This document shows, piece after piece, positions 1 through 64,000 of a stretch of DNA of 64,000 nt. The notes below the pieces were generated by a model, which was not told the DNA's origin, ran no database searches, and saw only the letters and a program-made list of their open reading frames with translations. The translations under genes were made by a program, and so were the position numbers. Each line of letters opens with the position of its first letter. The stretch's first letter is position 1. Location of the stretch: the IMG/VR virus record IMGVR_UViG_3300020158_000335, positions 11,155 through 75,154 of that record; one strand, given 5' to 3'. This stretch comes from a virus.

Positions 1-2972
1 TTATTAAATTCTTCTCTCGTCATGTCCCACGGCTGCTTATCTGCCACAGATGGTGCGCTTGTACCAGAGGCGTCCGGGGCTTGATCGTTGTTGGCCATTT
101 TATTGAATTCAGGATAGTCTTCCAAAACATGTTTTGCTACTGGAAGCCCTTTTGATATTGCGTCAAGAACTGCGTAGTAGTGTTGCGTATGTTCTGTCAT
201 GGGTGATTCTTTTACGATCATGCCATTATGCCCAGCATCTTCAAAAAAACGGAACATGTCCTCAGAAACAACATCGGGATCGCCACATCTATCAGTAAAC
301 GTTTTCCACTGTTTTGTTGTGACAAGACCTTCTCGGTATTTCTTCTCTGTATTTTGGGAGAGTAACCGCTTTAGTGCCGCCCATTGTTTTTCGCGTAAAG
401 TGTTTTTTGCGGTACGTTTTCGGGATATTGAGATATAGGTATCCCTGCTCATCTGCCACGGCTGCTTATTGGCCACGGATGGAGCCGATTCCATAACCAG
501 ATCATCGTCGTCATCCTCATCGTATTCACCTTCATCACCATCTTCAAAAATCCCTTTCTGCTTGTTCGCCGGATCAAGTTCAGCCGCCCGAGCAATAGCG
601 CCCTTTATGACTTCCGAAGCGGTCGGTGCTGGTTCTTTTCCAAACAGCCCGACTTGATTCTGATACTGCAGAAAGGTTAAAATGCGTTCGCCCGCCAGCT
701 TGAAAACCGTTCCAAGATGTTTTGACCGTCTGATGTTATCGTTTAAAATCCGGGTGATGTCCTTTGTTTCTTCTGGTATCTGTGAGAACAGCCCCATTTG
801 TGAAAGAATCATTTCAATTCCGTCCCCATCGTCTCGGGCCTGAACCATAAGGCGTGTGGCTTCAATGATATTGTCCACAAGATTGATACCGCCCATATCC
901 GGATAGCTGGCCCTGATTTTGGCGAACACGGGAGCTGCTGCGGTTAATGCAGTCAGGATGTTCTTGACGGCTGGATGCGTCTCTTCCGCCATCAAAGTTA
1001 AAAGCCTGTCATCAGCATAAGCTTTGCTGAAAATGGCGCACTGAATTCGATCTACAAGCGCTTTTGTTGGACGGCTGTCCGCCGTAAGCAGCCCAGCCGC
1101 CTCAGCTTTGCCCACTTTTTCAATAAACTTGGCGATAAATCCCGCATTACTGGCAGCCGCGATGTCCCCGTCTTTGGATGGTGTAAATCTTTCCATATCC
1201 GCAGCGGTTAGCCTGCTGTCATCAACCTTGGCCTGTTCCATCGGACTCATGGAGGCGATATCCGCCTCGTTTGCCCGCTCTGTAATTGATCTGCGATCTC
1301 CACCGGAAAGACGGATCCGGACAAGCACCGGCTGCTGGATTTCCGCCAGTTTTTCCGGATTAAACCCAAACTTACCGGCATTCTGAATAATCCATGCTTT
1401 GTATTCGGTCGCGCCGTCTTTGTTGTACCGTTGCCTGATAGCCATTGTCCGGCCGTTCCCGGATTCAACGGCTAAATCCCTGCCAACGATAGGCGATCCG
1501 ACAGATGCGTAAAGAGAATCGCCCAGGCGGTCTGGATTGAGAGTGTTTGAAATTGTTGGAATCTGCCCCTTCATGGTATCCCGTGTCCGGTCCCGTGGTT
1601 GAAGCTCGGCAGGGAATTCCGGGTTCGGCGTAAAATCAGCGTTATGGGAAGCGACAAGGTTTTTTGCTTCGACTACTGCATATTGCAGTACCAGCATATC
1701 ATTATCACTCAGGTAAGCGCGATCACGCTTGCCTGTGATTACTTTAGCGTTGACTTTTCCGCCGTTTCTGGTAATATTTTCAACATCAAAAGGAGGATTA
1801 CTTATGCTATCTCGTAATTTTGAATTTATGGAAAATGAGTTTGTTCCGTATGCCATCGAACGATCAGGCGGTAGGGTGTTCCGCATGTGTGGAAGGTCAA
1901 TGGCAAAATGGAAAGAGATTGAGGATTCCGACAAGGCTTTCAGGATTACCTCAAATGCCTTCTCTGTCTCAGAGTCATCTGCTATAGCACTGGCTGATGA
2001 GTTTGAAGAAGACATCCGTGAAGCCGCCGCCCGATAAACCTTGGTGCTGACCTTGTTTAGGCGAGAGATAAACCCGTCCGCCAGGATAGATACTTCTCCT
2101 AATTCTTCTTGGCTCGCAATCGGTTTTAATTGCCTGATTACGTTGTAAATTTCATGCCCAAGCCCGTTCTCTTTTGCATCAATAATTGGGGCGGTGTTCA
2201 TCTGCAATTCGCAGATGTGCCCGCCGATCATGACTTTCATTATGATACCGGGATAGCCTTCTTTAGTCGGATTTTCGAACCCATTCTTAATCCAGAATAC
2301 AGCAGGGTCTTTTGATATTAAACTGGAAGCCATAGCAACTTGCGATGTGGTGTCGAATACCAATGTCGCAGCTACGACGTCCAAAAGCTTTGACTCGTCT
2401 CCCTCGTAATCATTCTCGATTTTTTCAGCCGCACGTTCTTTCCCTTTTAACCCAGGTCGCAATATCACTTTGGCGCCTGTTTTCGCTCCGAAAGCCTCTA
2501 CCCATTCCTTAAATGCAGGAAGCGCAATCTCAGCCGCAGCGTACACGTCTTCAATGGTCTTAACGCCTTGCTGTTTCAGAGATTTTTTGATTTCAACCAC
2601 CACATCAGTTTCACCTAAATCCTTGAGCGCCTGAAGTGTGGTGTTCCCATCCAGCACCTTAAACTTCCCGTTGCCCATATCAATCACCCGAATAGGCGCA
2701 CGTTTCTCACCTGTTCCGGACTTGGCCGCCGCCATAGACTCATGAGCGCGTTTCACCCGTTCCGGGTCCGCCGCTTCACTGGGAACCAGTTGATCAATGG
2801 AAATGGTTACGCTGTTGAACGTGTCTTTGAAAAACGGAGAGTTACTCGGAGGCATCGTTTCAGAGAAAACATGACGAAAGACGTTTGAAATATCGTCAAT
2901 GTCCTGTGCGGCGGCAAGCTCAGCTCGCCAGTCGGGATTACCTGGAAGGGATTCAAAAAATGCTGATAGCAT
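1..2972 (-). CDS. Large DdrB-like polyvalent protein (partial, >990 aa): ParB-like domain, RelA/SpoT-like nucleotidyltransferase domain, DdrB-ParB domain
   Basis: ATG at 2972; frame stays open off the left edge, so it is absent from the ORF track. Manual translation gives APIRVIDMGNGKFKVLDGN, LKGKERAAEKIENDY..LLDVV..GY..CELQMNT..HEIYN and LQPRDRTR..GSPIVGRDLAVESGNGR. Confidence 0.85.
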   Translation of the reverse strand, partial: MLSAFFESLPGNPDWRAELAAAQDIDDISNVFRHVFSETMPPSNSPFFKDTFNSVTISIDQLVPSEAADPERVKRAHESMAAAKSGTGEKRAPIRVIDMGNGKFKVLDGNTTLQALKDLGETDVVVEIKKSLKQQGVKTIEDVYAAAEIALPAFKEWVEAFGAKTGAKVILRPGLKGKERAAEKIENDYEGDESKLLDVVAATLVFDTTSQVAMASSLISKDPAVFWIKNGFENPTKEGYPGIIMKVMIGGHICELQMNTAPIIDAKENGLGHEIYNVIRQLKPIASQEELGEVSILADGFISRLNKVSTKVYRAAASRMSSSNSSASAIADDSETEKAFEVILKALSESSISFHFAIDLPHMRNTLPPDRSMAYGTNSFSINSKLRDSISNPPFDVENITRNGGKVNAKVITGKRDRAYLSDNDMLVLQYAVVEAKNLVASHNADFTPNPEFPAELQPRDRTRDTMKGQIPTISNTLNPDRLGDSLYASVGSPIVGRDLAVESGNGRTMAIRQRYNKDGATEYKAWIIQNAGKFGFNPEKLAEIQQPVLVRIRLSGGDRRSITERANEADIASMSPMEQAKVDDSRLTAADMERFTPSKDGDIAAASNAGFIAKFIEKVGKAEAAGLLTADSRPTKALVDRIQCAIFSKAYADDRLLTLMAEETHPAVKNILTALTAAAPVFAKIRASYPDMGGINLVDNIIEATRLMVQARDDGDGIEMILSQMGLFSQIPEETKDITRILNDNIRRSKHLGTVFKLAGERILTFLQYQNQVGLFGKEPAPTASEVIKGAIARAAELDPANKQKGIFEDGDEGEYDEDDDDDLVMESAPSVANKQPWQMSRDTYISISRKRTAKNTLREKQWAALKRLLSQNTEKKYREGLVTTKQWKTFTDRCGDPDVVSEDMFRFFEDAGHNGMIVKESPMTEHTQHYYAVLDAISKGLPVAKHVLEDYPEFNKMANNDQAPDASGTSAPSVADKQPWDMTREEFN
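1750..1777 (+). promoter_or_regulatory. Antisense sigma70-type promoter nested in a coding linker
   Basis: TTGACT (1750-1755), 16 bp, TAATAT (1772-1777) with extended-10 TG; AGGAGG at 1791-1796. Confidence 0.7.
1804..2037 (+). CDS. Nested antisense 77-aa protein, candidate antitoxin of the RelA/SpoT-like domain
   Basis: Promoter, AAAGGAGG RBS 7 nt before ATG 1804; the overlapping sense frame is a Ser-rich unstructured-looking linker. Confidence 0.65.
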   Translation: MLSRNFEFMENEFVPYAIERSGGRVFRMCGRSMAKWKEIEDSDKAFRITSNAFSVSESSAIALADEFEEDIREAAAR

Positions 2973-3055
2973 GTTAATTAGCCTTTGGATTGTTGGTTTG
3001 AGATTATATCAAACAGGATTACATTCAAACGGCGGGGATGGCAAATAGGTGATGT

Positions 3056-3073
3056 GCAGATAGGGGTATATAG
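3056..3073 (-). promoter_or_regulatory. Candidate late-promoter motif copy 1
   Basis: gcagataggggtatatag; similar copies at 20943, 34536 and 44360, all upstream of minus-strand virion genes. Confidence 0.45.
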
Positions 3074-3137
3074 AGATTTTCTGGCGAAGGATACAAGGTT
3101 GACTGTTTTTCGGATTTCAAGTAAAGTCTTTTTTATA

Positions 3138-3725
3138 ATGATTGATAATTTCCAAAAACAAAGACTGCATGAAAAATTGTTTGAGTCGCAATGCTCTATC
3201 GTGACACATCAGGCGTATCTTGCCAGAATTGACAGTGTACTGAGAACCATAGAGATTCTTGCGATATGCGCTCCTATAGGATTCATGTCTGTCCAATTGT
3301 CTTTGATTAGCAATGTGGCAATCACAAAAATACTTTCGATTATAAACCCGATTCTATCAGCGGCATTACTTATACTCGCTGTTTTTTCCCTTACCCAAAG
3401 TTACAGACAACGGCTGCAAGATCATCAGAAGTTTCTCGTTGAAAACTTTCCGATAGCCGAACAACTCAGGGCTCTCCTTATCAAAACAGAAGCTGATGAC
3501 AGAGATGTTGAAAAAATCATGGATAAAATAACAGCTTTGGACAAGGAAGAGGCACGATTGATGGCGCACCAGAAAGCCGATGAAAAACAAACATTTTACA
3601 GGGAAGCGATGAAGCGCATGGGAGATATAGATGTGAAATGCCCGAAATGCGGGAAATCTCCGTGGGAGTATCAGAAATCGAAAAACAAGTGTCAGGTCTG
3701 CGGTAGTGAACTACCCCTACCCTAA
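3138..3725 (+). CDS. 2-TM protein with C-terminal CxxC..CxxC ribbon (mobilome CxxC-CxxC / SLATT-like)
   Basis: Two hydrophobic helices; CPKC-x13-CQVC; TTGACT-17-TAAAGT at 3099-3127 favours ATG 3138 over TTG 2985. Confidence 0.65.
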   Translation: MIDNFQKQRLHEKLFESQCSIVTHQAYLARIDSVLRTIEILAICAPIGFMSVQLSLISNVAITKILSIINPILSAALLILAVFSLTQSYRQRLQDHQKFLVENFPIAEQLRALLIKTEADDRDVEKIMDKITALDKEEARLMAHQKADEKQTFYREAMKRMGDIDVKCPKCGKSPWEYQKSKNKCQVCGSELPLP

Positions 3726-3740
3726 AGGGATAGGGGCTTT
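3706..3740. repeat. Hairpin resembling an IS200/IS605-family end, or a terminator
   Basis: gtgaactacccctaccctaaagggataggggcttt; no transposase or nuclease nearby. Confidence 0.35.
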
Positions 3741-4034
3741 ACGCCATTCTTATAAAGACCGGGCAAGTACGTTTATAATGGAAGGCTTACAATATGCCGC
3801 TCCCCCGGCAAGCAGATTCGATGCTCTGAGTCCGAAATGCCCAACATGCAGGAGACCATTATGAACGACAGAAGCATATTGAAAGTCATAGCCATTGCGA
3901 TTAGCCTGATCGGATATTACAGCGTAGGCGGATTCGGTTGGTTTTTACTCATCGGGGCTAACGTCCTTCTGCTGTATCAGGATTACAAATTTTCCAGCAG
4001 GAATAATTGATAAAAATATCAAAACAGCAATAGA

Positions 4035-4066
4035 GATTAAGGGTACCCTGTAGAGTACCCTTAATC
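4035..4066. terminator. 12-bp inverted repeat between convergent genes
   Basis: gattaagggtac ... gtacccttaatc. Confidence 0.45.
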
Positions 4067-4263
4067 CACATTTCTTGAGTGGTTATCCTGTTGCAAGGGC
4101 CGCATCACTGAATCGGAAGTTTATTGCCAAAATCCTGTTCTATGGCGAGTTGCTTGATTTTCTTCAGGAGGCTGATTTGGATCATCACCTGAAGACTGAC
4201 TTCATCAACCCAATGCCATGCGTCATTTATGTCCAGTTATCCCCACGCTGTTATCCAAAATTA

Positions 4264-5298
4264 TTATATCCCATTACCACTGTCACTTTCTAAATCAAAA
4301 GGCAATTGCATCGTTTCATTGAATGCAGGATGAACTATGTCAAGATTGTTTTTGAAGTCTCCCCAACGCTTACTAAGTTTCATTATTGTAGTAACCGATA
4401 CAATGAGTTCTTTAAGTTTTGGATGTCCTGTTTCAATTGTAAGTTTTCTATGTAAATGATGTTTTAAGCGCCCCCTTTCATTTTTTTCTGCTTGAGCTTT
4501 CAACTCCTTCCACACCCCAGGGGCAAGCCGACGATAAACAATATCATTGGTTAAATGTCCGAAATACAAAGGCCGTTTTACGCCATTGCTTGGGAATGGC
4601 AAACTACGCAACCGAAACATTTGTTCATAAAAATCAGAAGGGAACGTTTTAACCCAAGGCTGAAGCTCTTTGGCGACGAAAGACTCAAGTATTCTTGCCA
4701 ATTCATCACGGGCTCTATCTTTTTGATAACCTGTAGCCTCATCTACCAGTGCAACAATGCCGACGCGCATAAAACCACGCATTAAAATTTCACACTGTTT
4801 TGCAATTATCAAACGTCGAGGAGTAGTCAATAGGCCATTATCTCTGGCTTCAAGCATGGCTTCACAAATATCTGCAAGTATTTCTGCACGGTACCCGCTA
4901 ATATATCTCCCCTCAAAAACGCACTTGATAGGTAAAAAATGGTCCGGCCTCTTATCTTTATAAATCAACTGGTTAGCCCATTTTGCTGACAGAAAACGGT
5001 CCACCCTGGAGCCAGGTTTTGTCCCGCTTGCTGGAGCTTCTTCGTCGACCAATCTGAGTGTTTCTTGCAACCCACGGCCTGACAATAACCGCTCTCCGGT
5101 ATTGGTCACATAACAAGACAGGCTGAATCCACAAAGGTCAATTAAACCTGTATGCGTTATTCGAACCATTGACGCCTTTTCTTTTTTTGCTTTAACCATT
5201 TTTAATGATTGGTCCTTGCGCTGTGCAGGTGTCATCATAGCGTTTTTTACTTTTCCACCTTTTGATCTACCAGTTACATCACAGATTGAATTTGGCAT
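4264..5298 (-). CDS. P63C-domain phage protein
   Basis: ALVDEATGYQKDR..LQPWVKTFPSDFYEQMFRL motif. Confidence 0.85.
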   Translation of the reverse strand: MPNSICDVTGRSKGGKVKNAMMTPAQRKDQSLKMVKAKKEKASMVRITHTGLIDLCGFSLSCYVTNTGERLLSGRGLQETLRLVDEEAPASGTKPGSRVDRFLSAKWANQLIYKDKRPDHFLPIKCVFEGRYISGYRAEILADICEAMLEARDNGLLTTPRRLIIAKQCEILMRGFMRVGIVALVDEATGYQKDRARDELARILESFVAKELQPWVKTFPSDFYEQMFRLRSLPFPSNGVKRPLYFGHLTNDIVYRRLAPGVWKELKAQAEKNERGRLKHHLHRKLTIETGHPKLKELIVSVTTIMKLSKRWGDFKNNLDIVHPAFNETMQLPFDLESDSGNGI

Positions 5299-5457
5299 AT
5301 TGCATTCCTTTTTTATATGTTCAGCATGTTATTACATGCAAAATATAAAAAAGCAAATAAAAAGTTATGCAATTAAGAAAATTGCATAAATCCCCTTGAC
5401 ACCCCAGCAACTCATAGCAAACAGTTGAAAGCTACATAACCTTATCTGCGGAGAAAC

Positions 5458-5494
5458 AAAAAAAAAGCCCCTGTGAACTGAATCACAGGGGCTT
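5458..5494 (-). terminator. Rho-independent terminator of the darA operon
   Basis: aaagcccctgtga-actgaa-tcacaggggcttt stem with an A-run on + (U-run on -). Confidence 0.8.
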
Positions 5495-5522
5495 TCGTAT
5501 GCGGGTATGGGTGTGTTATTGG

Positions 5523-5891
5523 TTAATCGTCTTGATCATCCATCAGGCCAGCGTTTTCTTCAATAAATTGCATCCATGCCTTATCAGGAACAAACCCAAT
5601 AAGTAATTTCACTTCCTGAATCAAGTCAGTCCGGTGGTGCATTGTCTCATTCATTAGCAATATGTGATAAACATCTTGAGGGATCATAAACGGATCATCA
5701 ATGTCAATTGCATGGCCATACATTCCCTGCCCGTGGGTCAAAAAGTACTGCCGGAGAAGATAATATCCGCTGACATAATCAAGAGCAACCTTTCCAGCAG
5801 TATCCCACTGGGTAGGTGCAATGACAAGTTCCACGGTGCCGCCTGGAGTGATAATCTGCCAGTGATAAAATGATTCTGGGTATCGTTTCAA
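5523..5891 (-). CDS. Hypothetical protein abutting the 1458-aa gene
   Basis: 122-aa ORF with TTG start directly after the upstream stop; followed by a terminator. Confidence 0.6.
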   Translation of the reverse strand: MKRYPESFYHWQIITPGGTVELVIAPTQWDTAGKVALDYVSGYYLLRQYFLTHGQGMYGHAIDIDDPFMIPQDVYHILLMNETMHHRTDLIQEVKLLIGFVPDKAWMQFIEENAGLMDDQDD

Positions 5892-8800
5892 TTATGCCGC
5901 CTTTATGTCTGGAAGCCCGTCTGTGACCCAAGACGGGACGTTGGCTATAGCAGCAGGGATACTGTCTTTGTTAATGACGTTGAATTGGCCCCAATCTTTG
6001 AAATCTCTGGTTGCGCCATCCCCCAGTGTTGACTGCTCTAATGCCAGATACAGATATGCAATTTGTAGAACGATCTGCTTCGATTTAGCAGAAAATTGGA
6101 AGAGGTAATGTCCGTATGAATCCCATTCTTTTGAAATAATATAGTAACCATCGGAGTTACTTGTTTTCTTATGTCCGCTCACAGATTGAAAAGTAGCAAA
6201 CGGTTCATAAAAAAGAGGGTTCTTCTTGATCTTCTTATCGAGCATTTTATAAAATGCGTCAATAGGCTTTGAAGCATCGGTAATTGCTTTGGCCAGTTCC
6301 AAATCACCAATGAATTTTTCTTTTTCAGAACCAGACGGAGGGGTAGCCAGTATGCCCAAAATCATTTTAAACATTTCAGGGTCATTTACCACTAATTCGT
6401 GCATTAATTCAGGGGACGAAAACTGCTGGATGCCCATTGAAAAGACTTCTGTTGAGTTATCTGCCCCATAATACTTCCCGACATAAGCGTTGAACAGGTG
6501 GTCTGTGTATGCCACTTCATCATCTTTGTAGTTTTCATTCCCGGTCAGAACAGATAATTTTATCAACCCCTTTGTTTTATCAACTCTACCGTCGAGAAAC
6601 GTATTGGAAACTGATACATACTTTGCGTCATCTTCAACTAAATGCCCCATTTCATGCCATAACGTACTCTTGGTAAACTCAGCCCCGACATGGATAATCT
6701 TTCGACCGACTTCAGCGCAAGCTCTTGGTTGGCCTTTAAACCTTTCCTGGATGTGACATTTACCGAACCGCCCCCCGCTTAACCGGTATAATTCCGCCAT
6801 GTCTTTTCTGATATTGGCCTCGCCATACCCGGCTTTTGTTGTTGTTCCCGATTTGCCTGTTACCGATATTTCAACTGCCAAGTAGTTTATCGCGGATTTG
6901 TCTATCACCTGGTCGCTGACCCATTGGTTGGCCTGCTTTTCGGTAATGGGTGATGATTCAAGCATTTTTTGAATCAATGGGTTATAAGTTTTGGCGAGTG
7001 CATCTGATAGTTCTGTGTTTAGCTGCTGCTTCTTATCGGAAAAAGACTTTTCTTTTGTTTTGTACTCAGATTTAAGATTTTGATATTCATCAGAAGCGAG
7101 AAATTCATCCAGAGCTTCTTGAATAATTTTTAGGTTTTTAGCGTATCTCTCTTGTGTTTCAGCAGCCATTAGAGAGTATGCTTCATGCAGTTTGATCCAT
7201 TCGTCAGTTTTTGCCCGTGTGCCTGATATCCTATTTGCGATGGCGTCCAAATAAGAACCCGCAACTGCCGTCTCTCTTTCTACATCCCCCAGCTTTTTGG
7301 TATATCCTAATCGGTCTTCAAGTGTTGATTTATCTGCTCTATATTTAAGCTCTGCCGCAGACCGTTCTTGTTCAAGGGATAAAAGGTCATTTCGTGCAGC
7401 AGAAACCTTCAGCGCAACCGGTCTAAAGCCAGGGGCCGTTGACCATGCATCTACAATCTCTTCCCCTTTGGCTTTTGCAGCATCAAAGATTTCCTTCCCG
7501 GCTTCCTTCGATAGTTCTGACATCGGCTTAACGTTTTCATATCCTGACACCATCCGAGCCAATGTGCCAGGGGCGATTGTGATGAGCCTGTCTTCTGACA
7601 TCGACTTACGCATTAATTCTGAGATTTCATATCTTTGGATAGCGGTTACTGCCACGTTGTAATCAGAGACCAATAATTCAAGTCGATCTATATGGTCGAA
7701 CACGGTTATAGCGTCTTGTGGCTTGTTTGGCATATCTTCTGACATAATTCCTGACGCCTTGAACGCAAGATAAATATCATCAAATGTGGTTGCAGCCCGG
7801 AGCATATCTTTCCAGTCGCCGCCATCTTCAAGGATTGCGGTCTCCATAACCGGATCATCATCCAGCATATCCTTTGCCATTGCAGGAGCAGGCGCAGCGC
7901 TTTCCAAAATACCGCCCCAGTCCTCCCGCCATGCCGCCAGGTACCAAGTCTTCCTGTCCGGGTCCCATGACACCGTTGCAATCTCACCCTGCCACGATAA
8001 ATCGACTTTCGGTCTGCTGGATGGCCCGTATTTTCGCTTGATATGTCCACGGGTCAACATATCCACAAGCCTCATGCAGAGTTCACGGCCTGACTGTTCG
8101 CTGGGCAGGTTTTTTTTTTCAAAATCCTGCTTGGCGATGATTCGGGCAATGCCGTCACCATCAGCAAAAAGCGGGGCAGTCCCAGTATTCCCCCAAAGGA
8201 GGGCAATCCAGCCGATATCCGGACGGCTGGCACCCTGTATGGTGTTCTTTTGGGTATCCAGCGTGTTTTTCATGGCCCGCTTGGATTGATCCTGGGCGAT
8301 GGTGGGCTTTTGGTTCGGCTGGACGGTGGATTCAAGAATCATGGCTTTGCCTATTGTTATTTCCTGCAAGCCGAGTGTAAAAGTCGCCTTGATTTTTTTG
8401 GGGTACACTGCTGCCATGCCCAGAACAAGTTTCTCGTTGACATCAAGTTCTGCATAAATTCCATATTTAGGCCCAATCATACTTCTGAGTGAAGGTGCGC
8501 CTTTGCCTTCTATTGATAGAGTATATACTCCAGGGGGTAACTTCAGGATTGCTGCTTCAAGTAAAGCCCGTCTGCCATCACCGTACACTGAAAGGTAAAG
8601 TTTGTTTTTCGTATTTAAAATGCTACTCCTGGCAATACGAGACAGAAGTTTACGTACGGTTGTTTCTCCTTCATCTGTCTCGATCTTTTGATCCAGATGG
8701 GCGGAGGATTCAAGAATTGATCCGATTGAAGGATCGAATGTGCCCTGATTCTCTACCGCTTTGATTTGGTTCGGATTAAAAGCTATCCAGACAAGGTGTT

Positions 8801-10268
8801 CTTTACCACCGCCCATTATATTGCCGCCGATGTGAGTAATGCCGTCATAACCAACATTTTGCAATACCTGATTTGCGACGGCCTTGCTATCTGCTTGTTG
8901 TTCAAGCAATGAGTAATTATAACCTCCTGGCGTGGTACGTTTTATTTCTTTTGATATAAAATCATCAATTTCTGTATCTGAAAATTTTACAAGAGCAGGA
9001 AACAACAGCATCCATTCGTTACGGGACAACAACTGCATATCAAGAGTATCTTTGTCCGCGTCAAACGGGTTCCGAATGTTCAGGAAGCATGAATAAACGG
9101 CGCGGTTGGCTTCTGTTTTTCCTGCCACTAACGGCATTGCGATTTTTATTCTTTCGCTGTTAAGGAAACCCCTGGCATCCCGTACCAGATGTTCTACAGC
9201 ACCGTCAGATAAAAATAATTGTTGGTTATCATCTGACGATAATGCACCAGCCCCAATGTCCATTACATCCATGTTAAATACCTTCAAAAAGGTATCACGG
9301 AACTCTTCCTTGATCGTTGCCCATTCCACGACTTCCTTACCCATATATTCCCGAGCCACATCTTTGTTTTCAGTAAAATAAAACCCTGGCCCATATAACG
9401 CTGTTTTATCCTGCTTTGAAATGTCGAATTCCTTAAACCCGGCTTTGGCTGTGCCGTGATATACCGGAACTGGAGTTTGAATTTTGTGGGTTTCCTGGGG
9501 AGAGCCGTCTGGGTTTACGACTTTGGATGTTATTTTTCCATTGACAATATCAATAAGATGTGCGATCTTCTCCCCATAGCCTGCGGGCGGTGCTGCTACT
9601 GGCGAGGACATTTCTTGTGTCGAGGTCAGCCCTTCACCACATGACGCAGGCTTTCCTATTTCTACCGCTTGCACAAGATACAGACGAGTTCCACGTTCCT
9701 TCCTGGTATATTCCTTTGCCATGATTTTTACACACAAGACTTCACCGTCGAATTTCATCGGGACATCAAAATGGTGTATTTCTTTGATGTTTTCGTTTCC
9801 CTTGCGGTCATCACGAGACATCCTAAAAGCTGAAGCCTGAAACAGCCTGTCAAGATTTGCAATAGCCTGCATGTGGGCTTGAACTGAGACTGATCGTTCA
9901 TACGCACTTTTGCTCAACATCTTCAGCAGCGATTCACCTGAAACGGTTGCTGTGAATCCGGTGTCGATATTAACCAGGGGCACCCCGATAAACTCTTTCG
10001 CTGCTGCCTTTGCCTGGTCTGATCCCCGCGCATATCGCATATTCCCCAGAAGCGCAGCCTTTTCCCAATCCCCAAACCATTCCTTAAACTTCTTGGCCTT
10101 CACGCCGTTTTCTGAGTAATCATACTTGGCATAATCAGCCGGGAATTCCGCTTCAAACACCGCCGCAATATCCCCGAATGTTTGAGCATTCCGGATTGCA
10201 TCACGCCAGTCCTTCGCTGCGGGTTCGGGGGTGCCGCCATCCGCTGGGGTTCCGGATTCAAGAATCAT
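5892..10268 (-). CDS. Large polyvalent protein: LPD3-like domain inserted in an ART-PolyVal-like ADP-ribosyltransferase, degenerate PBECR-like domain, coiled coil, zincin metallopeptidase
   Basis: FKEWFGDW..SKVVNPDG..VYHGT..GFYFT..GYDGI..AFNPNQIK; LVNIDTG..HMQAIANLDRLF..VKIMAKE; LWHEMGH..TEVFSMG. Confidence 0.8.
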   Translation of the reverse strand: MILESGTPADGGTPEPAAKDWRDAIRNAQTFGDIAAVFEAEFPADYAKYDYSENGVKAKKFKEWFGDWEKAALLGNMRYARGSDQAKAAAKEFIGVPLVNIDTGFTATVSGESLLKMLSKSAYERSVSVQAHMQAIANLDRLFQASAFRMSRDDRKGNENIKEIHHFDVPMKFDGEVLCVKIMAKEYTRKERGTRLYLVQAVEIGKPASCGEGLTSTQEMSSPVAAPPAGYGEKIAHLIDIVNGKITSKVVNPDGSPQETHKIQTPVPVYHGTAKAGFKEFDISKQDKTALYGPGFYFTENKDVAREYMGKEVVEWATIKEEFRDTFLKVFNMDVMDIGAGALSSDDNQQLFLSDGAVEHLVRDARGFLNSERIKIAMPLVAGKTEANRAVYSCFLNIRNPFDADKDTLDMQLLSRNEWMLLFPALVKFSDTEIDDFISKEIKRTTPGGYNYSLLEQQADSKAVANQVLQNVGYDGITHIGGNIMGGGKEHLVWIAFNPNQIKAVENQGTFDPSIGSILESSAHLDQKIETDEGETTVRKLLSRIARSSILNTKNKLYLSVYGDGRRALLEAAILKLPPGVYTLSIEGKGAPSLRSMIGPKYGIYAELDVNEKLVLGMAAVYPKKIKATFTLGLQEITIGKAMILESTVQPNQKPTIAQDQSKRAMKNTLDTQKNTIQGASRPDIGWIALLWGNTGTAPLFADGDGIARIIAKQDFEKKNLPSEQSGRELCMRLVDMLTRGHIKRKYGPSSRPKVDLSWQGEIATVSWDPDRKTWYLAAWREDWGGILESAAPAPAMAKDMLDDDPVMETAILEDGGDWKDMLRAATTFDDIYLAFKASGIMSEDMPNKPQDAITVFDHIDRLELLVSDYNVAVTAIQRYEISELMRKSMSEDRLITIAPGTLARMVSGYENVKPMSELSKEAGKEIFDAAKAKGEEIVDAWSTAPGFRPVALKVSAARNDLLSLEQERSAAELKYRADKSTLEDRLGYTKKLGDVERETAVAGSYLDAIANRISGTRAKTDEWIKLHEAYSLMAAETQERYAKNLKIIQEALDEFLASDEYQNLKSEYKTKEKSFSDKKQQLNTELSDALAKTYNPLIQKMLESSPITEKQANQWVSDQVIDKSAINYLAVEISVTGKSGTTTKAGYGEANIRKDMAELYRLSGGRFGKCHIQERFKGQPRACAEVGRKIIHVGAEFTKSTLWHEMGHLVEDDAKYVSVSNTFLDGRVDKTKGLIKLSVLTGNENYKDDEVAYTDHLFNAYVGKYYGADNSTEVFSMGIQQFSSPELMHELVVNDPEMFKMILGILATPPSGSEKEKFIGDLELAKAITDASKPIDAFYKMLDKKIKKNPLFYEPFATFQSVSGHKKTSNSDGYYIISKEWDSYGHYLFQFSAKSKQIVLQIAYLYLALEQSTLGDGATRDFKDWGQFNVINKDSIPAAIANVPSWVTDGLPDIKAA
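9541..9569 (+). promoter_or_regulatory. Antisense promoter nested after the LPD3-like domain
   Basis: TTGACA (9541-9546), 17 bp, GATCTT with extended-10 TG; the -10 is weak. Confidence 0.55.
9576..9660 (+). ncRNA. Candidate structured antisense sRNA (~80 nt)
   Basis: Terminal stem agcctgcg (9578-9585)/cgcaggct (9645-9652) at the predicted +1; nested helices ggtg/cacc, ctggc/gtcag, gaca/tgtc; pyrimidine tail. Confidence 0.5.
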
Positions 10269-10606
10269 GGCTGTACCGTTTTCTTGATTTCAATATATTT
10301 TTCAGTCGGTTGAATCACCGGTGAAACAGCCTGAATTTCATCCGTGATTGCCTTTATGATTTTGATAAACCGCTCCGGCTCTTCACCGTTGAATTTTCCG
10401 GCGATAAGGTCAGCAAGCTTCTGGTTCTGCTGAGCGGCTTCTGGTTGAAGGTCAATTTGTTCGTTCAGTTTGGCGAGGGCCGACTTAAACTCCTTTTGAG
10501 CTTCACGCTTTGCTGAAAAACTAAGCCCGCTGGATGCAAGCTCAGTTCGTTTTTGCGCCACTATCGCCTGCAATGTCCGTTTTTCTTTAAATCCAAGTGC
10601 CATCAC
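10265..10606 (-). CDS. DdrA-like small protein
   Basis: Position directly after darA as in P1; duplicated LxFxxKR motif. Confidence 0.5.
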   Translation of the reverse strand: MMALGFKEKRTLQAIVAQKRTELASSGLSFSAKREAQKEFKSALAKLNEQIDLQPEAAQQNQKLADLIAGKFNGEEPERFIKIIKAITDEIQAVSPVIQPTEKYIEIKKTVQP

Positions 10607-13092
10607 ATCACCTTTTTAGCTTCCTCGTTTAACAAACCGGTTAAATAATCAGCGACGGTATTCAGAAGCCCATCGTATTTCTCCATCAAGCCTGCGGTTT
10701 CCAGTGTTGCGGCTGCCTCATCCAGTATCCTGCCATATCCATCAGTATCCGAATCGTGAGCGCCGGACATCAGGTCATTCAGGGTGGCGATTGCGCTCTT
10801 GACATCCGCATCTTCTGGGGGTATATTATCCCCAAGGTTGCTCTCATTCGAGCGTCTGCTGTCTTCGGGCTGGCCGGGTTCTTCCACGGGGGCAGGAAAC
10901 GAAGGTGATTGGTCAGGATCATCAGCGTGCGCGACACGCAGGAGCAACTTTCTTCCACCTCTCTGCTCATAAGGTGTTTTGCTTTTTGGTTTGGCATCTT
11001 CAAGAAACCATGTTGTAACGCCGTAATATCCTCCGTTATTTTGCAACTCAACTGCTGCGAATTTACCACGTCCATTTCGTTTTACAAGCAACAGCCTCCC
11101 GTTAGGTTGTTCGTAAATTTCAGTGTAATGGCGGGTGATGTCCGAAAGTGCATCTATTTCGTCATTATATCCGTATGCCTTGAATTCCTTGATTCTGTCT
11201 TCTGCAATATGTGACTTACCATAAGCGCCGCCTTCCTCAAGTCGGATAGGTGCGGATGGGAATCTTCCCTCGCTGGCCGTTTCTATATCGGGGCCGATAC
11301 TCCCAAAATCAGAAGTTCCATCAGGCGCGGGAATGAATAGACTTCCAGGGGTTTCGACTTTATCCACTTCCGGCGCAATCTGTTCCGGAGATAAAGATGA
11401 TTGAGCGAGTTCGGGATATTCTGCGATAACCATTGTATCTACAGGTTCCCCTGCGGTTACGGCCCGTTTGACACTCCTGGCATGATTTCCTTCACTGATT
11501 GATATTATTTGAGTCCTGGCCTCAAGTTCCTTCGCTATTGCTTGTGGTATAGCTGCATCGGCGCGAAGCCCCGCGAGTGATTCGCCAGCACGAAGCCCTG
11601 TAATCGCTTGGTTAATAAGGTCGAGCGCTCTTTCCGCTGCTCCGTCTTCTTTCAGCCTGCGTTTGGGGCTTGTCCATAAGCCATAATTAGAAGGTCGGTT
11701 CCTATATTTTCCGTCAGGATATTCGGCTATTATACTCTTTGCGCTTTTAGCTTCCTGTTCAAGCATATAAATCAGATAATATTTTTTCGTCATTTCCCAG
11801 GGTTCCGGTACGTCCGGTTCCGGCATCACAAATTCCGGGACAACCGGCGTGACTTCCGGCGTGACGACTTCCGGGGCAACAGGCGTGACTTCCGGCCTTG
11901 GCGCTTTCCCACTGGTGTACAAATCTTCAACGTATTTATCCCATTGCGCCTGCGTGGCTTCACCTTTTTGAAGTAATTCCCACATTTGACCAGTCCACTC
12001 CTGATCTTGAGACCGAACCCCTGGCACCGCCATTTCCCCTACTTCTCTCAATCTGACAAACTCAAGTCGCTTGACTTCCCTCTCATTGGGGATTTTATCT
12101 TCCTTGATTTTAGCCATTATCCCCTTCAAGTCGTTTATAAACCCGTCCTGTTTCATCATGTCAAATGCTTGCTTATCTATCCCCAGGGAAAGAGCTTCAT
12201 CTTTAAGCGCCTCAAATTCCGAATCCATCGCCGCCTGCTTCGCCGCCGTTTCCGCCGCCATCGCCCGCGCCGCTTCATCCGCCTTGGCCTTCACCTGCAA
12301 TGCCGCAAGCTGGTTTTCCAAATCAGCATTTATACCCTGCTGTTTTTCAATCAAGCCTTGCGTCATGGTAATCTTTGTTTGGGTGATTTCCGCAGCAGAC
12401 TGTTGATCCCTAAGCCCGTTCATCAGAGCGACATTTTCAGTGGACAATTTATCAGCATCCGACTTCAAGGTCACAAGCTGTTCATTTTGAGCCTTCACGT
12501 CTTTTTGTGTCGTCTGAAACCTTGCAGAGTTCTTCACCACAAGCTGAGCTATACGTTTGCCCACCTCTTCCAGCGAAATCTCACCCTCGCCCTCTGGTGA
12601 CACCACAAGCGTAATATCCCGTTTATTCAGCAGCCAGCGGTAAGCAATAATCTCATCATCAGGGCCGATCTTCTTGGCGTCCCCGCTCGGGGAATGAAAC
12701 ACAATCGTAATGGCCTGCCCATCGGAAAACGGAATCTGAGCGGTAACATTTGCAAACAATCCGGTTTTCCGTGGTTTTCCGATAATTGCCTCAGCCGGTG
12801 CGATCCCTTCAGGCAGATGTTTTGCAAACACCCGGGCAAGCGCTCTCATCCTGCTGTCTGTCTGTGAGAATCTCTTGACTGTAACCGCCTCGTAAATCCC
12901 TTCTTCCAGAAACTCGCCGTCATTGTACTCATCGTCCATTTCTGCAAGAGTCGCACATTCCAGAATCAGCCTGTCTGTCTCATGGGTATTGGTCAACGCC
13001 ATATAAGCTCGAACCAACCTGTCGGGACCGAACCCTTTAACGAACAAATCAAGCCCGATTTTGTGCAATTTGCCTTCTGAGTATGGGTTCAT
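10603..13092 (-). CDS. darA: DarA-like virion antirestriction protein with an added C-terminal PBECR-like RNase domain
   Basis: FSDGQAITIVFHSP..RWLLNKRDIT..VVKNSARF N-domain and coiled coil; PIRLEEGGAYGKSHI..YYGVTTWF domain. Confidence 0.8.
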   Translation of the reverse strand: MNPYSEGKLHKIGLDLFVKGFGPDRLVRAYMALTNTHETDRLILECATLAEMDDEYNDGEFLEEGIYEAVTVKRFSQTDSRMRALARVFAKHLPEGIAPAEAIIGKPRKTGLFANVTAQIPFSDGQAITIVFHSPSGDAKKIGPDDEIIAYRWLLNKRDITLVVSPEGEGEISLEEVGKRIAQLVVKNSARFQTTQKDVKAQNEQLVTLKSDADKLSTENVALMNGLRDQQSAAEITQTKITMTQGLIEKQQGINADLENQLAALQVKAKADEAARAMAAETAAKQAAMDSEFEALKDEALSLGIDKQAFDMMKQDGFINDLKGIMAKIKEDKIPNEREVKRLEFVRLREVGEMAVPGVRSQDQEWTGQMWELLQKGEATQAQWDKYVEDLYTSGKAPRPEVTPVAPEVVTPEVTPVVPEFVMPEPDVPEPWEMTKKYYLIYMLEQEAKSAKSIIAEYPDGKYRNRPSNYGLWTSPKRRLKEDGAAERALDLINQAITGLRAGESLAGLRADAAIPQAIAKELEARTQIISISEGNHARSVKRAVTAGEPVDTMVIAEYPELAQSSLSPEQIAPEVDKVETPGSLFIPAPDGTSDFGSIGPDIETASEGRFPSAPIRLEEGGAYGKSHIAEDRIKEFKAYGYNDEIDALSDITRHYTEIYEQPNGRLLLVKRNGRGKFAAVELQNNGGYYGVTTWFLEDAKPKSKTPYEQRGGRKLLLRVAHADDPDQSPSFPAPVEEPGQPEDSRRSNESNLGDNIPPEDADVKSAIATLNDLMSGAHDSDTDGYGRILDEAAATLETAGLMEKYDGLLNTVADYLTGLLNEEAKKVM
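10799..10827 (+). promoter_or_regulatory. Antisense promoter nested after the PBECR-like domain
   Basis: TTGACA (10799-10804), 17 bp, TATATT (10822-10827). Confidence 0.75.
10834..10956 (+). ncRNA. Candidate structured antisense sRNA (~120 nt)
   Basis: Terminal stem aggttgctc (10835-10843)/gagcaactt (10942-10950) at the predicted +1; cUUCGg loop 10863-10868; ctggcc/ggtcag; gcgtg-cgcga-cacgc hairpin; U-rich tail. Confidence 0.55.
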
Positions 13093-13688
13093 TATGCGCC
13101 CTCCTGAGCGTTCTGAATCATGTCAATATCAAGATTCAGCTTAACGGTTTTGGCCTGCTCGTTTTTAAGCTGTGTTTCAAGCCCTGCAAGTTGATATTGA
13201 AGAGTTGTAACCTGGCCAGCCTGGGCGGTGGTCTCCGCCATGATGTTTTCGTTCGTGCCTTTAAGCTGTGCGACGGTTGCCGTAACTGTGTCAACCTGCG
13301 CTGATATGCTGGTATTGACCGCCTTTATCTTTGGGATTTTAACAATCCCGGCGTTTTTCTCTTTGGCTTTTGTGAATGCCGGTTCATTTGCCTTGACGTA
13401 GGTTATCACCTCATCAACAGCCTTGGCGATATCATCAACAGACTTGATCGGAATGACCTTTGCGTTAAGTTTGACCTGAAAAACGCCGCCGCCAGCCTTG
13501 ATTTTTACAGTTATTTTCTGGCCGGACGCAAAAACCAACGTGGCGGTTTTCATCAAAAACCCGGATTCGCGTTTGGCCTTGTTCGTGGCTTCAACATCTT
13601 CTACCGGGATGCCTGCCGTTTCAAATTTTTTAAGCACCGGCTTTAACCCGGCCTTGTCGAATTTCTCAAAATCTATGGTTAAAGCCAT
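13092..13688 (-). CDS. hdf: Hdf-like protein (DarA N-domain homologue)
   Basis: KRESG..LVFASGQKITVKIK..VFQVKLN plus coiled coil; directly upstream of darA. Confidence 0.75.
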   Translation of the reverse strand: MALTIDFEKFDKAGLKPVLKKFETAGIPVEDVEATNKAKRESGFLMKTATLVFASGQKITVKIKAGGGVFQVKLNAKVIPIKSVDDIAKAVDEVITYVKANEPAFTKAKEKNAGIVKIPKIKAVNTSISAQVDTVTATVAQLKGTNENIMAETTAQAGQVTTLQYQLAGLETQLKNEQAKTVKLNLDIDMIQNAQEGA

Positions 13689-13776
13689 ACGATCTCCCCC
13701 TCTTATATGTTATTCATTGATAAACGGACTATCCTTAAATCACAAATGGCTTGCGTGTTTTTGAACTCTGCTTTTT

Positions 13777-14292
13777 TTACCATGATACAGCCATCACATC
13801 GTTGATGCTATGACAGGATTTAATGGCAGAGTATAATTGATTTTTCTTGTACAAAACTGCCTGGAAATGGGCTCCAACTTGCACCCCGACAGATATCATT
13901 TCCGCCAAAGATAAAACATGAGATTGGTTGTCATAATCAATAAATGCTATCTCGGGCACCTCGGCAAGCTGCATCATCGTCACAGCAGCGACCATATTTG
14001 CGCGGTCTTTGTCCTCGCAATCGTACCGAATACCAGATGGTTGCACTACACATCCCAGCGAAAGCTCTGATATTGAGCAGCCCTTGATAATCTCTTTCTG
14101 GATTCCCATAGCAAAATCAAGGTCGATAAGCTGCCCATCATCAGGGATGCGATTGACATCGTAGCTGTACCCTGCTTCTGTTTGATCTTCAGGCGACATC
14201 TGCGTAAGTTCTTCCAGCCTGATATTGTATGGATACAGGATCGAACTCTGCAACCGCTGGATAACAGGGATATTCTTCGCATATACTCTCAT
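13777..14292 (-). CDS. DUF4376-like tail fibre-associated protein
   Basis: YDCEDKDRANM..DYDNQSHVLSLAEM..VMAVSW pattern; position after the fibre genes. Confidence 0.65.
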   Translation of the reverse strand: MRVYAKNIPVIQRLQSSILYPYNIRLEELTQMSPEDQTEAGYSYDVNRIPDDGQLIDLDFAMGIQKEIIKGCSISELSLGCVVQPSGIRYDCEDKDRANMVAAVTMMQLAEVPEIAFIDYDNQSHVLSLAEMISVGVQVGAHFQAVLYKKNQLYSAIKSCHSINDVMAVSW

Positions 14293-14310
14293 GTATTTAC
14301 TCCTTCGTCT

Positions 14311-14634
14311 TCACGATAAAACATAATATCGGTAGTGTTTCTGTATTGTGGACAAAAACGGGATATGCTCTTTGTATTTCTCTATTTGCCGTATCAGCAC
14401 CTCGCTGCCAGTAAAAAATACATGAGTTTTTTTGCCCAGGTTAAATTGCACTGTTAAGCATTTGCCATGTTTTCTCTCTGTAAATTTGCTATCGGTTATC
14501 CTGTATCCAATTATTTCTATTTCACGGTTTACGATATCCGCTATCTTAAGTTTGTCGCCGTCAAGAATATGTTCATCTGCCGCAAAGTCAGAGAATTTTC
14601 GCACATTCGTCGGGTTTTCAGTAGCCTCCGGCAT
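14311..14634 (-). CDS. Small beta-rich protein downstream of the DGR RT, candidate non-Avd accessory factor
   Basis: RKFSDF..IADIVNREI..CLTVQF..FFTGSEVLI..IPF; overlaps the RT 3' end; start uncertain (14634 or up to 14706). Confidence 0.6.
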   Translation of the reverse strand: MPEATENPTNVRKFSDFAADEHILDGDKLKIADIVNREIEIIGYRITDSKFTERKHGKCLTVQFNLGKKTHVFFTGSEVLIRQIEKYKEHIPFLSTIQKHYRYYVLS

Positions 14635-15602
14635 TGTGATATCCATAAGTTGTATCCATTCCCGTGTATTAACCATCCGTAATAACTCATTACGGATTTT
14701 ACGCACGACCTAATATCTGTGGCATCATCCAAGAAGACACGAATTTTGCGTTTAAAGTTTTTTGAAATTGATTTGCGTATCAAGGTAAACTTTCCAAAAA
14801 AACGATAGCCTAAAAAATCAATGCCCCGTTCATCGGATGGGAATACCTGCCAGTTGCTTTTGATTTCAAGCTTCAACTCTGAACTCATATATTTCCTGAT
14901 ATCACTAAATAGACTGTGAAGAAAAGCCTTGTCATTATGCAATATGACAAGATCGTCGCAATATCTGGCGTAATATCTGATGTTCTTTTTCTCTTTCAGC
15001 CAATGGTCAAAAGGAGATAAATATATGTTAGCAAAGTACTGAGACAGGTAATTACCAATAGGTACGCCTTCTGCGCTATCAACAATTGTATCCAATAGCC
15101 ATAAAGTATCTGCACATTTTATCTTTTTTCTGATGATATTTTTCAAACAGTCATGATTGACGGAAGGATAAAACTTTTTAATATCAAGTTTTAAACAGTA
15201 TTTGGTTCCGTCATTGTCTTTTAGAAAATCTTTCATTCGGATCACGCCATCATGTATTCCACGGCCTGCCATTGATGCGTATGTGTCTCGTATAAATGTT
15301 TTCATCCATATCGGTTCAAGAACCTGCATGATACAGTGGTGGATGATACGATCAGGAAAATACGGGAGTTTAAAAATTTCCCTTTCTTTTCCTCTCTCAG
15401 TCCTTTTGAATACCTGATATTGTGCATTTTTGAACACTTTATTTTTTAAACTATTATGAATTTGCACAAAATATTTTTCTGGATCGCGATCAACCATTTT
15501 GACGTCTGAATAATTATTTTTCCCACGCCTTGCGTTCTTGTGCGCCAGCCGGATGTTATCCATGTCGTAAATTTTATGGTATAAATTACCAAAACGTTTC
15601 AT
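14541..15602 (-). CDS. DGR reverse transcriptase
   Basis: KLDIKKFYPS, GVPIGNYLSQYFAN, YARYCDD, GIDFLGY; adjacent TR/VR pair; ATG 15602 preferred over GTG 15623. Confidence 0.95.
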   Translation of the reverse strand: MKRFGNLYHKIYDMDNIRLAHKNARRGKNNYSDVKMVDRDPEKYFVQIHNSLKNKVFKNAQYQVFKRTERGKEREIFKLPYFPDRIIHHCIMQVLEPIWMKTFIRDTYASMAGRGIHDGVIRMKDFLKDNDGTKYCLKLDIKKFYPSVNHDCLKNIIRKKIKCADTLWLLDTIVDSAEGVPIGNYLSQYFANIYLSPFDHWLKEKKNIRYYARYCDDLVILHNDKAFLHSLFSDIRKYMSSELKLEIKSNWQVFPSDERGIDFLGYRFFGKFTLIRKSISKNFKRKIRVFLDDATDIRSCVKSVMSYYGWLIHGNGYNLWISQCRRLLKTRRMCENSLTLRQMNIFLTATNLR

Positions 15603-15727
15603 ATATCTTTTGCCTGATTCCACAAGAGAGTCTTCGCCGTTTGGCTACCAACACCCTTTATGTTTTCGTTTTGTGTTTTGCCAAGAGGCAAGGTTGAGCC
15701 AGCGCAGTAAAAAAAATAGAACCAGAT

Positions 15728-15856
15728 AGCTGACTGCCCCGCAATATTCGTATTGCAATTCGCCGCCGCATTATTCGCATTACGGTAAGTGACTCCCGCA
15801 TTAGCGCTATTATTCAGATTGCCCCCTGCATAAAGCGCCTGCCAACTCGCTGCCGA
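15728..15856 (-). repeat. DGR template repeat (TR)
   Basis: 129-nt ungapped match to 15891-16019; all 25 mismatches fall on TR adenines of the coding strand. Confidence 0.95.
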
Positions 15857-15884
15857 ATTGCCAACTCAACCCTAAATCAAAAAA

Positions 15885-17321
15885 TCAGGCAGCCGACCGC
15901 CCCGCAATACCCGCATCGCAACCCGCCGCCGCATTACCCGCATCACGGTAAGCGACCCCCGCACGAGCGCCATAAGTCAGAGCGCCCCCCGCAGAAAGCG
16001 CCCGCCAACCCGCCGCCGACGGTTGGTAGTAATAATCTGTAACGAATGTAGAGCTACTACCGTTTGCAACCGAAGATGGTAAAAATGTTCCGTCGAAAAG
16101 CGTCTGCTGATAGCCAGTTGTTCCAAGCGGGGTTATTCCAAGCGAAGAATAATTAGTCACACTTTCATCAGTGAACAAAGCAGGGTTATTACAAACATAT
16201 ACCCCGGACGGAAATAGAAAATCCACTCCATCCACCCATTTCCATAGATGCCCATAAAAATTTTCTATCCCATAAAAAGAATTAGCAACAACCATATCAG
16301 ATGCCTGAACGTATGCACACTTATTCGCGTTAGCGACCCCGTATTTGACTGATCCGCAATTGTTCCCCAGTACATTTGTGACACCAGTTTTACATATTTT
16401 CGTAATATCCCACGGTGCCCCCTCTGTATATCCTGGCAACATCAACTGTGAATTCCAGTTTTTGTATCTGGTTAGATATAAGAGAATAATCGCCTCACCC
16501 ATCCAGTAATCGTATTGGTAAAAAGCTCCGTCGGTTGCTTGACGTCGCATTGTCCGACTGAAAGTTGATAATGGCAAGTATCCAGATACAGACCGTATTT
16601 TATCTCCTGATAGATACGATTGTGTTGTAGTTCCGTGAATGTACGCACTACTGCGGTACAAAACGCCCTCATAAGCTGAGCAGTATTTGTAATCCACGGG
16701 TGTAGCCAACCCGCCTGAGAAAAATATTGGGTGAACAACCGCTGTAACTACTGATCCGTTTGATTTTGTATAGCTGAACGCACCATACGAGATCAAAGCA
16801 TACATAAAATTACCATCATTAAACAGCGCATAATAAAATTTAGGGATTTGCACCATGACGTTACCATCTGCACCTGTCAAAGTCGCAGCCGTCCCGTCCA
16901 GCTTCTTTGTTGAGTCATTTGGATGTAAATAGTAATTAAATGCGCCGGTGGTGTGCGCCAGCAGACAACGCTTCATCTGCTCTTGGATCGGAAAATTCTG
17001 ATAGTCGTATTCAAGCAGAGCTCCGTTAACCTGAATGACACCCCTCATTGTATCATTCACAAAATCCCACTTAACGCCATAAGCATAATTATTGCCAGCG
17101 TCAAAATTACCATTTAATTTTTGGATTGCTTGAAGAACTGTGTCTGAAGCAGCTACCGTTCCGGCTCCGGATGTGTAGCCGGTTAAGACGTTTGCAGCCT
17201 CCAGTGCAGCAAAGTTTTCGTCAATCTCGCCATAACGGTCATTCCACAACGCCGCGACCGCTGGCTGTCGTGGAGAACTCAAAATGGGCGTAATCATAGG
17301 ATGCGGTAATATGGACGGCAT
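15885..17321 (-). CDS. DGR target: tail fibre/receptor-binding protein with C-type-lectin-like C-terminus
   Basis: GIENFYGHLWKWVDG motif, C-terminal VR, N-terminal anchor LWNDRYGEIDENF. Confidence 0.9.
   Translation of the reverse strand: MPSILPHPMITPILSSPRQPAVAALWNDRYGEIDENFAALEAANVLTGYTSGAGTVAASDTVLQAIQKLNGNFDAGNNYAYGVKWDFVNDTMRGVIQVNGALLEYDYQNFPIQEQMKRCLLAHTTGAFNYYLHPNDSTKKLDGTAATLTGADGNVMVQIPKFYYALFNDGNFMYALISYGAFSYTKSNGSVVTAVVHPIFFSGGLATPVDYKYCSAYEGVLYRSSAYIHGTTTQSYLSGDKIRSVSGYLPLSTFSRTMRRQATDGAFYQYDYWMGEAIILLYLTRYKNWNSQLMLPGYTEGAPWDITKICKTGVTNVLGNNCGSVKYGVANANKCAYVQASDMVVANSFYGIENFYGHLWKWVDGVDFLFPSGVYVCNNPALFTDESVTNYSSLGITPLGTTGYQQTLFDGTFLPSSVANGSSSTFVTDYYYQPSAAGWRALSAGGALTYGARAGVAYRDAGNAAAGCDAGIAGRSAA
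15891..16019 (-). repeat. DGR variable repeat (VR) at the 3' end of the target gene
   Basis: Encodes the last ~43 aa of the 478-aa protein; adenine-specific differences from TR. Confidence 0.95.
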
Positions 17322-17345
17322 AGGTGTTTCTCCCTGTTTACGGCG

Positions 17346-17576
17346 TTATGATTGCTGTTCCGCGTTCCTGCGTGAGTAAGCCCTCTGACACAAGATACGC
17401 GATGCCATTCTGGGTATTGATATCCGCCAAGTCGATAAACTCGGCAGACAGTTGTTGCCTTTGCAACACCCGTTTTGGAACTCAAGTTTTGTTACAATAC
17501 CTGGCCCGGTATTTTTATTTTCAATAGCCTGAATTCTGACAGACATATTCTCTATTTGTTTCTGCAATGTTGTCAT
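17346..17576 (-). CDS. Hypothetical protein
   Basis: 76-aa co-oriented ORF with upstream GGGAAAA. Confidence 0.35.
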   Translation of the reverse strand: MTTLQKQIENMSVRIQAIENKNTGPGIVTKLEFQNGCCKGNNCLPSLSTWRISIPRMASRILCQRAYSRRNAEQQS

Positions 17577-17601
17577 GGTCTTTTCCCTTTGTTACATTTT
17601 T

Positions 17602-18636
17602 TTAAACAGCAGTATAATAATGATAACCGCATGAAATAGTGAAATTGAACGACGGATCACTCCCTGAGAACAGAATACCCCGCAACGACACTAATGGTGG
17701 GAAAAAGACGGTTGGGCCAGGGTTAGAGACGCTAATTGACACGGCTGCTCCGGTTAAGTAGCAGGTGCTATGCGCCGTACACGAGTTCGATGCCGCACCC
17801 GAACCAACGCATGAGTATGGGATACACAATATAGGTGCGTTTGCATTATAGTTCCAATTATAAACTCCGCTTCCGCCCACGAGCGCAGCCGCAGCCCCTG
17901 TCCCCATTGAAGAGAAAAAACCTGCTCCAGCACCACTACCTAATGCTGTAATAATGGACAACGCAAAAGGCTGCAATGCTGATTCAACAAAAGTTGCGAC
18001 GGCAGCGCTTGAGCATATAGACCTGAGACAACTGGCGGATATAGCCACGGCAGAGAAAGCATTCAAATCTTGCATCGTAGAGTTGCCACATGCGCCCAGT
18101 GTGTCAATACCTCTTCCCACACTATATGCTGCTCCCAGAAATATTGGGCGAGCGACACTGGAGGCAGCAATCACAGTCATGGCGGTGAGGGACATAGAGA
18201 TAGCAGCCATAGCCACACTTGATGCTGCGGTAGCCGTCATCGCAGTGCTGGACGCGGCCAGCAACCCCATTGCGACACTGGAGGCAGCGATCGCAGTCAT
18301 CGCAGTGCTCGATGCTACAAAAACAGGCATGGTAATGTCATCAATGTCCAAGATGGCCTCCATAGCATCGCTGGAGGCAGCAATCGCGGTCATAGCCACA
18401 CTCGACGCCGATATCTCAGACATAGTTCGTAAATCATTCATGGCTGGTGTCGATAACCTAAACGCGCTGTTAAAAATAGCTCCCATTACTCCTGCATAAT
18501 CGCCAGATGCGACCGCCCAAGCAATTGATCCTGTATTTACCCCTTGTATCAGTACACCTGAGCAAACGAGAGCAGATGATAATCTTATTTGATCGCTGAT
18601 AATCGTTGATGATGATGGTTGCGGTATGCTTATCAC
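17602..18636 (-). CDS. Putative tail fibre/virion protein with 10-aa Ala/Ser repeats
   Basis: Repeated IAASS(T/V/D)AMxA units; tail-fibre region. Confidence 0.65.
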   Translation of the reverse strand: MISIPQPSSSTIISDQIRLSSALVCSGVLIQGVNTGSIAWAVASGDYAGVMGAIFNSAFRLSTPAMNDLRTMSEISASSVAMTAIAASSDAMEAILDIDDITMPVFVASSTAMTAIAASSVAMGLLAASSTAMTATAASSVAMAAISMSLTAMTVIAASSVARPIFLGAAYSVGRGIDTLGACGNSTMQDLNAFSAVAISASCLRSICSSAAVATFVESALQPFALSIITALGSGAGAGFFSSMGTGAAAALVGGSGVYNWNYNANAPILCIPYSCVGSGAASNSCTAHSTCYLTGAAVSISVSNPGPTVFFPPLVSLRGILFSGSDPSFNFTISCGYHYYTAV

Positions 18637-18983
18637 GTTGTCACCTCCTTATTGCCGGAAAGATGAAACGTAATCTTGCTCGCTGTCCCGGCCTTTACCC
18701 GGATCGTCTCGGTTGCCTTGGCATGAATCGAATATTCATGAGGCGCTCCGCCCACGGCGGCAATAGCCACATCATAAGCAACCCAGTCCGTATTGGTGGC
18801 GGCATTATCGCCGTGCGCTGCCGGACAATGGGCAATTCGGTAGCTGGACTCTTCGGCGTCCTGGTTGCTGATTCTTAACACCCCGTCGAGTACGGTACCG
18901 GCTGGCACCGCATATAATTGCGCCTCGGAAGTCGATGCAGGGAACAGCGTAGCTATAACGCCTCTTGTGTTTGTAACTGACAT
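18633..18983 (-). CDS. Small beta-rich virion protein
   Basis: AGGAGG RBS; LYAVPAGT..LRISNQ pattern. Confidence 0.65.
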   Translation of the reverse strand: MSVTNTRGVIATLFPASTSEAQLYAVPAGTVLDGVLRISNQDAEESSYRIAHCPAAHGDNAATNTDWVAYDVAIAAVGGAPHEYSIHAKATETIRVKAGTASKITFHLSGNKEVTT

Positions 18984-18994
18984 AAAATACCTCC

Positions 18995-19213
18995 TTAAAA
19001 GGCAAACATATTAAAGAAAGATGGGAAAGAATCAGTTTGCAACTGTGTCACAACTGGGTTTATCGCTGCGATAGACTCATTGATTCCAGCTATAGCTTCA
19101 TCTACCGTGTCAAAGTTTTCGTCAATTTCCGAATATCGCGTATTCCATAGACTGGGTGCTGCGGGCGGTGCGGTATCTGGTATCGGTGTAATCGGGTAAT
19201 GGGGTAGTGTCAT
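18995..19213 (-). CDS. Stand-alone tail fibre anchor peptide
   Basis: LPHYPITPI..LWNTRYSEIDENF matches the N-terminus of the DGR target. Confidence 0.7.
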   Translation of the reverse strand: MTLPHYPITPIPDTAPPAAPSLWNTRYSEIDENFDTVDEAIAGINESIAAINPVVTQLQTDSFPSFFNMFAF

Positions 19214-19227
19214 ATATTCACCTCACA

Positions 19228-19605
19228 TTAAAAAACAAACGTTATAACTGTTTCGAATTCTTCATCAGATTGTTTGATCTTTGGCGCTGAGTTACGGATT
19301 CCAACCATATCGCCATCAATTTTTATTCCAAACTCACTGACGGTTTCACCTACTAAATCGGCTTGCGCCAGTCTTCCGGTTATCATGACATTCCCGTCAA
19401 TTGTCACCGAAATATCCGCCTCCGGGATTGTCGTTTCGATCAACTGGTGATGCAATGCAATCTGATCCGCCTCAATTGCTATCGGCAAATCATCCGCATC
19501 ATGCCCGCCGTCACCGAATACGGCAGTTGCCCCGGCAATGGCTTTTGCCGAAAACACTGATACAAGTAGCGGTTTTAATAAAATCGTACTGGCTGTATTT
19601 GACAT
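19228..19605 (-). CDS. Tail fibre attachment/baseplate protein (P1 gpR-like position)
   Basis: FGDGGH..VSEFGI..APKIK pattern; synteny. Confidence 0.6.
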   Translation of the reverse strand: MSNTASTILLKPLLVSVFSAKAIAGATAVFGDGGHDADDLPIAIEADQIALHHQLIETTIPEADISVTIDGNVMITGRLAQADLVGETVSEFGIKIDGDMVGIRNSAPKIKQSDEEFETVITFVF

Positions 19606-19634
19606 ATCTCGCCTCGTTATTTAAAATTGATTAA

Positions 19635-20897
19635 TTACAGGCCGGGACCAAAATCCCAAGTGCCGTCGATGAGTAAACTTCCATCTAAATATGTTGCAAA
19701 TATGGACACAGGTTCAAATGATATTTCAGCGATGGATATTATTGTCTGCATTGCAGCCACCGTATGATCCGAGACACATTCAACAAATCCAGTGACAAAT
19801 TGTCTCGACGTTGTGCCTCCGAATTCAACAGGAATATCAAACGCTGTTTTCCATTTTGTGCTGCCGTAACCAACATAAATCTTCCGGGACCCGTCAACAG
19901 GCCAAGTACCATCCACGAACATCGACCATACCGACACAGGAGCATATATCCCGGACTTCGCCGTTATGTGCATCGGCCCAGAAGATACCGGATACCGATA
20001 CTTAATATCCCCATTATCCGAACACATAAACCGGGAACCGTCGATTTCCCAGGTGCCGTCCAGTATGAGATAACAACAAAACACAGGGATTGTGTTCCGT
20101 GATGTAATCACCTGCAAATCCGTTGTGTCCCCCCAAATAACAGGGAATTCAACCACAATAGACCAAATCAGCCCGTCAAACACAATATGAAGCGGTTTGG
20201 TAAGTGCTACCCGTGCCCGTGCGGTAGATTCAATCAGCTCCGGTGCTGCTACATTGGCCTCATCAATGTAAAGTTTCCCGCGTGATGTCATGTAACACGA
20301 CACACACACAGTAACATCTGTTGGGGCCTCGACCGCCCAGGACCCGTCCAGGCTACAGGATACGTTTGTCAACCATTCAGGCTGGACTGTCCGCCCGCTT
20401 GTGATGGTTACAGACAGATGATAACTGTCTGTTTCTCGGACAGTCCACGTACCATCCAGCCGCAGTGGCGTTGTCGTTTCCCATGATTCAGAGCCTCGAA
20501 GTATCTCTTCCTCGGTATAAAACTCGCCGTCGATATACTCACGGTCGCTTATCGCATACAGGGGACGCCACTGCATAACGACATCAGGACAAGCACGCCT
20601 GATTGACGCCGTAAGCGGCACTAACGAATCCTTTTGAAGCAGCTCGACTCTACGCTGAACAACCGCCATCGGGATACTGTCATCAAGGATATCAATATCG
20701 TAATACCTGCCAAGCTCAGATAATATCCGATGCTTGTCTTCATCGACTGCGGTAAATATCGAACGAAGCCCGATTTGCCTGGCCAGAAGCGGGTCAAAGT
20801 TTTCTTCCCAAAGCTGCTGGATCGTCTCAGCGAACTCAGTCCAGCGAGGGGTTTCTGATTTTACAGGCGATAATCTTGTTTTTAGCCAATTATCCAT
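19635..20897 (-). CDS. Baseplate protein (P1 gp16-like) with LDG(T/S)W repeats
   Basis: Follows the baseplate J-like gene; KPLHIVFDG; repeated LDGTW. Confidence 0.65.
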   Translation of the reverse strand: MDNWLKTRLSPVKSETPRWTEFAETIQQLWEENFDPLLARQIGLRSIFTAVDEDKHRILSELGRYYDIDILDDSIPMAVVQRRVELLQKDSLVPLTASIRRACPDVVMQWRPLYAISDREYIDGEFYTEEEILRGSESWETTTPLRLDGTWTVRETDSYHLSVTITSGRTVQPEWLTNVSCSLDGSWAVEAPTDVTVCVSCYMTSRGKLYIDEANVAAPELIESTARARVALTKPLHIVFDGLIWSIVVEFPVIWGDTTDLQVITSRNTIPVFCCYLILDGTWEIDGSRFMCSDNGDIKYRYPVSSGPMHITAKSGIYAPVSVWSMFVDGTWPVDGSRKIYVGYGSTKWKTAFDIPVEFGGTTSRQFVTGFVECVSDHTVAAMQTIISIAEISFEPVSIFATYLDGSLLIDGTWDFGPGL

Positions 20898-20942
20898 AAA
20901 TCACATTACCAACATATCGCAAACCATGAAACATTCTCATCA

Positions 20943-20960
20943 CCAGATAGCCGTATATGG
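20943..20960 (-). promoter_or_regulatory. Candidate late-promoter motif copy 2
   Basis: ccagatagccgtatatgg in an intergenic gap. Confidence 0.45.
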
Positions 20961-20963
20961 GCA

Positions 20964-22376
20964 TTACCATCTTGTCAGGTCAATTATTGACGATTCCATG
21001 TTGATTGCGATGATTTGATTCAGCGCAGTTATCTCATGATTTCCTGCAAGGGCAGCGGTATAATCCCCGTCTGCAAAATATCCAGTGGCTTCAACCAAGG
21101 CGTATATTTCTTTCAATAATACATCAGGTTTTCTCAGCCGGGAATTAAGCCCATAATTGGTTTCAAGTGCTTCTGTTATTTTTGCCCGCACGGTTGCTGT
21201 TGCGTATTTTGAACTGACCGCCCCAACGATTGTGACCGTAAAATAATGGACAACCGGAAACACCCATTGAAACCGTCGATTCAACAGCCGCACAGACTGT
21301 AATTTAGTCATGATGTCTGTGCCGATCTCGGTATTGTTTAGGGCATAAGCTGAGACAAATATCTTGTTCACAAACTCAAGGTTTTTATATCCTGATTCGG
21401 ACTCTGCCTCTGTCTCACCCCAAACGTTTATCCATAATATTTCCGGGAATTCACGTCTTAAAAAGAATTCATAATCTTCCTGCCAAACAAGTTGCTCTTG
21501 ATACAACGGCCAGTAAAATAAATTCTTTCGAAGCTCTTCACTCGTTTCAACCGGCTCCCCGCCAATTACCATGACACCTATAATAAATGTCATGGTCGCC
21601 GGTGCGCCTGTTATATCCAGTATCCCGGCTCCGCCTGTTGGGGCAAGCGACATTCCGGCCTGTAAAACAGTAGGGCCAGCGGTTAACCACAACACGATTT
21701 TGATTGAGGCTCCAAGCGGGATTATACTTCCATAATCACCGTTTCCGAATCTGATGCCTATCTGTCCGGTATGCGTGTAAAATTCGTCATATACAGTTGA
21801 TACTGGCAGCGTGTTTTGAAACAGCCTGGCTATTTGCCAGCTCAGATATCCAGCCCCGTCATGCAGATCAACAGATACATCTATTTGAGAGATACTGCTG
21901 GTAAGGGCTGCATCAAACAGAATTTCGTAATATGGTTTTTCCGCTGTTACGTCATGCAGGATAACTTGTTGTGATAACTGGCTGACGTTCGCGTAAGCTA
22001 CTGCACCGGGAACAATCGTATCGGGGATGGCCATTCGGTAATCAATCCCGTAATTCGATTTAAACATTTGCCCTTCTGGGATTGATACTGCGTTTTTGCC
22101 AGTGTTTTTTATCGTAACTATGCCCGTCGAAGGGGTTGCCTTGCGCGGAATATAGCCTCTGTCCTCGGCGTGCGCCATAATGCTGGATTGATTAAGGGCA
22201 GTGGATAAAAATTGCTCTTGCATTGCCCGCTCTGACCCATACTGAGAGGCCCGAAGCGCCCATGACATAAACACTGACAGATGGTTGACAAACTGTGAAT
22301 CCTTGAGATATTGCCAGCCCTCTTTTGTGCCGATGATCTCTTTGAATTTCTCAATGGCCTCGTCATTAGATAACAT
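20964..22376 (-). CDS. Baseplate wedge protein (BplA / J-like)
   Basis: EQFLSTA..AEDRGYIP..IRFGNG..GGEPVET..ELR. Confidence 0.8.
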   Translation of the reverse strand: MLSNDEAIEKFKEIIGTKEGWQYLKDSQFVNHLSVFMSWALRASQYGSERAMQEQFLSTALNQSSIMAHAEDRGYIPRKATPSTGIVTIKNTGKNAVSIPEGQMFKSNYGIDYRMAIPDTIVPGAVAYANVSQLSQQVILHDVTAEKPYYEILFDAALTSSISQIDVSVDLHDGAGYLSWQIARLFQNTLPVSTVYDEFYTHTGQIGIRFGNGDYGSIIPLGASIKIVLWLTAGPTVLQAGMSLAPTGGAGILDITGAPATMTFIIGVMVIGGEPVETSEELRKNLFYWPLYQEQLVWQEDYEFFLRREFPEILWINVWGETEAESESGYKNLEFVNKIFVSAYALNNTEIGTDIMTKLQSVRLLNRRFQWVFPVVHYFTVTIVGAVSSKYATATVRAKITEALETNYGLNSRLRKPDVLLKEIYALVEATGYFADGDYTAALAGNHEITALNQIIAINMESSIIDLTRW

Positions 22377-22737
22377 TTCTGATATTTACCTCGCTATTGA
22401 ACATGCCGGAGCCGTAAAGAATTTGCACATTACAGATGTCAATGTCCCAAAAACCGACCCGGACGCCGTAAATGGGGATGCCGCAATCCGCCGCCAGTTT
22501 TTTTACGATTCGAAATTCCATCATAACCTCCAGATTGGATGACGGCGGCTCGTGCTGGAGCGCCCCCAGGGAGTTGCCCCAACTGGGCATGTCCGCAACC
22601 GTGCCTTCGGGCGTCTCGAACCATTCCTGTATCCGTTCGTTTAGCGCGTCTGAGCCTGAATACGTTGTCAGAACGTCTTGAGGCGCTATTGATAATCCCA
22701 TCAGATGATCGTATTCTTCTAAAATCATATTGCTCAC
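22366..22737 (-). CDS. gp25-like baseplate/sheath initiator protein
   Basis: WFETPEGTVADMPSWG motif; upstream of the wedge gene. Confidence 0.65.
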   Translation of the reverse strand: MSNMILEEYDHLMGLSIAPQDVLTTYSGSDALNERIQEWFETPEGTVADMPSWGNSLGALQHEPPSSNLEVMMEFRIVKKLAADCGIPIYGVRVGFWDIDICNVQILYGSGMFNSEVNIRNVI

Positions 22738-25700
22738 ATCAAATCGTGTGTCAGAAGGGTTAACATGATGTCGTCAAACTCAAACGGGATGATGGACGGC
22801 TGTTTTTGTGTCTGTGTTTGCATTTGGGATGGGTTCCGTCTGTTTGTTTGTGGCTTTTGGAATCCGCCCTGCTGTCCGCCTGATGCCGATGATCCCCCGG
22901 AGCTGCCCCCGCTGTTGGCTATCACTACCGGTTGTGGTTCGGGTTTGGGCTGTACGATAGGGGCCGGGGCTGGCGGCTGTGTTTGTTGACTGCTGGCTAT
23001 TGGTGCCGGTTGCTCGATTGCGGCTGGCTGGCTGGTGGCCGCCGCTTCAATAGGTTGAGCGCTTTGAGCGTCTTTGCTTTTCGCTTTGGTGATGGGATGT
23101 ACCAGGTTTCCGTTTGCGTCTTTCCTGTTTTTTTCAGCGAAATACATGTCTCTACGCTGGGCGCTCGTCAGCGTTTTCGGGTCCACGCCTTTAAGCGCCT
23201 GTGCAAATATGCTCGGTTCTTTTGTCCCACGCTGCGCATCGGTTGTCACGGCCTGGGCTGGTGCGGTTTCGGGTGCTGGGGCCGAGACAGGGCTTGTCGT
23301 TGCGGTCTGGACGGGTGTCACTGGCTCCGCTGGCTGGCTGGCGGTCGCCGCATCAATAGGTTGAGCACTCTGAGTATCTTTGCTTTTTGCTTTGGTGAGA
23401 GGATGCACCAGGTTCCCGTTCGCGTCTTTCCTGTTTTTTTCAGCGAAATACATATCTCTGCGCTGTTCGCTGGTAAGCGTTTTCGGGTCCAAGCCTTTCA
23501 TCGCCTGCGCAAATATGCTCGGTTCTTTTGTTCCACGCTGTACATCGGTTGTCACAGCCTGGGCTGGTGCGGTTTCAGGTGATGGGGCAGCGACGGGAGT
23601 TGCGGTTACGTCCTGGACGGGTGCCACTGGACCCGCTGCGGCTGTTGGAACCATCGACTGGTCAATAGGTTGACCGATTTTTGATGCGACTTCTGGCGAT
23701 GATAATGCTCCGATTTTTGCAGCGTCTTTGTTTTCATTTATGAATCTATTCCCCTGCTTGTTATGAGCTTTTATGCCTCCTTCTAATCTGGGGAAATGTG
23801 CTAAGGTGCCGTCTGCGTTTTTTCTACCTCGTTCAGCGTAAATTCTTTCTCTGATTTGCTCTTTTGATAGCGTTTTCGGGTCCACTCCTTTTGGGAAAGC
23901 CTGGTCTAATATCTGTGGCCCACCCCCCGGTCCATGCTGCGTACCGGTGGAAAATAGGACTTCCTGTAACATGGGATCGGTTGTGTCGATGCCCATTTTT
24001 TTGGCTTTTTTTTCGGTTGGCCCATAATGAGTTTTTTTAATGAAATCAAACTGTGCCTGACCAAATGCTTCAGGGTTTTTAGCCGCAGTTTTTGGCCATT
24101 GCTCGTTGTATTCCTTGCTGCCAGGCTTCATCCCCTCAAAATCTTTTGCCCACGGACTTTGTTTGATAAAGTCCCCGACTGTACCGCCGGAGTGCATTTG
24201 GAACTTGCCATAAGCAAAGCCTTTCACGTCCGGGGCCACTGCCCCAACATCGCCGCGTGACTCATAATGCTCAGCCAATGAACCCAGGCCGGCATATTGG
24301 TAGTCGTCCTTACCGCTGCCTTTCTTTTTCTTTCCTGATGTAGCGACAGGGCTTGTGGTTGTGGTTTGGACGGGTGCGGAGGTTCCGGGTGATGATGTTG
24401 CGACAGGGCTTGTGGTTGCGACGGGCGCAGGGGTTCCAGGTGACGATGTATCGACAGGGCTTGTGGTTGTGGTTTGGGCAGGTGCAGTTCTCGGTGATGA
24501 ACCCGACTCGGTTACACGTCCGACCTCTGTGTGCCTCATTTTGATTCTTGGTATATGGGCATTCGCCATAAGCTCTTTTGCACCATCGAAGGCTGCGACA
24601 ATGAGCGATTGCTGTGCCTTGAGCGCTGTAGCAAGAACGCCGGTTATCTCGGCTTCTTTTTTAAGCTCCTGCTGGCTGCTCCCGTCTGTAGCTGTGGCTT
24701 CTTTGGGGGTACTGCTTCCGTCTGTGGCTGTGGCTTCTTGGGGGGTCCACTTGGCCATAGCTGCGGCTTGTTCTTCGTTTGGGGCCCACCTGGCTATAGC
24801 TGCTTTTTCTTCGTCGTCTGTAAGCCCCACAGTGTCCACGCCGCCAGCTTTATCTGCAACATAACGAGCTTTCTGGAGTGGACTGGCTTCCTCTCCGTCT
24901 GGTACCCCGTATTCTTTTTTTTGCCCTTCTTTATCGTTGTACGCATCATAGATACGTTTTCCAACAACGGCTACGACTCCTGCGGTCACGACAGCAGCTA
25001 TTGTAGCAGGTAAAGCCCCCAAGATAATCGGTGTGATAGCGATAGCACCACTGGTTATCGCACCGGTTATCGCACCGGCTATCACACCAGTAATGTTATC
25101 GCCGATCCTTGATAATAACCCACCGCCTGAAGGCTGGTTTCCCGGCCTGCCTGTACCACCATGCCCGCCCGCGCCCGCTACAACTGTTGCTGTTGTACCA
25201 TCGCCGGCTGTGGCTTGTTCGTGCTCCCGTTGTCCGACGCTTTGGACTGGCCCTGCTGCCTGGGCATCGCCCAATGTTGATATGGCACCAATTAGCTGTT
25301 GGTTCCGGTTCTCAGCCGCAGTGTTGCTGGCCTGAACTGCCGTTGTAACCTCAGATGTTGCGGTAATCTGGGCGTCAACCGACCTGTCACCAGTACTGCG
25401 GTTGCCACGGATTCCACGGAATTTATTGACAACGCCCGTAAATGTGTCTTTGATTTGGCTGCCAAGGCCAATCATTTCAGAAATCATGCCGGTTATTGGG
25501 CCGCCCAACGTAGCCATTCCGACAGTTTCAGCCAAGTCGCCGTTTATTGTAGATCCCCCAGCGTTTCGTCTGCCCGTGGATGTTTGTGGGCGGCCAGATG
25601 TACCACCGGATGTTGATGTACCTCCAGACGTGGCTTGTTCGTGCGCACGTTGTCCGGCGCTGGTGAATCTGCCAGTGGCATCTCTGTTTCTTTGGATAGG

Positions 25701-25997
25701 GGTAACAACAGGGGCAGGGCTGGAAACAACAGGGGCATTCCCCGTAGCCGGGGCAGGGCTGGAAACAACCTGTACCCGCCCCCCACCGGAAGAACCCTGT
25801 CTGTTTGTCTCGACAGAATTTCTGCCGGTTGCGTCAAGCTTTACTGTGATTACAATATCTGTCTGTTGCCCAGGAGCTGCCGCGTACTCGACTGGGCGTG
25901 ACGTTGTGCCACCAGATGCAAAAATATCCAGAATCTTTTTGGTATCGTGCTTAATTCCTACGACTATTGGTTCAATTCCATCGGTGGCTGTCGTCAT
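22734..25997 (-). CDS. Tape-measure/Sit-like protein with lysozyme-like domain
   Basis: Low-complexity regions, hydrophobic segment, LAEHYESRG..AYGKFQM..STGTQHG domain. Confidence 0.75.
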   Translation of the reverse strand: MTTATDGIEPIVVGIKHDTKKILDIFASGGTTSRPVEYAAAPGQQTDIVITVKLDATGRNSVETNRQGSSGGGRVQVVSSPAPATGNAPVVSSPAPVVTPIQRNRDATGRFTSAGQRAHEQATSGGTSTSGGTSGRPQTSTGRRNAGGSTINGDLAETVGMATLGGPITGMISEMIGLGSQIKDTFTGVVNKFRGIRGNRSTGDRSVDAQITATSEVTTAVQASNTAAENRNQQLIGAISTLGDAQAAGPVQSVGQREHEQATAGDGTTATVVAGAGGHGGTGRPGNQPSGGGLLSRIGDNITGVIAGAITGAITSGAIAITPIILGALPATIAAVVTAGVVAVVGKRIYDAYNDKEGQKKEYGVPDGEEASPLQKARYVADKAGGVDTVGLTDDEEKAAIARWAPNEEQAAAMAKWTPQEATATDGSSTPKEATATDGSSQQELKKEAEITGVLATALKAQQSLIVAAFDGAKELMANAHIPRIKMRHTEVGRVTESGSSPRTAPAQTTTTSPVDTSSPGTPAPVATTSPVATSSPGTSAPVQTTTTSPVATSGKKKKGSGKDDYQYAGLGSLAEHYESRGDVGAVAPDVKGFAYGKFQMHSGGTVGDFIKQSPWAKDFEGMKPGSKEYNEQWPKTAAKNPEAFGQAQFDFIKKTHYGPTEKKAKKMGIDTTDPMLQEVLFSTGTQHGPGGGPQILDQAFPKGVDPKTLSKEQIRERIYAERGRKNADGTLAHFPRLEGGIKAHNKQGNRFINENKDAAKIGALSSPEVASKIGQPIDQSMVPTAAAGPVAPVQDVTATPVAAPSPETAPAQAVTTDVQRGTKEPSIFAQAMKGLDPKTLTSEQRRDMYFAEKNRKDANGNLVHPLTKAKSKDTQSAQPIDAATASQPAEPVTPVQTATTSPVSAPAPETAPAQAVTTDAQRGTKEPSIFAQALKGVDPKTLTSAQRRDMYFAEKNRKDANGNLVHPITKAKSKDAQSAQPIEAAATSQPAAIEQPAPIASSQQTQPPAPAPIVQPKPEPQPVVIANSGGSSGGSSASGGQQGGFQKPQTNRRNPSQMQTQTQKQPSIIPFEFDDIMLTLLTHDLM
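23041..23596. repeat. Two ~250-bp direct repeats with 306-bp period
   Basis: QRGTKEPSIFAQA..DPKTLTS.QRRDMYFAEKNRKDANGNLVHP occurs twice. Confidence 0.85.
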
Positions 25998-26129
25998 TTC
26001 TTTTTCATCTTTTTTACAAGTGCTGATTCCAGATTTAAAACAATCCGGATATCCGTATCAAGAACGTCTCGGAGGCCCTGTCCGGCCCACAGACACAAAT
26101 TATCAATGATGGTCTGCCACGAATGACGG

Positions 26130-26906
26130 CTATACCAATGGAATGTTGACGAAACCCCGAAACGGAACCCTCAAAAGGGTCTCACTCCCAACTTCATCGC
26201 ATGAAACACGGATGATTAAAAATATCCGTCCATCGGTAGTATCCACCACGGACTCAAGGCCGTGTTCCATTTCCAGCGTTTTTTCAGCCACGGTATCAGA
26301 CAAGGACTCCATATCTGACATGTTCATGGCCATAATTTTCTTTTCGTTTGCTTCGATTCTGTTTTCGTCAATCCCGACGCTGAAAAATGATAGGCTCCGG
26401 ATCAGCGCTGCCAGCCTGATTCTTGAATGGATTGCATTGGCGTCTTTTTTGTCCATACCAGGAACGATGTTCCGCCGCATCAACTCCAGCGCTTCCATAT
26501 CCGATCCAGTTAATGGCCGGACAACAACAGGCTCGCCGTTGTGCGTGAATTCACGTTCTGGCTTGCCGGATATTGATTTATAATTCTCAGCAAGCTTTTT
26601 CATGTCATAAGATATTGCATGGTTCTTTCCGCAATACCCGCAATCGTACCGAAACTGTGCGGACGAATCAGATGTCGTATGCAGCCAATACCAATAAAGG
26701 CCCAGGCGTCTGTCGTCTGCTGTCCAGGTTTTCGAGCTGACAAAGCCATCTCCCGGCAATTGCACACGATCCAGAAATATCGTTGTGATGGTTTCTTCCA
26801 TTTCAGGGTCAACGTCACAGAAATCAAGTGCATCGGCAACTGTGGCCTCACGCATGGATATTTTTTTAAGCTGCTTACTGGGTAGGGAAAACGGGGGGAT
26901 GTTCAT
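26130..26906 (-). CDS. Baseplate hub assembly protein (T4 gp26 / P1 PmgB-like)
   Basis: LPS..MREATV..CGYCG..VVRPLTG. Confidence 0.65.
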   Translation of the reverse strand: MNIPPFSLPSKQLKKISMREATVADALDFCDVDPEMEETITTIFLDRVQLPGDGFVSSKTWTADDRRLGLYWYWLHTTSDSSAQFRYDCGYCGKNHAISYDMKKLAENYKSISGKPEREFTHNGEPVVVRPLTGSDMEALELMRRNIVPGMDKKDANAIHSRIRLAALIRSLSFFSVGIDENRIEANEKKIMAMNMSDMESLSDTVAEKTLEMEHGLESVVDTTDGRIFLIIRVSCDEVGSETLLRVPFRGFVNIPLV

Positions 26907-26938
26907 TTGAAATCCTTTCAGATTGTTTTTTTAGTTGG

Positions 26939-27568
26939 TTATGACTTATTTGTTCTGCTTTGCACAAATACAATAGGGAATTCGATATTCCCGCATTCAT
27001 CACGGCTTTCTGTAATTTCTCCCAGCTTGGTTGGAATCACCCACCAGGAGTCGCAGGATTCCGGTGACACCTTTTCTTTATCCACAACTTTCAGCCTTTT
27101 CCCGTCAGCACCCAGGTTATATTTTTTAAGCAAAAACTCAATTTCGCCCAACGGCTTTATCGTTCCGTCTGTATCTATGATATTGCCGGTAATTTTTTTA
27201 AACCATTCGTAGATTTCGCGTTTTGAATTATCACGCATAGTCATAGTTATGGTGGTCGGTGATACTGCAATCGGAAAATTAAATGTGTGTCCGCCGATTT
27301 TCTCGGCTTCCATTTCGATTGCTATGGGGTCGTAAGTCACGTCTTTGACGTACATATCAAAATCAGCGACAGGTTGAAGCTTACTTTCAACAGATGGAAA
27401 CGCATATTTACCGTCTGGTGTTGTAATATCTGTCGAGATAGGGCCGTTCACTGTCGTTTTCGTTAAGGTTATTTCGCCTATCACAATCTCAAACTGCCAG
27501 CCATGCCGAAACGGGTTTTCCTTCAATTTCTGGACTGCTTGTTTCAAGCTATCGAAATCTTCTGCCAT
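26939..27568 (-). CDS. Tail tube-fold protein
   Basis: ITMTMRDN..IYEWF..EFPIVF; synteny. Confidence 0.55.
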   Translation of the reverse strand: MAEDFDSLKQAVQKLKENPFRHGWQFEIVIGEITLTKTTVNGPISTDITTPDGKYAFPSVESKLQPVADFDMYVKDVTYDPIAIEMEAEKIGGHTFNFPIAVSPTTITMTMRDNSKREIYEWFKKITGNIIDTDGTIKPLGEIEFLLKKYNLGADGKRLKVVDKEKVSPESCDSWWVIPTKLGEITESRDECGNIEFPIVFVQSRTNKS

Positions 27569-27596
27569 AATGCTTCCTTGCAGTTGATAAAATGGT

Positions 27597-28139
27597 TTAA
27601 AACACGGACATCATGGGGACAATCGCCATGTTGTCTTCCATGTATGCTTCGATTGTGGTCTTGCGGTCAACCATATCGGCATTCGACGGAAGTTCCGTTT
27701 GCATCCCGGTCGAGATCGCTACAGCGCGGGCGCGTTCGGTGTTTGGGATACCAATCAACGCCACGATATAATCAATCAGAATACCGACAATGCCCGCTGG
27801 CAGGTCGGTATCCAGATCATAATCTCGTAGGTTCACAAAATAATAAAACGTGTAAGGCGGATAACTGTTTGTGTCTTCTTCAACTGATAGATTCGTTTCG
27901 TCCTGAATGATTTCATGAAATCTGCTGTTTTTGTCGCTGGCATAAATAGCAGATAACATGTCATCAGGGATCGCCACAAATGTCTCAATATCGGTTGATT
28001 TTATGGTTTTTATCACGCCGGCCTTGTCTTGATAAACCCCAAGCGCTCGGCGTAATAACGATTCAAGTTTGTCGCTGTCACTGTGATAAAGCGGCGTGAA
28101 TTGCGACGTTGCGGCTTCTAAGGCTTCGGTTGGGGTCAT
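27597..28139 (-). CDS. Putative head-tail adaptor (P1 PmgC-like)
   Basis: FTPLYH..LLRRALGVYQDKAG..ALIGIPNTER. Confidence 0.55.
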   Translation of the reverse strand: MTPTEALEAATSQFTPLYHSDSDKLESLLRRALGVYQDKAGVIKTIKSTDIETFVAIPDDMLSAIYASDKNSRFHEIIQDETNLSVEEDTNSYPPYTFYYFVNLRDYDLDTDLPAGIVGILIDYIVALIGIPNTERARAVAISTGMQTELPSNADMVDRKTTIEAYMEDNMAIVPMMSVF

Positions 28140-28660
28140 GATGATGCCGGGAAATAACTGCCGTGAAGGGTTCCGGATAATTTCAATGGCACAGCGTCTT
28201 CTACCGACAAATCCGCGCCGTCAAGTTCAATCCAGCAATCTGTAATCACCCATTTACGGTTTGTTGTCGATGTAGCGGTTGCCTCAGATCTCAATTCAAG
28301 AGTAACTTCAAAATATTTCTTCCCCTTTGTCCAGGCTTTCAGGATTTTGTACGCTGCCCCTTTTACGACTTCCCTGAATGTGATCGCCATTTCGATTTCA
28401 TTGATGAAACGACCTTGCTGGATTGATCTAACACCCATCTGCCCGACTGTCTCAACGACTTCGCGTTTAATTGCCGGAGTTGTCGCTGCCTGTACCAAAT
28501 ACGTCAGGCCAGAAGCGTCGATGCTTGTGTCGTCACTTACTATTGTCATCCAAAAATCTTGCGCCCTGGCTGCCTCTCCTTTATCCAATAGCCCAGTATC
28601 GTAAGATGTTCTTAAAAGAGCTAATGCTGCTGATGGTGTTGGCCCAGAAATACTACCCAT
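28136..28660 (-). CDS. Tail tube-like protein, paralogue 2
   Basis: Shares long identical blocks with 28674-29171. Confidence 0.65.
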   Translation of the reverse strand: MGSISGPTPSAALALLRTSYDTGLLDKGEAARAQDFWMTIVSDDTSIDASGLTYLVQAATTPAIKREVVETVGQMGVRSIQQGRFINEIEMAITFREVVKGAAYKILKAWTKGKKYFEVTLELRSEATATSTTNRKWVITDCWIELDGADLSVEDAVPLKLSGTLHGSYFPASS

Positions 28661-28673
28661 GTCAAACTCCTTT

Positions 28674-29171
28674 TCAGCTTGGTAGATAACTACCGTGAAG
28701 GGTTCCAGACAATTTTAGCGGCACGGCGTCCTCTACAGATAAATCCGCACCATCAAGTTCAATCCAACAGTCTTCTATTTTCCAAAATCCATCGGCACCG
28801 TCTGCGGCTACACCTTGTGTTTCTGATTTCAATGCAATGGTAACTGTCTTGTATGCTTTGGTTTCAGACCAAGCATGTAAAGCTGTATATGCCAAGCCGC
28901 TTACGACTTCCTTAAACGTAATAGCCATTTCAATCTCGTTGATGAAACGGCCTTGCTGAATTGATCGCACGCCAAAAGGCCCGACCACTTCAACGACCTC
29001 TCGTTTGAGCGCCGGTGTTGTCGCTGCCTGAATTAACCAATGTAAGTTAGCATCACCGTCCACAGTCATCACAAAATCCTGAGCGCGTGCCGACTCACCA
29101 TACGATAGCATTCTGCTGTACGATTCGCTTAGCAATGACATACTCGCTGTCACACCACCTGAAATTGCCAT
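28674..29171 (-). CDS. Tail tube-like protein, paralogue 1
   Basis: QAATTPA.KREVVE..GVRSIQQGRFINEIEMAITF..DCWIELDGADLSVED. Confidence 0.65.
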   Translation of the reverse strand: MAISGGVTASMSLLSESYSRMLSYGESARAQDFVMTVDGDANLHWLIQAATTPALKREVVEVVGPFGVRSIQQGRFINEIEMAITFKEVVSGLAYTALHAWSETKAYKTVTIALKSETQGVAADGADGFWKIEDCWIELDGADLSVEDAVPLKLSGTLHGSYLPS

Positions 29172-29219
29172 ATTTTACCTCTCTTAAATTATATCTTCCG
29201 AAACCTACTCGGTTATGTA

Positions 29220-29894
29220 TTACGTTGTTATCTTCCCGTACCCTTTTTCCAGGTCAGACCTGGTAAGCGCTTCCATCGTTTCGATATGCAAAGAAACATC
29301 CGCCCGAAGCAAGTAGCCGCGCTTATCTTTTTCTTTATCATAAGATGAAGACAAGCTTCTTATGATGCAGTTTGTGAGAATCACTTTCCGGGCAATGTTT
29401 ATATCAACCGGCAGTGGAACACGGTTATTAAGTACTCCTTCTGGTAGCGTGCCATTATATATTTCCTCAGCCACATCCATAAGATTCGGGGCCATGAACA
29501 TCTCAAGAGCCTCGATTGCTTTTTCAACGTATTGATCAAACGGGTCGGCATCTGTACCTTGTGCTTGACATAACGCCCGCAGCTTCATCACTATATTGAA
29601 CGTGTACGGCTGATTTCCAGACCATATCTGTTGACTGTTTAACTTCGATTGTGTCGATAAGCCCGTTACCATCTGGAAACCTGCACCCATTTTCTGGAAT
29701 TTGGATTCAAGGCTCGTATCTGCAAACGGCATTTCCCAGTTGGAAACGATTTCCCTGGTGGTGCCTTCTCCGATATATCCGATCACGCAAGTGTTACCCT
29801 GTGAAATCCATATTTTATGGAAGTCGGATATCCCGTCGACTATCTGAAACGCGCCATACCATTTTGTAATGGGTGTTTTTGTGGTTTCAGCCAT
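29220..29894 (-). CDS. Tail tube initiator/baseplate protein
   Basis: SNWEMPF..QIWSGNQP; tail module synteny. Confidence 0.55.
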   Translation of the reverse strand: MAETTKTPITKWYGAFQIVDGISDFHKIWISQGNTCVIGYIGEGTTREIVSNWEMPFADTSLESKFQKMGAGFQMVTGLSTQSKLNSQQIWSGNQPYTFNIVMKLRALCQAQGTDADPFDQYVEKAIEALEMFMAPNLMDVAEEIYNGTLPEGVLNNRVPLPVDINIARKVILTNCIIRSLSSSYDKEKDKRGYLLRADVSLHIETMEALTRSDLEKGYGKITT

Positions 29895-29900
29895 ATCGTT

Positions 29901-30602
29901 TTATAGACCCATCGTTTTTCTGAGCTTCATACTGTGTTTACGGTTACGAATCGCAGACGAGGTGTGGGATTTAAGCCGAGCCTTTTTAAGCGCAGCTCGT
30001 GTTCCGCTGGATATCTGGTGGTGTATCCTCTTCAACTTTTTTTTGCCCCATGACATGACACCGCCCAGGATTTTCTTGACCATAGATTCCATTATCTGGC
30101 CGCCCCTGCTGTTGTTGTCCCCAGCCACGCCCAGAACGTAATTGCTGATAATGTCTTCATCAGATGTTTCCATTGCACCGATTTTCTCGGCAAGCATCGC
30201 GCCCATAGTCGCCCCGGTGTCAGAATCTTCGTCACCGATGAATTTTCCGATGGCATCCGCATCAGCACCAAGAGACGCAAAGGCATCACCTACAGCGCCG
30301 AACATGTCATTGTAATAATTCTCTTCATCGCCGCCTTCCTGGACTTCACCGTCACCATCCAGATCGGCGTAACCCTGGATAAACGTATCAAGTGAATCGA
30401 ATGAAAAATCACCTTCGCTCACCCATCCCAAAGCCACAGCCATACCATGAGACATCAATTGTTTTGTCGCAAAATCGTCAGCCGCCGCAGCCCCGCCGTC
30501 GTCCTCATAGATTGCCATATCAAGCTTCTTTTCCCTGGGAAATGACGGCATGTGTTCATCGTCAAGCTCGCCCATTTCATCGTATATGCAGAATTCACTC
30601 AT
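29901..30602 (-). CDS. Acidic morphogenesis protein with basic C-terminus (prohead core / PmgG-like)
   Basis: Acidic body, then IMES, then AALKKAR.KSH..A.R.RK.SMK.R. Confidence 0.55.
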   Translation of the reverse strand: MSEFCIYDEMGELDDEHMPSFPREKKLDMAIYEDDGGAAAADDFATKQLMSHGMAVALGWVSEGDFSFDSLDTFIQGYADLDGDGEVQEGGDEENYYNDMFGAVGDAFASLGADADAIGKFIGDEDSDTGATMGAMLAEKIGAMETSDEDIISNYVLGVAGDNNSRGGQIMESMVKKILGGVMSWGKKKLKRIHHQISSGTRAALKKARLKSHTSSAIRNRKHSMKLRKTMGL

Positions 30603-30629
30603 GCGTTTTATCCTTTCTTCAAACGATAT

Positions 30630-30678
30630 GAACCGGTTTCAGTTGACAGCCTTTACAAGCAGCCAACTGAAACCAGAT
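30630..30678. terminator. Intergenic hairpin after the sheath gene
   Basis: ggtttcagttg ... caactgaaacc. Confidence 0.5.
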
Positions 30679-30684
30679 TTTTAA

Positions 30685-32439
30685 TTACAGAACCATAATC
30701 GGCTGGCCAACAATTCGCCGTGCGGAGCCTGTCGGGCAAAACGACCATTCGACAAGCCATCTGTCGATTTCAGGTTGGGTCACCAGGAAGACATACGGAT
30801 TCGTATCAGTTGCGGCATACGCATTGACTGAATACGGTGATGCAGTAAACATCGAACGAGGCGGAGATAACGCCCCTGATATAACCAGGTCTCCCAGGAT
30901 TTTTGTCATACCGCGCGTCAAGCCATCAGCGGTAAGGCGATCCGGTTCGTGCTGGAGCTGCGAGGCCATTTCCAGAAAACGATAGTCGATATAATTGGCG
31001 ATCCGGTTCACCCAGACAAAACGGCTGTAGTTTTCGAGGGAGTTCAGTGTCAGCGCATCATCAATAATCGCACCACCTGTCGGGCCAGGTACAATCGGGT
31101 TGATCCGAAGTTCAACCAGTGCATCCCGATCCACAACATCTTCCGGATAAATAAACTCAATCGCCGTTCGGCTAAGCCTGCCTCTGATACGGCCCGCCGG
31201 AGAGTAATGGATACCAGGGGTTTCACCGGAATAATTGGCGTCCCCATTCGCACAGGCTGCGACAACAGCGCCGCTTGCGCCCCATATCGTTTTCCCGCCG
31301 TACCATTCATCATTGGCGGCAATCGGGCAGTGGTAGGCCGCTGCAAAACGGGTGTCAAACGCTGCGCTGCTGATCCATCCGGAAATTACTGATTGATTCT
31401 GATAACAGGGGACATCAAGGAAAAACATGGTATGTCTGAGTTCTGCAATATCAATACAGTTCTGCAAAACATCCATATCATAGCATCCAGCCGCAAACAT
31501 CAGATAGGCCGTAACCGCCTCGCTGCGGAACATGTCCCAGGCTGCAATCCATTCCTGAGTCGTCGGGACACCACCGTTGCTTCCGCCTTCAAATGTCGTT
31601 TTTGTCGCAAGTTCAGCAACCGCATTAATGCTGCCAATTGCATCAGCCCAGTCGTTACTGACGTTCCAATCACAGCGGAACCGAACAGATCGCTCTTCAA
31701 GAATGGTTTCGATGAAAACGCTTCTGCCCATATCGTCTTTGTCAAGCGGATTAACGCCCACAGTCCAATATTCGAGCAGGTATTCAATACCGCGTTCATC
31801 CTTGTCGAAAAACTGAATCGTAAAGCGCTCTTTGTCAGTATTGACGGCGGTAATCTTGAACGACCGATTAAGGCAAGGATCACCATCAATCGGATAAATC
31901 GAACAAAGATATCCGGTCTCGGCCGCAATGGGCGTACCATAAGAGTGATTGCTTTTTTCGACCGGGGATTCAAACGCATCCCATTCAGTCGCCGCCGATG
32001 TCGGTTCGGTCGATGAGGACGTATGAGCGGTAACACAGATCAATTTTGCTGGGCCAGTAATGGCCACAACATCACCCACAACATACGGGGTCGTTTGCGT
32101 CCAAGCGTCTTTGTCCTGTGTAACCAATATTTCAAGTGAAGGAAACGCTGCATCAGCGCTAACCACACGCACGGCATTGACGTAAATGCACTCTTTGGCA
32201 GCATCGTTTAAATGACGCAGCCCTTCCATCTGGGTACGATCCGCAATGGTCTTGGAATAAGGTTTCCCGAACACAGTCTCCCAGGTTTGATAATTTACCT
32301 GGCAGACTTTGCCCACTGGGCCTTTTTGCGCCTGGATGACAGTGGCCCCGATTGACACAGGCCCGCCGCCAGTTTTCAGCGTATTATCAATCAGGCGGAG
32401 AACTGTAATCCCCGCCGCATTTGTTACGATACTTTTCAT
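30685..32439 (-). CDS. Tail sheath protein
   Basis: KGPVGK..VRVV..FEGG..SPAG..RG..RINPI..VNRI; small CBM-like insert WTQTTPYVVGDVV. Confidence 0.9.
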   Translation of the reverse strand: MKSIVTNAAGITVLRLIDNTLKTGGGPVSIGATVIQAQKGPVGKVCQVNYQTWETVFGKPYSKTIADRTQMEGLRHLNDAAKECIYVNAVRVVSADAAFPSLEILVTQDKDAWTQTTPYVVGDVVAITGPAKLICVTAHTSSSTEPTSAATEWDAFESPVEKSNHSYGTPIAAETGYLCSIYPIDGDPCLNRSFKITAVNTDKERFTIQFFDKDERGIEYLLEYWTVGVNPLDKDDMGRSVFIETILEERSVRFRCDWNVSNDWADAIGSINAVAELATKTTFEGGSNGGVPTTQEWIAAWDMFRSEAVTAYLMFAAGCYDMDVLQNCIDIAELRHTMFFLDVPCYQNQSVISGWISSAAFDTRFAAAYHCPIAANDEWYGGKTIWGASGAVVAACANGDANYSGETPGIHYSPAGRIRGRLSRTAIEFIYPEDVVDRDALVELRINPIVPGPTGGAIIDDALTLNSLENYSRFVWVNRIANYIDYRFLEMASQLQHEPDRLTADGLTRGMTKILGDLVISGALSPPRSMFTASPYSVNAYAATDTNPYVFLVTQPEIDRWLVEWSFCPTGSARRIVGQPIMVL

Positions 32440-32825
32440 ATTTTTCTGCCTCTCTTTTTGGGCTTTTGGGATTTAACTCTTGGGGCATCCGTTTTTTCAG
32501 GGCCGGCCTCGGTTATGGGTTCGGGATCAATGAATTCAACGGGATCGACTGGATCAACGGCTATGGCTTCCTCCGATGTAGAATCGGTATCCACTGTGTC
32601 AGGCGGTTCCACGGGCTTATCGGGATTTCTGATACAGACCGTTTCATGCATCTGCATCTGAGCGGCTGGCGCTTTTTTCGCCAGGATATCCGCAAACGCC
32701 CGCACCTGAGCATCTGATGCAAAGTCAATTTCGATGGATCCGAAGGCGGGCAGTTTGATAACTCTACCCGCCTCAACAGGGATGTCTCTGGAATCACAAT
32801 GATGGTTTGTAATCGTGATTTTCAT
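32436..32825 (-). CDS. Hypothetical protein between capsid and sheath
   Basis: Co-oriented ORF overlapping the sheath start. Confidence 0.6.
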   Translation of the reverse strand: MKITITNHHCDSRDIPVEAGRVIKLPAFGSIEIDFASDAQVRAFADILAKKAPAAQMQMHETVCIRNPDKPVEPPDTVDTDSTSEEAIAVDPVDPVEFIDPEPITEAGPEKTDAPRVKSQKPKKRGRKI

Positions 32826-32835
32826 ACCGATACCC

Positions 32836-34437
32836 TTAAATCGCGTTGATGTTCAGCGTCATGAAATATTCCCGGCCATTGAATGGCTGTAGGTCGCGAT
32901 ACGCCAGTTCCCACAGAGTGTTTTTGTAGGTCAAATCTCTCTGGATTGCATGGCGGAATGACATTGCGGGGATCGCATCACCCATGACATATCCGGATTC
33001 ACCAATGCCCCTGCCTTTTGCATAACAGAGGCAGGTATAATCGGTTGCATTCGGGTCACAGTAGAGTTCCCAGGTATCAAACAGCGTGCCCACATAGTGA
33101 GGCTGCGGTACGGATTTATATCCGGATGCAGGGGTAAAATACGGTGCTGGCATAGACCGGAAAATGGTAGAAGACATAGAATCTGCAACAACACCGACAA
33201 GCCCGGACGTTCCGGTTCTTAGCAGTAAGGTCGAATCGACTCTCAGAAGCGCCTCAAGCAAGCCCTTCCAGTAATAATGGATGTCGCCCAGGTTATCCAC
33301 GGCCGCCTTGTCCCAGGTTTCCTCACCTTTGGCAAAAAAGACCAAATCCCGGAGAACTTTTCTGTCTTTGTCCGCTGCCAGAAGGTTTCTCATGGACGTG
33401 GTTACAAGCTGCTCAGAGTTCAAATCGAATTCCCGGCGAACTGCCCAAAGCGCCTGGAGTGTGGTATCTCCGGAGATTGCGGCTTCGTGGGGATATAAAA
33501 CCCTTGAATCCATTTCGGTATTGACCAAAGGAATCAAGGTCGGTGCTTTTTCAATATCCACGTCAAATCCGATATGAACAGCAATACCGTTTGCCGGAGC
33601 AATACTGAAAGTCGGGTCAACGACGCCTGTCGCATAAACAACTGTCCCGGTAACTGTTACGGTAGAACCACCGACAACAAATGACCCGGAGAGATTGCCC
33701 AAACCGTCGTCTTTTGCTACCTGGTTATGATCGTGAAAAATCTTGATGGATTTTTTCTTCATCGGGTGAACCGCGCCGAATTTAACGTTCGAGTCGAACT
33801 TGAACTCATCAGCCGATCCCGTATTAGTGCCGTCCCCGGTGCCTGCAAGGTGCCGCTGATCCATACTGGAATACTGGCCCTGGTAATCAAAATTAAGCTG
33901 TTGGCCCAGGGTGATGTCCCCAAAGGTGCTGCCTGCAACTCGATTGATTTTGAAAACTTCGGACTGGTTGTAGCTCCCAGGGATGAAAGAAACGATATTT
34001 CCGCAAACGCTGTTCAGCATTACGGGTAGGATAAGGCCAATCAGCCTATCTCTCATAAGCACGCCGTCCGTGGTAGCCATATCAGCGGATTCAAAGACCA
34101 TCCCACCAGGTGCGGGCGCTTTGCCAGCCATCACGTCGAACGCGTTACAGATAGCAGCGTGAGCGCTTGCAAGCTGTTCATCGGTAGGCTGTTTGTGCCT
34201 TCGCGCCATATACCGAAGTACGGCATTTGCAGCAGTTCCCTGCACGGTTCCAGCCGTTTTTCCAGCCATTTCAAAAATACTGCCGCTGGTTTTGGCGTTC
34301 AGGTTAGCATCCCGAACGGCCTTGTCTTTGATAAGATTGCCACTTCCGGCCATGTCAATCATGGGGTCTATGAGACACTCTCTCATGTGTTCTGCGCGGG
34401 TCGTGATATCCGCAACTCTATTTTTGTACGCTTCCAT
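32836..34437 (-). CDS. Major capsid protein (P1 gp23-like)
   Basis: 533 aa; FDVDIEKAP.LIP, HYVGTLF, GYVMGDAIPA; upstream of the sheath gene. Confidence 0.8.
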   Translation of the reverse strand: MEAYKNRVADITTRAEHMRECLIDPMIDMAGSGNLIKDKAVRDANLNAKTSGSIFEMAGKTAGTVQGTAANAVLRYMARRHKQPTDEQLASAHAAICNAFDVMAGKAPAPGGMVFESADMATTDGVLMRDRLIGLILPVMLNSVCGNIVSFIPGSYNQSEVFKINRVAGSTFGDITLGQQLNFDYQGQYSSMDQRHLAGTGDGTNTGSADEFKFDSNVKFGAVHPMKKKSIKIFHDHNQVAKDDGLGNLSGSFVVGGSTVTVTGTVVYATGVVDPTFSIAPANGIAVHIGFDVDIEKAPTLIPLVNTEMDSRVLYPHEAAISGDTTLQALWAVRREFDLNSEQLVTTSMRNLLAADKDRKVLRDLVFFAKGEETWDKAAVDNLGDIHYYWKGLLEALLRVDSTLLLRTGTSGLVGVVADSMSSTIFRSMPAPYFTPASGYKSVPQPHYVGTLFDTWELYCDPNATDYTCLCYAKGRGIGESGYVMGDAIPAMSFRHAIQRDLTYKNTLWELAYRDLQPFNGREYFMTLNINAI

Positions 34438-34535
34438 AGGTGCTTATCCTTCTATTTTGGGTTGATATTTTTGTGCATTCAGTTTGAATGATTGCTTATT
34501 TACGTGTTTTTAGAAGGATGTAAAGACAACCGTAG

Positions 34536-34553
34536 GCAGATACGGCTATGTAG
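34536..34553 (-). promoter_or_regulatory. Candidate late-promoter motif copy 3
   Basis: gcagatacggctatgtag upstream of the capsid gene. Confidence 0.45.
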
Positions 34554-34679
34554 ATTTAAAGTTGTTTTTTTGTTTGCAGGGGGCGGTTTTAGGGTCAAAA
34601 ATGGGGGAGGGATAAAACAAAAACGGCCCGCTGATTGAAAACCAGCAGGCCGGGGGTTATGGATGGGGGTGTCGGGGTG

Positions 34680-37193
34680 TTATTCGTTGGATAAAGCCGG
34701 ATCGTCTCTACAAAATGGCCGATACACAAGTTTTTTCGTGTCGTTCGGGTCAACTTCGACTGGGATGTTCAGGTCATCTTCGTCTGGAGTGGTTAGCACA
34801 TGGCTCCGATCATACACAGCCTCTCTATATTGATTTTGGTTGCATTTTGGTTCTTGTAGCCCGACGGGATACCAATAATATTTTTCAATGTCGTATGGGT
34901 CTTCAGGGTCGTAAGTGTAAACATATACAATTCCATAAACACAAATCATATCGCCAATTTCCGGGTTGTCCGGCTTTATGGCTTTATAAGGCGATTCACC
35001 TGGCCTGTTTACCATACGGAAGTCTGCTGCCTTTTTTAGCATAAATTTAGATATCAGATGATCATTATCTGGGTAATAGTCTTTTATATCGGTGTCATCA
35101 GAAAATCCACTTGAATAAGTGCTGCTATCAAACCCAGGCGGGAAAGCCATACCTGTGAGACTGGAAACCCCCTTATCTACCTGGTTGTACATAGATATTG
35201 CGGTTTTGCAAAAACTCATTTCTTGCACCATTGTGGCGCTCATTGCTGTGAGTTTGTCAATCTGGCTTTGAATACCATAGGACCCGAAACTACCAGCGAC
35301 CTTGTTCTTTAGGAAATATTCAATCGTCTTCGCGTATTTGTTTCCAGAAATCAACGCACAGCCCGCACTTGACAATGTTGAGGCAATTGCTTCCAATTGA
35401 GATTTCATTTGATCAACATTTCTTTTTGCCTGACTGATAGAGCTTAACTTCGACGCGATATCGTTTACCATTCCCTCCGCCTTTGATACCGGTTTGGCCT
35501 GTATTACAGAAACGGTTTTAATGTCACTGCCAGCCTCCACCTTAACCTGTGCCGTTCTCTCCGCACCGGTGTTCGCCGTGGCATAAACTCGGGTGCATCC
35601 ATCATTGGTGCCGCTGGCTTCTTCTTCGAAAATGAATGACAACCAAGTGCATGGTAGCACAATGGTAGCAGTCCATGGCATATCCCCATCACCGATCTTG
35701 GAAATGTTAAACTGGGCTGTACCACCATCTCCTGATACAGATATGCTGGATGGCGACACAGATAATTTGGGGGGAAGGGGCGACGAAGCACTCGCCTGTA
35801 TCACAGACACAGTTTTAATATCGCCGCCAGCATCTACCTTAACCTGTGCCGTCCTCTCTGCGCCTGTATTCGATGTAAAGCTACAAGTGACGGTTGCTGC
35901 ATCAGTTCCACTGTCCCGTGAGTTGATTGAAAGCCAACTGCTGGCAGGGGTCACTGCGACAGTCCATGCCATATTGCCTGTTCCAGTATTGGTAATATCG
36001 AAGGTGGTCGTGCCTGCAATCTTTGATACAGCCAGAATTGTTGGCGTTACATCCAATTTGGGTAATGACCCATCTGCTTGTACCACATCAACCCAGTCAC
36101 CATTCCAGGTTGTGGGGACGGACGCAGTAACTTGAACCATCGCCCTTCGTATGCCACCGTCATTGGCAGTAAAACTGCAAACGATGTCACCGGCATCCGT
36201 GCCATTTGCACCCGATATAATTGAAAGCCAATCTGGGCTACCCAAAGTCACCAGTACGCGAGCTTCCCAAGGCATGGTCCCGGCACCGATGTTTGAGACT
36301 TTGATTGTAGCTGTCCCGGCACCTTTAGTGACAGATGTATCATGTGGTTCTATAATTAATTCCGGCTGTGTCGGTGTTTGTGATTCCTGTTCCACGAGTA
36401 ATTCCACCGGGCTGCCAGCAGCGCCGATAGCAGTCACGAAAATCTTATTGACTGTTGGCGATAAGCTTGTGATCGGAGTTTTTGTGGCTCTGCAAGTGAT
36501 AGTCCCGGTGTTGCTTCCACTGGTGCCAGACGTGATTGAAAACCAACTGACGCAAACGGCACGGGCTGTCCAAGGCATGACACCAGCCCCTGTGTTGGAA
36601 ACATCGAATGTTACTATGCCACCTTCTTTTGGGATAGTCCGGCTGGTCGGTGTTACGGACAAACTGGGCGGTCCATCACGGTATTCCAGCACACTCTCAA
36701 CATCTATATCCCAATTTATTGTATCATACCACTTATTGTAAGTCGCTGCGTCCATCCCAATCTGCAATTTATTATAGTAAACAGAAGAATACTTTCCGCC
36801 TGTTACATATACATAAAGCCATCCAGCCTGGTACACAGAGACGTAAGTACCTCCTTGCAATACCTGATTTATAATCGTTAATTTTCCTTCATTATTTTCG
36901 GATATGAGTTGGTCTGAAGCCAGAAGTTGGTCTAACGTCCTGGACTGCGGAGCAAAATAATCCTGCGGAATACTGAATGTGGTCGGGAGAATTCTCTGCC
37001 TGGCGATTGCCGTCTGACCGCCATACTCATAAATTGCCAGATATATGTAATTGGTCCCGGGCGGAATGAAAACTCGAAATTTTGATTGATATCCGGCAAC
37101 TGTGACTTCCGGCATCTGGCAATACCCTGTTGTATCACCCACCGCTCTGCCATAATCACCATTAAGCGATAAATATAGTGTTGGGTTTCCCAT
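34680..37193 (-). CDS. Protein with four tandem BACON/Ig-like domains
   Basis: Four ~100-aa units LxVxP..N.G.G.M.W..WL.I..N.G..R.A.V.V..V.Q. Confidence 0.8.
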   Translation of the reverse strand: MGNPTLYLSLNGDYGRAVGDTTGYCQMPEVTVAGYQSKFRVFIPPGTNYIYLAIYEYGGQTAIARQRILPTTFSIPQDYFAPQSRTLDQLLASDQLISENNEGKLTIINQVLQGGTYVSVYQAGWLYVYVTGGKYSSVYYNKLQIGMDAATYNKWYDTINWDIDVESVLEYRDGPPSLSVTPTSRTIPKEGGIVTFDVSNTGAGVMPWTARAVCVSWFSITSGTSGSNTGTITCRATKTPITSLSPTVNKIFVTAIGAAGSPVELLVEQESQTPTQPELIIEPHDTSVTKGAGTATIKVSNIGAGTMPWEARVLVTLGSPDWLSIISGANGTDAGDIVCSFTANDGGIRRAMVQVTASVPTTWNGDWVDVVQADGSLPKLDVTPTILAVSKIAGTTTFDITNTGTGNMAWTVAVTPASSWLSINSRDSGTDAATVTCSFTSNTGAERTAQVKVDAGGDIKTVSVIQASASSPLPPKLSVSPSSISVSGDGGTAQFNISKIGDGDMPWTATIVLPCTWLSFIFEEEASGTNDGCTRVYATANTGAERTAQVKVEAGSDIKTVSVIQAKPVSKAEGMVNDIASKLSSISQAKRNVDQMKSQLEAIASTLSSAGCALISGNKYAKTIEYFLKNKVAGSFGSYGIQSQIDKLTAMSATMVQEMSFCKTAISMYNQVDKGVSSLTGMAFPPGFDSSTYSSGFSDDTDIKDYYPDNDHLISKFMLKKAADFRMVNRPGESPYKAIKPDNPEIGDMICVYGIVYVYTYDPEDPYDIEKYYWYPVGLQEPKCNQNQYREAVYDRSHVLTTPDEDDLNIPVEVDPNDTKKLVYRPFCRDDPALSNE

Positions 37194-37715
37194 TTATTCT
37201 TCTTCCTTCACGTCATAAATCAGTTTGATTCCAAGTTCATCGTACAATGTCAGCATCGCCATTTCAACATTCTGGCGTAATTCCTGTGTCTGATCCCTGA
37301 AACCATCGTCAACAAGGTGATCGTGATCGTTGATCTTTCTGAAATGGATTTCTTTATACGCCGTTTTGACGTACTCAATAGACATCTCACGCATAGAATA
37401 GGCGAGGCCATACATTCCGGCAGCGGCAGTGTAAGCGATTGTGTCGATTATAGTCCTGTCACTTACTACCCATCCGTACCTGCGGCTGGCGTTTAATTCA
37501 GCGACCATTTGTGAGTTGAAAATCCATAACTGAGCCTCAAAACTCGGTATAGTATTCTCCTTGCTCACAATCGGGTATGGACACAGCCGGGCTGTCTCAA
37601 GGATGATGCCTACCTCGTTTTTCTGACTGAGCTTTAATTGATGTGCCATGAGATAGACAGCAGTTGTTTTTCCAACCCCATGACTGCCAGAGAATGCGAT
37701 GATATTTGGTTCCAT
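37194..37715 (-). CDS. P-loop kinase/ATPase (NadR-like AAA_28)
   Basis: SGSHGVGKTT, ETAR, SDRTIID, DDGFR. Confidence 0.75.
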   Translation of the reverse strand: MEPNIIAFSGSHGVGKTTAVYLMAHQLKLSQKNEVGIILETARLCPYPIVSKENTIPSFEAQLWIFNSQMVAELNASRRYGWVVSDRTIIDTIAYTAAAGMYGLAYSMREMSIEYVKTAYKEIHFRKINDHDHLVDDGFRDQTQELRQNVEMAMLTLYDELGIKLIYDVKEEE

Positions 37716-37717
37716 TA

Positions 37718-37930
37718 TTATTGAATAACCTCCGAATCGGTTTCTCCCGAAAATGTTCCAGGCGTTTGGTTCTCTGTAATCATCAGAATATCATCAATTT
37801 TAATCTGAAATGTACACCAGTCCTGGGTATCATACCATTGCCATATTATGGTCTCCCGTCTCAGTCTGCCCACAAACTGAAAGGTGCCATGTTTGGTATA
37901 AATCTTGAAATTTTTCATGTTTTCTGTCAT
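37718..37930 (-). CDS. Hypothetical protein
   Basis: Small co-oriented ORF; start uncertain. Confidence 0.4.
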   Translation of the reverse strand: MTENMKNFKIYTKHGTFQFVGRLRRETIIWQWYDTQDWCTFQIKIDDILMITENQTPGTFSGETDSEVIQ

Positions 37931-37931
37931 T

Positions 37932-38225
37932 TTACCCCGCAGTAACGTCTGGACTTCCATTTTTGAGGACGCCCATGTAATCGCCGGTGAAGATATCACC
38001 AGCCCTTGCAACTGATTTGCCGTTCACTATCATTGTGGCGCTTGACTTTATTTTCCCGGTATGCCCGCAGCCGTCCGCTTTAACAATATCGGTATCTCTT
38101 GCAGCGCCTTTGCCGTTGATAATGACATTCTCTGATGCCGAGTCGATTTTTCCGGCGACCTGTTTTCTGCAAACGGTGCATATCCCATCCGTAACATCGC
38201 CTTTTCTGCATATTGCAGCACTCAT
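37932..38225 (-). CDS. PAAR-like spike tip protein
   Basis: AICRKGD..VIINGKGAAR..VNGKSVARAGD..GSPDV. Confidence 0.85.
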   Translation of the reverse strand: MSAAICRKGDVTDGICTVCRKQVAGKIDSASENVIINGKGAARDTDIVKADGCGHTGKIKSSATMIVNGKSVARAGDIFTGDYMGVLKNGSPDVTAG

Positions 38226-39019
38226 TATGAAAAATCCAAATCTGATGTACCGTCCCAAGTCATTATTTTATCAGCGATTGCATTGCCTTGGGCAACTGTG
38301 CCAGCGATAGCCGTCTGCACCTCGGATGATTGGGCTGTCCATAGTGGCATGACATCCTGGTCAATGGTCATGTTCATGCCGGTCATCATCCCCTCAATCT
38401 TGTCCGAATAACCGCCAATAGCACCGCAGCCCAATTCCAGGCAATCCGCAAGATCGTTCATCAGATCAATTCCATCCAGTATCCCCGATGATTTCAACAT
38501 CTTCTTATATCCCATTTCCGCACCGGCAATCAGACCGCCTATGCCCATTTTGGCCATACCCTGATCCAAAAAAGCCATAGCATTTGCCCGTACCTGGCCG
38601 ATAACCAGGGCTTTCAGTCTGCCAGTTATTTTGGATACATCTGTCACCCCGGACATTGACGCCAAGTCGATCCCGATTGCCGCCTCTATCAATGGGTTGC
38701 TTAGGATTGACTTTATACAGGTGGGCAGAGTAAGGCCACCAGACCCAATTGAGTCAAGGCTGTCTTGGATATTTTCCATCCAGCCTTCCAAATCGCCGAA
38801 TGTATCGGCTATCCCTGAAAGCCCCAAGCTGGCGATCATCTCGGTCTTAAGGTCATCAAACACAGTTTCCGCAATCCCGAATGCGTCGGCTTTGGCATTT
38901 TTAATCATCCCGTTTAAGGTTGCCATCATCTTCTGCGGGGCTTTTGCAAGGGCGGTCACTTCACCTGCTATCTTGTCAAACTCCCCGACAAGCATCTGGC
39001 AATTGGTTGATATTGACAT
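38225..39019 (-). CDS. Hypothetical baseplate-region protein
   Basis: 264-aa helical ORF between spike and PAAR genes. Confidence 0.6.
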   Translation of the reverse strand: MSISTNCQMLVGEFDKIAGEVTALAKAPQKMMATLNGMIKNAKADAFGIAETVFDDLKTEMIASLGLSGIADTFGDLEGWMENIQDSLDSIGSGGLTLPTCIKSILSNPLIEAAIGIDLASMSGVTDVSKITGRLKALVIGQVRANAMAFLDQGMAKMGIGGLIAGAEMGYKKMLKSSGILDGIDLMNDLADCLELGCGAIGGYSDKIEGMMTGMNMTIDQDVMPLWTAQSSEVQTAIAGTVAQGNAIADKIMTWDGTSDLDFS

Positions 39020-39020
39020 A

Positions 39021-39821
39021 TCAATTAATCTCCACTTTGGGCGCCTTAATAACTACCGTTGAATCTGATGTTATGAAGACTTTCTTCACGCCAGAAATGC
39101 TATGCTGCCCTTTGGTATTTTCCGCCACATTGCCCATAACGTTCTGGAGTTTATCACCCAAAGCCGTGATAGACATGTCACCGTGGATAGCGTTTTCCTG
39201 ATTCATTTTTGTGGATAAAAACAGCGAATTCTCGGCATGGATAATGATGTCACCTGTTTTGGTTATTTCGATATTGGACCCGGATACACCTTTGTTATCG
39301 GCATCGTTTGTGTTGGTGATCCGGACGGTGCCATCAGATAATATCTCGACAACAACGCCGTTTTGCTTGAACACACAAGGCGGTTTTTTTAGATCGCCCC
39401 TGCCCCCTGACAGGCTTTCGTCTGGTGTGAGTGGATCGTTAAGTCCTGTCCTATATGGAGTGCTTCTGCCATCTGAGGCGGGCCATGATTCATTCGGCAT
39501 TAATGGCTTACTTTCCGGGCAGTAATGAACACTCCCGGTAATTCTCGGACGCCGGGTGTCAGAATTGAACGGGAAGTCAACCCAAACGATATCACCCGAT
39601 TTGACCGGGATAAAAAACCCGTCCGAAACCCTCGACCCAGCAGGCAGCCGGTACGTGGCCCACGGCAAGTCTGCCGCTGGGACATCGCCGGTGAAAAGTT
39701 CCTGCACCCGCACCTGTACCCGCATTAATTCATCATGTATGCCGGTTTCCACTGTTCCCATATACTCCCCCGAATATTGGCGCTTCGGGGTTTGTGGCAT
39801 TGGAATATATTCGTCACTCAT
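39021..39821 (-). CDS. Baseplate spike (gp5/gpV OB fold)
   Basis: RVQVRV..LPWA..PVKSGDIVWVDF..RPRITG. Confidence 0.85.
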   Translation of the reverse strand: MSDEYIPMPQTPKRQYSGEYMGTVETGIHDELMRVQVRVQELFTGDVPAADLPWATYRLPAGSRVSDGFFIPVKSGDIVWVDFPFNSDTRRPRITGSVHYCPESKPLMPNESWPASDGRSTPYRTGLNDPLTPDESLSGGRGDLKKPPCVFKQNGVVVEILSDGTVRITNTNDADNKGVSGSNIEITKTGDIIIHAENSLFLSTKMNQENAIHGDMSITALGDKLQNVMGNVAENTKGQHSISGVKKVFITSDSTVVIKAPKVEIN

Positions 39822-40885
39822 TATTTATCTCCCATAATCTGCACCAATTTTACTCGGCAAAAATAATTTGATGCACCAGCGCTATAATGTGCAACTGATC
39901 CGACAATAGCCTGTGTCGGGAGGCTTTCGTCTAAAAAAGAATCTGAATAACTATCATCCAGACTCCATTGAAATTTTAATGATATTCCGGGCATCAAATG
40001 CCCAGCTCCGCCTGTCATAATATCCAGTACAGGCACAGCCATCAACGATAAATTATCGAGTATCTCAATCTTATCGTAGGCTGTAACCTCACTCGCTGCT
40101 TTATCGTTTTTGGTGGAATAGATGAAACCTTTAAGGATGTTGAATCCTGAATATTTTCTCACTATGCGATCCGCCACCAGGTTCTCTCGGTTGATATGCG
40201 TATAATCTATGATCTGATATGCCGCTAATGGATTTTTAAAACGAAAAACTCTATTATCCGGAATGCGCTTATTTATTTCATCCAAAGATAGAAAATTCAG
40301 TACGCCTCGTGAGAAGAAAACAGCAGCCCCATGCTCGATAGCTATTTGCCGTAGCAGCATGGTCGGACGTTCGCCAGGCAGCAGATGGTATGAATTCTGG
40401 AGAACGATACGGTTGTCAATTTTGAGTTTAACGGATGGATCGGTTGTCGGTGAGTTGACATGTGTCAGCGCCAAGACGATTGGTTTCAAGCTGCCGATTG
40501 ACAATGAAAAAATTCGAGCAGTTACAGCCGGTTTTTTCATGTCTGCTACCGCTTTCAGCAGACAATTCAGCGTAACCACCTCGCCATTGACCGGCATACT
40601 CATAATTTCGAAATCGGCGGTGTAACTCATTTCTTTTTTCTGGAGTAAATCAGCAAGTACGCATTGCAGAACGTTTCCGACCTTAATTTTCATGACGTTG
40701 CGCAGGATCGACAGCGAATCATCAAATTTCAGAATCAGTCTGGGGCCGGATAGGTCCATCGTTTCGATGAAACATGTTTCACGGCAAAATGATATATCAA
40801 GTTCCTGTGCCGCAGTTCCAGAATCAGCAGGAGGAACAGTCGTGATTTTTTGCAGCAGAGGCGCTCTGGTATCTTTATCAGCCAC
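39821..40885 (-). CDS. Baseplate hub protein
   Basis: IETMDLSGPRL..YHLLPGERP..LRQIA.EHG; upstream of the spike gene. Confidence 0.65.
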   Translation of the reverse strand: MADKDTRAPLLQKITTVPPADSGTAAQELDISFCRETCFIETMDLSGPRLILKFDDSLSILRNVMKIKVGNVLQCVLADLLQKKEMSYTADFEIMSMPVNGEVVTLNCLLKAVADMKKPAVTARIFSLSIGSLKPIVLALTHVNSPTTDPSVKLKIDNRIVLQNSYHLLPGERPTMLLRQIAIEHGAAVFFSRGVLNFLSLDEINKRIPDNRVFRFKNPLAAYQIIDYTHINRENLVADRIVRKYSGFNILKGFIYSTKNDKAASEVTAYDKIEILDNLSLMAVPVLDIMTGGAGHLMPGISLKFQWSLDDSYSDSFLDESLPTQAIVGSVAHYSAGASNYFCRVKLVQIMGDK

Positions 40886-41600
40886 TACATCTCTCCCCTA
40901 TGGATTTGTCACAGTTGGCAAAGCCGCCCCATGATCCCTCAAGGGTGATCTGGTTTGGATACAATGCAGGCGATAATTCAGCACCGAACAAAACAGATGT
41001 CTCAATTGTCAACAGGGTGTCCACTGCGAAAAGACGGCCTTCTGTTTTGGGGATTGAAATATCTGAAAACATTATCGTATAAGGGTCTCGAACGGCGGCT
41101 CCGACATCGAATGCCTCGCCTGCAAGCTCATATTGAATCGTGAACCGTGTTTTCTTGATTACATACTGATACCAGGCGACCTGCATTTTGTCTAATGACA
41201 GCTTATCCCAGGCGGCGAAAACAATATGGTAATCAAGCACAAGTGGAGACATTGTGATGTCAAAAAGCTTTGTTCCATTCGTGACGACCTTTTTGGGGAA
41301 ATTGCGGGTGTCGCCGTTGGTCATGCCTGGTTTCCGGTAATAATAAGCGACTGGAAGCTGTGGGAGGCGCAATTTTACGCCGTCAACCACCGTTTCAGTT
41401 TTCCCGGAACTGGATAGGTTCTTGAGGAATTCGGCGGGTGTGTCGGTTTCTTCCCGGAATATTTTCTTGTTTACTGCACGGGTTAAAAACTCCCGCCATT
41501 GTTTGGGGCCTGTGTTCGGGTTAAGACCTTCGAACGCCCCCATGATATATGCGCCCAGGGAGAAATCCACGGCTTGTAATTCTGAGAATTCGTTATCCAT
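40878..41600 (-). CDS. Tail completion/stabilisation protein (P1 gp24-like position)
   Basis: LPQLPVAYYYR; synteny. Confidence 0.5.
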   Translation of the reverse strand: MDNEFSELQAVDFSLGAYIMGAFEGLNPNTGPKQWREFLTRAVNKKIFREETDTPAEFLKNLSSSGKTETVVDGVKLRLPQLPVAYYYRKPGMTNGDTRNFPKKVVTNGTKLFDITMSPLVLDYHIVFAAWDKLSLDKMQVAWYQYVIKKTRFTIQYELAGEAFDVGAAVRDPYTIMFSDISIPKTEGRLFAVDTLLTIETSVLFGAELSPALYPNQITLEGSWGGFANCDKSIGERCSG

Positions 41601-42489
41601 TTGACACCCCTATTTGCAATTGAAGCGGTTTTTTACTCTGCCAGATTCGGAGCTGTGTGTGATAGGCGTCAAACAGCGAATTGATTTCTTTTTCACTCAG
41701 GCCCAGCTTGCCGCTGCTTTTATGTAAATTGCATAATCTACAGATCGCCCACGTTTGATTTAATGCCCTTTCGTGCCGGTTAATCGCATGATCGACGCTG
41801 AATGTGTCATTGGGGTTCCTGGACGCATCAATTATTCGAGTTTTGCATATAGGGCATTGGCCGTCAAAATGATCTGATACAAACATCAGGTGCGTTCTTC
41901 TATCAGATTTTGATACGTTCCGTCTGGTCAACGGGATAACGTTTTTGAAATTGGATATTTCGACCTTAATATCCGCAACATCGTTTTTGATAACAGAGAC
42001 ATCGTCTTCAACCTTTTCTACCCTGTTATCTATTACACAGACCTTTCCGTTCATGGATTCCAAAAGTATCTGTTGTCTTTTTTGTAAATCCAGATAGTCC
42101 GAATGTATCCGCTCTTGAAGGAGGACATACCTGTCAGTTATGCTTAATTGCGTTTCTGTAAGAGATACTGCCAGGTTGAAAGCTTCTATATACGCCTCTT
42201 TGAATTGCGCGGCCTTCGTCCCGGTGAACCCCATCACCAGGAACGAGAAACCATCACGGGAAAGGTCGTACATCTTTTGTTCTTTGTTCTGTGAAGTGAT
42301 ATAAGAGGATACAGTAAAATTCCTGTATCTAAACTCTTGAGAACATTCAAGCTTTTCTATCTTATCCAGAACGTCAAAATGGTTCTTCCCAAACACCTCA
42401 GCAATATTCAAGCTGGTAGTCCACTGTTTCCCGTCGCGCTCGAATATCTTCACCCTGTCGATAATCGTCAATTCTTTTATTTTACTCAT
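41593..42489 (-). CDS. Rha-family protein fused to an HNH-like domain
   Basis: TTSLNIAEVFGKNH..LSRDGFSFLVMGFTGTKAAQFKEAYI; CPIC..VDH..CRLCN. Confidence 0.85.
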   Translation of the reverse strand: MSKIKELTIIDRVKIFERDGKQWTTSLNIAEVFGKNHFDVLDKIEKLECSQEFRYRNFTVSSYITSQNKEQKMYDLSRDGFSFLVMGFTGTKAAQFKEAYIEAFNLAVSLTETQLSITDRYVLLQERIHSDYLDLQKRQQILLESMNGKVCVIDNRVEKVEDDVSVIKNDVADIKVEISNFKNVIPLTRRNVSKSDRRTHLMFVSDHFDGQCPICKTRIIDASRNPNDTFSVDHAINRHERALNQTWAICRLCNLHKSSGKLGLSEKEINSLFDAYHTQLRIWQSKKPLQLQIGVSNG

Positions 42490-42970
42490 GCGTTAATGTC
42501 CCCTCATCATCAAAAAACGGAATCAGGTAATGTCTCATCGCAATTGCCGGGGCCTGCCCGACCGCCTCCGACTTCACGATGTAAAGTGAAATCGTCTGTA
42601 TTTCAGTCTCGCTGATATATTCGTCATATTGGATGACGGATCCCCTGGGGATTTCCCGCTCCTTTATCAGCATGACAATCGGCACATCGTAATCCCCCTG
42701 CTGCGCCCCGCTGTCCATCGCCTGAATACCCTGGAAGTCAAACGGCAGGAATATTCCACGGGTATCAATCGGATCATCATATTCGATTGCCCGTTCATCA
42801 GCTTCAAGGGAACCCACCACGTCCTCAGTCTCGACAACGGTTTCAGGATTGCCGATTAATGCTTTAAACAACAGCATATCAATAGCATCCGGGTACTGAT
42901 CAAACATCACATCCAGATCATCGGATATCAGGGTATTTGTTGCGCGGTAATCTCGTATTGATGCAGACAT
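42482..42970 (-). CDS. Head-tail joining protein (putative)
   Basis: Acidic 162-aa ORF in the tail operon. Confidence 0.5.
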   Translation of the reverse strand: MSASIRDYRATNTLISDDLDVMFDQYPDAIDMLLFKALIGNPETVVETEDVVGSLEADERAIEYDDPIDTRGIFLPFDFQGIQAMDSGAQQGDYDVPIVMLIKEREIPRGSVIQYDEYISETEIQTISLYIVKSEAVGQAPAIAMRHYLIPFFDDEGTLTHE

Positions 42971-44289
42971 CAGATATTCACCTGTTTGGCCATTTCAGTT
43001 GCTTCCTTAATCGGGATATTCCTGGAAGCTGCAAATTTTGCTACGGCTGCGGTTTTGCTCATGTGGTCCCGATAGACCGACAGCCCCACCTCCGCTGACA
43101 TCTGAGCGACAAGAACATCCCGCCTCAATCTTGCGTTTTCGGTTTCAGCCGCGACAAGGTTCCTTTCGGATTCCTGTCTTGATTTTGTTCTTTCAGACTC
43201 GGCGGCAACCCGTTCACGCTCGAGTTTGTCTTTTTCGGCCTTCAGTTTCTTGGCCTGTGACCGATAAGTGTTTTTCTCGACTTTTAAAGCTTTAACGGTC
43301 TCTTGTGTGGTTGGATTATCCATTTTTGCCTTAAACCCCTTCGTTGCGCTGATATAGCGTTTAAATGCCGTCTGTAATTCCGCTACAGTTGCATCCGTGC
43401 CGGCTTTCTCACTGTCCGCCATATCATCAGCGTTAAGGAATGTTTCATCTGGCCCTGTCTGTCCGGTAGCTTTTCTGACCATCCGGGTGATGAACCCTTT
43501 TTTCTTGGCTTGGTTTTCCATTTCCTTTGATAGGCGCATCTGGATAAGCGGACTTAACAGCACGGCGAGGGTCTTAATGACGTGTTTGCAGCAACAACCT
43601 GTCAAATGCGGGTTTCTGATTTTCGGGAAAACGCCTTCAAGCGGGTCAAGTGCAAAATGGCCAGTTGTTGCCAGATACCGATACCAATACCGATGCCGCC
43701 CGCAGTCGCACGTAAAGGACACCCGTCCCGTGGCTGCGCCCTTGGCGGCTTGAAGATATGTTTTATCAGCCTCAAGCCCGTCAAGCTGGCTATCCCATTC
43801 TTCCAGCCGGACTTTAACCTGGTGATGCGTGTAATTGCTTTGTGGACTTGCAGAGACTTGAAAATGAAGCAGATTGCCGTGGATTTTATACAGCGCTGAT
43901 GTTTTTATCTCGCCGTTTTTAACGCGGTTTATATCTTTTTCATCGGAGGCGGCGATAAGCTGGCCCACCTTCGCCCCGTTTGTTGCAGTATTGAATTTCT
44001 TCTTGATCCGCTGCCCGGCAAGGGCCATGCCCTGCAATTCAGTCAGTGAATAAGCGCGTTTTTCGCCTTTTGTGCCGTAGTCCAGAATCAGGCGTTTTGC
44101 GTTCTGCTCTGAAAACGGCGTGTCATTGGCAAGTTTTTTCCGGCGCCCCATCAAATCAGGAGTCAGGAACGCATTCCGTTGATCGTCTGACCTATTGGCA
44201 ATTTGCCTTTGAGTGATCTTGCCGAAAAGCGACTCAAATTTCTTATATGCGTTTGACTTGCTGCTGAATAAATTACCGAAAAAACCCAT
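42970..44289 (-). CDS. P1 gp25-like tail protein with SWIM-type Zn finger
   Basis: FTCDCGRHRYWYRYLAT..PKIRNP..CCCKHV. Confidence 0.75.
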   Translation of the reverse strand: MGFFGNLFSSKSNAYKKFESLFGKITQRQIANRSDDQRNAFLTPDLMGRRKKLANDTPFSEQNAKRLILDYGTKGEKRAYSLTELQGMALAGQRIKKKFNTATNGAKVGQLIAASDEKDINRVKNGEIKTSALYKIHGNLLHFQVSASPQSNYTHHQVKVRLEEWDSQLDGLEADKTYLQAAKGAATGRVSFTCDCGRHRYWYRYLATTGHFALDPLEGVFPKIRNPHLTGCCCKHVIKTLAVLLSPLIQMRLSKEMENQAKKKGFITRMVRKATGQTGPDETFLNADDMADSEKAGTDATVAELQTAFKRYISATKGFKAKMDNPTTQETVKALKVEKNTYRSQAKKLKAEKDKLERERVAAESERTKSRQESERNLVAAETENARLRRDVLVAQMSAEVGLSVYRDHMSKTAAVAKFAASRNIPIKEATEMAKQVNI

Positions 44290-44359
44290 TTATGACGTGC
44301 CCCTTATTGTTTTTCCGCAGGATATGGCAGGTACGGCAGGAAAGGCAACATCATGAAAC

Positions 44360-44377
44360 GCATATAGGGTTATATGG
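44360..44377 (-). promoter_or_regulatory. Candidate late-promoter motif copy 4
   Basis: gcatatagggttatatgg upstream of the 44289 start. Confidence 0.45.
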
Positions 44378-44427
44378 TAGAATGTTTTGGAAAGGGCACA
44401 AAAAAGGCCCTGGACAAAAAGTTATCA

Positions 44428-44455
44428 TTGACATGATACCATTTTAAAGTATCAT
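44428..44455 (+). promoter_or_regulatory. TA promoter with palindromic operator
   Basis: TTGACA-16-TATCAT overlapped by atgatac-N9-gtatcat. Confidence 0.7.
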
Positions 44456-44461
44456 AAGGCC

Positions 44462-44740
44462 ATGAAATGGACGGTAAAGGCGACAAAGAGAGCCGAGAAG
44501 CAGATTGCCCGATTGCCGGAGCCAGTCATGCGGAACCTTGCGGCGTTGATACGGGACATTGAACGTAATGGCCCTGTTCGTGGTAACTGGCCGAACTACA
44601 GCTCTGTGGGTCGCTACAGGTATCATTGCCACATCAAGAAGGGGCACCCAACTTATGTCGCAGTTTGGGAAGTCGTTGACAAAAAAATTAAATTGGTAGA
44701 GGTATTTTATGCAGGTACTCACGAGAAAGCGCCATACTGA
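44462..44740 (+). CDS. RelE/HigB-like toxin
   Basis: KRAEKQIARLP..YHCHIKKG..YAGTHEKAPY; upstream of an HTH gene. Confidence 0.8.
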   Translation: MKWTVKATKRAEKQIARLPEPVMRNLAALIRDIERNGPVRGNWPNYSSVGRYRYHCHIKKGHPTYVAVWEVVDKKIKLVEVFYAGTHEKAPY

Positions 44741-45065
44741 GGATGTTGCTGTGGAGCTGCGGTTTTTAGGACCTATAGGCAAGCGAAATGAAGCGGTTGA
44801 TACGCTGAAAGCATTGGGCTTTGTTGATACCACAGAGACCATCCCTTGGAGAGATTGCTTCCCCTATACAGATGAGCAGTTACCCGGAATATGCCTGATT
44901 GGAGCCAGATCCAAAGAAGGCGTTACACAGCGTGAATTTTCGAAAATGACTGGCATCCCGCAACGGCATATTTCGGAAATGGAAAACAACAAGCGTTCTA
45001 TTGGCAAAGAAATGGCAAAGAAAATCGGGAAAGCTTTGAATATTTCATATAAGGTGTTTTTATGA
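44709..45065 (+). CDS. HigA-like XRE antitoxin
   Basis: TQREFSKMTGIPQRHISEMENNKRSIG HTH. Confidence 0.85.
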   Translation: MQVLTRKRHTEDVAVELRFLGPIGKRNEAVDTLKALGFVDTTETIPWRDCFPYTDEQLPGICLIGARSKEGVTQREFSKMTGIPQRHISEMENNKRSIGKEMAKKIGKALNISYKVFL

Positions 45066-45162
45066 ATTATTTGGGTTATCAAATTATTAAGCGGTTCTGT
45101 CTGAAAGGATAACAAAATTTCGGTTCCGTATTGCATTTTATTAATCCTTTATATTGCTGTTT

Positions 45163-45474
45163 TCACCTCGACTGATAATAAAGAATCCGCTCCCGTATCC
45201 AAGCAGCCCCAGGGAGCTTGATTGTCACGCCCTCCGCCAAAAACTCACGCATATCATCCATTCCGGCAGCAATCATGATTATCCATTTCATATTCTCGTT
45301 GCCATACGCCCGGTATCCAGACAGCTCGGGCCGCAGTCTCTCATCCGGCTGTATCTCGTAAGCAGTCCATCCATTATTCAGGGTTTGACCGTCTCGGATT
45401 TCCCGGTACAGCTCATTTCGAACAAGCGGGTCTGTGATGTTGTACGGCGAAAGCCTTGATATTTCAGTTGCCAT
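45163..45474 (-). CDS. Baseplate wedge protein (T4 gp53 / P1 gp26-like)
   Basis: YEIQPDERLRPELSGYRAYG..WII..G.TIKLP. Confidence 0.75.
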   Translation of the reverse strand: MATEISRLSPYNITDPLVRNELYREIRDGQTLNNGWTAYEIQPDERLRPELSGYRAYGNENMKWIIMIAAGMDDMREFLAEGVTIKLPGAAWIRERILYYQSR

Positions 45475-45477
45475 TAT

Positions 45478-45918
45478 TCAAAATCCTTTATCTATCGGGA
45501 AAACCCCGTTTTGAATCATTGCATCAAACAGCTTGGTAAGAACGGTGAACACACAATTTAAACGATCATCCATACCACACCAATGAAGAGTATTGTCGAT
45601 ACGATGAGCTATCCGGCCCGCCTGGTTGATGTATGCCGTCATGATCTGCTTGTCATGCAGTGAGACTGAAAGCTTTAAACACAATTTGTTGTCAGAAGCA
45701 CACTTAACACATTGATGAGTAATCACCACGGTATGATCCAGCATTTTTACATGGATTTCACCGTCAACAACTGCAACTGTGGCCCCGTATGGATAGGGGT
45801 TATTGTCATCCTGTGCCCCAAAAAGATGAGAACAGAAATCACCCCATATCTCTTTCAATAGATTGAATTCTGTCATGATTTTATTTCTTGCCGCTGTTTT
45901 TTCGTCTTCTCTAAACAT
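45478..45918 (-). CDS. Hypothetical protein, paralogue of the upstream gene
   Basis: GGAGG RBS before ATG 45918; C-terminus LFDAMIQNGVFPID. Confidence 0.55.
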   Translation of the reverse strand: MFREDEKTAARNKIMTEFNLLKEIWGDFCSHLFGAQDDNNPYPYGATVAVVDGEIHVKMLDHTVVITHQCVKCASDNKLCLKLSVSLHDKQIMTAYINQAGRIAHRIDNTLHWCGMDDRLNCVFTVLTKLFDAMIQNGVFPIDKGF

Positions 45919-45931
45919 CGGGTTTCCTCCA

Positions 45932-46366
45932 TTATGCCTCGCAATCTGTCGGGAATACTTTTTGTTCAATCAAAGCATCGACCAGCCCACATAGTACCTG
46001 GTCAATGTTGTTTTCATCCACAAACGGCTTATCACTTGCGAATTGTTTTAACGATGCGATAGCTTTACCATTATCGTTAAAGTACGTTTCCAATAACCGA
46101 ATTTCCCCATAACGGAATATCACTTTGCCTATGAGAAAATCAGCATCGTCTCCGACTGTGATACATCGGCAATTCACATAAACTTTCTCTCCAAGCAATC
46201 GAATCGAAAAACGGTCTGCATCCATTCCGGAGATACTGGCTTTGCAAATATTTTTCTTGCAGACATTTTCCCAATACACTTGATAGCTTCCAAAAATACT
46301 TAATAATTTCAGATAACTTTTTACGATGTTCTGGGTTTTAACCGTTTTTACAAAATCACCAAACAT
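45932..46366 (-). CDS. Hypothetical protein
   Basis: AAGGAG RBS; C-terminus LVDALIEQKVFPTD. Confidence 0.55.
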   Translation of the reverse strand: MFGDFVKTVKTQNIVKSYLKLLSIFGSYQVYWENVCKKNICKASISGMDADRFSIRLLGEKVYVNCRCITVGDDADFLIGKVIFRYGEIRLLETYFNDNGKAIASLKQFASDKPFVDENNIDQVLCGLVDALIEQKVFPTDCEA

Positions 46367-46380
46367 ATTACCTTCTCCTT

Positions 46381-47037
46381 TTAAGTTCTGTGTCTGTCGT
46401 ATTCTTCCCACCACGTCGCCTTTGCTATGTCATGGCCGATTGTAATCGCCCTGAACTGCCTGAGCGGGTCGAAATCATCTTCTTCAACACCAGGCGGGCC
46501 AAACATCGCGTTAAGATACCGGTGGCTGACTGGTTCCGTCATGGCCGCCACAACACATAGCAGAATCGCACGATATCCGCCGTGAAATGCTGACCAGTCA
46601 ACGTGGTACACAGTCCTGCCCTTGTCGTCTGTCTTTTTTTCAACCCGCTGACCTTCACCACCGGTGTAAAGCTTGTATTGGTCACATGATTTGTGGAAAA
46701 TCAAATTACCGGTAGCCTGCAATGCAAAATACCAGTCCATCGCATCACAAAAGTTCGTTCTACCCTCCCATAACTCATCCAGCAGGTATTTTGTTCCATA
46801 CTGTGAGATATGATCCGTCTTTTCTTCGATCAGAACAATGAAACCTTTTTCTTTCCGGTCTTTGATTTCAGCAATCAAGTTGGACTTCCACGCTGCATCC
46901 GCCCATGGGATCAATTCAACCTGGGTGATAATCAGGTTTTCACCGTCAAAAACCGAATATGCGGTATATTTTTGACCTGATACAAGAGAGGCCGCCATGA
47001 TCCTGATTACAGATGGTTTTAATTCTTCAACAGCCAT
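46381..47037 (-). CDS. Hypothetical phage protein
   Basis: 218-aa ORF with AAGGA RBS. Confidence 0.65.
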   Translation of the reverse strand: MAVEELKPSVIRIMAASLVSGQKYTAYSVFDGENLIITQVELIPWADAAWKSNLIAEIKDRKEKGFIVLIEEKTDHISQYGTKYLLDELWEGRTNFCDAMDWYFALQATGNLIFHKSCDQYKLYTGGEGQRVEKKTDDKGRTVYHVDWSAFHGGYRAILLCVVAAMTEPVSHRYLNAMFGPPGVEEDDFDPLRQFRAITIGHDIAKATWWEEYDRHRT

Positions 47038-47052
47038 CAGAGATTATCCTTT

Positions 47053-47313
47053 TCACTGACACAATAAGGCTCGCTGCGCATCGTCCCAACGATAGCCGTC
47101 TATAACGCCGGGTTTGCATGGCAATCTTTCAAATTTTTCATAGAATTCTGATGCTTCCCGGACAAACGCTTGGATGCTGCTTGATTTCAGGTGATAAATT
47201 ATCACCTGAAGACCATCGCGTCCGGTTGTACAATCTATGGCTCTATCCTCAACCCGATAGAGTTCACCTGTCTTTTTATTTTTCCAAATTACCAAGTTAT
47301 CATCATTATTCAC
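47053..47313 (-). CDS. DUF1653-like protein
   Basis: GELYRV..A.D..VIIY..FVREASEF. Confidence 0.6.
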   Translation of the reverse strand: MNNDDNLVIWKNKKTGELYRVEDRAIDCTTGRDGLQVIIYHLKSSSIQAFVREASEFYEKFERLPCKPGVIDGYRWDDAQRALLCQ

Positions 47314-49808
47314 GCCGGTTCCCCTTCAAGTATTTTGACCGCCCATGCGGTTAAATCATCTGCATATTGGTTTTGATTATCGCCATCAGTATCAGCCGGT
47401 ACATAGTCGCACAAAAAGAAAAAGCAATGGGTGTCAAACAAATCAGGAGACTTGATACCCTGTGATTTCATTTGCTCTTTGGGCATGATTGCATACCTGC
47501 CAGCCTCATCAATTTTATACGGAATTCTGGATGCCTGGTTGACGATCTTTGTGCCGGGGCATATCCGGAACCGATCGTCAAGAATAGCCTCACGCGCTTT
47601 AACCGAGGCATAAGCCCGCTGGTTTTTATATCTCTTTCTGTCCGCGTCCGCATGTGGGGGCAGCCCCCAGTGAATTCGTTCGACAGTCACGCCCAGCTCT
47701 TCCAGCGTTAAAATCACCGTCCGGCCCGGGCCGTCTGCATCAACTGCAACAGTTATTCTGGGGTATTTCACGATTTCAGAATACATTTCCCTGGCAAAAA
47801 CCAACTCATCAGAACCAAGGGATTCTCTCATGTCAATGACTTCGATCTTGCGAGCTGCGCCATATCCCGACACCCTTGCCAATGTCCACACAGATGAATC
47901 CCGGTGAACACCTTCCGCCACGTCCGCCGTCATCACCCATCCCCAAGGCTGCTCATGCTCAATCAATACTGCCTGCGCCTGGGTACACCAGCTTTTGGGG
48001 ATCAAAAACCCAGATAGGTTATCCGGAAGACGCCCCAGTACTTTAATCTGATATTCCGGCGAGTGATGCCCGCCGTATTCAACCAATTTGTCATGGATAA
48101 ACTTTCTTGAGACAATTGGACTTTCTTCTGAATTCAGGTTGAAGGTTTTGTACAGTGATTTCAGTGAGGAAAACGCTTCTGCAAAATGCCCGACCTGCCG
48201 GGTTGGTTGGCTGAACATGGCAAAGCGGTTTTCCTCATGGGTAAGCGCTCCACGAAGTACCCCAATGATTTCGTCTTCGACACCTGACGCCTCATCCACA
48301 ATGCAGATGTAATGCCGTCTATGCTGGCCTGCAATGTTTTCAGGCGCGGCTTTCGATGCTGTTTTTGGAATGACATACCAACTGTCTTTATGTCCTTTAA
48401 CATAATATCGTTTTGTTTCCTTGATAAACCAGTCAACCATCCACGGGTATCCACGGTTGACATCCGCAATGACGGTATCCAATTCTTTCCAAACGACTGA
48501 CCGTATTTGCTCGATGTTGGTGGCTGTGATCATGGCGTTTGAGTCGTCATACGTCCGCAGGTGCCAGTCAAGTATCCAAGCGATTCCGTGAGATTTTCCG
48601 GAATTGTGAAGGATGGTAAAATCTCCGCCTAAAAAACGCTGGTTTCCATCCAAGACAAACCCATAATATAATCCCTCGCCCAACGGCTCAACTGACCTGA
48701 TCCCATAATGGAGGTTAGACCGTTGTGCGTTATCAATATGTGATGCTTTCTTTCTTTCTACTCTGTTTGGTATTTTTTCAATATTCCTGCTGATTAAAAC
48801 GATGAAGTATTCACCCCATCGTCTTGTCCCCTTATGTATGCACGATTTGTCTATTTTTTTTATTGTTGCATGGCAGCCGACAGATCGTGCCAAAAAAACT
48901 ATATTCTTGGCCAATTGCTCATTTTTTTGGGTGATCTCAAACGTCCGTTTATCTCTGCTTTCGAGATAACCGTCCGAGTCCAACAGCCCAGCAAGCAGCT
49001 CAATACGGTCATTATATGATGCTGTTAAATAATCAAATGGGATGTGTTTATTTTCTATTAAATCATAATTCTGTAAAATGGTTAACAGTGGGTTCTTGCT
49101 ACGGCCTGAACCGTTCCCGGTTATTGAATAAAGGAATCTTTCTGAATAATTAAAGTTAAGATTTGAATCTTTGCAATAATTCGCAAACGCAGTGATTATT
49201 TCATGGTCAGGGTTCGTGATATGGGTGCTACCACTATGCCCGTCTCCAAGCCAAACGCCCAAAATGTACGGTGGGATAAGGAGCTTTTTGTCATTACTGA
49301 ATTCTACTCCTGATCGTATTATCGCGTGAGTACGTTTTCTGCGGTCACTCCATTGTAGCCAATCGCGTACAACAGGATAATATCTACTTCCAGATGTTTG
49401 GGCTTTACAATGCGTTTGTGTGGCAACAAGGCAAAGAACATGACTTTCATTGAATACATGTGAAGTTCCATCCATATATTCAAACCGGTACATGGGTTCT
49501 GTCCCACGGCACAACGAAAGGACATTCCGGCATGAGCTGTCATCACCCATTATTTTATCGCCAACCATTATGTCTTGAACCGGCTTAATAGACCCGTCAA
49601 ACATAAGTATTTCAGTATTGATTCCAAAACAACCATGGCCGCTTGCAAACGCCGTCTGACTGCCCAATTCCTGGATAGCGTTAAAAATATCGTATTGCTG
49701 CCACGTCATGGGATACCTACTTAATTCCGCCACGTACCGGACAAGGTTCCCCCGGTATCTGGCGCAAAAATCATGATACCGCTTATCATTCAGGATGCTG
49801 TGTTTCAT
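47310..49808 (-). CDS. pacB: Terminase large subunit (PacB-like), intein-containing
   Basis: Spliced Walker A SGHG|SGKS, IVDEASGV, ADVAEG, KSPDLFD. Confidence 0.9.
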   Translation of the reverse strand: MKHSILNDKRYHDFCARYRGNLVRYVAELSRYPMTWQQYDIFNAIQELGSQTAFASGHGCFGINTEILMFDGSIKPVQDIMVGDKIMGDDSSCRNVLSLCRGTEPMYRFEYMDGTSHVFNESHVLCLVATQTHCKAQTSGSRYYPVVRDWLQWSDRRKRTHAIIRSGVEFSNDKKLLIPPYILGVWLGDGHSGSTHITNPDHEIITAFANYCKDSNLNFNYSERFLYSITGNGSGRSKNPLLTILQNYDLIENKHIPFDYLTASYNDRIELLAGLLDSDGYLESRDKRTFEITQKNEQLAKNIVFLARSVGCHATIKKIDKSCIHKGTRRWGEYFIVLISRNIEKIPNRVERKKASHIDNAQRSNLHYGIRSVEPLGEGLYYGFVLDGNQRFLGGDFTILHNSGKSHGIAWILDWHLRTYDDSNAMITATNIEQIRSVVWKELDTVIADVNRGYPWMVDWFIKETKRYYVKGHKDSWYVIPKTASKAAPENIAGQHRRHYICIVDEASGVEDEIIGVLRGALTHEENRFAMFSQPTRQVGHFAEAFSSLKSLYKTFNLNSEESPIVSRKFIHDKLVEYGGHHSPEYQIKVLGRLPDNLSGFLIPKSWCTQAQAVLIEHEQPWGWVMTADVAEGVHRDSSVWTLARVSGYGAARKIEVIDMRESLGSDELVFAREMYSEIVKYPRITVAVDADGPGRTVILTLEELGVTVERIHWGLPPHADADRKRYKNQRAYASVKAREAILDDRFRICPGTKIVNQASRIPYKIDEAGRYAIMPKEQMKSQGIKSPDLFDTHCFFFLCDYVPADTDGDNQNQYADDLTAWAVKILEGEPA
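48603..49631 (-). mobile_element. Intein (343 aa) with LAGLIDADG homing endonuclease
   Basis: Starts CFGINTEIL, ends TILHN followed by Ser; LGVWLGDG and LAGLLDSDG motifs. Confidence 0.92.
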
Positions 49809-49971
49809 TTATCTTGGCCATTCTACGCATGATTTCAGCATCAATAAGCATTCCGGCACCATGCAGGCGTGCGCTGGGGTCTGGATGATGTAATTTGGGA
49901 TCGACCCCAACATATTGATTCGCAAATGATTCAATTAGGTCCACGATTTCAGATATCGTCAGGATCGCCAT
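49786..49971 (-). CDS. Hypothetical protein
   Basis: GGAG RBS; overlaps the pacB start. Confidence 0.45.
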   Translation of the reverse strand: MAILTISEIVDLIESFANQYVGVDPKLHHPDPSARLHGAGMLIDAEIMRRMAKINETQHPE

Positions 49972-49972
49972 A

Positions 49973-50398
49973 TCAAACTCCCGGATACTGGTATTCTCTG
50001 AAATTGTCTTCTGATGCCAAATGCAGGAAGATAAAAAATTCTCCGATATCAGTGTTTATTCTTCCATCAGATTTTACAAAACCTTGTTCTGTAAGTTCAA
50101 GCACGTTTATAAATGCGAGTTCGTCCGGGTTTCCCATGAATACGACCATCTGACAATACAGCGTACCAGATGCACGCCGGACTACCCCGCATGAAAGCTT
50201 AATGAATACCCGGTCAAGTACCCGTAATCTTGCGGTCATCGCGTCCGCATAATCAATATAGATTAAATACTCCTGGCCACGGGTTTTTATCTTGTCGATA
50301 AATATCTGAAACGCCTTGTGGTACAGCTTGGTAGCGTCAAGAGATTCTTGAAGCCTGGCAAGTAATTTATGCTTATCTCTGCTGGTAAATTCGTTCAT
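49973..50398 (-). CDS. Hypothetical protein
   Basis: GGAGG RBS; 141 aa. Confidence 0.6.
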   Translation of the reverse strand: MNEFTSRDKHKLLARLQESLDATKLYHKAFQIFIDKIKTRGQEYLIYIDYADAMTARLRVLDRVFIKLSCGVVRRASGTLYCQMVVFMGNPDELAFINVLELTEQGFVKSDGRINTDIGEFFIFLHLASEDNFREYQYPGV

Positions 50399-50535
50399 AT
50401 CGCCTCCGGTTATAAGTTAAAAAAAACCCCGTCAGCGGGCCACGAACACGGGGTAACATTCGCAACATGGGGACAAAGGAAAAACCCACGGCCCTGAGTC
50501 GGATATGATGCCTCCGGATTCACTGGGCTGGTTGT

Positions 50536-51000
50536 TCATTTGCCCGTACTACCGTAACCATTGTTTCCACGAGTTGTTTCAGTTAAAGTTTTTGCCTCAA
50601 TCAGTCGGACATCTGTCAATTTCTGGATTACCAATTGTGCAATGGCGTCACCGCGAGCGATGATATATGGCCCTGGGATCGCCAGGCTGAGAATAACACC
50701 TATTTCTCCACGGTAGCCTGAATCTATTGTCCCTATCCCATTAACACAAAATACACCATGCCGGACAGCCAGCCCGGAGCGTGCCCGCACCTGAGCCTCG
50801 TATCCGAATGGCAGCTCAATAGCTATGCCAGTTTTCACCAGCGTTACCGTGTGCTGATTCAATATATATTGATCAACTGCGTATAAATCAAATGCCGCAT
50901 CACCAGGATATTTACGGTCAGGCATTTTTGAATTCTGATGCAGAAGTTTAACCCTTATCGGAATTGATTCATAACCTTCAACCATGTCAATTGTGGACAT
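50536..51000 (-). CDS. dut: Trimeric dUTPase
   Basis: AFDL, RARSGLA, GTIDSGYRGEI, AQLV, RGNNGYGSTG. Confidence 0.95.
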   Translation of the reverse strand: MSTIDMVEGYESIPIRVKLLHQNSKMPDRKYPGDAAFDLYAVDQYILNQHTVTLVKTGIAIELPFGYEAQVRARSGLAVRHGVFCVNGIGTIDSGYRGEIGVILSLAIPGPYIIARGDAIAQLVIQKLTDVRLIEAKTLTETTRGNNGYGSTGK

Positions 51001-51144
51001 TATAGCTTCCTTTCTCGATTTGTTTTGGCATACCATGAGCCGGTCAGATGGCTCATGGCTGCTTTATTTCATTTGCTGGTTGGTTTGGGCTTACCCTTCG
51101 GCTTTGCAGGTTTTGCTTTCTTGGCCATTAAAATCACCTCCTTT

Positions 51145-51354
51145 CTAAAGTTCATCCACCATCTGATCGAACTTTTCCCCGGTTATATTCCGATTATACA
51201 GCACAGAGAATTGCATGGCGTTCAACTGCCTAATCTTCGTGTACCGTTCATGTCCGATCCGTAAATCCCTGATTTTATCAAAGATATATGCCCTATTTGT
51301 CGTATAACAAATACCTGCGGCCTTAGAAATAATATACAAATTTTCGTCCATCAC
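51145..51354 (-). CDS. Hypothetical protein
   Basis: Coupled to the HU-like gene. Confidence 0.45.
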   Translation of the reverse strand: MMDENLYIISKAAGICYTTNRAYIFDKIRDLRIGHERYTKIRQLNAMQFSVLYNRNITGEKFDQMVDEL

Positions 51355-51605
51355 AGCCCTTTCATGCCGGACGATGGTTTGTAGCGCAACGTCGTTGACT
51401 CTGGGATGTCAATCTTTTCGCCGGTGGCAGGGTTCACGCCTTTCCTTGCTGGCCGGGTCTTCCATTGGAATGTGCCAAATCCCTTGATCGTGGTTTTATC
51501 CGATTCGACAAGAGCCGCTATTACGGCCTCCAGTACGTCTGATACTACCGATTTGGTAACCTTTGTCTTTTCTGATACTGCTGAGATCAACTCGTTTTTG
51601 GTCAT
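51351..51605 (-). CDS. HU-family DNA-binding protein
   Basis: MTKNELI..GFGTF..RKGVNPATGEKIDIP. Confidence 0.92.
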   Translation of the reverse strand: MTKNELISAVSEKTKVTKSVVSDVLEAVIAALVESDKTTIKGFGTFQWKTRPARKGVNPATGEKIDIPESTTLRYKPSSGMKGL

Positions 51606-51635
51606 AACATTTTCCTTTCTGTTGGGTTGTCGCCA

Positions 51636-52052
51636 TTATTTGGCATTGTTCACTGCTTTTTTGACGGATTTCTTTGGGCAATATTCTTCCATGTATTCGC
51701 TTTTGGTTGCCTTGTTGTGTCCAGGGTCTCTCCGGACAATTGTCCCGATATCAGTCGTGGCGATGACTGTTTTGGTCTCGTTCATGGGCAGTCTGGGCAT
51801 TTGTTTAATCGCTGCTTTGGCTGCGTTAAAAACATCATCAATAGTCGATATTGTTTTTTGTGGTGCAGTGGATACCATCACAGTTAAATGTGCGATATAG
51901 TATTCACCTGCTGGTCTTGGGTTACCTGTTAAAGAAACACGTTTTTCATCGTCAAAATTATAGCGGTCTTCAAACTGTATTTCCTCAATATAAATACCAT
52001 GTTTTTCTATCTCTGATATCTTTTCTACCATATCCGTTAGTAAGTTCTGCAT
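51636..52052 (-). CDS. Hypothetical protein
   Basis: AAGGA RBS; 138 aa. Confidence 0.55.
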   Translation of the reverse strand: MQNLLTDMVEKISEIEKHGIYIEEIQFEDRYNFDDEKRVSLTGNPRPAGEYYIAHLTVMVSTAPQKTISTIDDVFNAAKAAIKQMPRLPMNETKTVIATTDIGTIVRRDPGHNKATKSEYMEEYCPKKSVKKAVNNAK

Positions 52053-52066
52053 TACTTTCCTTTCAC

Positions 52067-52867
52067 TTATTTGTCTTCGTTGTCTGGCGCAAACGATTCT
52101 GCGCTCTTCAGCTCTTTTTTAAGTTCAATCACTTCATCCCTGCGCTTCGGCAGGAAACACTCATACTGCCACTGGACCTGCTTCAAGGCTTCGAGCGCCC
52201 GCTGATCCAGCTCGGCTAAATTGGTCATTTCAAAATTGTTGGCGATCATGACAGGCGGTGTTTTTGACAACATAATTTTCAAAGCTTCGGGCAGGTTCGC
52301 TCCCATTTTTGAGATTTCAAGCGCTGCCTGGGTGACATCGTATTCTCTGCCCTGAAGACGCGAAATAATGTCCTCCAGCCCCGTTCTGTCCTTGAGTTCA
52401 AGGATGAACGGCATGATCTCCCGAAGGGCGCGAAGTAGTTCGTTGACAGATTGATAGGCGTCTTTGACGTCTCGCATGGTCTCAGGCATGATATTTTTTT
52501 CACAACCCTGAATGATATCGAGTCGATCCATAGCAGCAACAAGGTTTGTAAGCACTTTCGCATGTACGGCAACCACACGGGCGGAGCAAACTTGCTGAAC
52601 GATTTCACTGGTTTCTGTTGGAGAGACTTCTGCAAAAATATCTGTGGTTCCTTGCGTCGTACAAATTTTTGTACGAGAGGCATCTGTACGGAATGTACGA
52701 GATGCCCGTTTTTTTGCGATACGATGAAATGCAACCCTGCACGCCTCTGATGAAGGTAAACCGTTTTGACGCGCAAATTCGGAACTGGACGTACCTGGTT
52801 TTTCTTCGAGTAATTTTTGATATACGTCATACAAATAATCCCAGTTGTGTTTCGATCCGCGTGGCAT
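52067..52867 (-). CDS. Terminase small subunit (PacA-like)
   Basis: N-terminal HNW..SEFARQNGL HTH; C-terminal ELDQRA..FLPKRRDEV; upstream of pacB; GGAGG-free start MPRGSK is tentative. Confidence 0.55.
   Translation of the reverse strand: MPRGSKHNWDYLYDVYQKLLEEKPGTSSSEFARQNGLPSSEACRVAFHRIAKKRASRTFRTDASRTKICTTQGTTDIFAEVSPTETSEIVQQVCSARVVAVHAKVLTNLVAAMDRLDIIQGCEKNIMPETMRDVKDAYQSVNELLRALREIMPFILELKDRTGLEDIISRLQGREYDVTQAALEISKMGANLPEALKIMLSKTPPVMIANNFEMTNLAELDQRALEALKQVQWQYECFLPKRRDEVIELKKELKSAESFAPDNEDK
52563..52699. repeat. Cluster of five TGTACG hexamers, candidate pac site
   Basis: At 52563, 52658 (inverted), 52670, 52685 and 52694. Confidence 0.45.
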
Positions 52868-53198
52868 ATTCCGGCTTTCTACTGCGTTTAAAAACCTCTT
52901 CGTCAATGATGTATGGCTTGAAATCAACCACACTGTGATCGTCATAAACTATTTCATACGTTTTCCATACCAACGGGCAGGCTGGGCAGCGACGGGTGCG
53001 CTTGATTGTTTCCTGGAATTTCTCTGTGTTCGTGACGTCAGAATCCCGGTGCCCACAATCACGGCAGATGGGAGCCTCTTCATACGTTCGCCAAGCCATC
53101 CCGCATTGCTGACATGCCCGGACCCGTCTGATTGTTGATTGATATTTTTGTGTGTGGATGATGCTTGACTCGGTGTTGAAGCAAAAAGGGCATTGCAT
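52827..53198 (-). CDS. Tandem NrdR-like Zn-ribbon protein, possible transcription regulator
   Basis: Two copies of CxxC..S....T....I.R.R.CxxC...W.TYE; GGGAG RBS. Confidence 0.7.
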   Translation of the reverse strand: MQCPFCFNTESSIIHTQKYQSTIRRVRACQQCGMAWRTYEEAPICRDCGHRDSDVTNTEKFQETIKRTRRCPACPLVWKTYEIVYDDHSVVDFKPYIIDEEVFKRSRKPEYATRIETQLGLFV

Positions 53199-53899
53199 AC
53201 ACAAACTCCCATTAATTTTGTACCGCCATTGTGATATCGTCCGATCTGATGGACAATAATTTGTCGAGTGAACAACATAAAAATTCACTACAAATCGTGG
53301 TTTCATAATCTATGCTGATTGCCTCAGCGTCAATATACCCGTCAATCGCAGTGTAAATCTCTACGGGCGGCGTTTGGATCGTTGCATCATGTACGGGGGC
53401 AATGAAAAGAAAAAATGCAGCCAGAACGATTATGGACGACTTGAGTGCTTTGTGGTGGTTTTTCATTGCGATAACCAGTAATGCAGCGGGCATAATTCCA
53501 TCGAGCAATGATCTATGCCATGGAGCAGGCATTTGAAGACTGTCAGTTTCAACGGGCAGTGTTTGGCTTTTGCCAGCCAGTTATCGTATTCGATTTCTTT
53601 GAATGATTTGATGTTGTTCATTTACGCCATCCTTTCCGTTTCAATTTTTTACTGAGTATGACCCGACGAAAACCCGACATCGTAAGAATTGCACACTCCC
53701 AGGCGTCCTCCAAGGTATCGCCTTGGAACCAAAATTTCAGGGTCAAACACCATCGACGTATAAACAAGCCCATATTGATTTCCCCTTCTTGCTGTCTTTG
53801 ATTTGCCAGTATTCACCCCAGGCAAGCAGGATATTCCGGACAATGGATTCATTCACGACCATGTGTTCACCGTCCATTTCGATTATTTGACTCGTGGGT

Positions 53900-54361
53900 T
53901 CAGACATCAATCACCTCACGCAACACCAATTCTGTCCGTGGCTCAGTGCCGGGCAGTGCATAACGTTTTCGGGCGTCGATACCGACAACGAAAGAATCGT
54001 CTTGCCACACTGAGCAATGATTCAGACAGTCCATGACATGCTTCAAAAAGTTGTCTGTGTCGGGACGTATTACAGGGGCGGACGGAGCAGATGCCTTGAG
54101 GACACCGGTATTCTTGCCGGTTCCGAAATGGCTGGCGGGACGCTTCATCCAGAACACAACATTCAAGGCAACAGCGTCACTGAAATGACGTACAGCGAGT
54201 TCTTTGAGCTGTTGTCGTGCAACCATCACCCATAACTGTTCTTCATCGCCCTGGTCGCTATAGGCCCGAACGCCTTTACCGACCCTGGTGAACCGGGGGC
54301 GGTTCTTGGCGACCGGCTGTCCGGGGATCATCAGGGAGATTGTGTTTGATTCAAGGTTCAT
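53900..54361 (-). CDS. rusA: RusA-family Holliday junction resolvase
   Basis: PVAKNRPR..RPDTDNFLKHVMDCLN..WQDDSFV. Confidence 0.88.
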   Translation of the reverse strand: MNLESNTISLMIPGQPVAKNRPRFTRVGKGVRAYSDQGDEEQLWVMVARQQLKELAVRHFSDAVALNVVFWMKRPASHFGTGKNTGVLKASAPSAPVIRPDTDNFLKHVMDCLNHCSVWQDDSFVVGIDARKRYALPGTEPRTELVLREVIDV

Positions 54362-54378
54362 CTGTGTTTTTCCTTTGA

Positions 54379-54807
54379 TCAAAACGGGATGTCATCTTCG
54401 AGAGCCGGTGGTCTGTAAGCATTGCCGTCGTTCCCGCCGCCATTGCTGCCGCCGTTCCCAGACCCAGGTCCGTCGCTTTTGCTGTCGAGCATCTGGAAGT
54501 CAGAGCAGATAATCTCTGAGATATATCGCTTTTGTCCGTCTTTCTCGTATTCACGGTTTTGGATTTTACCCTCAAGATGAATTCGTGAGCCTTTTTTCAA
54601 ATATTTGCCTGCTATTTCAGCGAGTTTTCGATAAATTACAATGTTGTGCCAGGTAGTCCGCTCCTGTTTGTTGCCGGATTTATCTTTCCACGATTCGCCT
54701 GTTGCGACCGAGAAAGAGCAGACTGTATCGCCGTTTGGCAGGGTTTTGGTCTCGGGGTCTCTCCCGAGTCGGCAGATCAAAAATGCTTTGTTGAGGTCAT
54801 TCGCCAT
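54379..54807 (-). CDS. ssb: Single-stranded DNA-binding protein
   Basis: LGRDPE..TTWHNIV..KKGS..DDIPF tail. Confidence 0.95.
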   Translation of the reverse strand: MANDLNKAFLICRLGRDPETKTLPNGDTVCSFSVATGESWKDKSGNKQERTTWHNIVIYRKLAEIAGKYLKKGSRIHLEGKIQNREYEKDGQKRYISEIICSDFQMLDSKSDGPGSGNGGSNGGGNDGNAYRPPALEDDIPF

Positions 54808-54816
54808 TGTGTTTTT

Positions 54817-56184
54817 TTATCCCCTATACAGGTTTTTGAACGTAGTTACTGTGGCATCAAAGGCCAGCCTTGCAATACCGCAAGCGCCGTTTCTGTGTTT
54901 GGCGATTTCAAGCTCTGCTGTGCCTCTGGTTTCGTCTGTTTTTTTGTACATTTCTTCCCGGTACAGTAGCATCACTACATCTGCGTCCTGTTCCAGCGCC
55001 CCTGATTCCCGCAAGTCCGACAGCATTGGGTGTTTATCGAATCGGGCTTCGAGGTTGCGGTTTAGTTGTGACAAAACCAAAATCGGGATATTAAGCTCCT
55101 TAGCTGTCATTTTTATCGCCCTGGAGACACTTGATACTTCCTCAACGCGGTTGCCATAAGACATTTCGCCTTTCATCAGGCCGATATAGTCAATAACAGC
55201 GAACCTAACCCCCTGTTTTTTAAAAGCTATCCGGAGTTTCCGTCTGAATCCGCTGAAATGTAGGTCTGCGGTATCGTCGATGTAAAGCGGCAGACTGCTG
55301 ATTGACTGGTTTATCCCGGTTAGCGTATCCCAATCACCAGTGGATAACCTGCCTGATTCAAGCCGGCGCGAGTTAATACCAGTCTCACCTGCGATCAAAC
55401 GGGTCATGAGTTGGTTTTTCCCCATTTCCAGCGAAAAGAACGAGACGGGGGTCCCGGATTCCGCCGCGTTTTGGGCAATGTTTAATGCAAGTGCTGTTTT
55501 CCCCATCCCAGGCCGTGCCGCCAGAATGACCATATCCCCAGGTTGAAATCCGGACGTTATGTGATCGATATCCGGGTATCCAGACGTAACCCCGGTTATC
55601 CCGGTGGTCAATGATGCAGCCTCATATCTGTCAATTGCAGATTCAAAGAGGCTCCCGACATGAACGGCATCGTTTCCAGATGTCTCGATTGATCCGACAC
55701 TCAGGATGTTTTGCTGTAGCCTGTCGATAACTGCGGGGGCATCCCCATTGCAGGACATGCACTCTCGAACTCCGGCGTAAGCAATCCCGATTGTCTGTCT
55801 CAAAATTGCCTTTTGCTTGATAATCCCTGCTGTATGTTCGATATTTACGGCCAATGGCACATCAGCGACAAGCCCGGCCAGATACAACGCTGGATTGTCG
55901 ATATTTGTGCCTGTCATGGCGGAGATAAGCTCAGCGTAATCGAGCATCCCTGTTTTCCTGGCATTATGGCTTGTTGCAACTTTTTTCATCGCGGTAAATA
56001 TCCGCCTGTGTTTTTCGAGATAAAAATCGTCTTCGGAGATAAAATCCGTTGCGGTCAGTGTGTCTTCGATGCTTTGAAAACATGCTGAGAGCAGGCTTTC
56101 CTCTGCGATTGTCGCGTTTGGCAAAGTCTCAAGCCCGAATGGCTTTTCAAATTCTGCCTGTGGTTTTGTTGTGTTTCGCTTCAT
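54817..56184 (-). CDS. dnaB: Replicative DNA helicase
   Basis: ARPGMGKT, FSLEM, IDY, LSQLNR, SDLRESGALEQDAD, KHRNG; ATG 56184 has GAGGGG RBS. Confidence 0.95.
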   Translation of the reverse strand: MKRNTTKPQAEFEKPFGLETLPNATIAEESLLSACFQSIEDTLTATDFISEDDFYLEKHRRIFTAMKKVATSHNARKTGMLDYAELISAMTGTNIDNPALYLAGLVADVPLAVNIEHTAGIIKQKAILRQTIGIAYAGVRECMSCNGDAPAVIDRLQQNILSVGSIETSGNDAVHVGSLFESAIDRYEAASLTTGITGVTSGYPDIDHITSGFQPGDMVILAARPGMGKTALALNIAQNAAESGTPVSFFSLEMGKNQLMTRLIAGETGINSRRLESGRLSTGDWDTLTGINQSISSLPLYIDDTADLHFSGFRRKLRIAFKKQGVRFAVIDYIGLMKGEMSYGNRVEEVSSVSRAIKMTAKELNIPILVLSQLNRNLEARFDKHPMLSDLRESGALEQDADVVMLLYREEMYKKTDETRGTAELEIAKHRNGACGIARLAFDATVTTFKNLYRG

Positions 56185-56327
56185 GATTCCCCTCTTGTGG
56201 CATATCGGTGGGTGTGGAAAGCTTTGTCGCAATGCGAACTTTCTTCCAATGTCTCGAATTTCTGCCGGTTTTTCCAGGTAGAGTTCCGCATGGCCCAGCG
56301 TACTGGCTGGAAGTTTGGAGCAATGTT

Positions 56328-56510
56328 CTCTGGCGTTCGGTTTCTGAGGTGCGGTGCCGCCGCCGTATTTAGCCAGCTCATGGCTGGGCGTACGGAGTTA
56401 TTGGCACTAAGGCCCTCTGGCGTTCGGTTTCTGAGGTGCGGTGCCGTACTTATGGCCCAGCCGGTGACTGGGAGTAAGGAGTTGGCACAAGGCCCTCTGG
56501 CGTTCGGTTT
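56328..56510. repeat. Direct repeats at the 3' end of the initiator gene
   Basis: 32-bp ctctggcgttcggtttctgaggtgcggtgccg at 56328 and 56415; 16-bp partial copy at 56495. Confidence 0.85.
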
Positions 56511-57457
56511 TGTCTGCTGTCTGCGTACAGGTCCACGGTTGCATCGACGTATGTGCGTTTTGGCATTACGGCGGTTGGCAATGAGGATGTTGAAACTTGG
56601 TGTTCATCAAGCCAGCATTGGCCATTCAGCCAGGTTGCTGGATTTGGAATAAATCTGCCGCCCTCAAGTTTCCAGGCATCCGCGTTTTTCGCTTGATCAA
56701 TCGCCGCGATAATGACGGCTGCGAGTTGGTCGTCTGGCGCAATCTTTACCCACGCTGTTGCCGCAACTGCTTTGGCAATGCGTTTGGGATAGGCCAGCCA
56801 AAAACGATCAAACAGGATTTGAAGCTTTGTTGTCATTCCTCTCGTTGGCTTGAGTTGTTTTTCGATAACAGGCAATTGCTCAAGGTTTGTGCTTGTGTCT
56901 GTGCTTTGCTTTTCTTTGCTTGAGATTTTTTCACTCTCACTCCCCCTTTTTTCGGAAAGGGGGGTAGGGGGGTTATTACTCTTCTCTACTCTACTCTGTC
57001 GGTTTTCGGTCGTAGGCTGGTCGTAATCTACGGGTGATAACTGGGTTTCTACGGGTAGAAACTCGGTTTCTACCCGTAGAAACGTAAAATGGCTTGGTTT
57101 TTGTGGTATCGGTCTTTTCCGATTTTTATATGCTTCTGATATGTTTTCAATGAAGTTTGGAGACCAAATGACCCTCTTTGACCATAATTCAGGGTCAATT
57201 GCTTTCATTTTACAGAGCAAATTTAGTATCGCTTCGCAATCTACGGTTGATAACCGGGTTTTTGCCTGTAGAAACTCCCAGACGATTTCATCATTCGTAT
57301 CTATGTAATGGCCATCTGTTGATCCGAGTATTTCCAATAACTTAAACCAGAACGCATAACCGTCGTTTCCATGCCGCTGTTCAAGTACATACATCGTACT
57401 TTTATGGATGCAGTAATGTGGAAACCAATCAATTGTCTGTTTTATGGGTCTGGCCAT
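56450..57457 (-). CDS. Phage replication initiator (DUF4373/Lin1244-like N-terminus)
   Basis: MARPIKQTIDWFPH..GYAFWFKLLE; FDRFWLAYPK..IPNPATWLN; upstream of dnaB. Confidence 0.8.
   Translation of the reverse strand: MARPIKQTIDWFPHYCIHKSTMYVLEQRHGNDGYAFWFKLLEILGSTDGHYIDTNDEIVWEFLQAKTRLSTVDCEAILNLLCKMKAIDPELWSKRVIWSPNFIENISEAYKNRKRPIPQKPSHFTFLRVETEFLPVETQLSPVDYDQPTTENRQSRVEKSNNPPTPLSEKRGSESEKISSKEKQSTDTSTNLEQLPVIEKQLKPTRGMTTKLQILFDRFWLAYPKRIAKAVAATAWVKIAPDDQLAAVIIAAIDQAKNADAWKLEGGRFIPNPATWLNGQCWLDEHQVSTSSLPTAVMPKRTYVDATVDLYADSRQNRTPEGLVPTPYSQSPAGP
57024..57083. promoter_or_regulatory. Candidate origin iterons inside the initiator gene
   Basis: Palindromic gtttctac-N2-gtagaaac units at 57045 and 57066, degenerate copy near 57024; 21-bp period. 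Confidence 0.65.
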
Positions 57458-57652
57458 TTATTCCTCAGTCACATTAATGAATGGTAGGTATCGCATCCAG
57501 GTTGTTTTGAAGACGATTAATATTCCGGTTTAATGCCGCAATCACGTCAGCTTTACCTTGATGGTCAGATTCAGGATAATTGCTGTCGATATTCAAAAGG
57601 TGCCTCTTAAGTCCATTGATCCGGTCATGATCTGTGAAAAATATAATTTGCT

Positions 57653-58057
57653 TCATTCCTCAATCCTCTTCCTGATGTCAAAAAAGCCTCTCAGCTCAAC
57701 TTCTGTCTCCATCACCAGCCTCGCGTAGATTGATGTGAAGATGTTATTGAGCCTGTAGCGCTCGCCTTGCGTTTGCATCGTGTACTGCCAGCGCAAGTAT
57801 TCAAACACACCTTTCATGCCGAATTTATGGACGCCAGACTGCTTCATGCGTTTGCTGATATCGACAATCAGATGATAAACGTGGGGGTTCCTTTGGTGGA
57901 ACCGATTAAACTTTGCTGTAATGGATTCTTTCTTGCGGAGGGTACCAGTCAGACCGAATTCCCCATCATCAGTGATCGGCTGGATGATGGGCATCGTGAA
58001 GGAAAATGTCTTCTGTGAAAACATTGATGTTGGTGTGACTGGTATGTTTTTTGTCAT
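57653..58057 (-). CDS. Hypothetical phage protein
   Basis: FHQRNPHVY..FEYLRW..RLNN..YARL. Confidence 0.65.
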   Translation of the reverse strand: MTKNIPVTPTSMFSQKTFSFTMPIIQPITDDGEFGLTGTLRKKESITAKFNRFHQRNPHVYHLIVDISKRMKQSGVHKFGMKGVFEYLRWQYTMQTQGERYRLNNIFTSIYARLVMETEVELRGFFDIRKRIEE

Positions 58058-58323
58058 ACTACGGTATCACCAAATGGTGATTGCTGCTTTTTGTATTGAT
58101 TGATAGAATCTATCACGTTGATCAATATTGGGTTTTTTTCAAATACGGGCATGCCGAGCAGTAAGCAGGCCCGGACCATTTGAGACATGTTTATATCCAT
58201 TTTGTTTGCGACGTAGCCGAGGTGGTCGGCCAGTTCGTTTGGCATTTTAAAGCTGATTTGACGATCTGCTGATGCCATTGCTTGAGTTCCTTTCTCTATG
58301 TTTGTTAAAAATGGGCAATCCAT
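58054..58323 (-). CDS. Ribbon-helix-helix protein
   Basis: QISFKMPNELADHL..SQMVR. Confidence 0.6.
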   Translation of the reverse strand: MDCPFLTNIEKGTQAMASADRQISFKMPNELADHLGYVANKMDINMSQMVRACLLLGMPVFEKNPILINVIDSINQYKKQQSPFGDTVV

Positions 58324-58793
58324 AATTTCCTTTCGCCCTCCTGTTTCGGGCACAGGAGCATCCCTACGATTATCCAGTGTTTGACTGGATAATCGTGGTT
58401 GTCAAAGCCGTCTATAAGTGTTATTTGGGTCAATTTGGTTCTTTTTATTCCGCCGAATTTGTTTCGGCAGATGGATTTAAATCATGGAAAATCGAATAAC
58501 ATGAAAATTCTTTTTGAATATTGCCACGGACTGACAGTCATTCTCGCTCTTTTAACCAGACTGTTAATTCAATCAAAAATTGTTTCGCACGATGAAGTTT
58601 CGCAGGTGATTCAAGAAACCTTAAAAAAGATTGATACCAAACCAGAAGCGCCGAATGGAGAGGTAAATGCTCTGAAGACGTTTCTGAAGTTAATCTCCAA
58701 TTAATCGTGGATAAAGCATCAATCGCTATGCGATCAAGCCTGTCCATTTCAGTTTGGAATAAGGATTCACAAGATGTCATACGGCGGCCTCTG

Positions 58794-59165
58794 ATGGATG
58801 AAAATAAATTAACCGAGCTTCTTTCCAGAGTCGATATTCTCGAAGTAAAACTGGCTGAGGCCAATGAGAGAATATCTAAGCTGGAGCGCTGCCCACGACA
58901 CGTTACGGCAGAAAGTAATCGCCCAACCCAAAACCGATTGAATGGATTTAAACCGGATGAGATTAAGGAGTTTCATGGGGCACTTTTCCACAGGAAACAT
59001 GGGCGGTACGAAAACACGGTGTTCTGTGAAACTTGTAAGGTCCCACTTGAGAATCTTGGGAATAATCATCTTTTTAAATGTCCCGTTTGTAGAAAGAATG
59101 TTGAGTTCACACCGAATGAATTACCAGATTTCATAAAAGCCTTAAATTCAGGAAAGGCCGGATAA
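58794..59165 (+). CDS. Hypothetical coiled-coil plus Zn-ribbon protein
   Basis: FCETCK..FKCPVCR; start approximate. Confidence 0.55.
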   Translation: MDENKLTELLSRVDILEVKLAEANERISKLERCPRHVTAESNRPTQNRLNGFKPDEIKEFHGALFHRKHGRYENTVFCETCKVPLENLGNNHLFKCPVCRKNVEFTPNELPDFIKALNSGKAG

Positions 59166-59227
59166 TATGCAAAGTGTTTATGAAACTTCCGTCATTGCGC
59201 CGCCCATGTCCGAGTGGGATTGAGACC

Positions 59228-59635
59228 ATGATTGATCCGTATGAAATTGATCGTCAGTTCCGAGCTGAATATCGTCGCAGCCGATTGTTGTTGTCTGAAA
59301 AGCTTCTGCCCCGTCTGAGGGGATTGAGACTTTCGGTACAAAAAGGTCATACATCAGATCAAGCACTTGACCATGTGTTAATGACATCGACTTGGATATT
59401 TTTGCTATCATCAATGATTGCAGGTATTGGCGTGCTGCTTCTGGACTTAATGTCCGAGAAGGACACGATTGTTTATATAGAGGAATGTAGCACCATGGCG
59501 CGTTCAACCAGCGCCACGGAGCACCTAAAAGTCCCCAGATTCTATGCAATATGGATTTATGTAATGATTTTTTCATTTGCGTCTGGGGTAGTGTCTCTGA
59601 CATGGTTTAGCGCCCTGAATGTGTTGAATCGTTAA
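59228..59635 (+). CDS. Hypothetical membrane protein
   Basis: Two hydrophobic segments; start uncertain. Confidence 0.4.
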   Translation: MIDPYEIDRQFRAEYRRSRLLLSEKLLPRLRGLRLSVQKGHTSDQALDHVLMTSTWIFLLSSMIAGIGVLLLDLMSEKDTIVYIEECSTMARSTSATEHLKVPRFYAIWIYVMIFSFASGVVSLTWFSALNVLNR

Positions 59636-59641
59636 CAAATA

Positions 59642-59974
59642 TTAAGCTTGAGTTTCTGAACTGGGTAAAACATCCTGAACCCGAAAAACCATAAGCTGCA
59701 TTTTGTCCATCACGATACCGAGTGCTTGAGTTATCGTTCCGACGTTCGGGTTCTTCTTATCAAGCAGGTTTAAAATATCTGATGCCAGGATGTCGGCGTC
59801 AGCACACATTTGCTCGGTGGCTTCTTTGATTCTGTGGTTCGATTCTTTGAGCATGATGATTCCTTGAGGTGTACCTGTTAATTTTATGATTACGCACATA
59901 TTGTACATAATGCCAACAATCGGAAATAACGAGATAATGCCGAAGACATACAAGACAACTTCCGTTTCCGTCAT
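59642..59974 (-). CDS. Hypothetical protein with N-terminal TM helix
   Basis: ATGA overlap with the cro-like gene. Confidence 0.5.
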   Translation of the reverse strand: MTETEVVLYVFGIISLFPIVGIMYNMCVIIKLTGTPQGIIMLKESNHRIKEATEQMCADADILASDILNLLDKKNPNVGTITQALGIVMDKMQLMVFRVQDVLPSSETQA

Positions 59975-60204
59975 TGCGCCACCTTCGCCCCGTCCGAGGG
60001 GGTCGAGACGTACAGTTCGGGGAAAAGCATCATATCCCTGGTAACCTGCCCACCAGTTGCTTGTTCAATACGTAGGGCGAGGTCGGGGGATGGACGGCGC
60101 AAACGAACTACGAGCAAATTTACGTAATTCTTTGTCGTTCCTATGTCGTGAGCAAAAGATTCACGACTTTTACCTTTTAAATATTTTTTAAGAGTTTCAG
60201 ACAT
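59971..60204 (-). CDS. Cro-like HTH protein
   Basis: FAHDIGTTKNYV..RRPSPDLALRIEQATGGQVT. Confidence 0.85.
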   Translation of the reverse strand: MSETLKKYLKGKSRESFAHDIGTTKNYVNLLVVRLRRPSPDLALRIEQATGGQVTRDMMLFPELYVSTPSDGAKVAQ

Positions 60205-60254
60205 GATTAAGTTAATCACATAGATGAAATGAAGTCAAGAGGAAATTATCCTAT

Positions 60255-60758
60255 ATGAGAAACCCAACAGTATCAGAAGTTATACGGATCAATTTGCTCA
60301 GGATTAAAGCAGAACGAGAGTTGAAAAATATCGACTTAGCTGAAATGCTAAACGTCTCTCCGTCATATATTACGAATATTTTAAAAGGGACTGGTAGCAC
60401 GAAACGAGGGATCGGGCAGATAACTCTTGATAAATTATGCAAAGGGTTAAATATAAATCAATCTGAATTTTATAAAGGGATATACGGAGACGAACAAACA
60501 GATTCCATTGTCACTCCACCACCAGGCATCGCTTCCCAGGAAGATGAACGACAGGATAACACAACTGATGATTGGTCTCTCATTGGCATTGTAAATTACA
60601 TAGACGCACATGGAACTGCCACTCAATATAAAAAACTCCACGAATTTGCCATATCAATAAAGCGCGAAATCGAAGACGGAAAAAACGAAATCGAGTCCAA
60701 AAAAAAACAGTTGTCTCAGCAGCCTCAGATGGACAAAGTATTACCACGGGCAGCATAG
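60255..60758 (+). CDS. CI-like XRE repressor lacking a peptidase domain
   Basis: DLAEMLNVSPSYITNILKG HTH; divergent from cro. Confidence 0.75.
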   Translation: MRNPTVSEVIRINLLRIKAERELKNIDLAEMLNVSPSYITNILKGTGSTKRGIGQITLDKLCKGLNINQSEFYKGIYGDEQTDSIVTPPPGIASQEDERQDNTTDDWSLIGIVNYIDAHGTATQYKKLHEFAISIKREIEDGKNEIESKKKQLSQQPQMDKVLPRAA

Positions 60759-61041
60759 ATGCCCATCCTCACTTAAGGCTGGTATCCAATTTGTATGACT
60801 TAAGTAATACGATTGAAAAAAATTTGGAGTTAATGGCAGAGATGAAAGGCCGGGTTTTAAAATCGCGGGAATTAACGTTTGATCTAAACAGGATCAGAAC
60901 GGATATATACCTGGTAAGAAATCAAGCGAACGGAAAAATTGGGGGGGGGGGGTAAATAACTGTTTTAGTTAGAGATAATCGTCAAATATTCGTAAAGTGT
61001 TCTTAATTGCTGGAATATAATCAGACCCGGAGATAATCATA

Positions 61042-61260
61042 ATGAAAATGAAAGTTCACGAAACCGTAGTGAATATGACCAGAATGGACGAAGATTTCAT
61101 GTCCCTCGAAGATTTTATTCAACTACCGAACGAACAGCGCAGGGACATAGCCAAAGCGACCCCGTTTGTGAGACGTTTAGGGAGTATTGGTATTGATAAT
61201 CCAGATTTCGTTTCGATGATAGTAAAATGGAAAACTCCCAGATATAGAGTGAGACTTTGA
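61042..61260 (+). CDS. Hypothetical protein
   Basis: GGAG RBS; 72 aa. Confidence 0.55.
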   Translation: MKMKVHETVVNMTRMDEDFMSLEDFIQLPNEQRRDIAKATPFVRRLGSIGIDNPDFVSMIVKWKTPRYRVRL

Positions 61261-61314
61261 TGGATAAAAATGCTGAAACTGAACCGGGATGTTTTGTCGA
61301 AAGGAAAATATTTT

Positions 61315-61752
61315 ATGCTTTCATGTCATGATATTGCTAAATACTTCTTGGCGCTGACAGACGAAGATGCAGGAGATTTGATATCGAATCTGAAACTGCA
61401 AAAATTGGTTTATTATGCACAAGGCTTTCATCTGGCGTTGTTTAATACCCCGATGTTTAATGAGCCAATAGAAGCGTGGACACATGGGCCGGTTGTCCCA
61501 GTTCTTTATCATGAGTATAAAGATTGTGGATCAGGCCCAATACCATCACCGAACGATATGGACTTTAGCGTGTACTCTGAAGATGCAAAGGAATTGCTTA
61601 ATGAGGTATATTCGGTATTCGGTCAGTTTTCAGCATGGAAATTGAGGAATATGACACATCAAGAACCACCCTGGGTTGACGTATCAGGACAAGCCGGTGT
61701 TATCTCGCATGAATCAATGAAGGAATACTTTATCACACAGGTAACGAAATAA
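61315..61752 (+). CDS. Panacea (DUF4065/SocA-like) antitoxin
   Basis: ISNLKLQKLVYYAQG..EAWTHGPVV..LRNMTHQEPPW. Confidence 0.9.
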   Translation: MLSCHDIAKYFLALTDEDAGDLISNLKLQKLVYYAQGFHLALFNTPMFNEPIEAWTHGPVVPVLYHEYKDCGSGPIPSPNDMDFSVYSEDAKELLNEVYSVFGQFSAWKLRNMTHQEPPWVDVSGQAGVISHESMKEYFITQVTK

Positions 61753-62165
61753 TGGGCAAGAAAGGGCTAAAGGCATTTGATAATAAAGGCCAGCGGTTTT
61801 CAGCCAGGCCCACGGCACATGAATCTACTGAGCAACAACCGCCATATTTCTCACTTCGATATGTTGCCAGCCAATATTGTATTTCTGACTGCCAGTTGCA
61901 AGACCGGGCAGCTTTCACAGATACCATCCGTAAACTGAGCCAGCTTACATGGATGGAAATAAAACAGCAGTCAAGACACACTTTGGGTTATGAAAAGATT
62001 CCGAGAACCAGCATAAAAGCCGGTATTCCAAATCATATCAAAGATGATGTTCAATTTGTTGCATTTCGGTTCAGTGGGCTAAAACCGATGGTTGGATATC
62101 GAGACGGGGCAGTTTTCCACATCATTTGGTTTGATAATAAATTCACACTTTATCGCCACTCATGA
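61752..62165 (+). CDS. Putative toxin paired with the Panacea antitoxin
   Basis: TAATG coupling; FSLRY..GYEKIP..FRF..MVGYR..FHIIWFD..LYRH resembles an RNase-type fold. Confidence 0.65.
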   Translation: MGKKGLKAFDNKGQRFSARPTAHESTEQQPPYFSLRYVASQYCISDCQLQDRAAFTDTIRKLSQLTWMEIKQQSRHTLGYEKIPRTSIKAGIPNHIKDDVQFVAFRFSGLKPMVGYRDGAVFHIIWFDNKFTLYRHS

Positions 62166-62310
62166 TCATAGACAATGGTTACTTGCAAAGGGGTTCCATT
62201 GGTTTTGACTATAATCAATCTTCCGGTATGCGCGGCGGTTGTGCTTTCGGGCGGTGGTGTGATGGGAAATAACAGAAAGGGTAAATTAAATGGAAAAATG
62301 CGGGATAACC

Positions 62311-62475
62311 ATGAACGTAAAGCTTCCGATTGAGATGTTGAAACGGGAGCGATGGTATGTGGCGTCTTGTCCTGCCCTGGATGTTGCTTCACAGGGAGAA
62401 ACGATAAAAAAAGCCAAGGATAACTTGAGCGAAGCGGTCTCGTTGTTTCTGCAATATGTTAAGCAACCTAAATAG
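62311..62475 (+). pseudogene. Short HicB-like fragment without hicA
   Basis: YVASCPALDVASQGETIKKAKDNLSEAV then an early stop. Confidence 0.6.
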
Positions 62476-62685
62476 ACTTGAAGGCGGCTGTGCTTTCGGG
62501 TGGTGGTTAATGGATGACAAAAAACTGTATGTATGCTAAAAACAACTAAAGTCCAAACTCGTACTTGGTTTACTGATGGCTGAAAATCAAGGAGATGTAC
62601 AATCAAAAACGTTGATAAGCAGTCTTTGTTAGGATGTATTCATCTATGGGATTGCACCAATTAACATGGGGGAAGCAGGTTACAA

Positions 62686-63705
62686 ATGAAATACATGGTT
62701 TGGAACAACAAAGGCGGTGTTGGCAAAACTTTCATAACATTTATCCTTGCGTCTGAATATGCAATCGCTCATCCAGATGAAGATATTGTTGTTGCTGATT
62801 TGTGTCCTCAAGCGAATGTTTCAGAAATGCTATTGGGTGGAAATGGTGCAGGTGAAAAAAATTTACAAATCTGTTATGACAACCAAAGAACAATTGCCAG
62901 TTATATAAAAGCCAGATATGACAAATCTCGTTTTGGCAATTTAGGGGATGAAACAAGCTATTTCGTTAAAGTTTCTGATTACAATAATAAAATGCCAGAC
63001 AATATATATCTTCTTCCGGGTGATATGGATTTAGATATATGCTCAACAATCATAAATTATTTAGCACAAGCTCCTGAAAAAATGGCGTGGGTAAAGAGTA
63101 GAAAATTTCTATATGACTTAATCACTCCTTTCATTGGTAGCAAAAAAAACAGAAAAAAAGTTTATTTTTTTGATTGCAATCCGAGTTTTGCTAACTACAC
63201 AGAAATGGCTGTCATTGCATCGGAAAGGATTATTGTTCCTTGTACTGCTGATGCGGCGTCTATAAGAGGAATCCATAACCTATTCAGAATGATCTATGGG
63301 ATAAAAATTGGTCAAGAAATTCCTGACGATGCAATATTTGATACTTTTAGTTCAAAAATAAAAGAAGCTGGGATAAATCCTCCAAAAGTTCACTTATTCA
63401 TTCAAAATAAGTCAAGAGTGTTGGATACTCATGCGACTAAAGCATTTAACGCCCATATAGAAGAAATACGGGATATCGTAAAAGGATTAAAAAAGGATTA
63501 TCCCGAGCATTTCACTGAAAACGATGATGTCGTTTTAAATGTTAAAGATGGAAATACCTTAACAGCAGTTATGAATCATACAGGACTTCCTTTATCTAAA
63601 GTCCAACCTAAAACCTATTCTATCTATGGCAAAAGGACGCAAGCAAATCAATCGCAAATAAAACCACTTTTAGATGATATTAAAAATTGTCTAATTACAC
63701 TTTAA
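62686..63705 (+). CDS. ParA-family ATPase
   Basis: NNKGGVGKT, DLCPQAN, FDCNPS; low GC; no parB seen. Confidence 0.85.
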   Translation: MKYMVWNNKGGVGKTFITFILASEYAIAHPDEDIVVADLCPQANVSEMLLGGNGAGEKNLQICYDNQRTIASYIKARYDKSRFGNLGDETSYFVKVSDYNNKMPDNIYLLPGDMDLDICSTIINYLAQAPEKMAWVKSRKFLYDLITPFIGSKKNRKKVYFFDCNPSFANYTEMAVIASERIIVPCTADAASIRGIHNLFRMIYGIKIGQEIPDDAIFDTFSSKIKEAGINPPKVHLFIQNKSRVLDTHATKAFNAHIEEIRDIVKGLKKDYPEHFTENDDVVLNVKDGNTLTAVMNHTGLPLSKVQPKTYSIYGKRTQANQSQIKPLLDDIKNCLITL

Positions 63706-64000
63706 AATCACCAACGATTATTCAATCCGATTAGAACGAGAACGAGAACGCGATGGCGGTGGATGTGGTATGGACGCAAGAATAGCAAAACTCGAAGCTT
63801 CTGTGACCCATATTGAAAGTGATATTTCAATGATATGGACAGCGATAACTGGGATACTGGAACGAATTCATTCAAAACTTAAACGTACCTTTCTGACATC
63901 AAAATATCTGGTCAGAATCAGCCGGGTAAAGAAGATCGTGGAATATTGGGGTTTGGAATCAATTTACCAAACCAGACAAGAAATGAACCGAAGCACAGAT

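What the first reader, a model, noticed from the sequence alone, without database searches (positions are those of the whole stretch)
10799..10956. Near-consensus antisense promoter and ~120-nt structured RNA behind the PBECR-like RNase of DarA
Seen: TTGACA-17-TATATT, a 9-bp terminal stem at +1, a cUUCGg tetraloop, a second hairpin and a U-rich end. It shares a CTGGC...GGTCAG pairing with the RNA at 9576, which may be chance. No ORF with RBS follows. The RNase-like domain keeps its G-x-x-H-I motif (GKSHI). Inference: an RNA antitoxin or decoy for an injected RNase appended to DarA.
Basis: partly seen in the sequence, partly recalled or inferred. Interest (0 to 1): 0.8.

Follow-up and report, generated by a model that had tools for sequence, protein, structure and literature searches.

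The report
Structured antisense RNA gene inside darA
A small, elaborately folded RNA with its own conserved promoter is encoded backwards inside a phage gene, just behind a predicted RNA-cutting domain with which it is found in several unrelated giant phage proteins, so it may be an RNA "antidote" or regulator for that domain.

Summary
TTGACA-17-TATATT (10799-10827, + strand) sits antisense in a P1-like darA gene, in the disordered linker after a PBECR3-like nuclease domain.

Six lineages carry a homologous element: the window, three IMG/VR contigs, two metagenome contigs and a Lamprocystis prophage. Five fit strongly and one weakly. They share a ~115-nt four-helix RNA (10835-10950) closed by a terminal stem at the predicted start.
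- 22 of 38 base pairs show compensatory changes.
- G·U pairs fit only the antisense strand.
- A loop-loop pseudoknot also covaries.
- The promoter core TTG-17-TAnnnT is kept through synonymous and rare codons.
- One lineage reads the conserved bases in a different frame, so the nucleotides are under selection, not the linker protein.
- Homology between lineages stops at the -35 box.

In three lake metatranscriptomes from two studies, the deepest contigs (135-171 nt) lie on 10842-10972.

Corrections: the "cUUCGg tetraloop" is part of a stem, and the U-rich end is not conserved. Rfam has no match.

The function is inferred. Domain and RNA occur together in different polyvalent proteins, which suggests a cognate neutraliser (antitoxin-like) or cis-regulator. 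Binding and neutralisation are untested. The scan has not noted this element on other DNA.

The parts
10799..10804 (+). -35 hexamer TTGACA
   Evidence: TTG is kept at the same aligned place in the window, L001, L003, L004/L005 and L015. L017 has TTTACT. Similarity between lineages ends just 5' of this hexamer.
10822..10827 (+). -10 hexamer TATATT, 17-nt spacer
   Evidence: TAnnnT at 17 nt is kept in all lineages. It is written on the sense strand by the rare codons ATA, CTA or GTA. P(core kept | protein, own codon usage) is about 2.5e-6 over four lineages.
10834..10834 (+). predicted transcription start (A, 7 nt after the -10)
   Evidence: Inferred from promoter geometry. It coincides with the first base of stem P1. 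RNA-library contigs begin at 10842, 10862 and 10877 and none reaches upstream of 10834.
10835..10950 (+). conserved four-helix RNA core. P1 is 10835-10844 with 10941-10950. P2a/b/c is 10847-10869 with 10885-10903. P3 is 10904-10910 with 10917-10923. P4 is 10925-10929 with 10935-10939.
   Evidence: RNAalifold finds 38 pairs, 15 of them compensatory, in 4 lineages. With 6 lineages 22 of 38 are compensatory. There are 6-7 G·U and no A·C pairs per sequence on this strand. The sense strand folds worse, -33.5 against -43.8 kcal/mol. CM R1 scores 97-137 bits in five lineages, one copy per locus.
10870..10875 (+). P2 apical-loop motif CUGGCC, 5' half of the loop-loop pseudoknot
   Evidence: 94% of cells paired with the P3 loop. 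3 of 6 pairs have compensatory changes. Slid controls give 8-53%.
10911..10916 (+). P3 loop GGUCAG, 3' half of the loop-loop pseudoknot
10956..10987 (+). weak terminator-like hairpin (CACCU/AGGUG) followed by UUUUGCUUUUU; possible 3' end
   Evidence: The window version is weak (-6.1 kcal/mol, z 0.17). The L001 counterpart is strong (-16.9, z -2.5). It is not conserved in L003 or L004. RNA contigs of a relative all end 39-40 nt past 10972.
10842..10972 (.). stretch covered by the deepest contigs in three metatranscriptome runs
   Evidence: X17 has a 171-nt contig at depth 34.5, X18 a 151-nt contig at 10.5 and X20 a 135-nt contig at 17.8. Other pieces of the phage over the 4 kb laid are at depth 2-5, apart from 9578-9654. 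The strand cannot be read from contigs.
10933..11340 (-). PBECR3-like (BECR-fold) nuclease domain of the DarA-like protein, residues ~585-720, with His 628 (GKSHI) and Thr 694 (GVTT)
   Evidence: Pfam PF18812 scores E=0.006 (16.9 bits), below the 30-bit threshold. Homologues P0010 (103 bits) and P0005 (30.3 bits) pass. The AF2 model has pLDDT above 90, with a helix plus 4-5 strands. Fold matches to BrnT and CdiA-CT toxins are weak.
10813..10932 (-). low-confidence (probably disordered) protein linker, residues ~721-760, encoded opposite the RNA
   Evidence: pLDDT is 46-62 over model residues 160-200. L004/L005 read the conserved nucleotide block in another frame, TAGAR against DSRRS. P0013 also switches frame here.
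10603..13092 (-). darA-like host gene (829 aa): DarA_N, coiled coil, PBECR3-like domain, linker and a C-terminal three-helix bundle
   Evidence: It is flanked by an hdf-like gene (13092-13688) and a ddrA-like gene (10265-10606).

Best explanation
Shown:
- A real small-RNA gene lies on the + strand, antisense inside the darA-like gene.
- A sigma70-type promoter (TTGACA-17-TATATT, 10799-10827) should start transcription at about 10834.
- The product is about 120-180 nt. Its ~115-nt core folds into a four-way junction (P1-P4) braced by a kissing interaction between the P2 and P3 loops.
- The PBECR3-like domain, the RNA and the RNA's promoter form one conserved block. That block is found in DarA fusions and in several unrelated giant polyvalent proteins.

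Inferred:
- The RNA is the cognate neutraliser of that nuclease module. It would be made from a host-type promoter in lysogens and early after DNA entry.
- It keeps the nuclease harmless to the phage's own cell in one of two ways. It may bind the domain through its folded shape (like a type III antitoxin), which I consider slightly more likely. Or it may pair with the mRNA just 3' of the domain's coding part and trigger its decay (like a type I antitoxin or lambda OOP RNA).
For: Promoter:
- 11 of 12 matches.
- The core positions are kept with an exact 17-nt spacer in five further loci, although the encoded residues differ (NIPPEDADVK, TLPPADENVN, NVSQSGRNVK, SVGQGAGEGK, KIAHPYPEVN).
- They are kept through synonymous choices (xTA and GTC/GGC codons). 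Joint P is about 2.5e-6.
- The same 10-codon motif spacing appears in six more protein clusters.

Structure:
- 15 of 38 pairs are compensatory in 4 lineages, and 22 of 38 in 6 lineages.
- 91-94% of cells are paired, against 37-50% when partners are slid. No shuffle out of 500 reaches this.
- L015 was not used to build the model and scores 97.5 bits.
- The signal is confined to 10833-10960 and is stronger on the antisense strand.
- The pseudoknot covaries.

Nucleotide rather than protein selection:
- There is a frame change in L004/L005, and another in P0013.
- Identical codons occur at 6 of 11 conserved residues in the RNA region, against 10 of 64 elsewhere (p=0.009).

Expression:
- The deepest short contigs in 3 metatranscriptomes from 2 studies lie on 10842-10972. 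None extends upstream of the predicted start.

Cassette:
- Homology stops at the -35 box.
- Host architectures differ: DarA_N, ddrB-ParB, LPD1, or none.
- In L017 a weak match lies just past the gene's stop codon, in the same orientation.
Against: - No experiment or computation here touches binding, neutralisation, or even RNase activity of the domain.
- The domain scores below Pfam's PBECR3 threshold.
- The strand of the RNA-library contigs is unknown, and contigs cannot prove transcription.
- There are only about six independent lineages, one of them weak (L017, 18.9 bits).
- In L004/L005 the -10 box abuts P1, so a normal start would shorten P1 to about 5 bp. The promoter there matches only 8 of 12.
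- No conserved terminator was found.
- Linkage of RNA and domain could simply reflect that a disordered linker is the only place where an RNA gene can be embedded.
- Other near-consensus antisense promoters occur in this phage away from nucleases.
Confidence: 0.5

Rival explanations
1. The RNA gene is real but has nothing to do with the nuclease. It is a trans-acting phage sRNA or protein-binding RNA, for example aimed at a host defence or host mRNA. It sits in the linker only because a disordered linker tolerates an embedded gene, and it is inherited with the neighbouring domain by simple linkage.
For: - The compact fold with a pseudoknot does not need an antisense target.
- Metatranscriptome contigs show a near-identical core (97-99%) next to a different 3' flank, so the RNA can change neighbours.
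- The phage has an excess of strong antisense promoters elsewhere: 5 observed against 0.63 expected on the + strand.
Against: - In every locus with DNA, the RNA is immediately 3' of the same domain family and in the same orientation. This includes L017, where it is outside the ORF.
- R1 gave no convincing match away from this domain in about 300 kb of fetched loci. The only other match at E up to 0.1 is a 17.2-bit one (E 0.02) on one contig with no such domain nearby, which I read as chance.
Confidence: 0.3
2. The conserved structure acts in the sense mRNA or in single-stranded DNA, not in an antisense RNA. Examples are a translational pause or frameshift signal between domains, or a recombination hotspot for shuffling domain cassettes, in the manner of integron attC sites.
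For: - Most helices can also form on the sense strand (29 pairs, -33.5 kcal/mol).
- The element marks a cassette boundary.
- Contigs do not tell the strand.
Against: - There are 6-7 G·U pairs per sequence on the antisense strand. These become A·C mismatches on the sense strand, where P3 is lost.
- A sigma70 promoter is conserved through synonymous sites and points into the element.
- Short discrete contigs of high depth in RNA libraries do not reach the promoter.
Confidence: 0.08
3. There is no functional element. The promoter is a chance match, and the apparent structure and conservation come from protein-coding constraint and shared ancestry.
For: - The single-sequence folding z-score is unremarkable (-1.5 and -0.03).
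- There are few lineages.
- Shuffle controls ignore phylogeny.
Against: - Slid-partner controls keep phylogeny and give 1-6 compensatory pairs against 15-22 observed.
- Neighbouring coding sequence in the same alignment shows no structure.
- The bases are conserved across a reading-frame change.
- Synonymous sites elsewhere are largely diverged, with identical codons at 10 of 64 conserved residues.
Confidence: 0.03

Closest known systems
Type III toxin-antitoxin systems (ToxIN, CptIN, TenpIN)
   Same: An endoribonuclease-type toxin is paired with a structured RNA that would neutralise it by direct binding. The setting is phage or mobile-element conflict.
   Different: - ToxI-type RNAs are tandem repeats on the same strand, upstream of the toxin, and the toxin processes them.
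- Here there is a single non-repeated four-helix RNA.
- It is encoded antisense, downstream of and inside the gene, and has its own promoter.
- The toxin fold differs as well (BECR-like rather than ToxN/AbiQ-like).
- Binding is untested.
Type I toxin-antitoxin antisense RNAs (for example SymR/SymE, RatA/TxpA, SR4/BsrG) and lambda OOP RNA
   Same: A short cis-encoded antisense RNA comes from a constitutive sigma70-type promoter and overlaps the coding or 3' part of the gene it controls. OOP overlaps the 3' end of cII and directs RNase III cleavage.
   Different: - Known examples are one to three simple stem-loops. None that I know of has a four-way junction with a covarying loop-loop pseudoknot.
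- Most type I toxins are small membrane peptides.
- Here the target would be one internal domain of an 829- to over 1800-residue virion protein.
Toxin and immunity cassettes of polymorphic toxins (CdiA-CT/CdiI, Rhs, MuF toxins)
   Same: A BECR-type nuclease domain is exchanged between carrier proteins together with the element that lies immediately 3' of it.
   Different: The 3' element there is a protein-coding immunity gene on the same strand, after the stop codon. Here it is an RNA gene on the opposite strand, nested in an in-frame linker.
PBECR domains of polyvalent proteins (Iyer et al. 2017, PMC5512222)
   Same: [quoted passage not shown] It occurs in DarA-, ParB- and LPD-containing polyvalent virion proteins.
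   Different: That study describes no RNA partner, antisense transcript or immunity factor for PBECR domains. The words 'antisense' and 'noncoding' do not occur in it.

Membership tests
sigma70-type promoter | -35 TTGACA and -10 TATAAT hexamers 16-18 nt apart | tested here: met
   TTGACA-17-TATATT, 11 of 12. The core TTG-17-TAnnnT is conserved in five further loci. Activity was not measured.
Any Rfam 15 family | covariance-model match | tested here: not met
   No match at E up to 1 in window 9000-13500. Nothing at the element in L001, L003 or L004.
tRNA or tmRNA | ARAGORN cloverleaf or tag detection | tested here: not met
   No gene in the whole window. The four-way junction is cloverleaf-like in topology only.
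Type III TA antitoxin RNA (ToxI-like) | tandem direct repeats of the RNA unit | tested here: not met
   No tandem repeat in 10600-11400. One R1 match per locus.
Type III TA antitoxin RNA (ToxI-like) | RNA gene upstream of the toxin on the same strand, separated by a terminator | tested here: not met
   The RNA is antisense and lies 3' of the domain's coding part.
Type III TA antitoxin RNA (ToxI-like) | RNA binds and inhibits the endoribonuclease | not testable with these tools
   Needs binding and rescue assays.
Type I TA antitoxin / cis-antisense regulator | RNA transcribed antisense to, and overlapping, the toxin gene's mRNA | tested here: met
   The promoter and structure are on the + strand inside the - strand gene. 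In L017 the overlap with the ORF is only 8 nt.
Type I TA antitoxin / cis-antisense regulator | toxin is a small, usually membrane-active peptide | tested here: not met
   The partner is a roughly 135-residue nuclease-like domain of an 829-aa protein.
Type I TA antitoxin / cis-antisense regulator | RNA lowers translation or stability of the sense mRNA | not testable with these tools
   Needs expression assays.
lambda OOP-like antisense RNA | ends at an intrinsic terminator | tested here: inconclusive
   L001 has a good hairpin followed by a U-run. The window's is weak, and L003 and L004 have none.
PBECR3 (PF18812), for the adjacent protein domain | Pfam score at or above the gathering threshold | tested here: not met
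   The window's domain scores 16.9 bits against 30 (E=0.006). Homologues P0010 (103 bits) and P0005 (30.3 bits) pass, which links the family.
PBECR3 (PF18812), for the adjacent protein domain | [quoted passage not shown] | tested here: met
   GKSHI has a nearly invariant His, and GVTT has a nearly invariant Thr in the fourth strand of the model.
PBECR3 (PF18812), for the adjacent protein domain | BECR fold | tested here: inconclusive
   The best Foldseek match is BrnT, E=0.17, with weak CdiA-CT and MazF rows. VIA-align gives CdiA-CT 7m5f_C at Z 6.6, rmsd 4.0, 104 residues aligned.
DarA | DarA_N domain and hdf-darA-ddrA gene order | tested here: met
   PF18788 E=6.6e-26. An Hdf-like gene lies upstream and a DdrA-like gene downstream.

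The most novel reading that the evidence does not exclude
This would be a new class of immunity factor. A single-copy, compactly folded RNA (four-way junction plus kissing loops) is encoded antisense inside the linker of the very gene that carries its target. It binds and switches off a virion-delivered BECR-type nuclease domain. Because a host-type promoter on the incoming genome drives it, it could also act as a timer. The injected nuclease would work for the first minutes after entry and would then be silenced by the newly made RNA. Domain and RNA shuffle together between polyvalent proteins as a nested toxin-antidote cassette.
Probability: 0.25. Interest if true: 0.9.

Novelty: new variant of a known kind. 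Interest (0 to 1): 0.8.

Why it matters
- Polyvalent virion proteins carry many predicted toxic domains. How the producing cell and the phage's own RNAs are protected from them is not known, and the paper that defined these proteins names no immunity factor.
- An RNA gene that accompanies one nuclease domain gives a concrete, testable answer.
- Large surveys for structured RNAs in DNA phages looked only at intergenic DNA (PMC10690425). An RNA gene hidden on the opposite strand of a protein linker is therefore a blind spot.
- This phage has further strong antisense promoters, so there may be more such genes.
- The RNA itself is a new family with a tertiary contact. It is a good subject for structure and binding studies.

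Tried and rejected
DNA for P0002 (90% identical) and for more than 10 further protein clusters with the linker motif could not be fetched.

Searches that gave nothing useful:
- There was no near or protein-level match to the domain in the phage and plasmid collections. The tblastn hits cover DarA_N only.
- 400 genomes of the class of Lamprocystis gave only Lamprocystis itself.
- The back-translated pattern GRLLLVKRNG found only false positives in high-GC contigs (L008-L011).
- A DNA pattern for P4+P1 found 22 new unrelated loci. The only R1 match (L038/L040, 17.2 bits) has no such domain nearby and is taken as chance.

Ideas tested and dropped:
- The RNA at 9541-9660 is not a member of this family, and its own fold is unremarkable. 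Its homologues are too distant for a DNA alignment.
- No consensus structure or terminator lies 3' of P1.
- A conserved antisense ORF is rejected, because the start codon is not conserved and indels of 2, 3 and 4 nt occur.
- The cUUCGg tetraloop is rejected.

Limits of the read data:
- In the RNA libraries, parts of the 4 kb without cover are not evidence of silence.
- The strand and the true ends cannot be read from contigs.
- VIA-align rows were dominated by the C-terminal helical bundle. No conclusion is drawn from families missing in that list.
Full report
**Setting**

The window is part of a 75-kb virus record found in lake and freshwater metagenomes. Positions 5892-13688 carry, on the minus strand, a P1-like anti-restriction operon:
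- an Hdf-like gene (13092-13688);
- a DarA-like gene (10603-13092, 829 aa, DarA_N E=6.6e-26);
- a DdrA-like gene (10265-10606);
- a 1458-aa polyvalent protein with LPD3 and ART domains.

The finding (10799-10956, + strand) lies antisense inside darA, opposite codons ~712-764.

An AlphaFold model of the last 269 residues, built on a 68-sequence alignment, shows three parts:
- a confident alpha/beta domain (pLDDT above 90);
- a low-confidence linker (pLDDT 46-62);
- a C-terminal three-helix bundle.

The domain matches Pfam PBECR3 only below threshold (E=0.006), but its homologues P0010 and P0005 pass. It keeps the His (GKSHI) and the strand-4 Thr (GVTT) that define active PBECR domains (definition in PMC5512222). 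Fold searches give only weak hits to BECR-type toxins such as BrnT and CdiA-CT. "PBECR-like RNase appended to DarA" is therefore a fair description, but RNase activity is not shown.

**The observation**

TTGACA-17-TATATT is there, with 11 of 12 matches. Transcription would start at about A10834, which is the first base of a 10-11-bp stem closing the whole element. Taken alone, the fold is not exceptional (z -1.5; z -0.03 with the 3' flank). The case therefore rests on comparison with relatives.

**Relatives**

Protein searches with the C-terminal part found a small family: 333 cluster representatives at E up to 1e-3 among 1.84 billion. DNA could be fetched for these:
- L001 (=L002/L006/L007/L016, one IMG/VR contig, a DarA fusion);
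- L003 (a 1237-residue open reading frame with no Pfam match);
- L004 and the nearly identical L005 (a Lamprocystis purpurea prophage; over 1677 aa with ddrB-ParB);
- L015 (over 1819 aa with LPD1);
- L017 (a 779-residue open reading frame).

**Structure**

RNAalifold on four lineages gives a 38-pair structure:
- P1 (10835-10844 with 10941-10950) closes a four-way junction.
- P2 is a long arm in three segments with conserved internal-loop bases.
- P3 has 7 bp and the loop GGUCAG.
- P4 has 5 bp and the loop CGCGA.

Fifteen pairs show compensatory changes. P4 is a clear example. The codons flanking the conserved Val-Ala change together (R..H, H..H, H..R, P..Q) so that the bases stay complementary.

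Controls:
- 93.5% of cells are paired, against 37-50% when the 3' partners are slid by 1-3 columns. This control preserves relatedness. The structure has 15 compensatory pairs and the slid versions have 1-4. No shuffle out of 500 reaches the observed values.
- A sliding alifold scan over the whole domain-plus-linker alignment has one sharp minimum, -44.6 kcal/mol at 10833-10960 on the + strand. Elsewhere the values are -2 to -9.
- The 80 nt after P1 have no consensus structure.

A covariance model (R1) finds exactly one copy per locus. It recognises L015, which was not used to build it, at 97.5 bits, and L017 weakly at 18.9 bits. Both matches lie where expected. On the six-lineage alignment, 22 of 38 pairs are compensatory and 91.5% of cells are paired. 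That alignment is fitted to the model, so it leans towards the structure.

The P2 apical loop (CUGGCC) and the P3 loop (GGUCAG) are complementary and covary. 94% of cells are paired, 3 of 6 pairs are compensatory, and slid controls give 8-53%. This is a likely kissing-loop tertiary contact.

**Strand**

Each of the window, L001 and L003 has 6-7 G·U pairs and no A·C pair on the + strand. On the sense strand these become mismatches. The sense-strand consensus is weaker (-33.5 against -43.8 kcal/mol, 29 against 38 pairs) and lacks P3.

**Promoter conservation**

- In all lineages TTGnCn (TTTACT in L017), a 17-nt spacer and TAnnnT stand at the same aligned place. The encoded residues differ.
- The -10 "TA" is written by the third base of an aliphatic codon, which is always the rare ATA, CTA or GTA. 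The -35 "G" is the third base of GTC or GGC.
- I resampled synonymous codons with each gene's own usage. The chance of keeping the six core positions is 0.10, 0.036, 0.055 and 0.013 in four lineages, a product of about 2.5e-6. This ignores shared ancestry.
- The same two residue motifs, ten codons apart, recur in six more protein clusters.
- Many phmmer alignments end at query residues 204-208, which is the -35 box.
- At the DNA level, similarity between lineages collapses immediately 5' of the -35.

**Nucleotides, not protein**

- L004/L005 have a 2-nt and a 4-nt indel. Between them the invariant block CGAGCGYCTGCTGTC is translated in another frame (TAGAR instead of DSRRS).
- P0013, which is 87% identical in the domain, switches to the window's alternative frame inside the same region. 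It could be an assembly artefact.
- Residues identical in four lineages share the identical codon in 6 of 11 cases within the RNA and promoter, against 10 of 64 elsewhere (p=0.009).
- No antisense ORF is conserved.

**Expression**

Five metatranscriptome runs hold a small part of the 4-kb stretch, and four were laid. Only contigs are available, so strand, level and true ends cannot be read.

Even so, in three runs from two studies the deepest contigs are short and lie on the element:

| Run | Contig length | Covers | Depth |
|---|---|---|---|
| X17 | 171 nt | 10842-10972 | 34.5 |
| X18 | 151 nt | 10864-10972 | 10.5 |
| X20 | 135 nt | 10877-10972 | 17.8 |

Other pieces of the phage over these 4 kb are at depth 2-5, apart from 9578-9654 (see Other points). 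None of the contigs reaches the promoter. All three run 39-40 nt past 10972 into the same sequence, which differs from the window. They therefore come from a relative with a 97-99% identical core and another 3' flank. This fits a discrete, stable RNA of about 170-180 nt, but it is a hint, not proof.

**Weak points**

- There are few lineages.
- L017 is marginal.
- In L004/L005 the -10 abuts P1, so P1 would be cut to about 5 bp. The promoter there matches only 8 of 12.
- No conserved terminator was found. L001 has a good one and the window a poor one.

**What it does**

What is shown is an RNA gene that occurs together with the PBECR3-like domain as one conserved block of domain, RNA and promoter. 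In the window the block lies between the DarA body and its C-terminal helical bundle. P0009 has that bundle, and the same DarA_N domain at its N-terminus, without the block.

Function is inferred by three arguments:
- In polymorphic-toxin cassettes, the position immediately 3' of a nuclease domain is where the immunity gene sits.
- A near-consensus host-type promoter predicts expression in lysogens and early after entry, when the late darA mRNA is absent or scarce.
- A four-way junction with a kissing loop and invariant internal-loop bases is more than a plain antisense regulator needs. It suggests recognition of a folded shape.

I therefore favour a cognate neutraliser of the nuclease module, with overall confidence 0.5. 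Direct binding is slightly ahead of antisense-triggered mRNA decay. The main rival (0.3) is an RNA with an unrelated trans function that merely lodges in a permissive linker. A sense-strand or DNA-level element (0.08) and chance (0.03) are unlikely.

**Comparison and novelty**

- Rfam has no match and ARAGORN finds nothing.
- It is not a ToxI-type RNA. It has no repeats and has the opposite orientation and position.
- It resembles type I antitoxins and lambda OOP in being cis-antisense, but it is structurally far more elaborate. Its partner is an internal domain of a giant virion protein.
- The founding paper on polyvalent proteins mentions no RNA or immunity partner.
- Surveys of structured RNAs in DNA phages examined intergenic DNA only.

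I rate it a new variant of a known kind: a cis-encoded RNA regulator or antitoxin in a new nested, cassette-borne form with a new fold.

**Other points**

- The window has five promoter-like sites with at least 11 of 12 matches on the + strand and none on the - strand. About 0.63 are expected per strand.
That RNA does not match R1.

Noticed in passing
window 10799, 13810, 19599, 36328, 44428 (+ strand): All five sigma70-like sites with at least 11 of 12 matches lie on the + strand, although nearly all genes from 1 to 58000 are on the - strand. Shuffles give about 0.63 per strand (Poisson P about 5e-4). The phage may carry several antisense transcription units.
   Followed up: partly
Metatranscriptome run X20 has short contigs at depth 20-31 on 9578-9654, with 4-6 mismatches and loose ends. 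The region does not match model R1, its MFE z-score is 0.09, and its homologues in IMG/VR are too distant for a DNA alignment.
   Followed up: partly
P0013, against window 10779-11075 (- strand, alternative frame): A 191-aa relative is 87% identical in the domain. It continues in the window's alternative reading frame across the RNA region (KAADARMRATL...). The bases are kept while the frame is not, or the contig has an indel error.
   Followed up: partly
RNA-library contigs laid on window 10842-10972: The contigs carry the RNA core at 97-99% identity. They then share a 39-40-nt 3' flank unlike the window, which has an in-frame stop on the sense strand. This points to a relative in which the RNA lies at or beyond the end of the upstream gene, as in L017.
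   Followed up: no
window 10606-10812 (- strand), DarA residues ~761-829: The C-terminal three-helix bundle (pLDDT 85-90) is shared with P0009, which has a DarA_N domain but no nuclease domain, and with other proteins matched only over this bundle (P0022, P0060, P0061). The nuclease-RNA block looks like an insertion just before this bundle.
   Followed up: partly
L001 4345-4400 (- strand): A strong GC-rich hairpin followed by UUUUGCUUUUU lies right after the RNA core (-16.9 kcal/mol, z -2.5). It is a likely intrinsic terminator in that lineage. The window has only a 5-bp version.
   Followed up: yes
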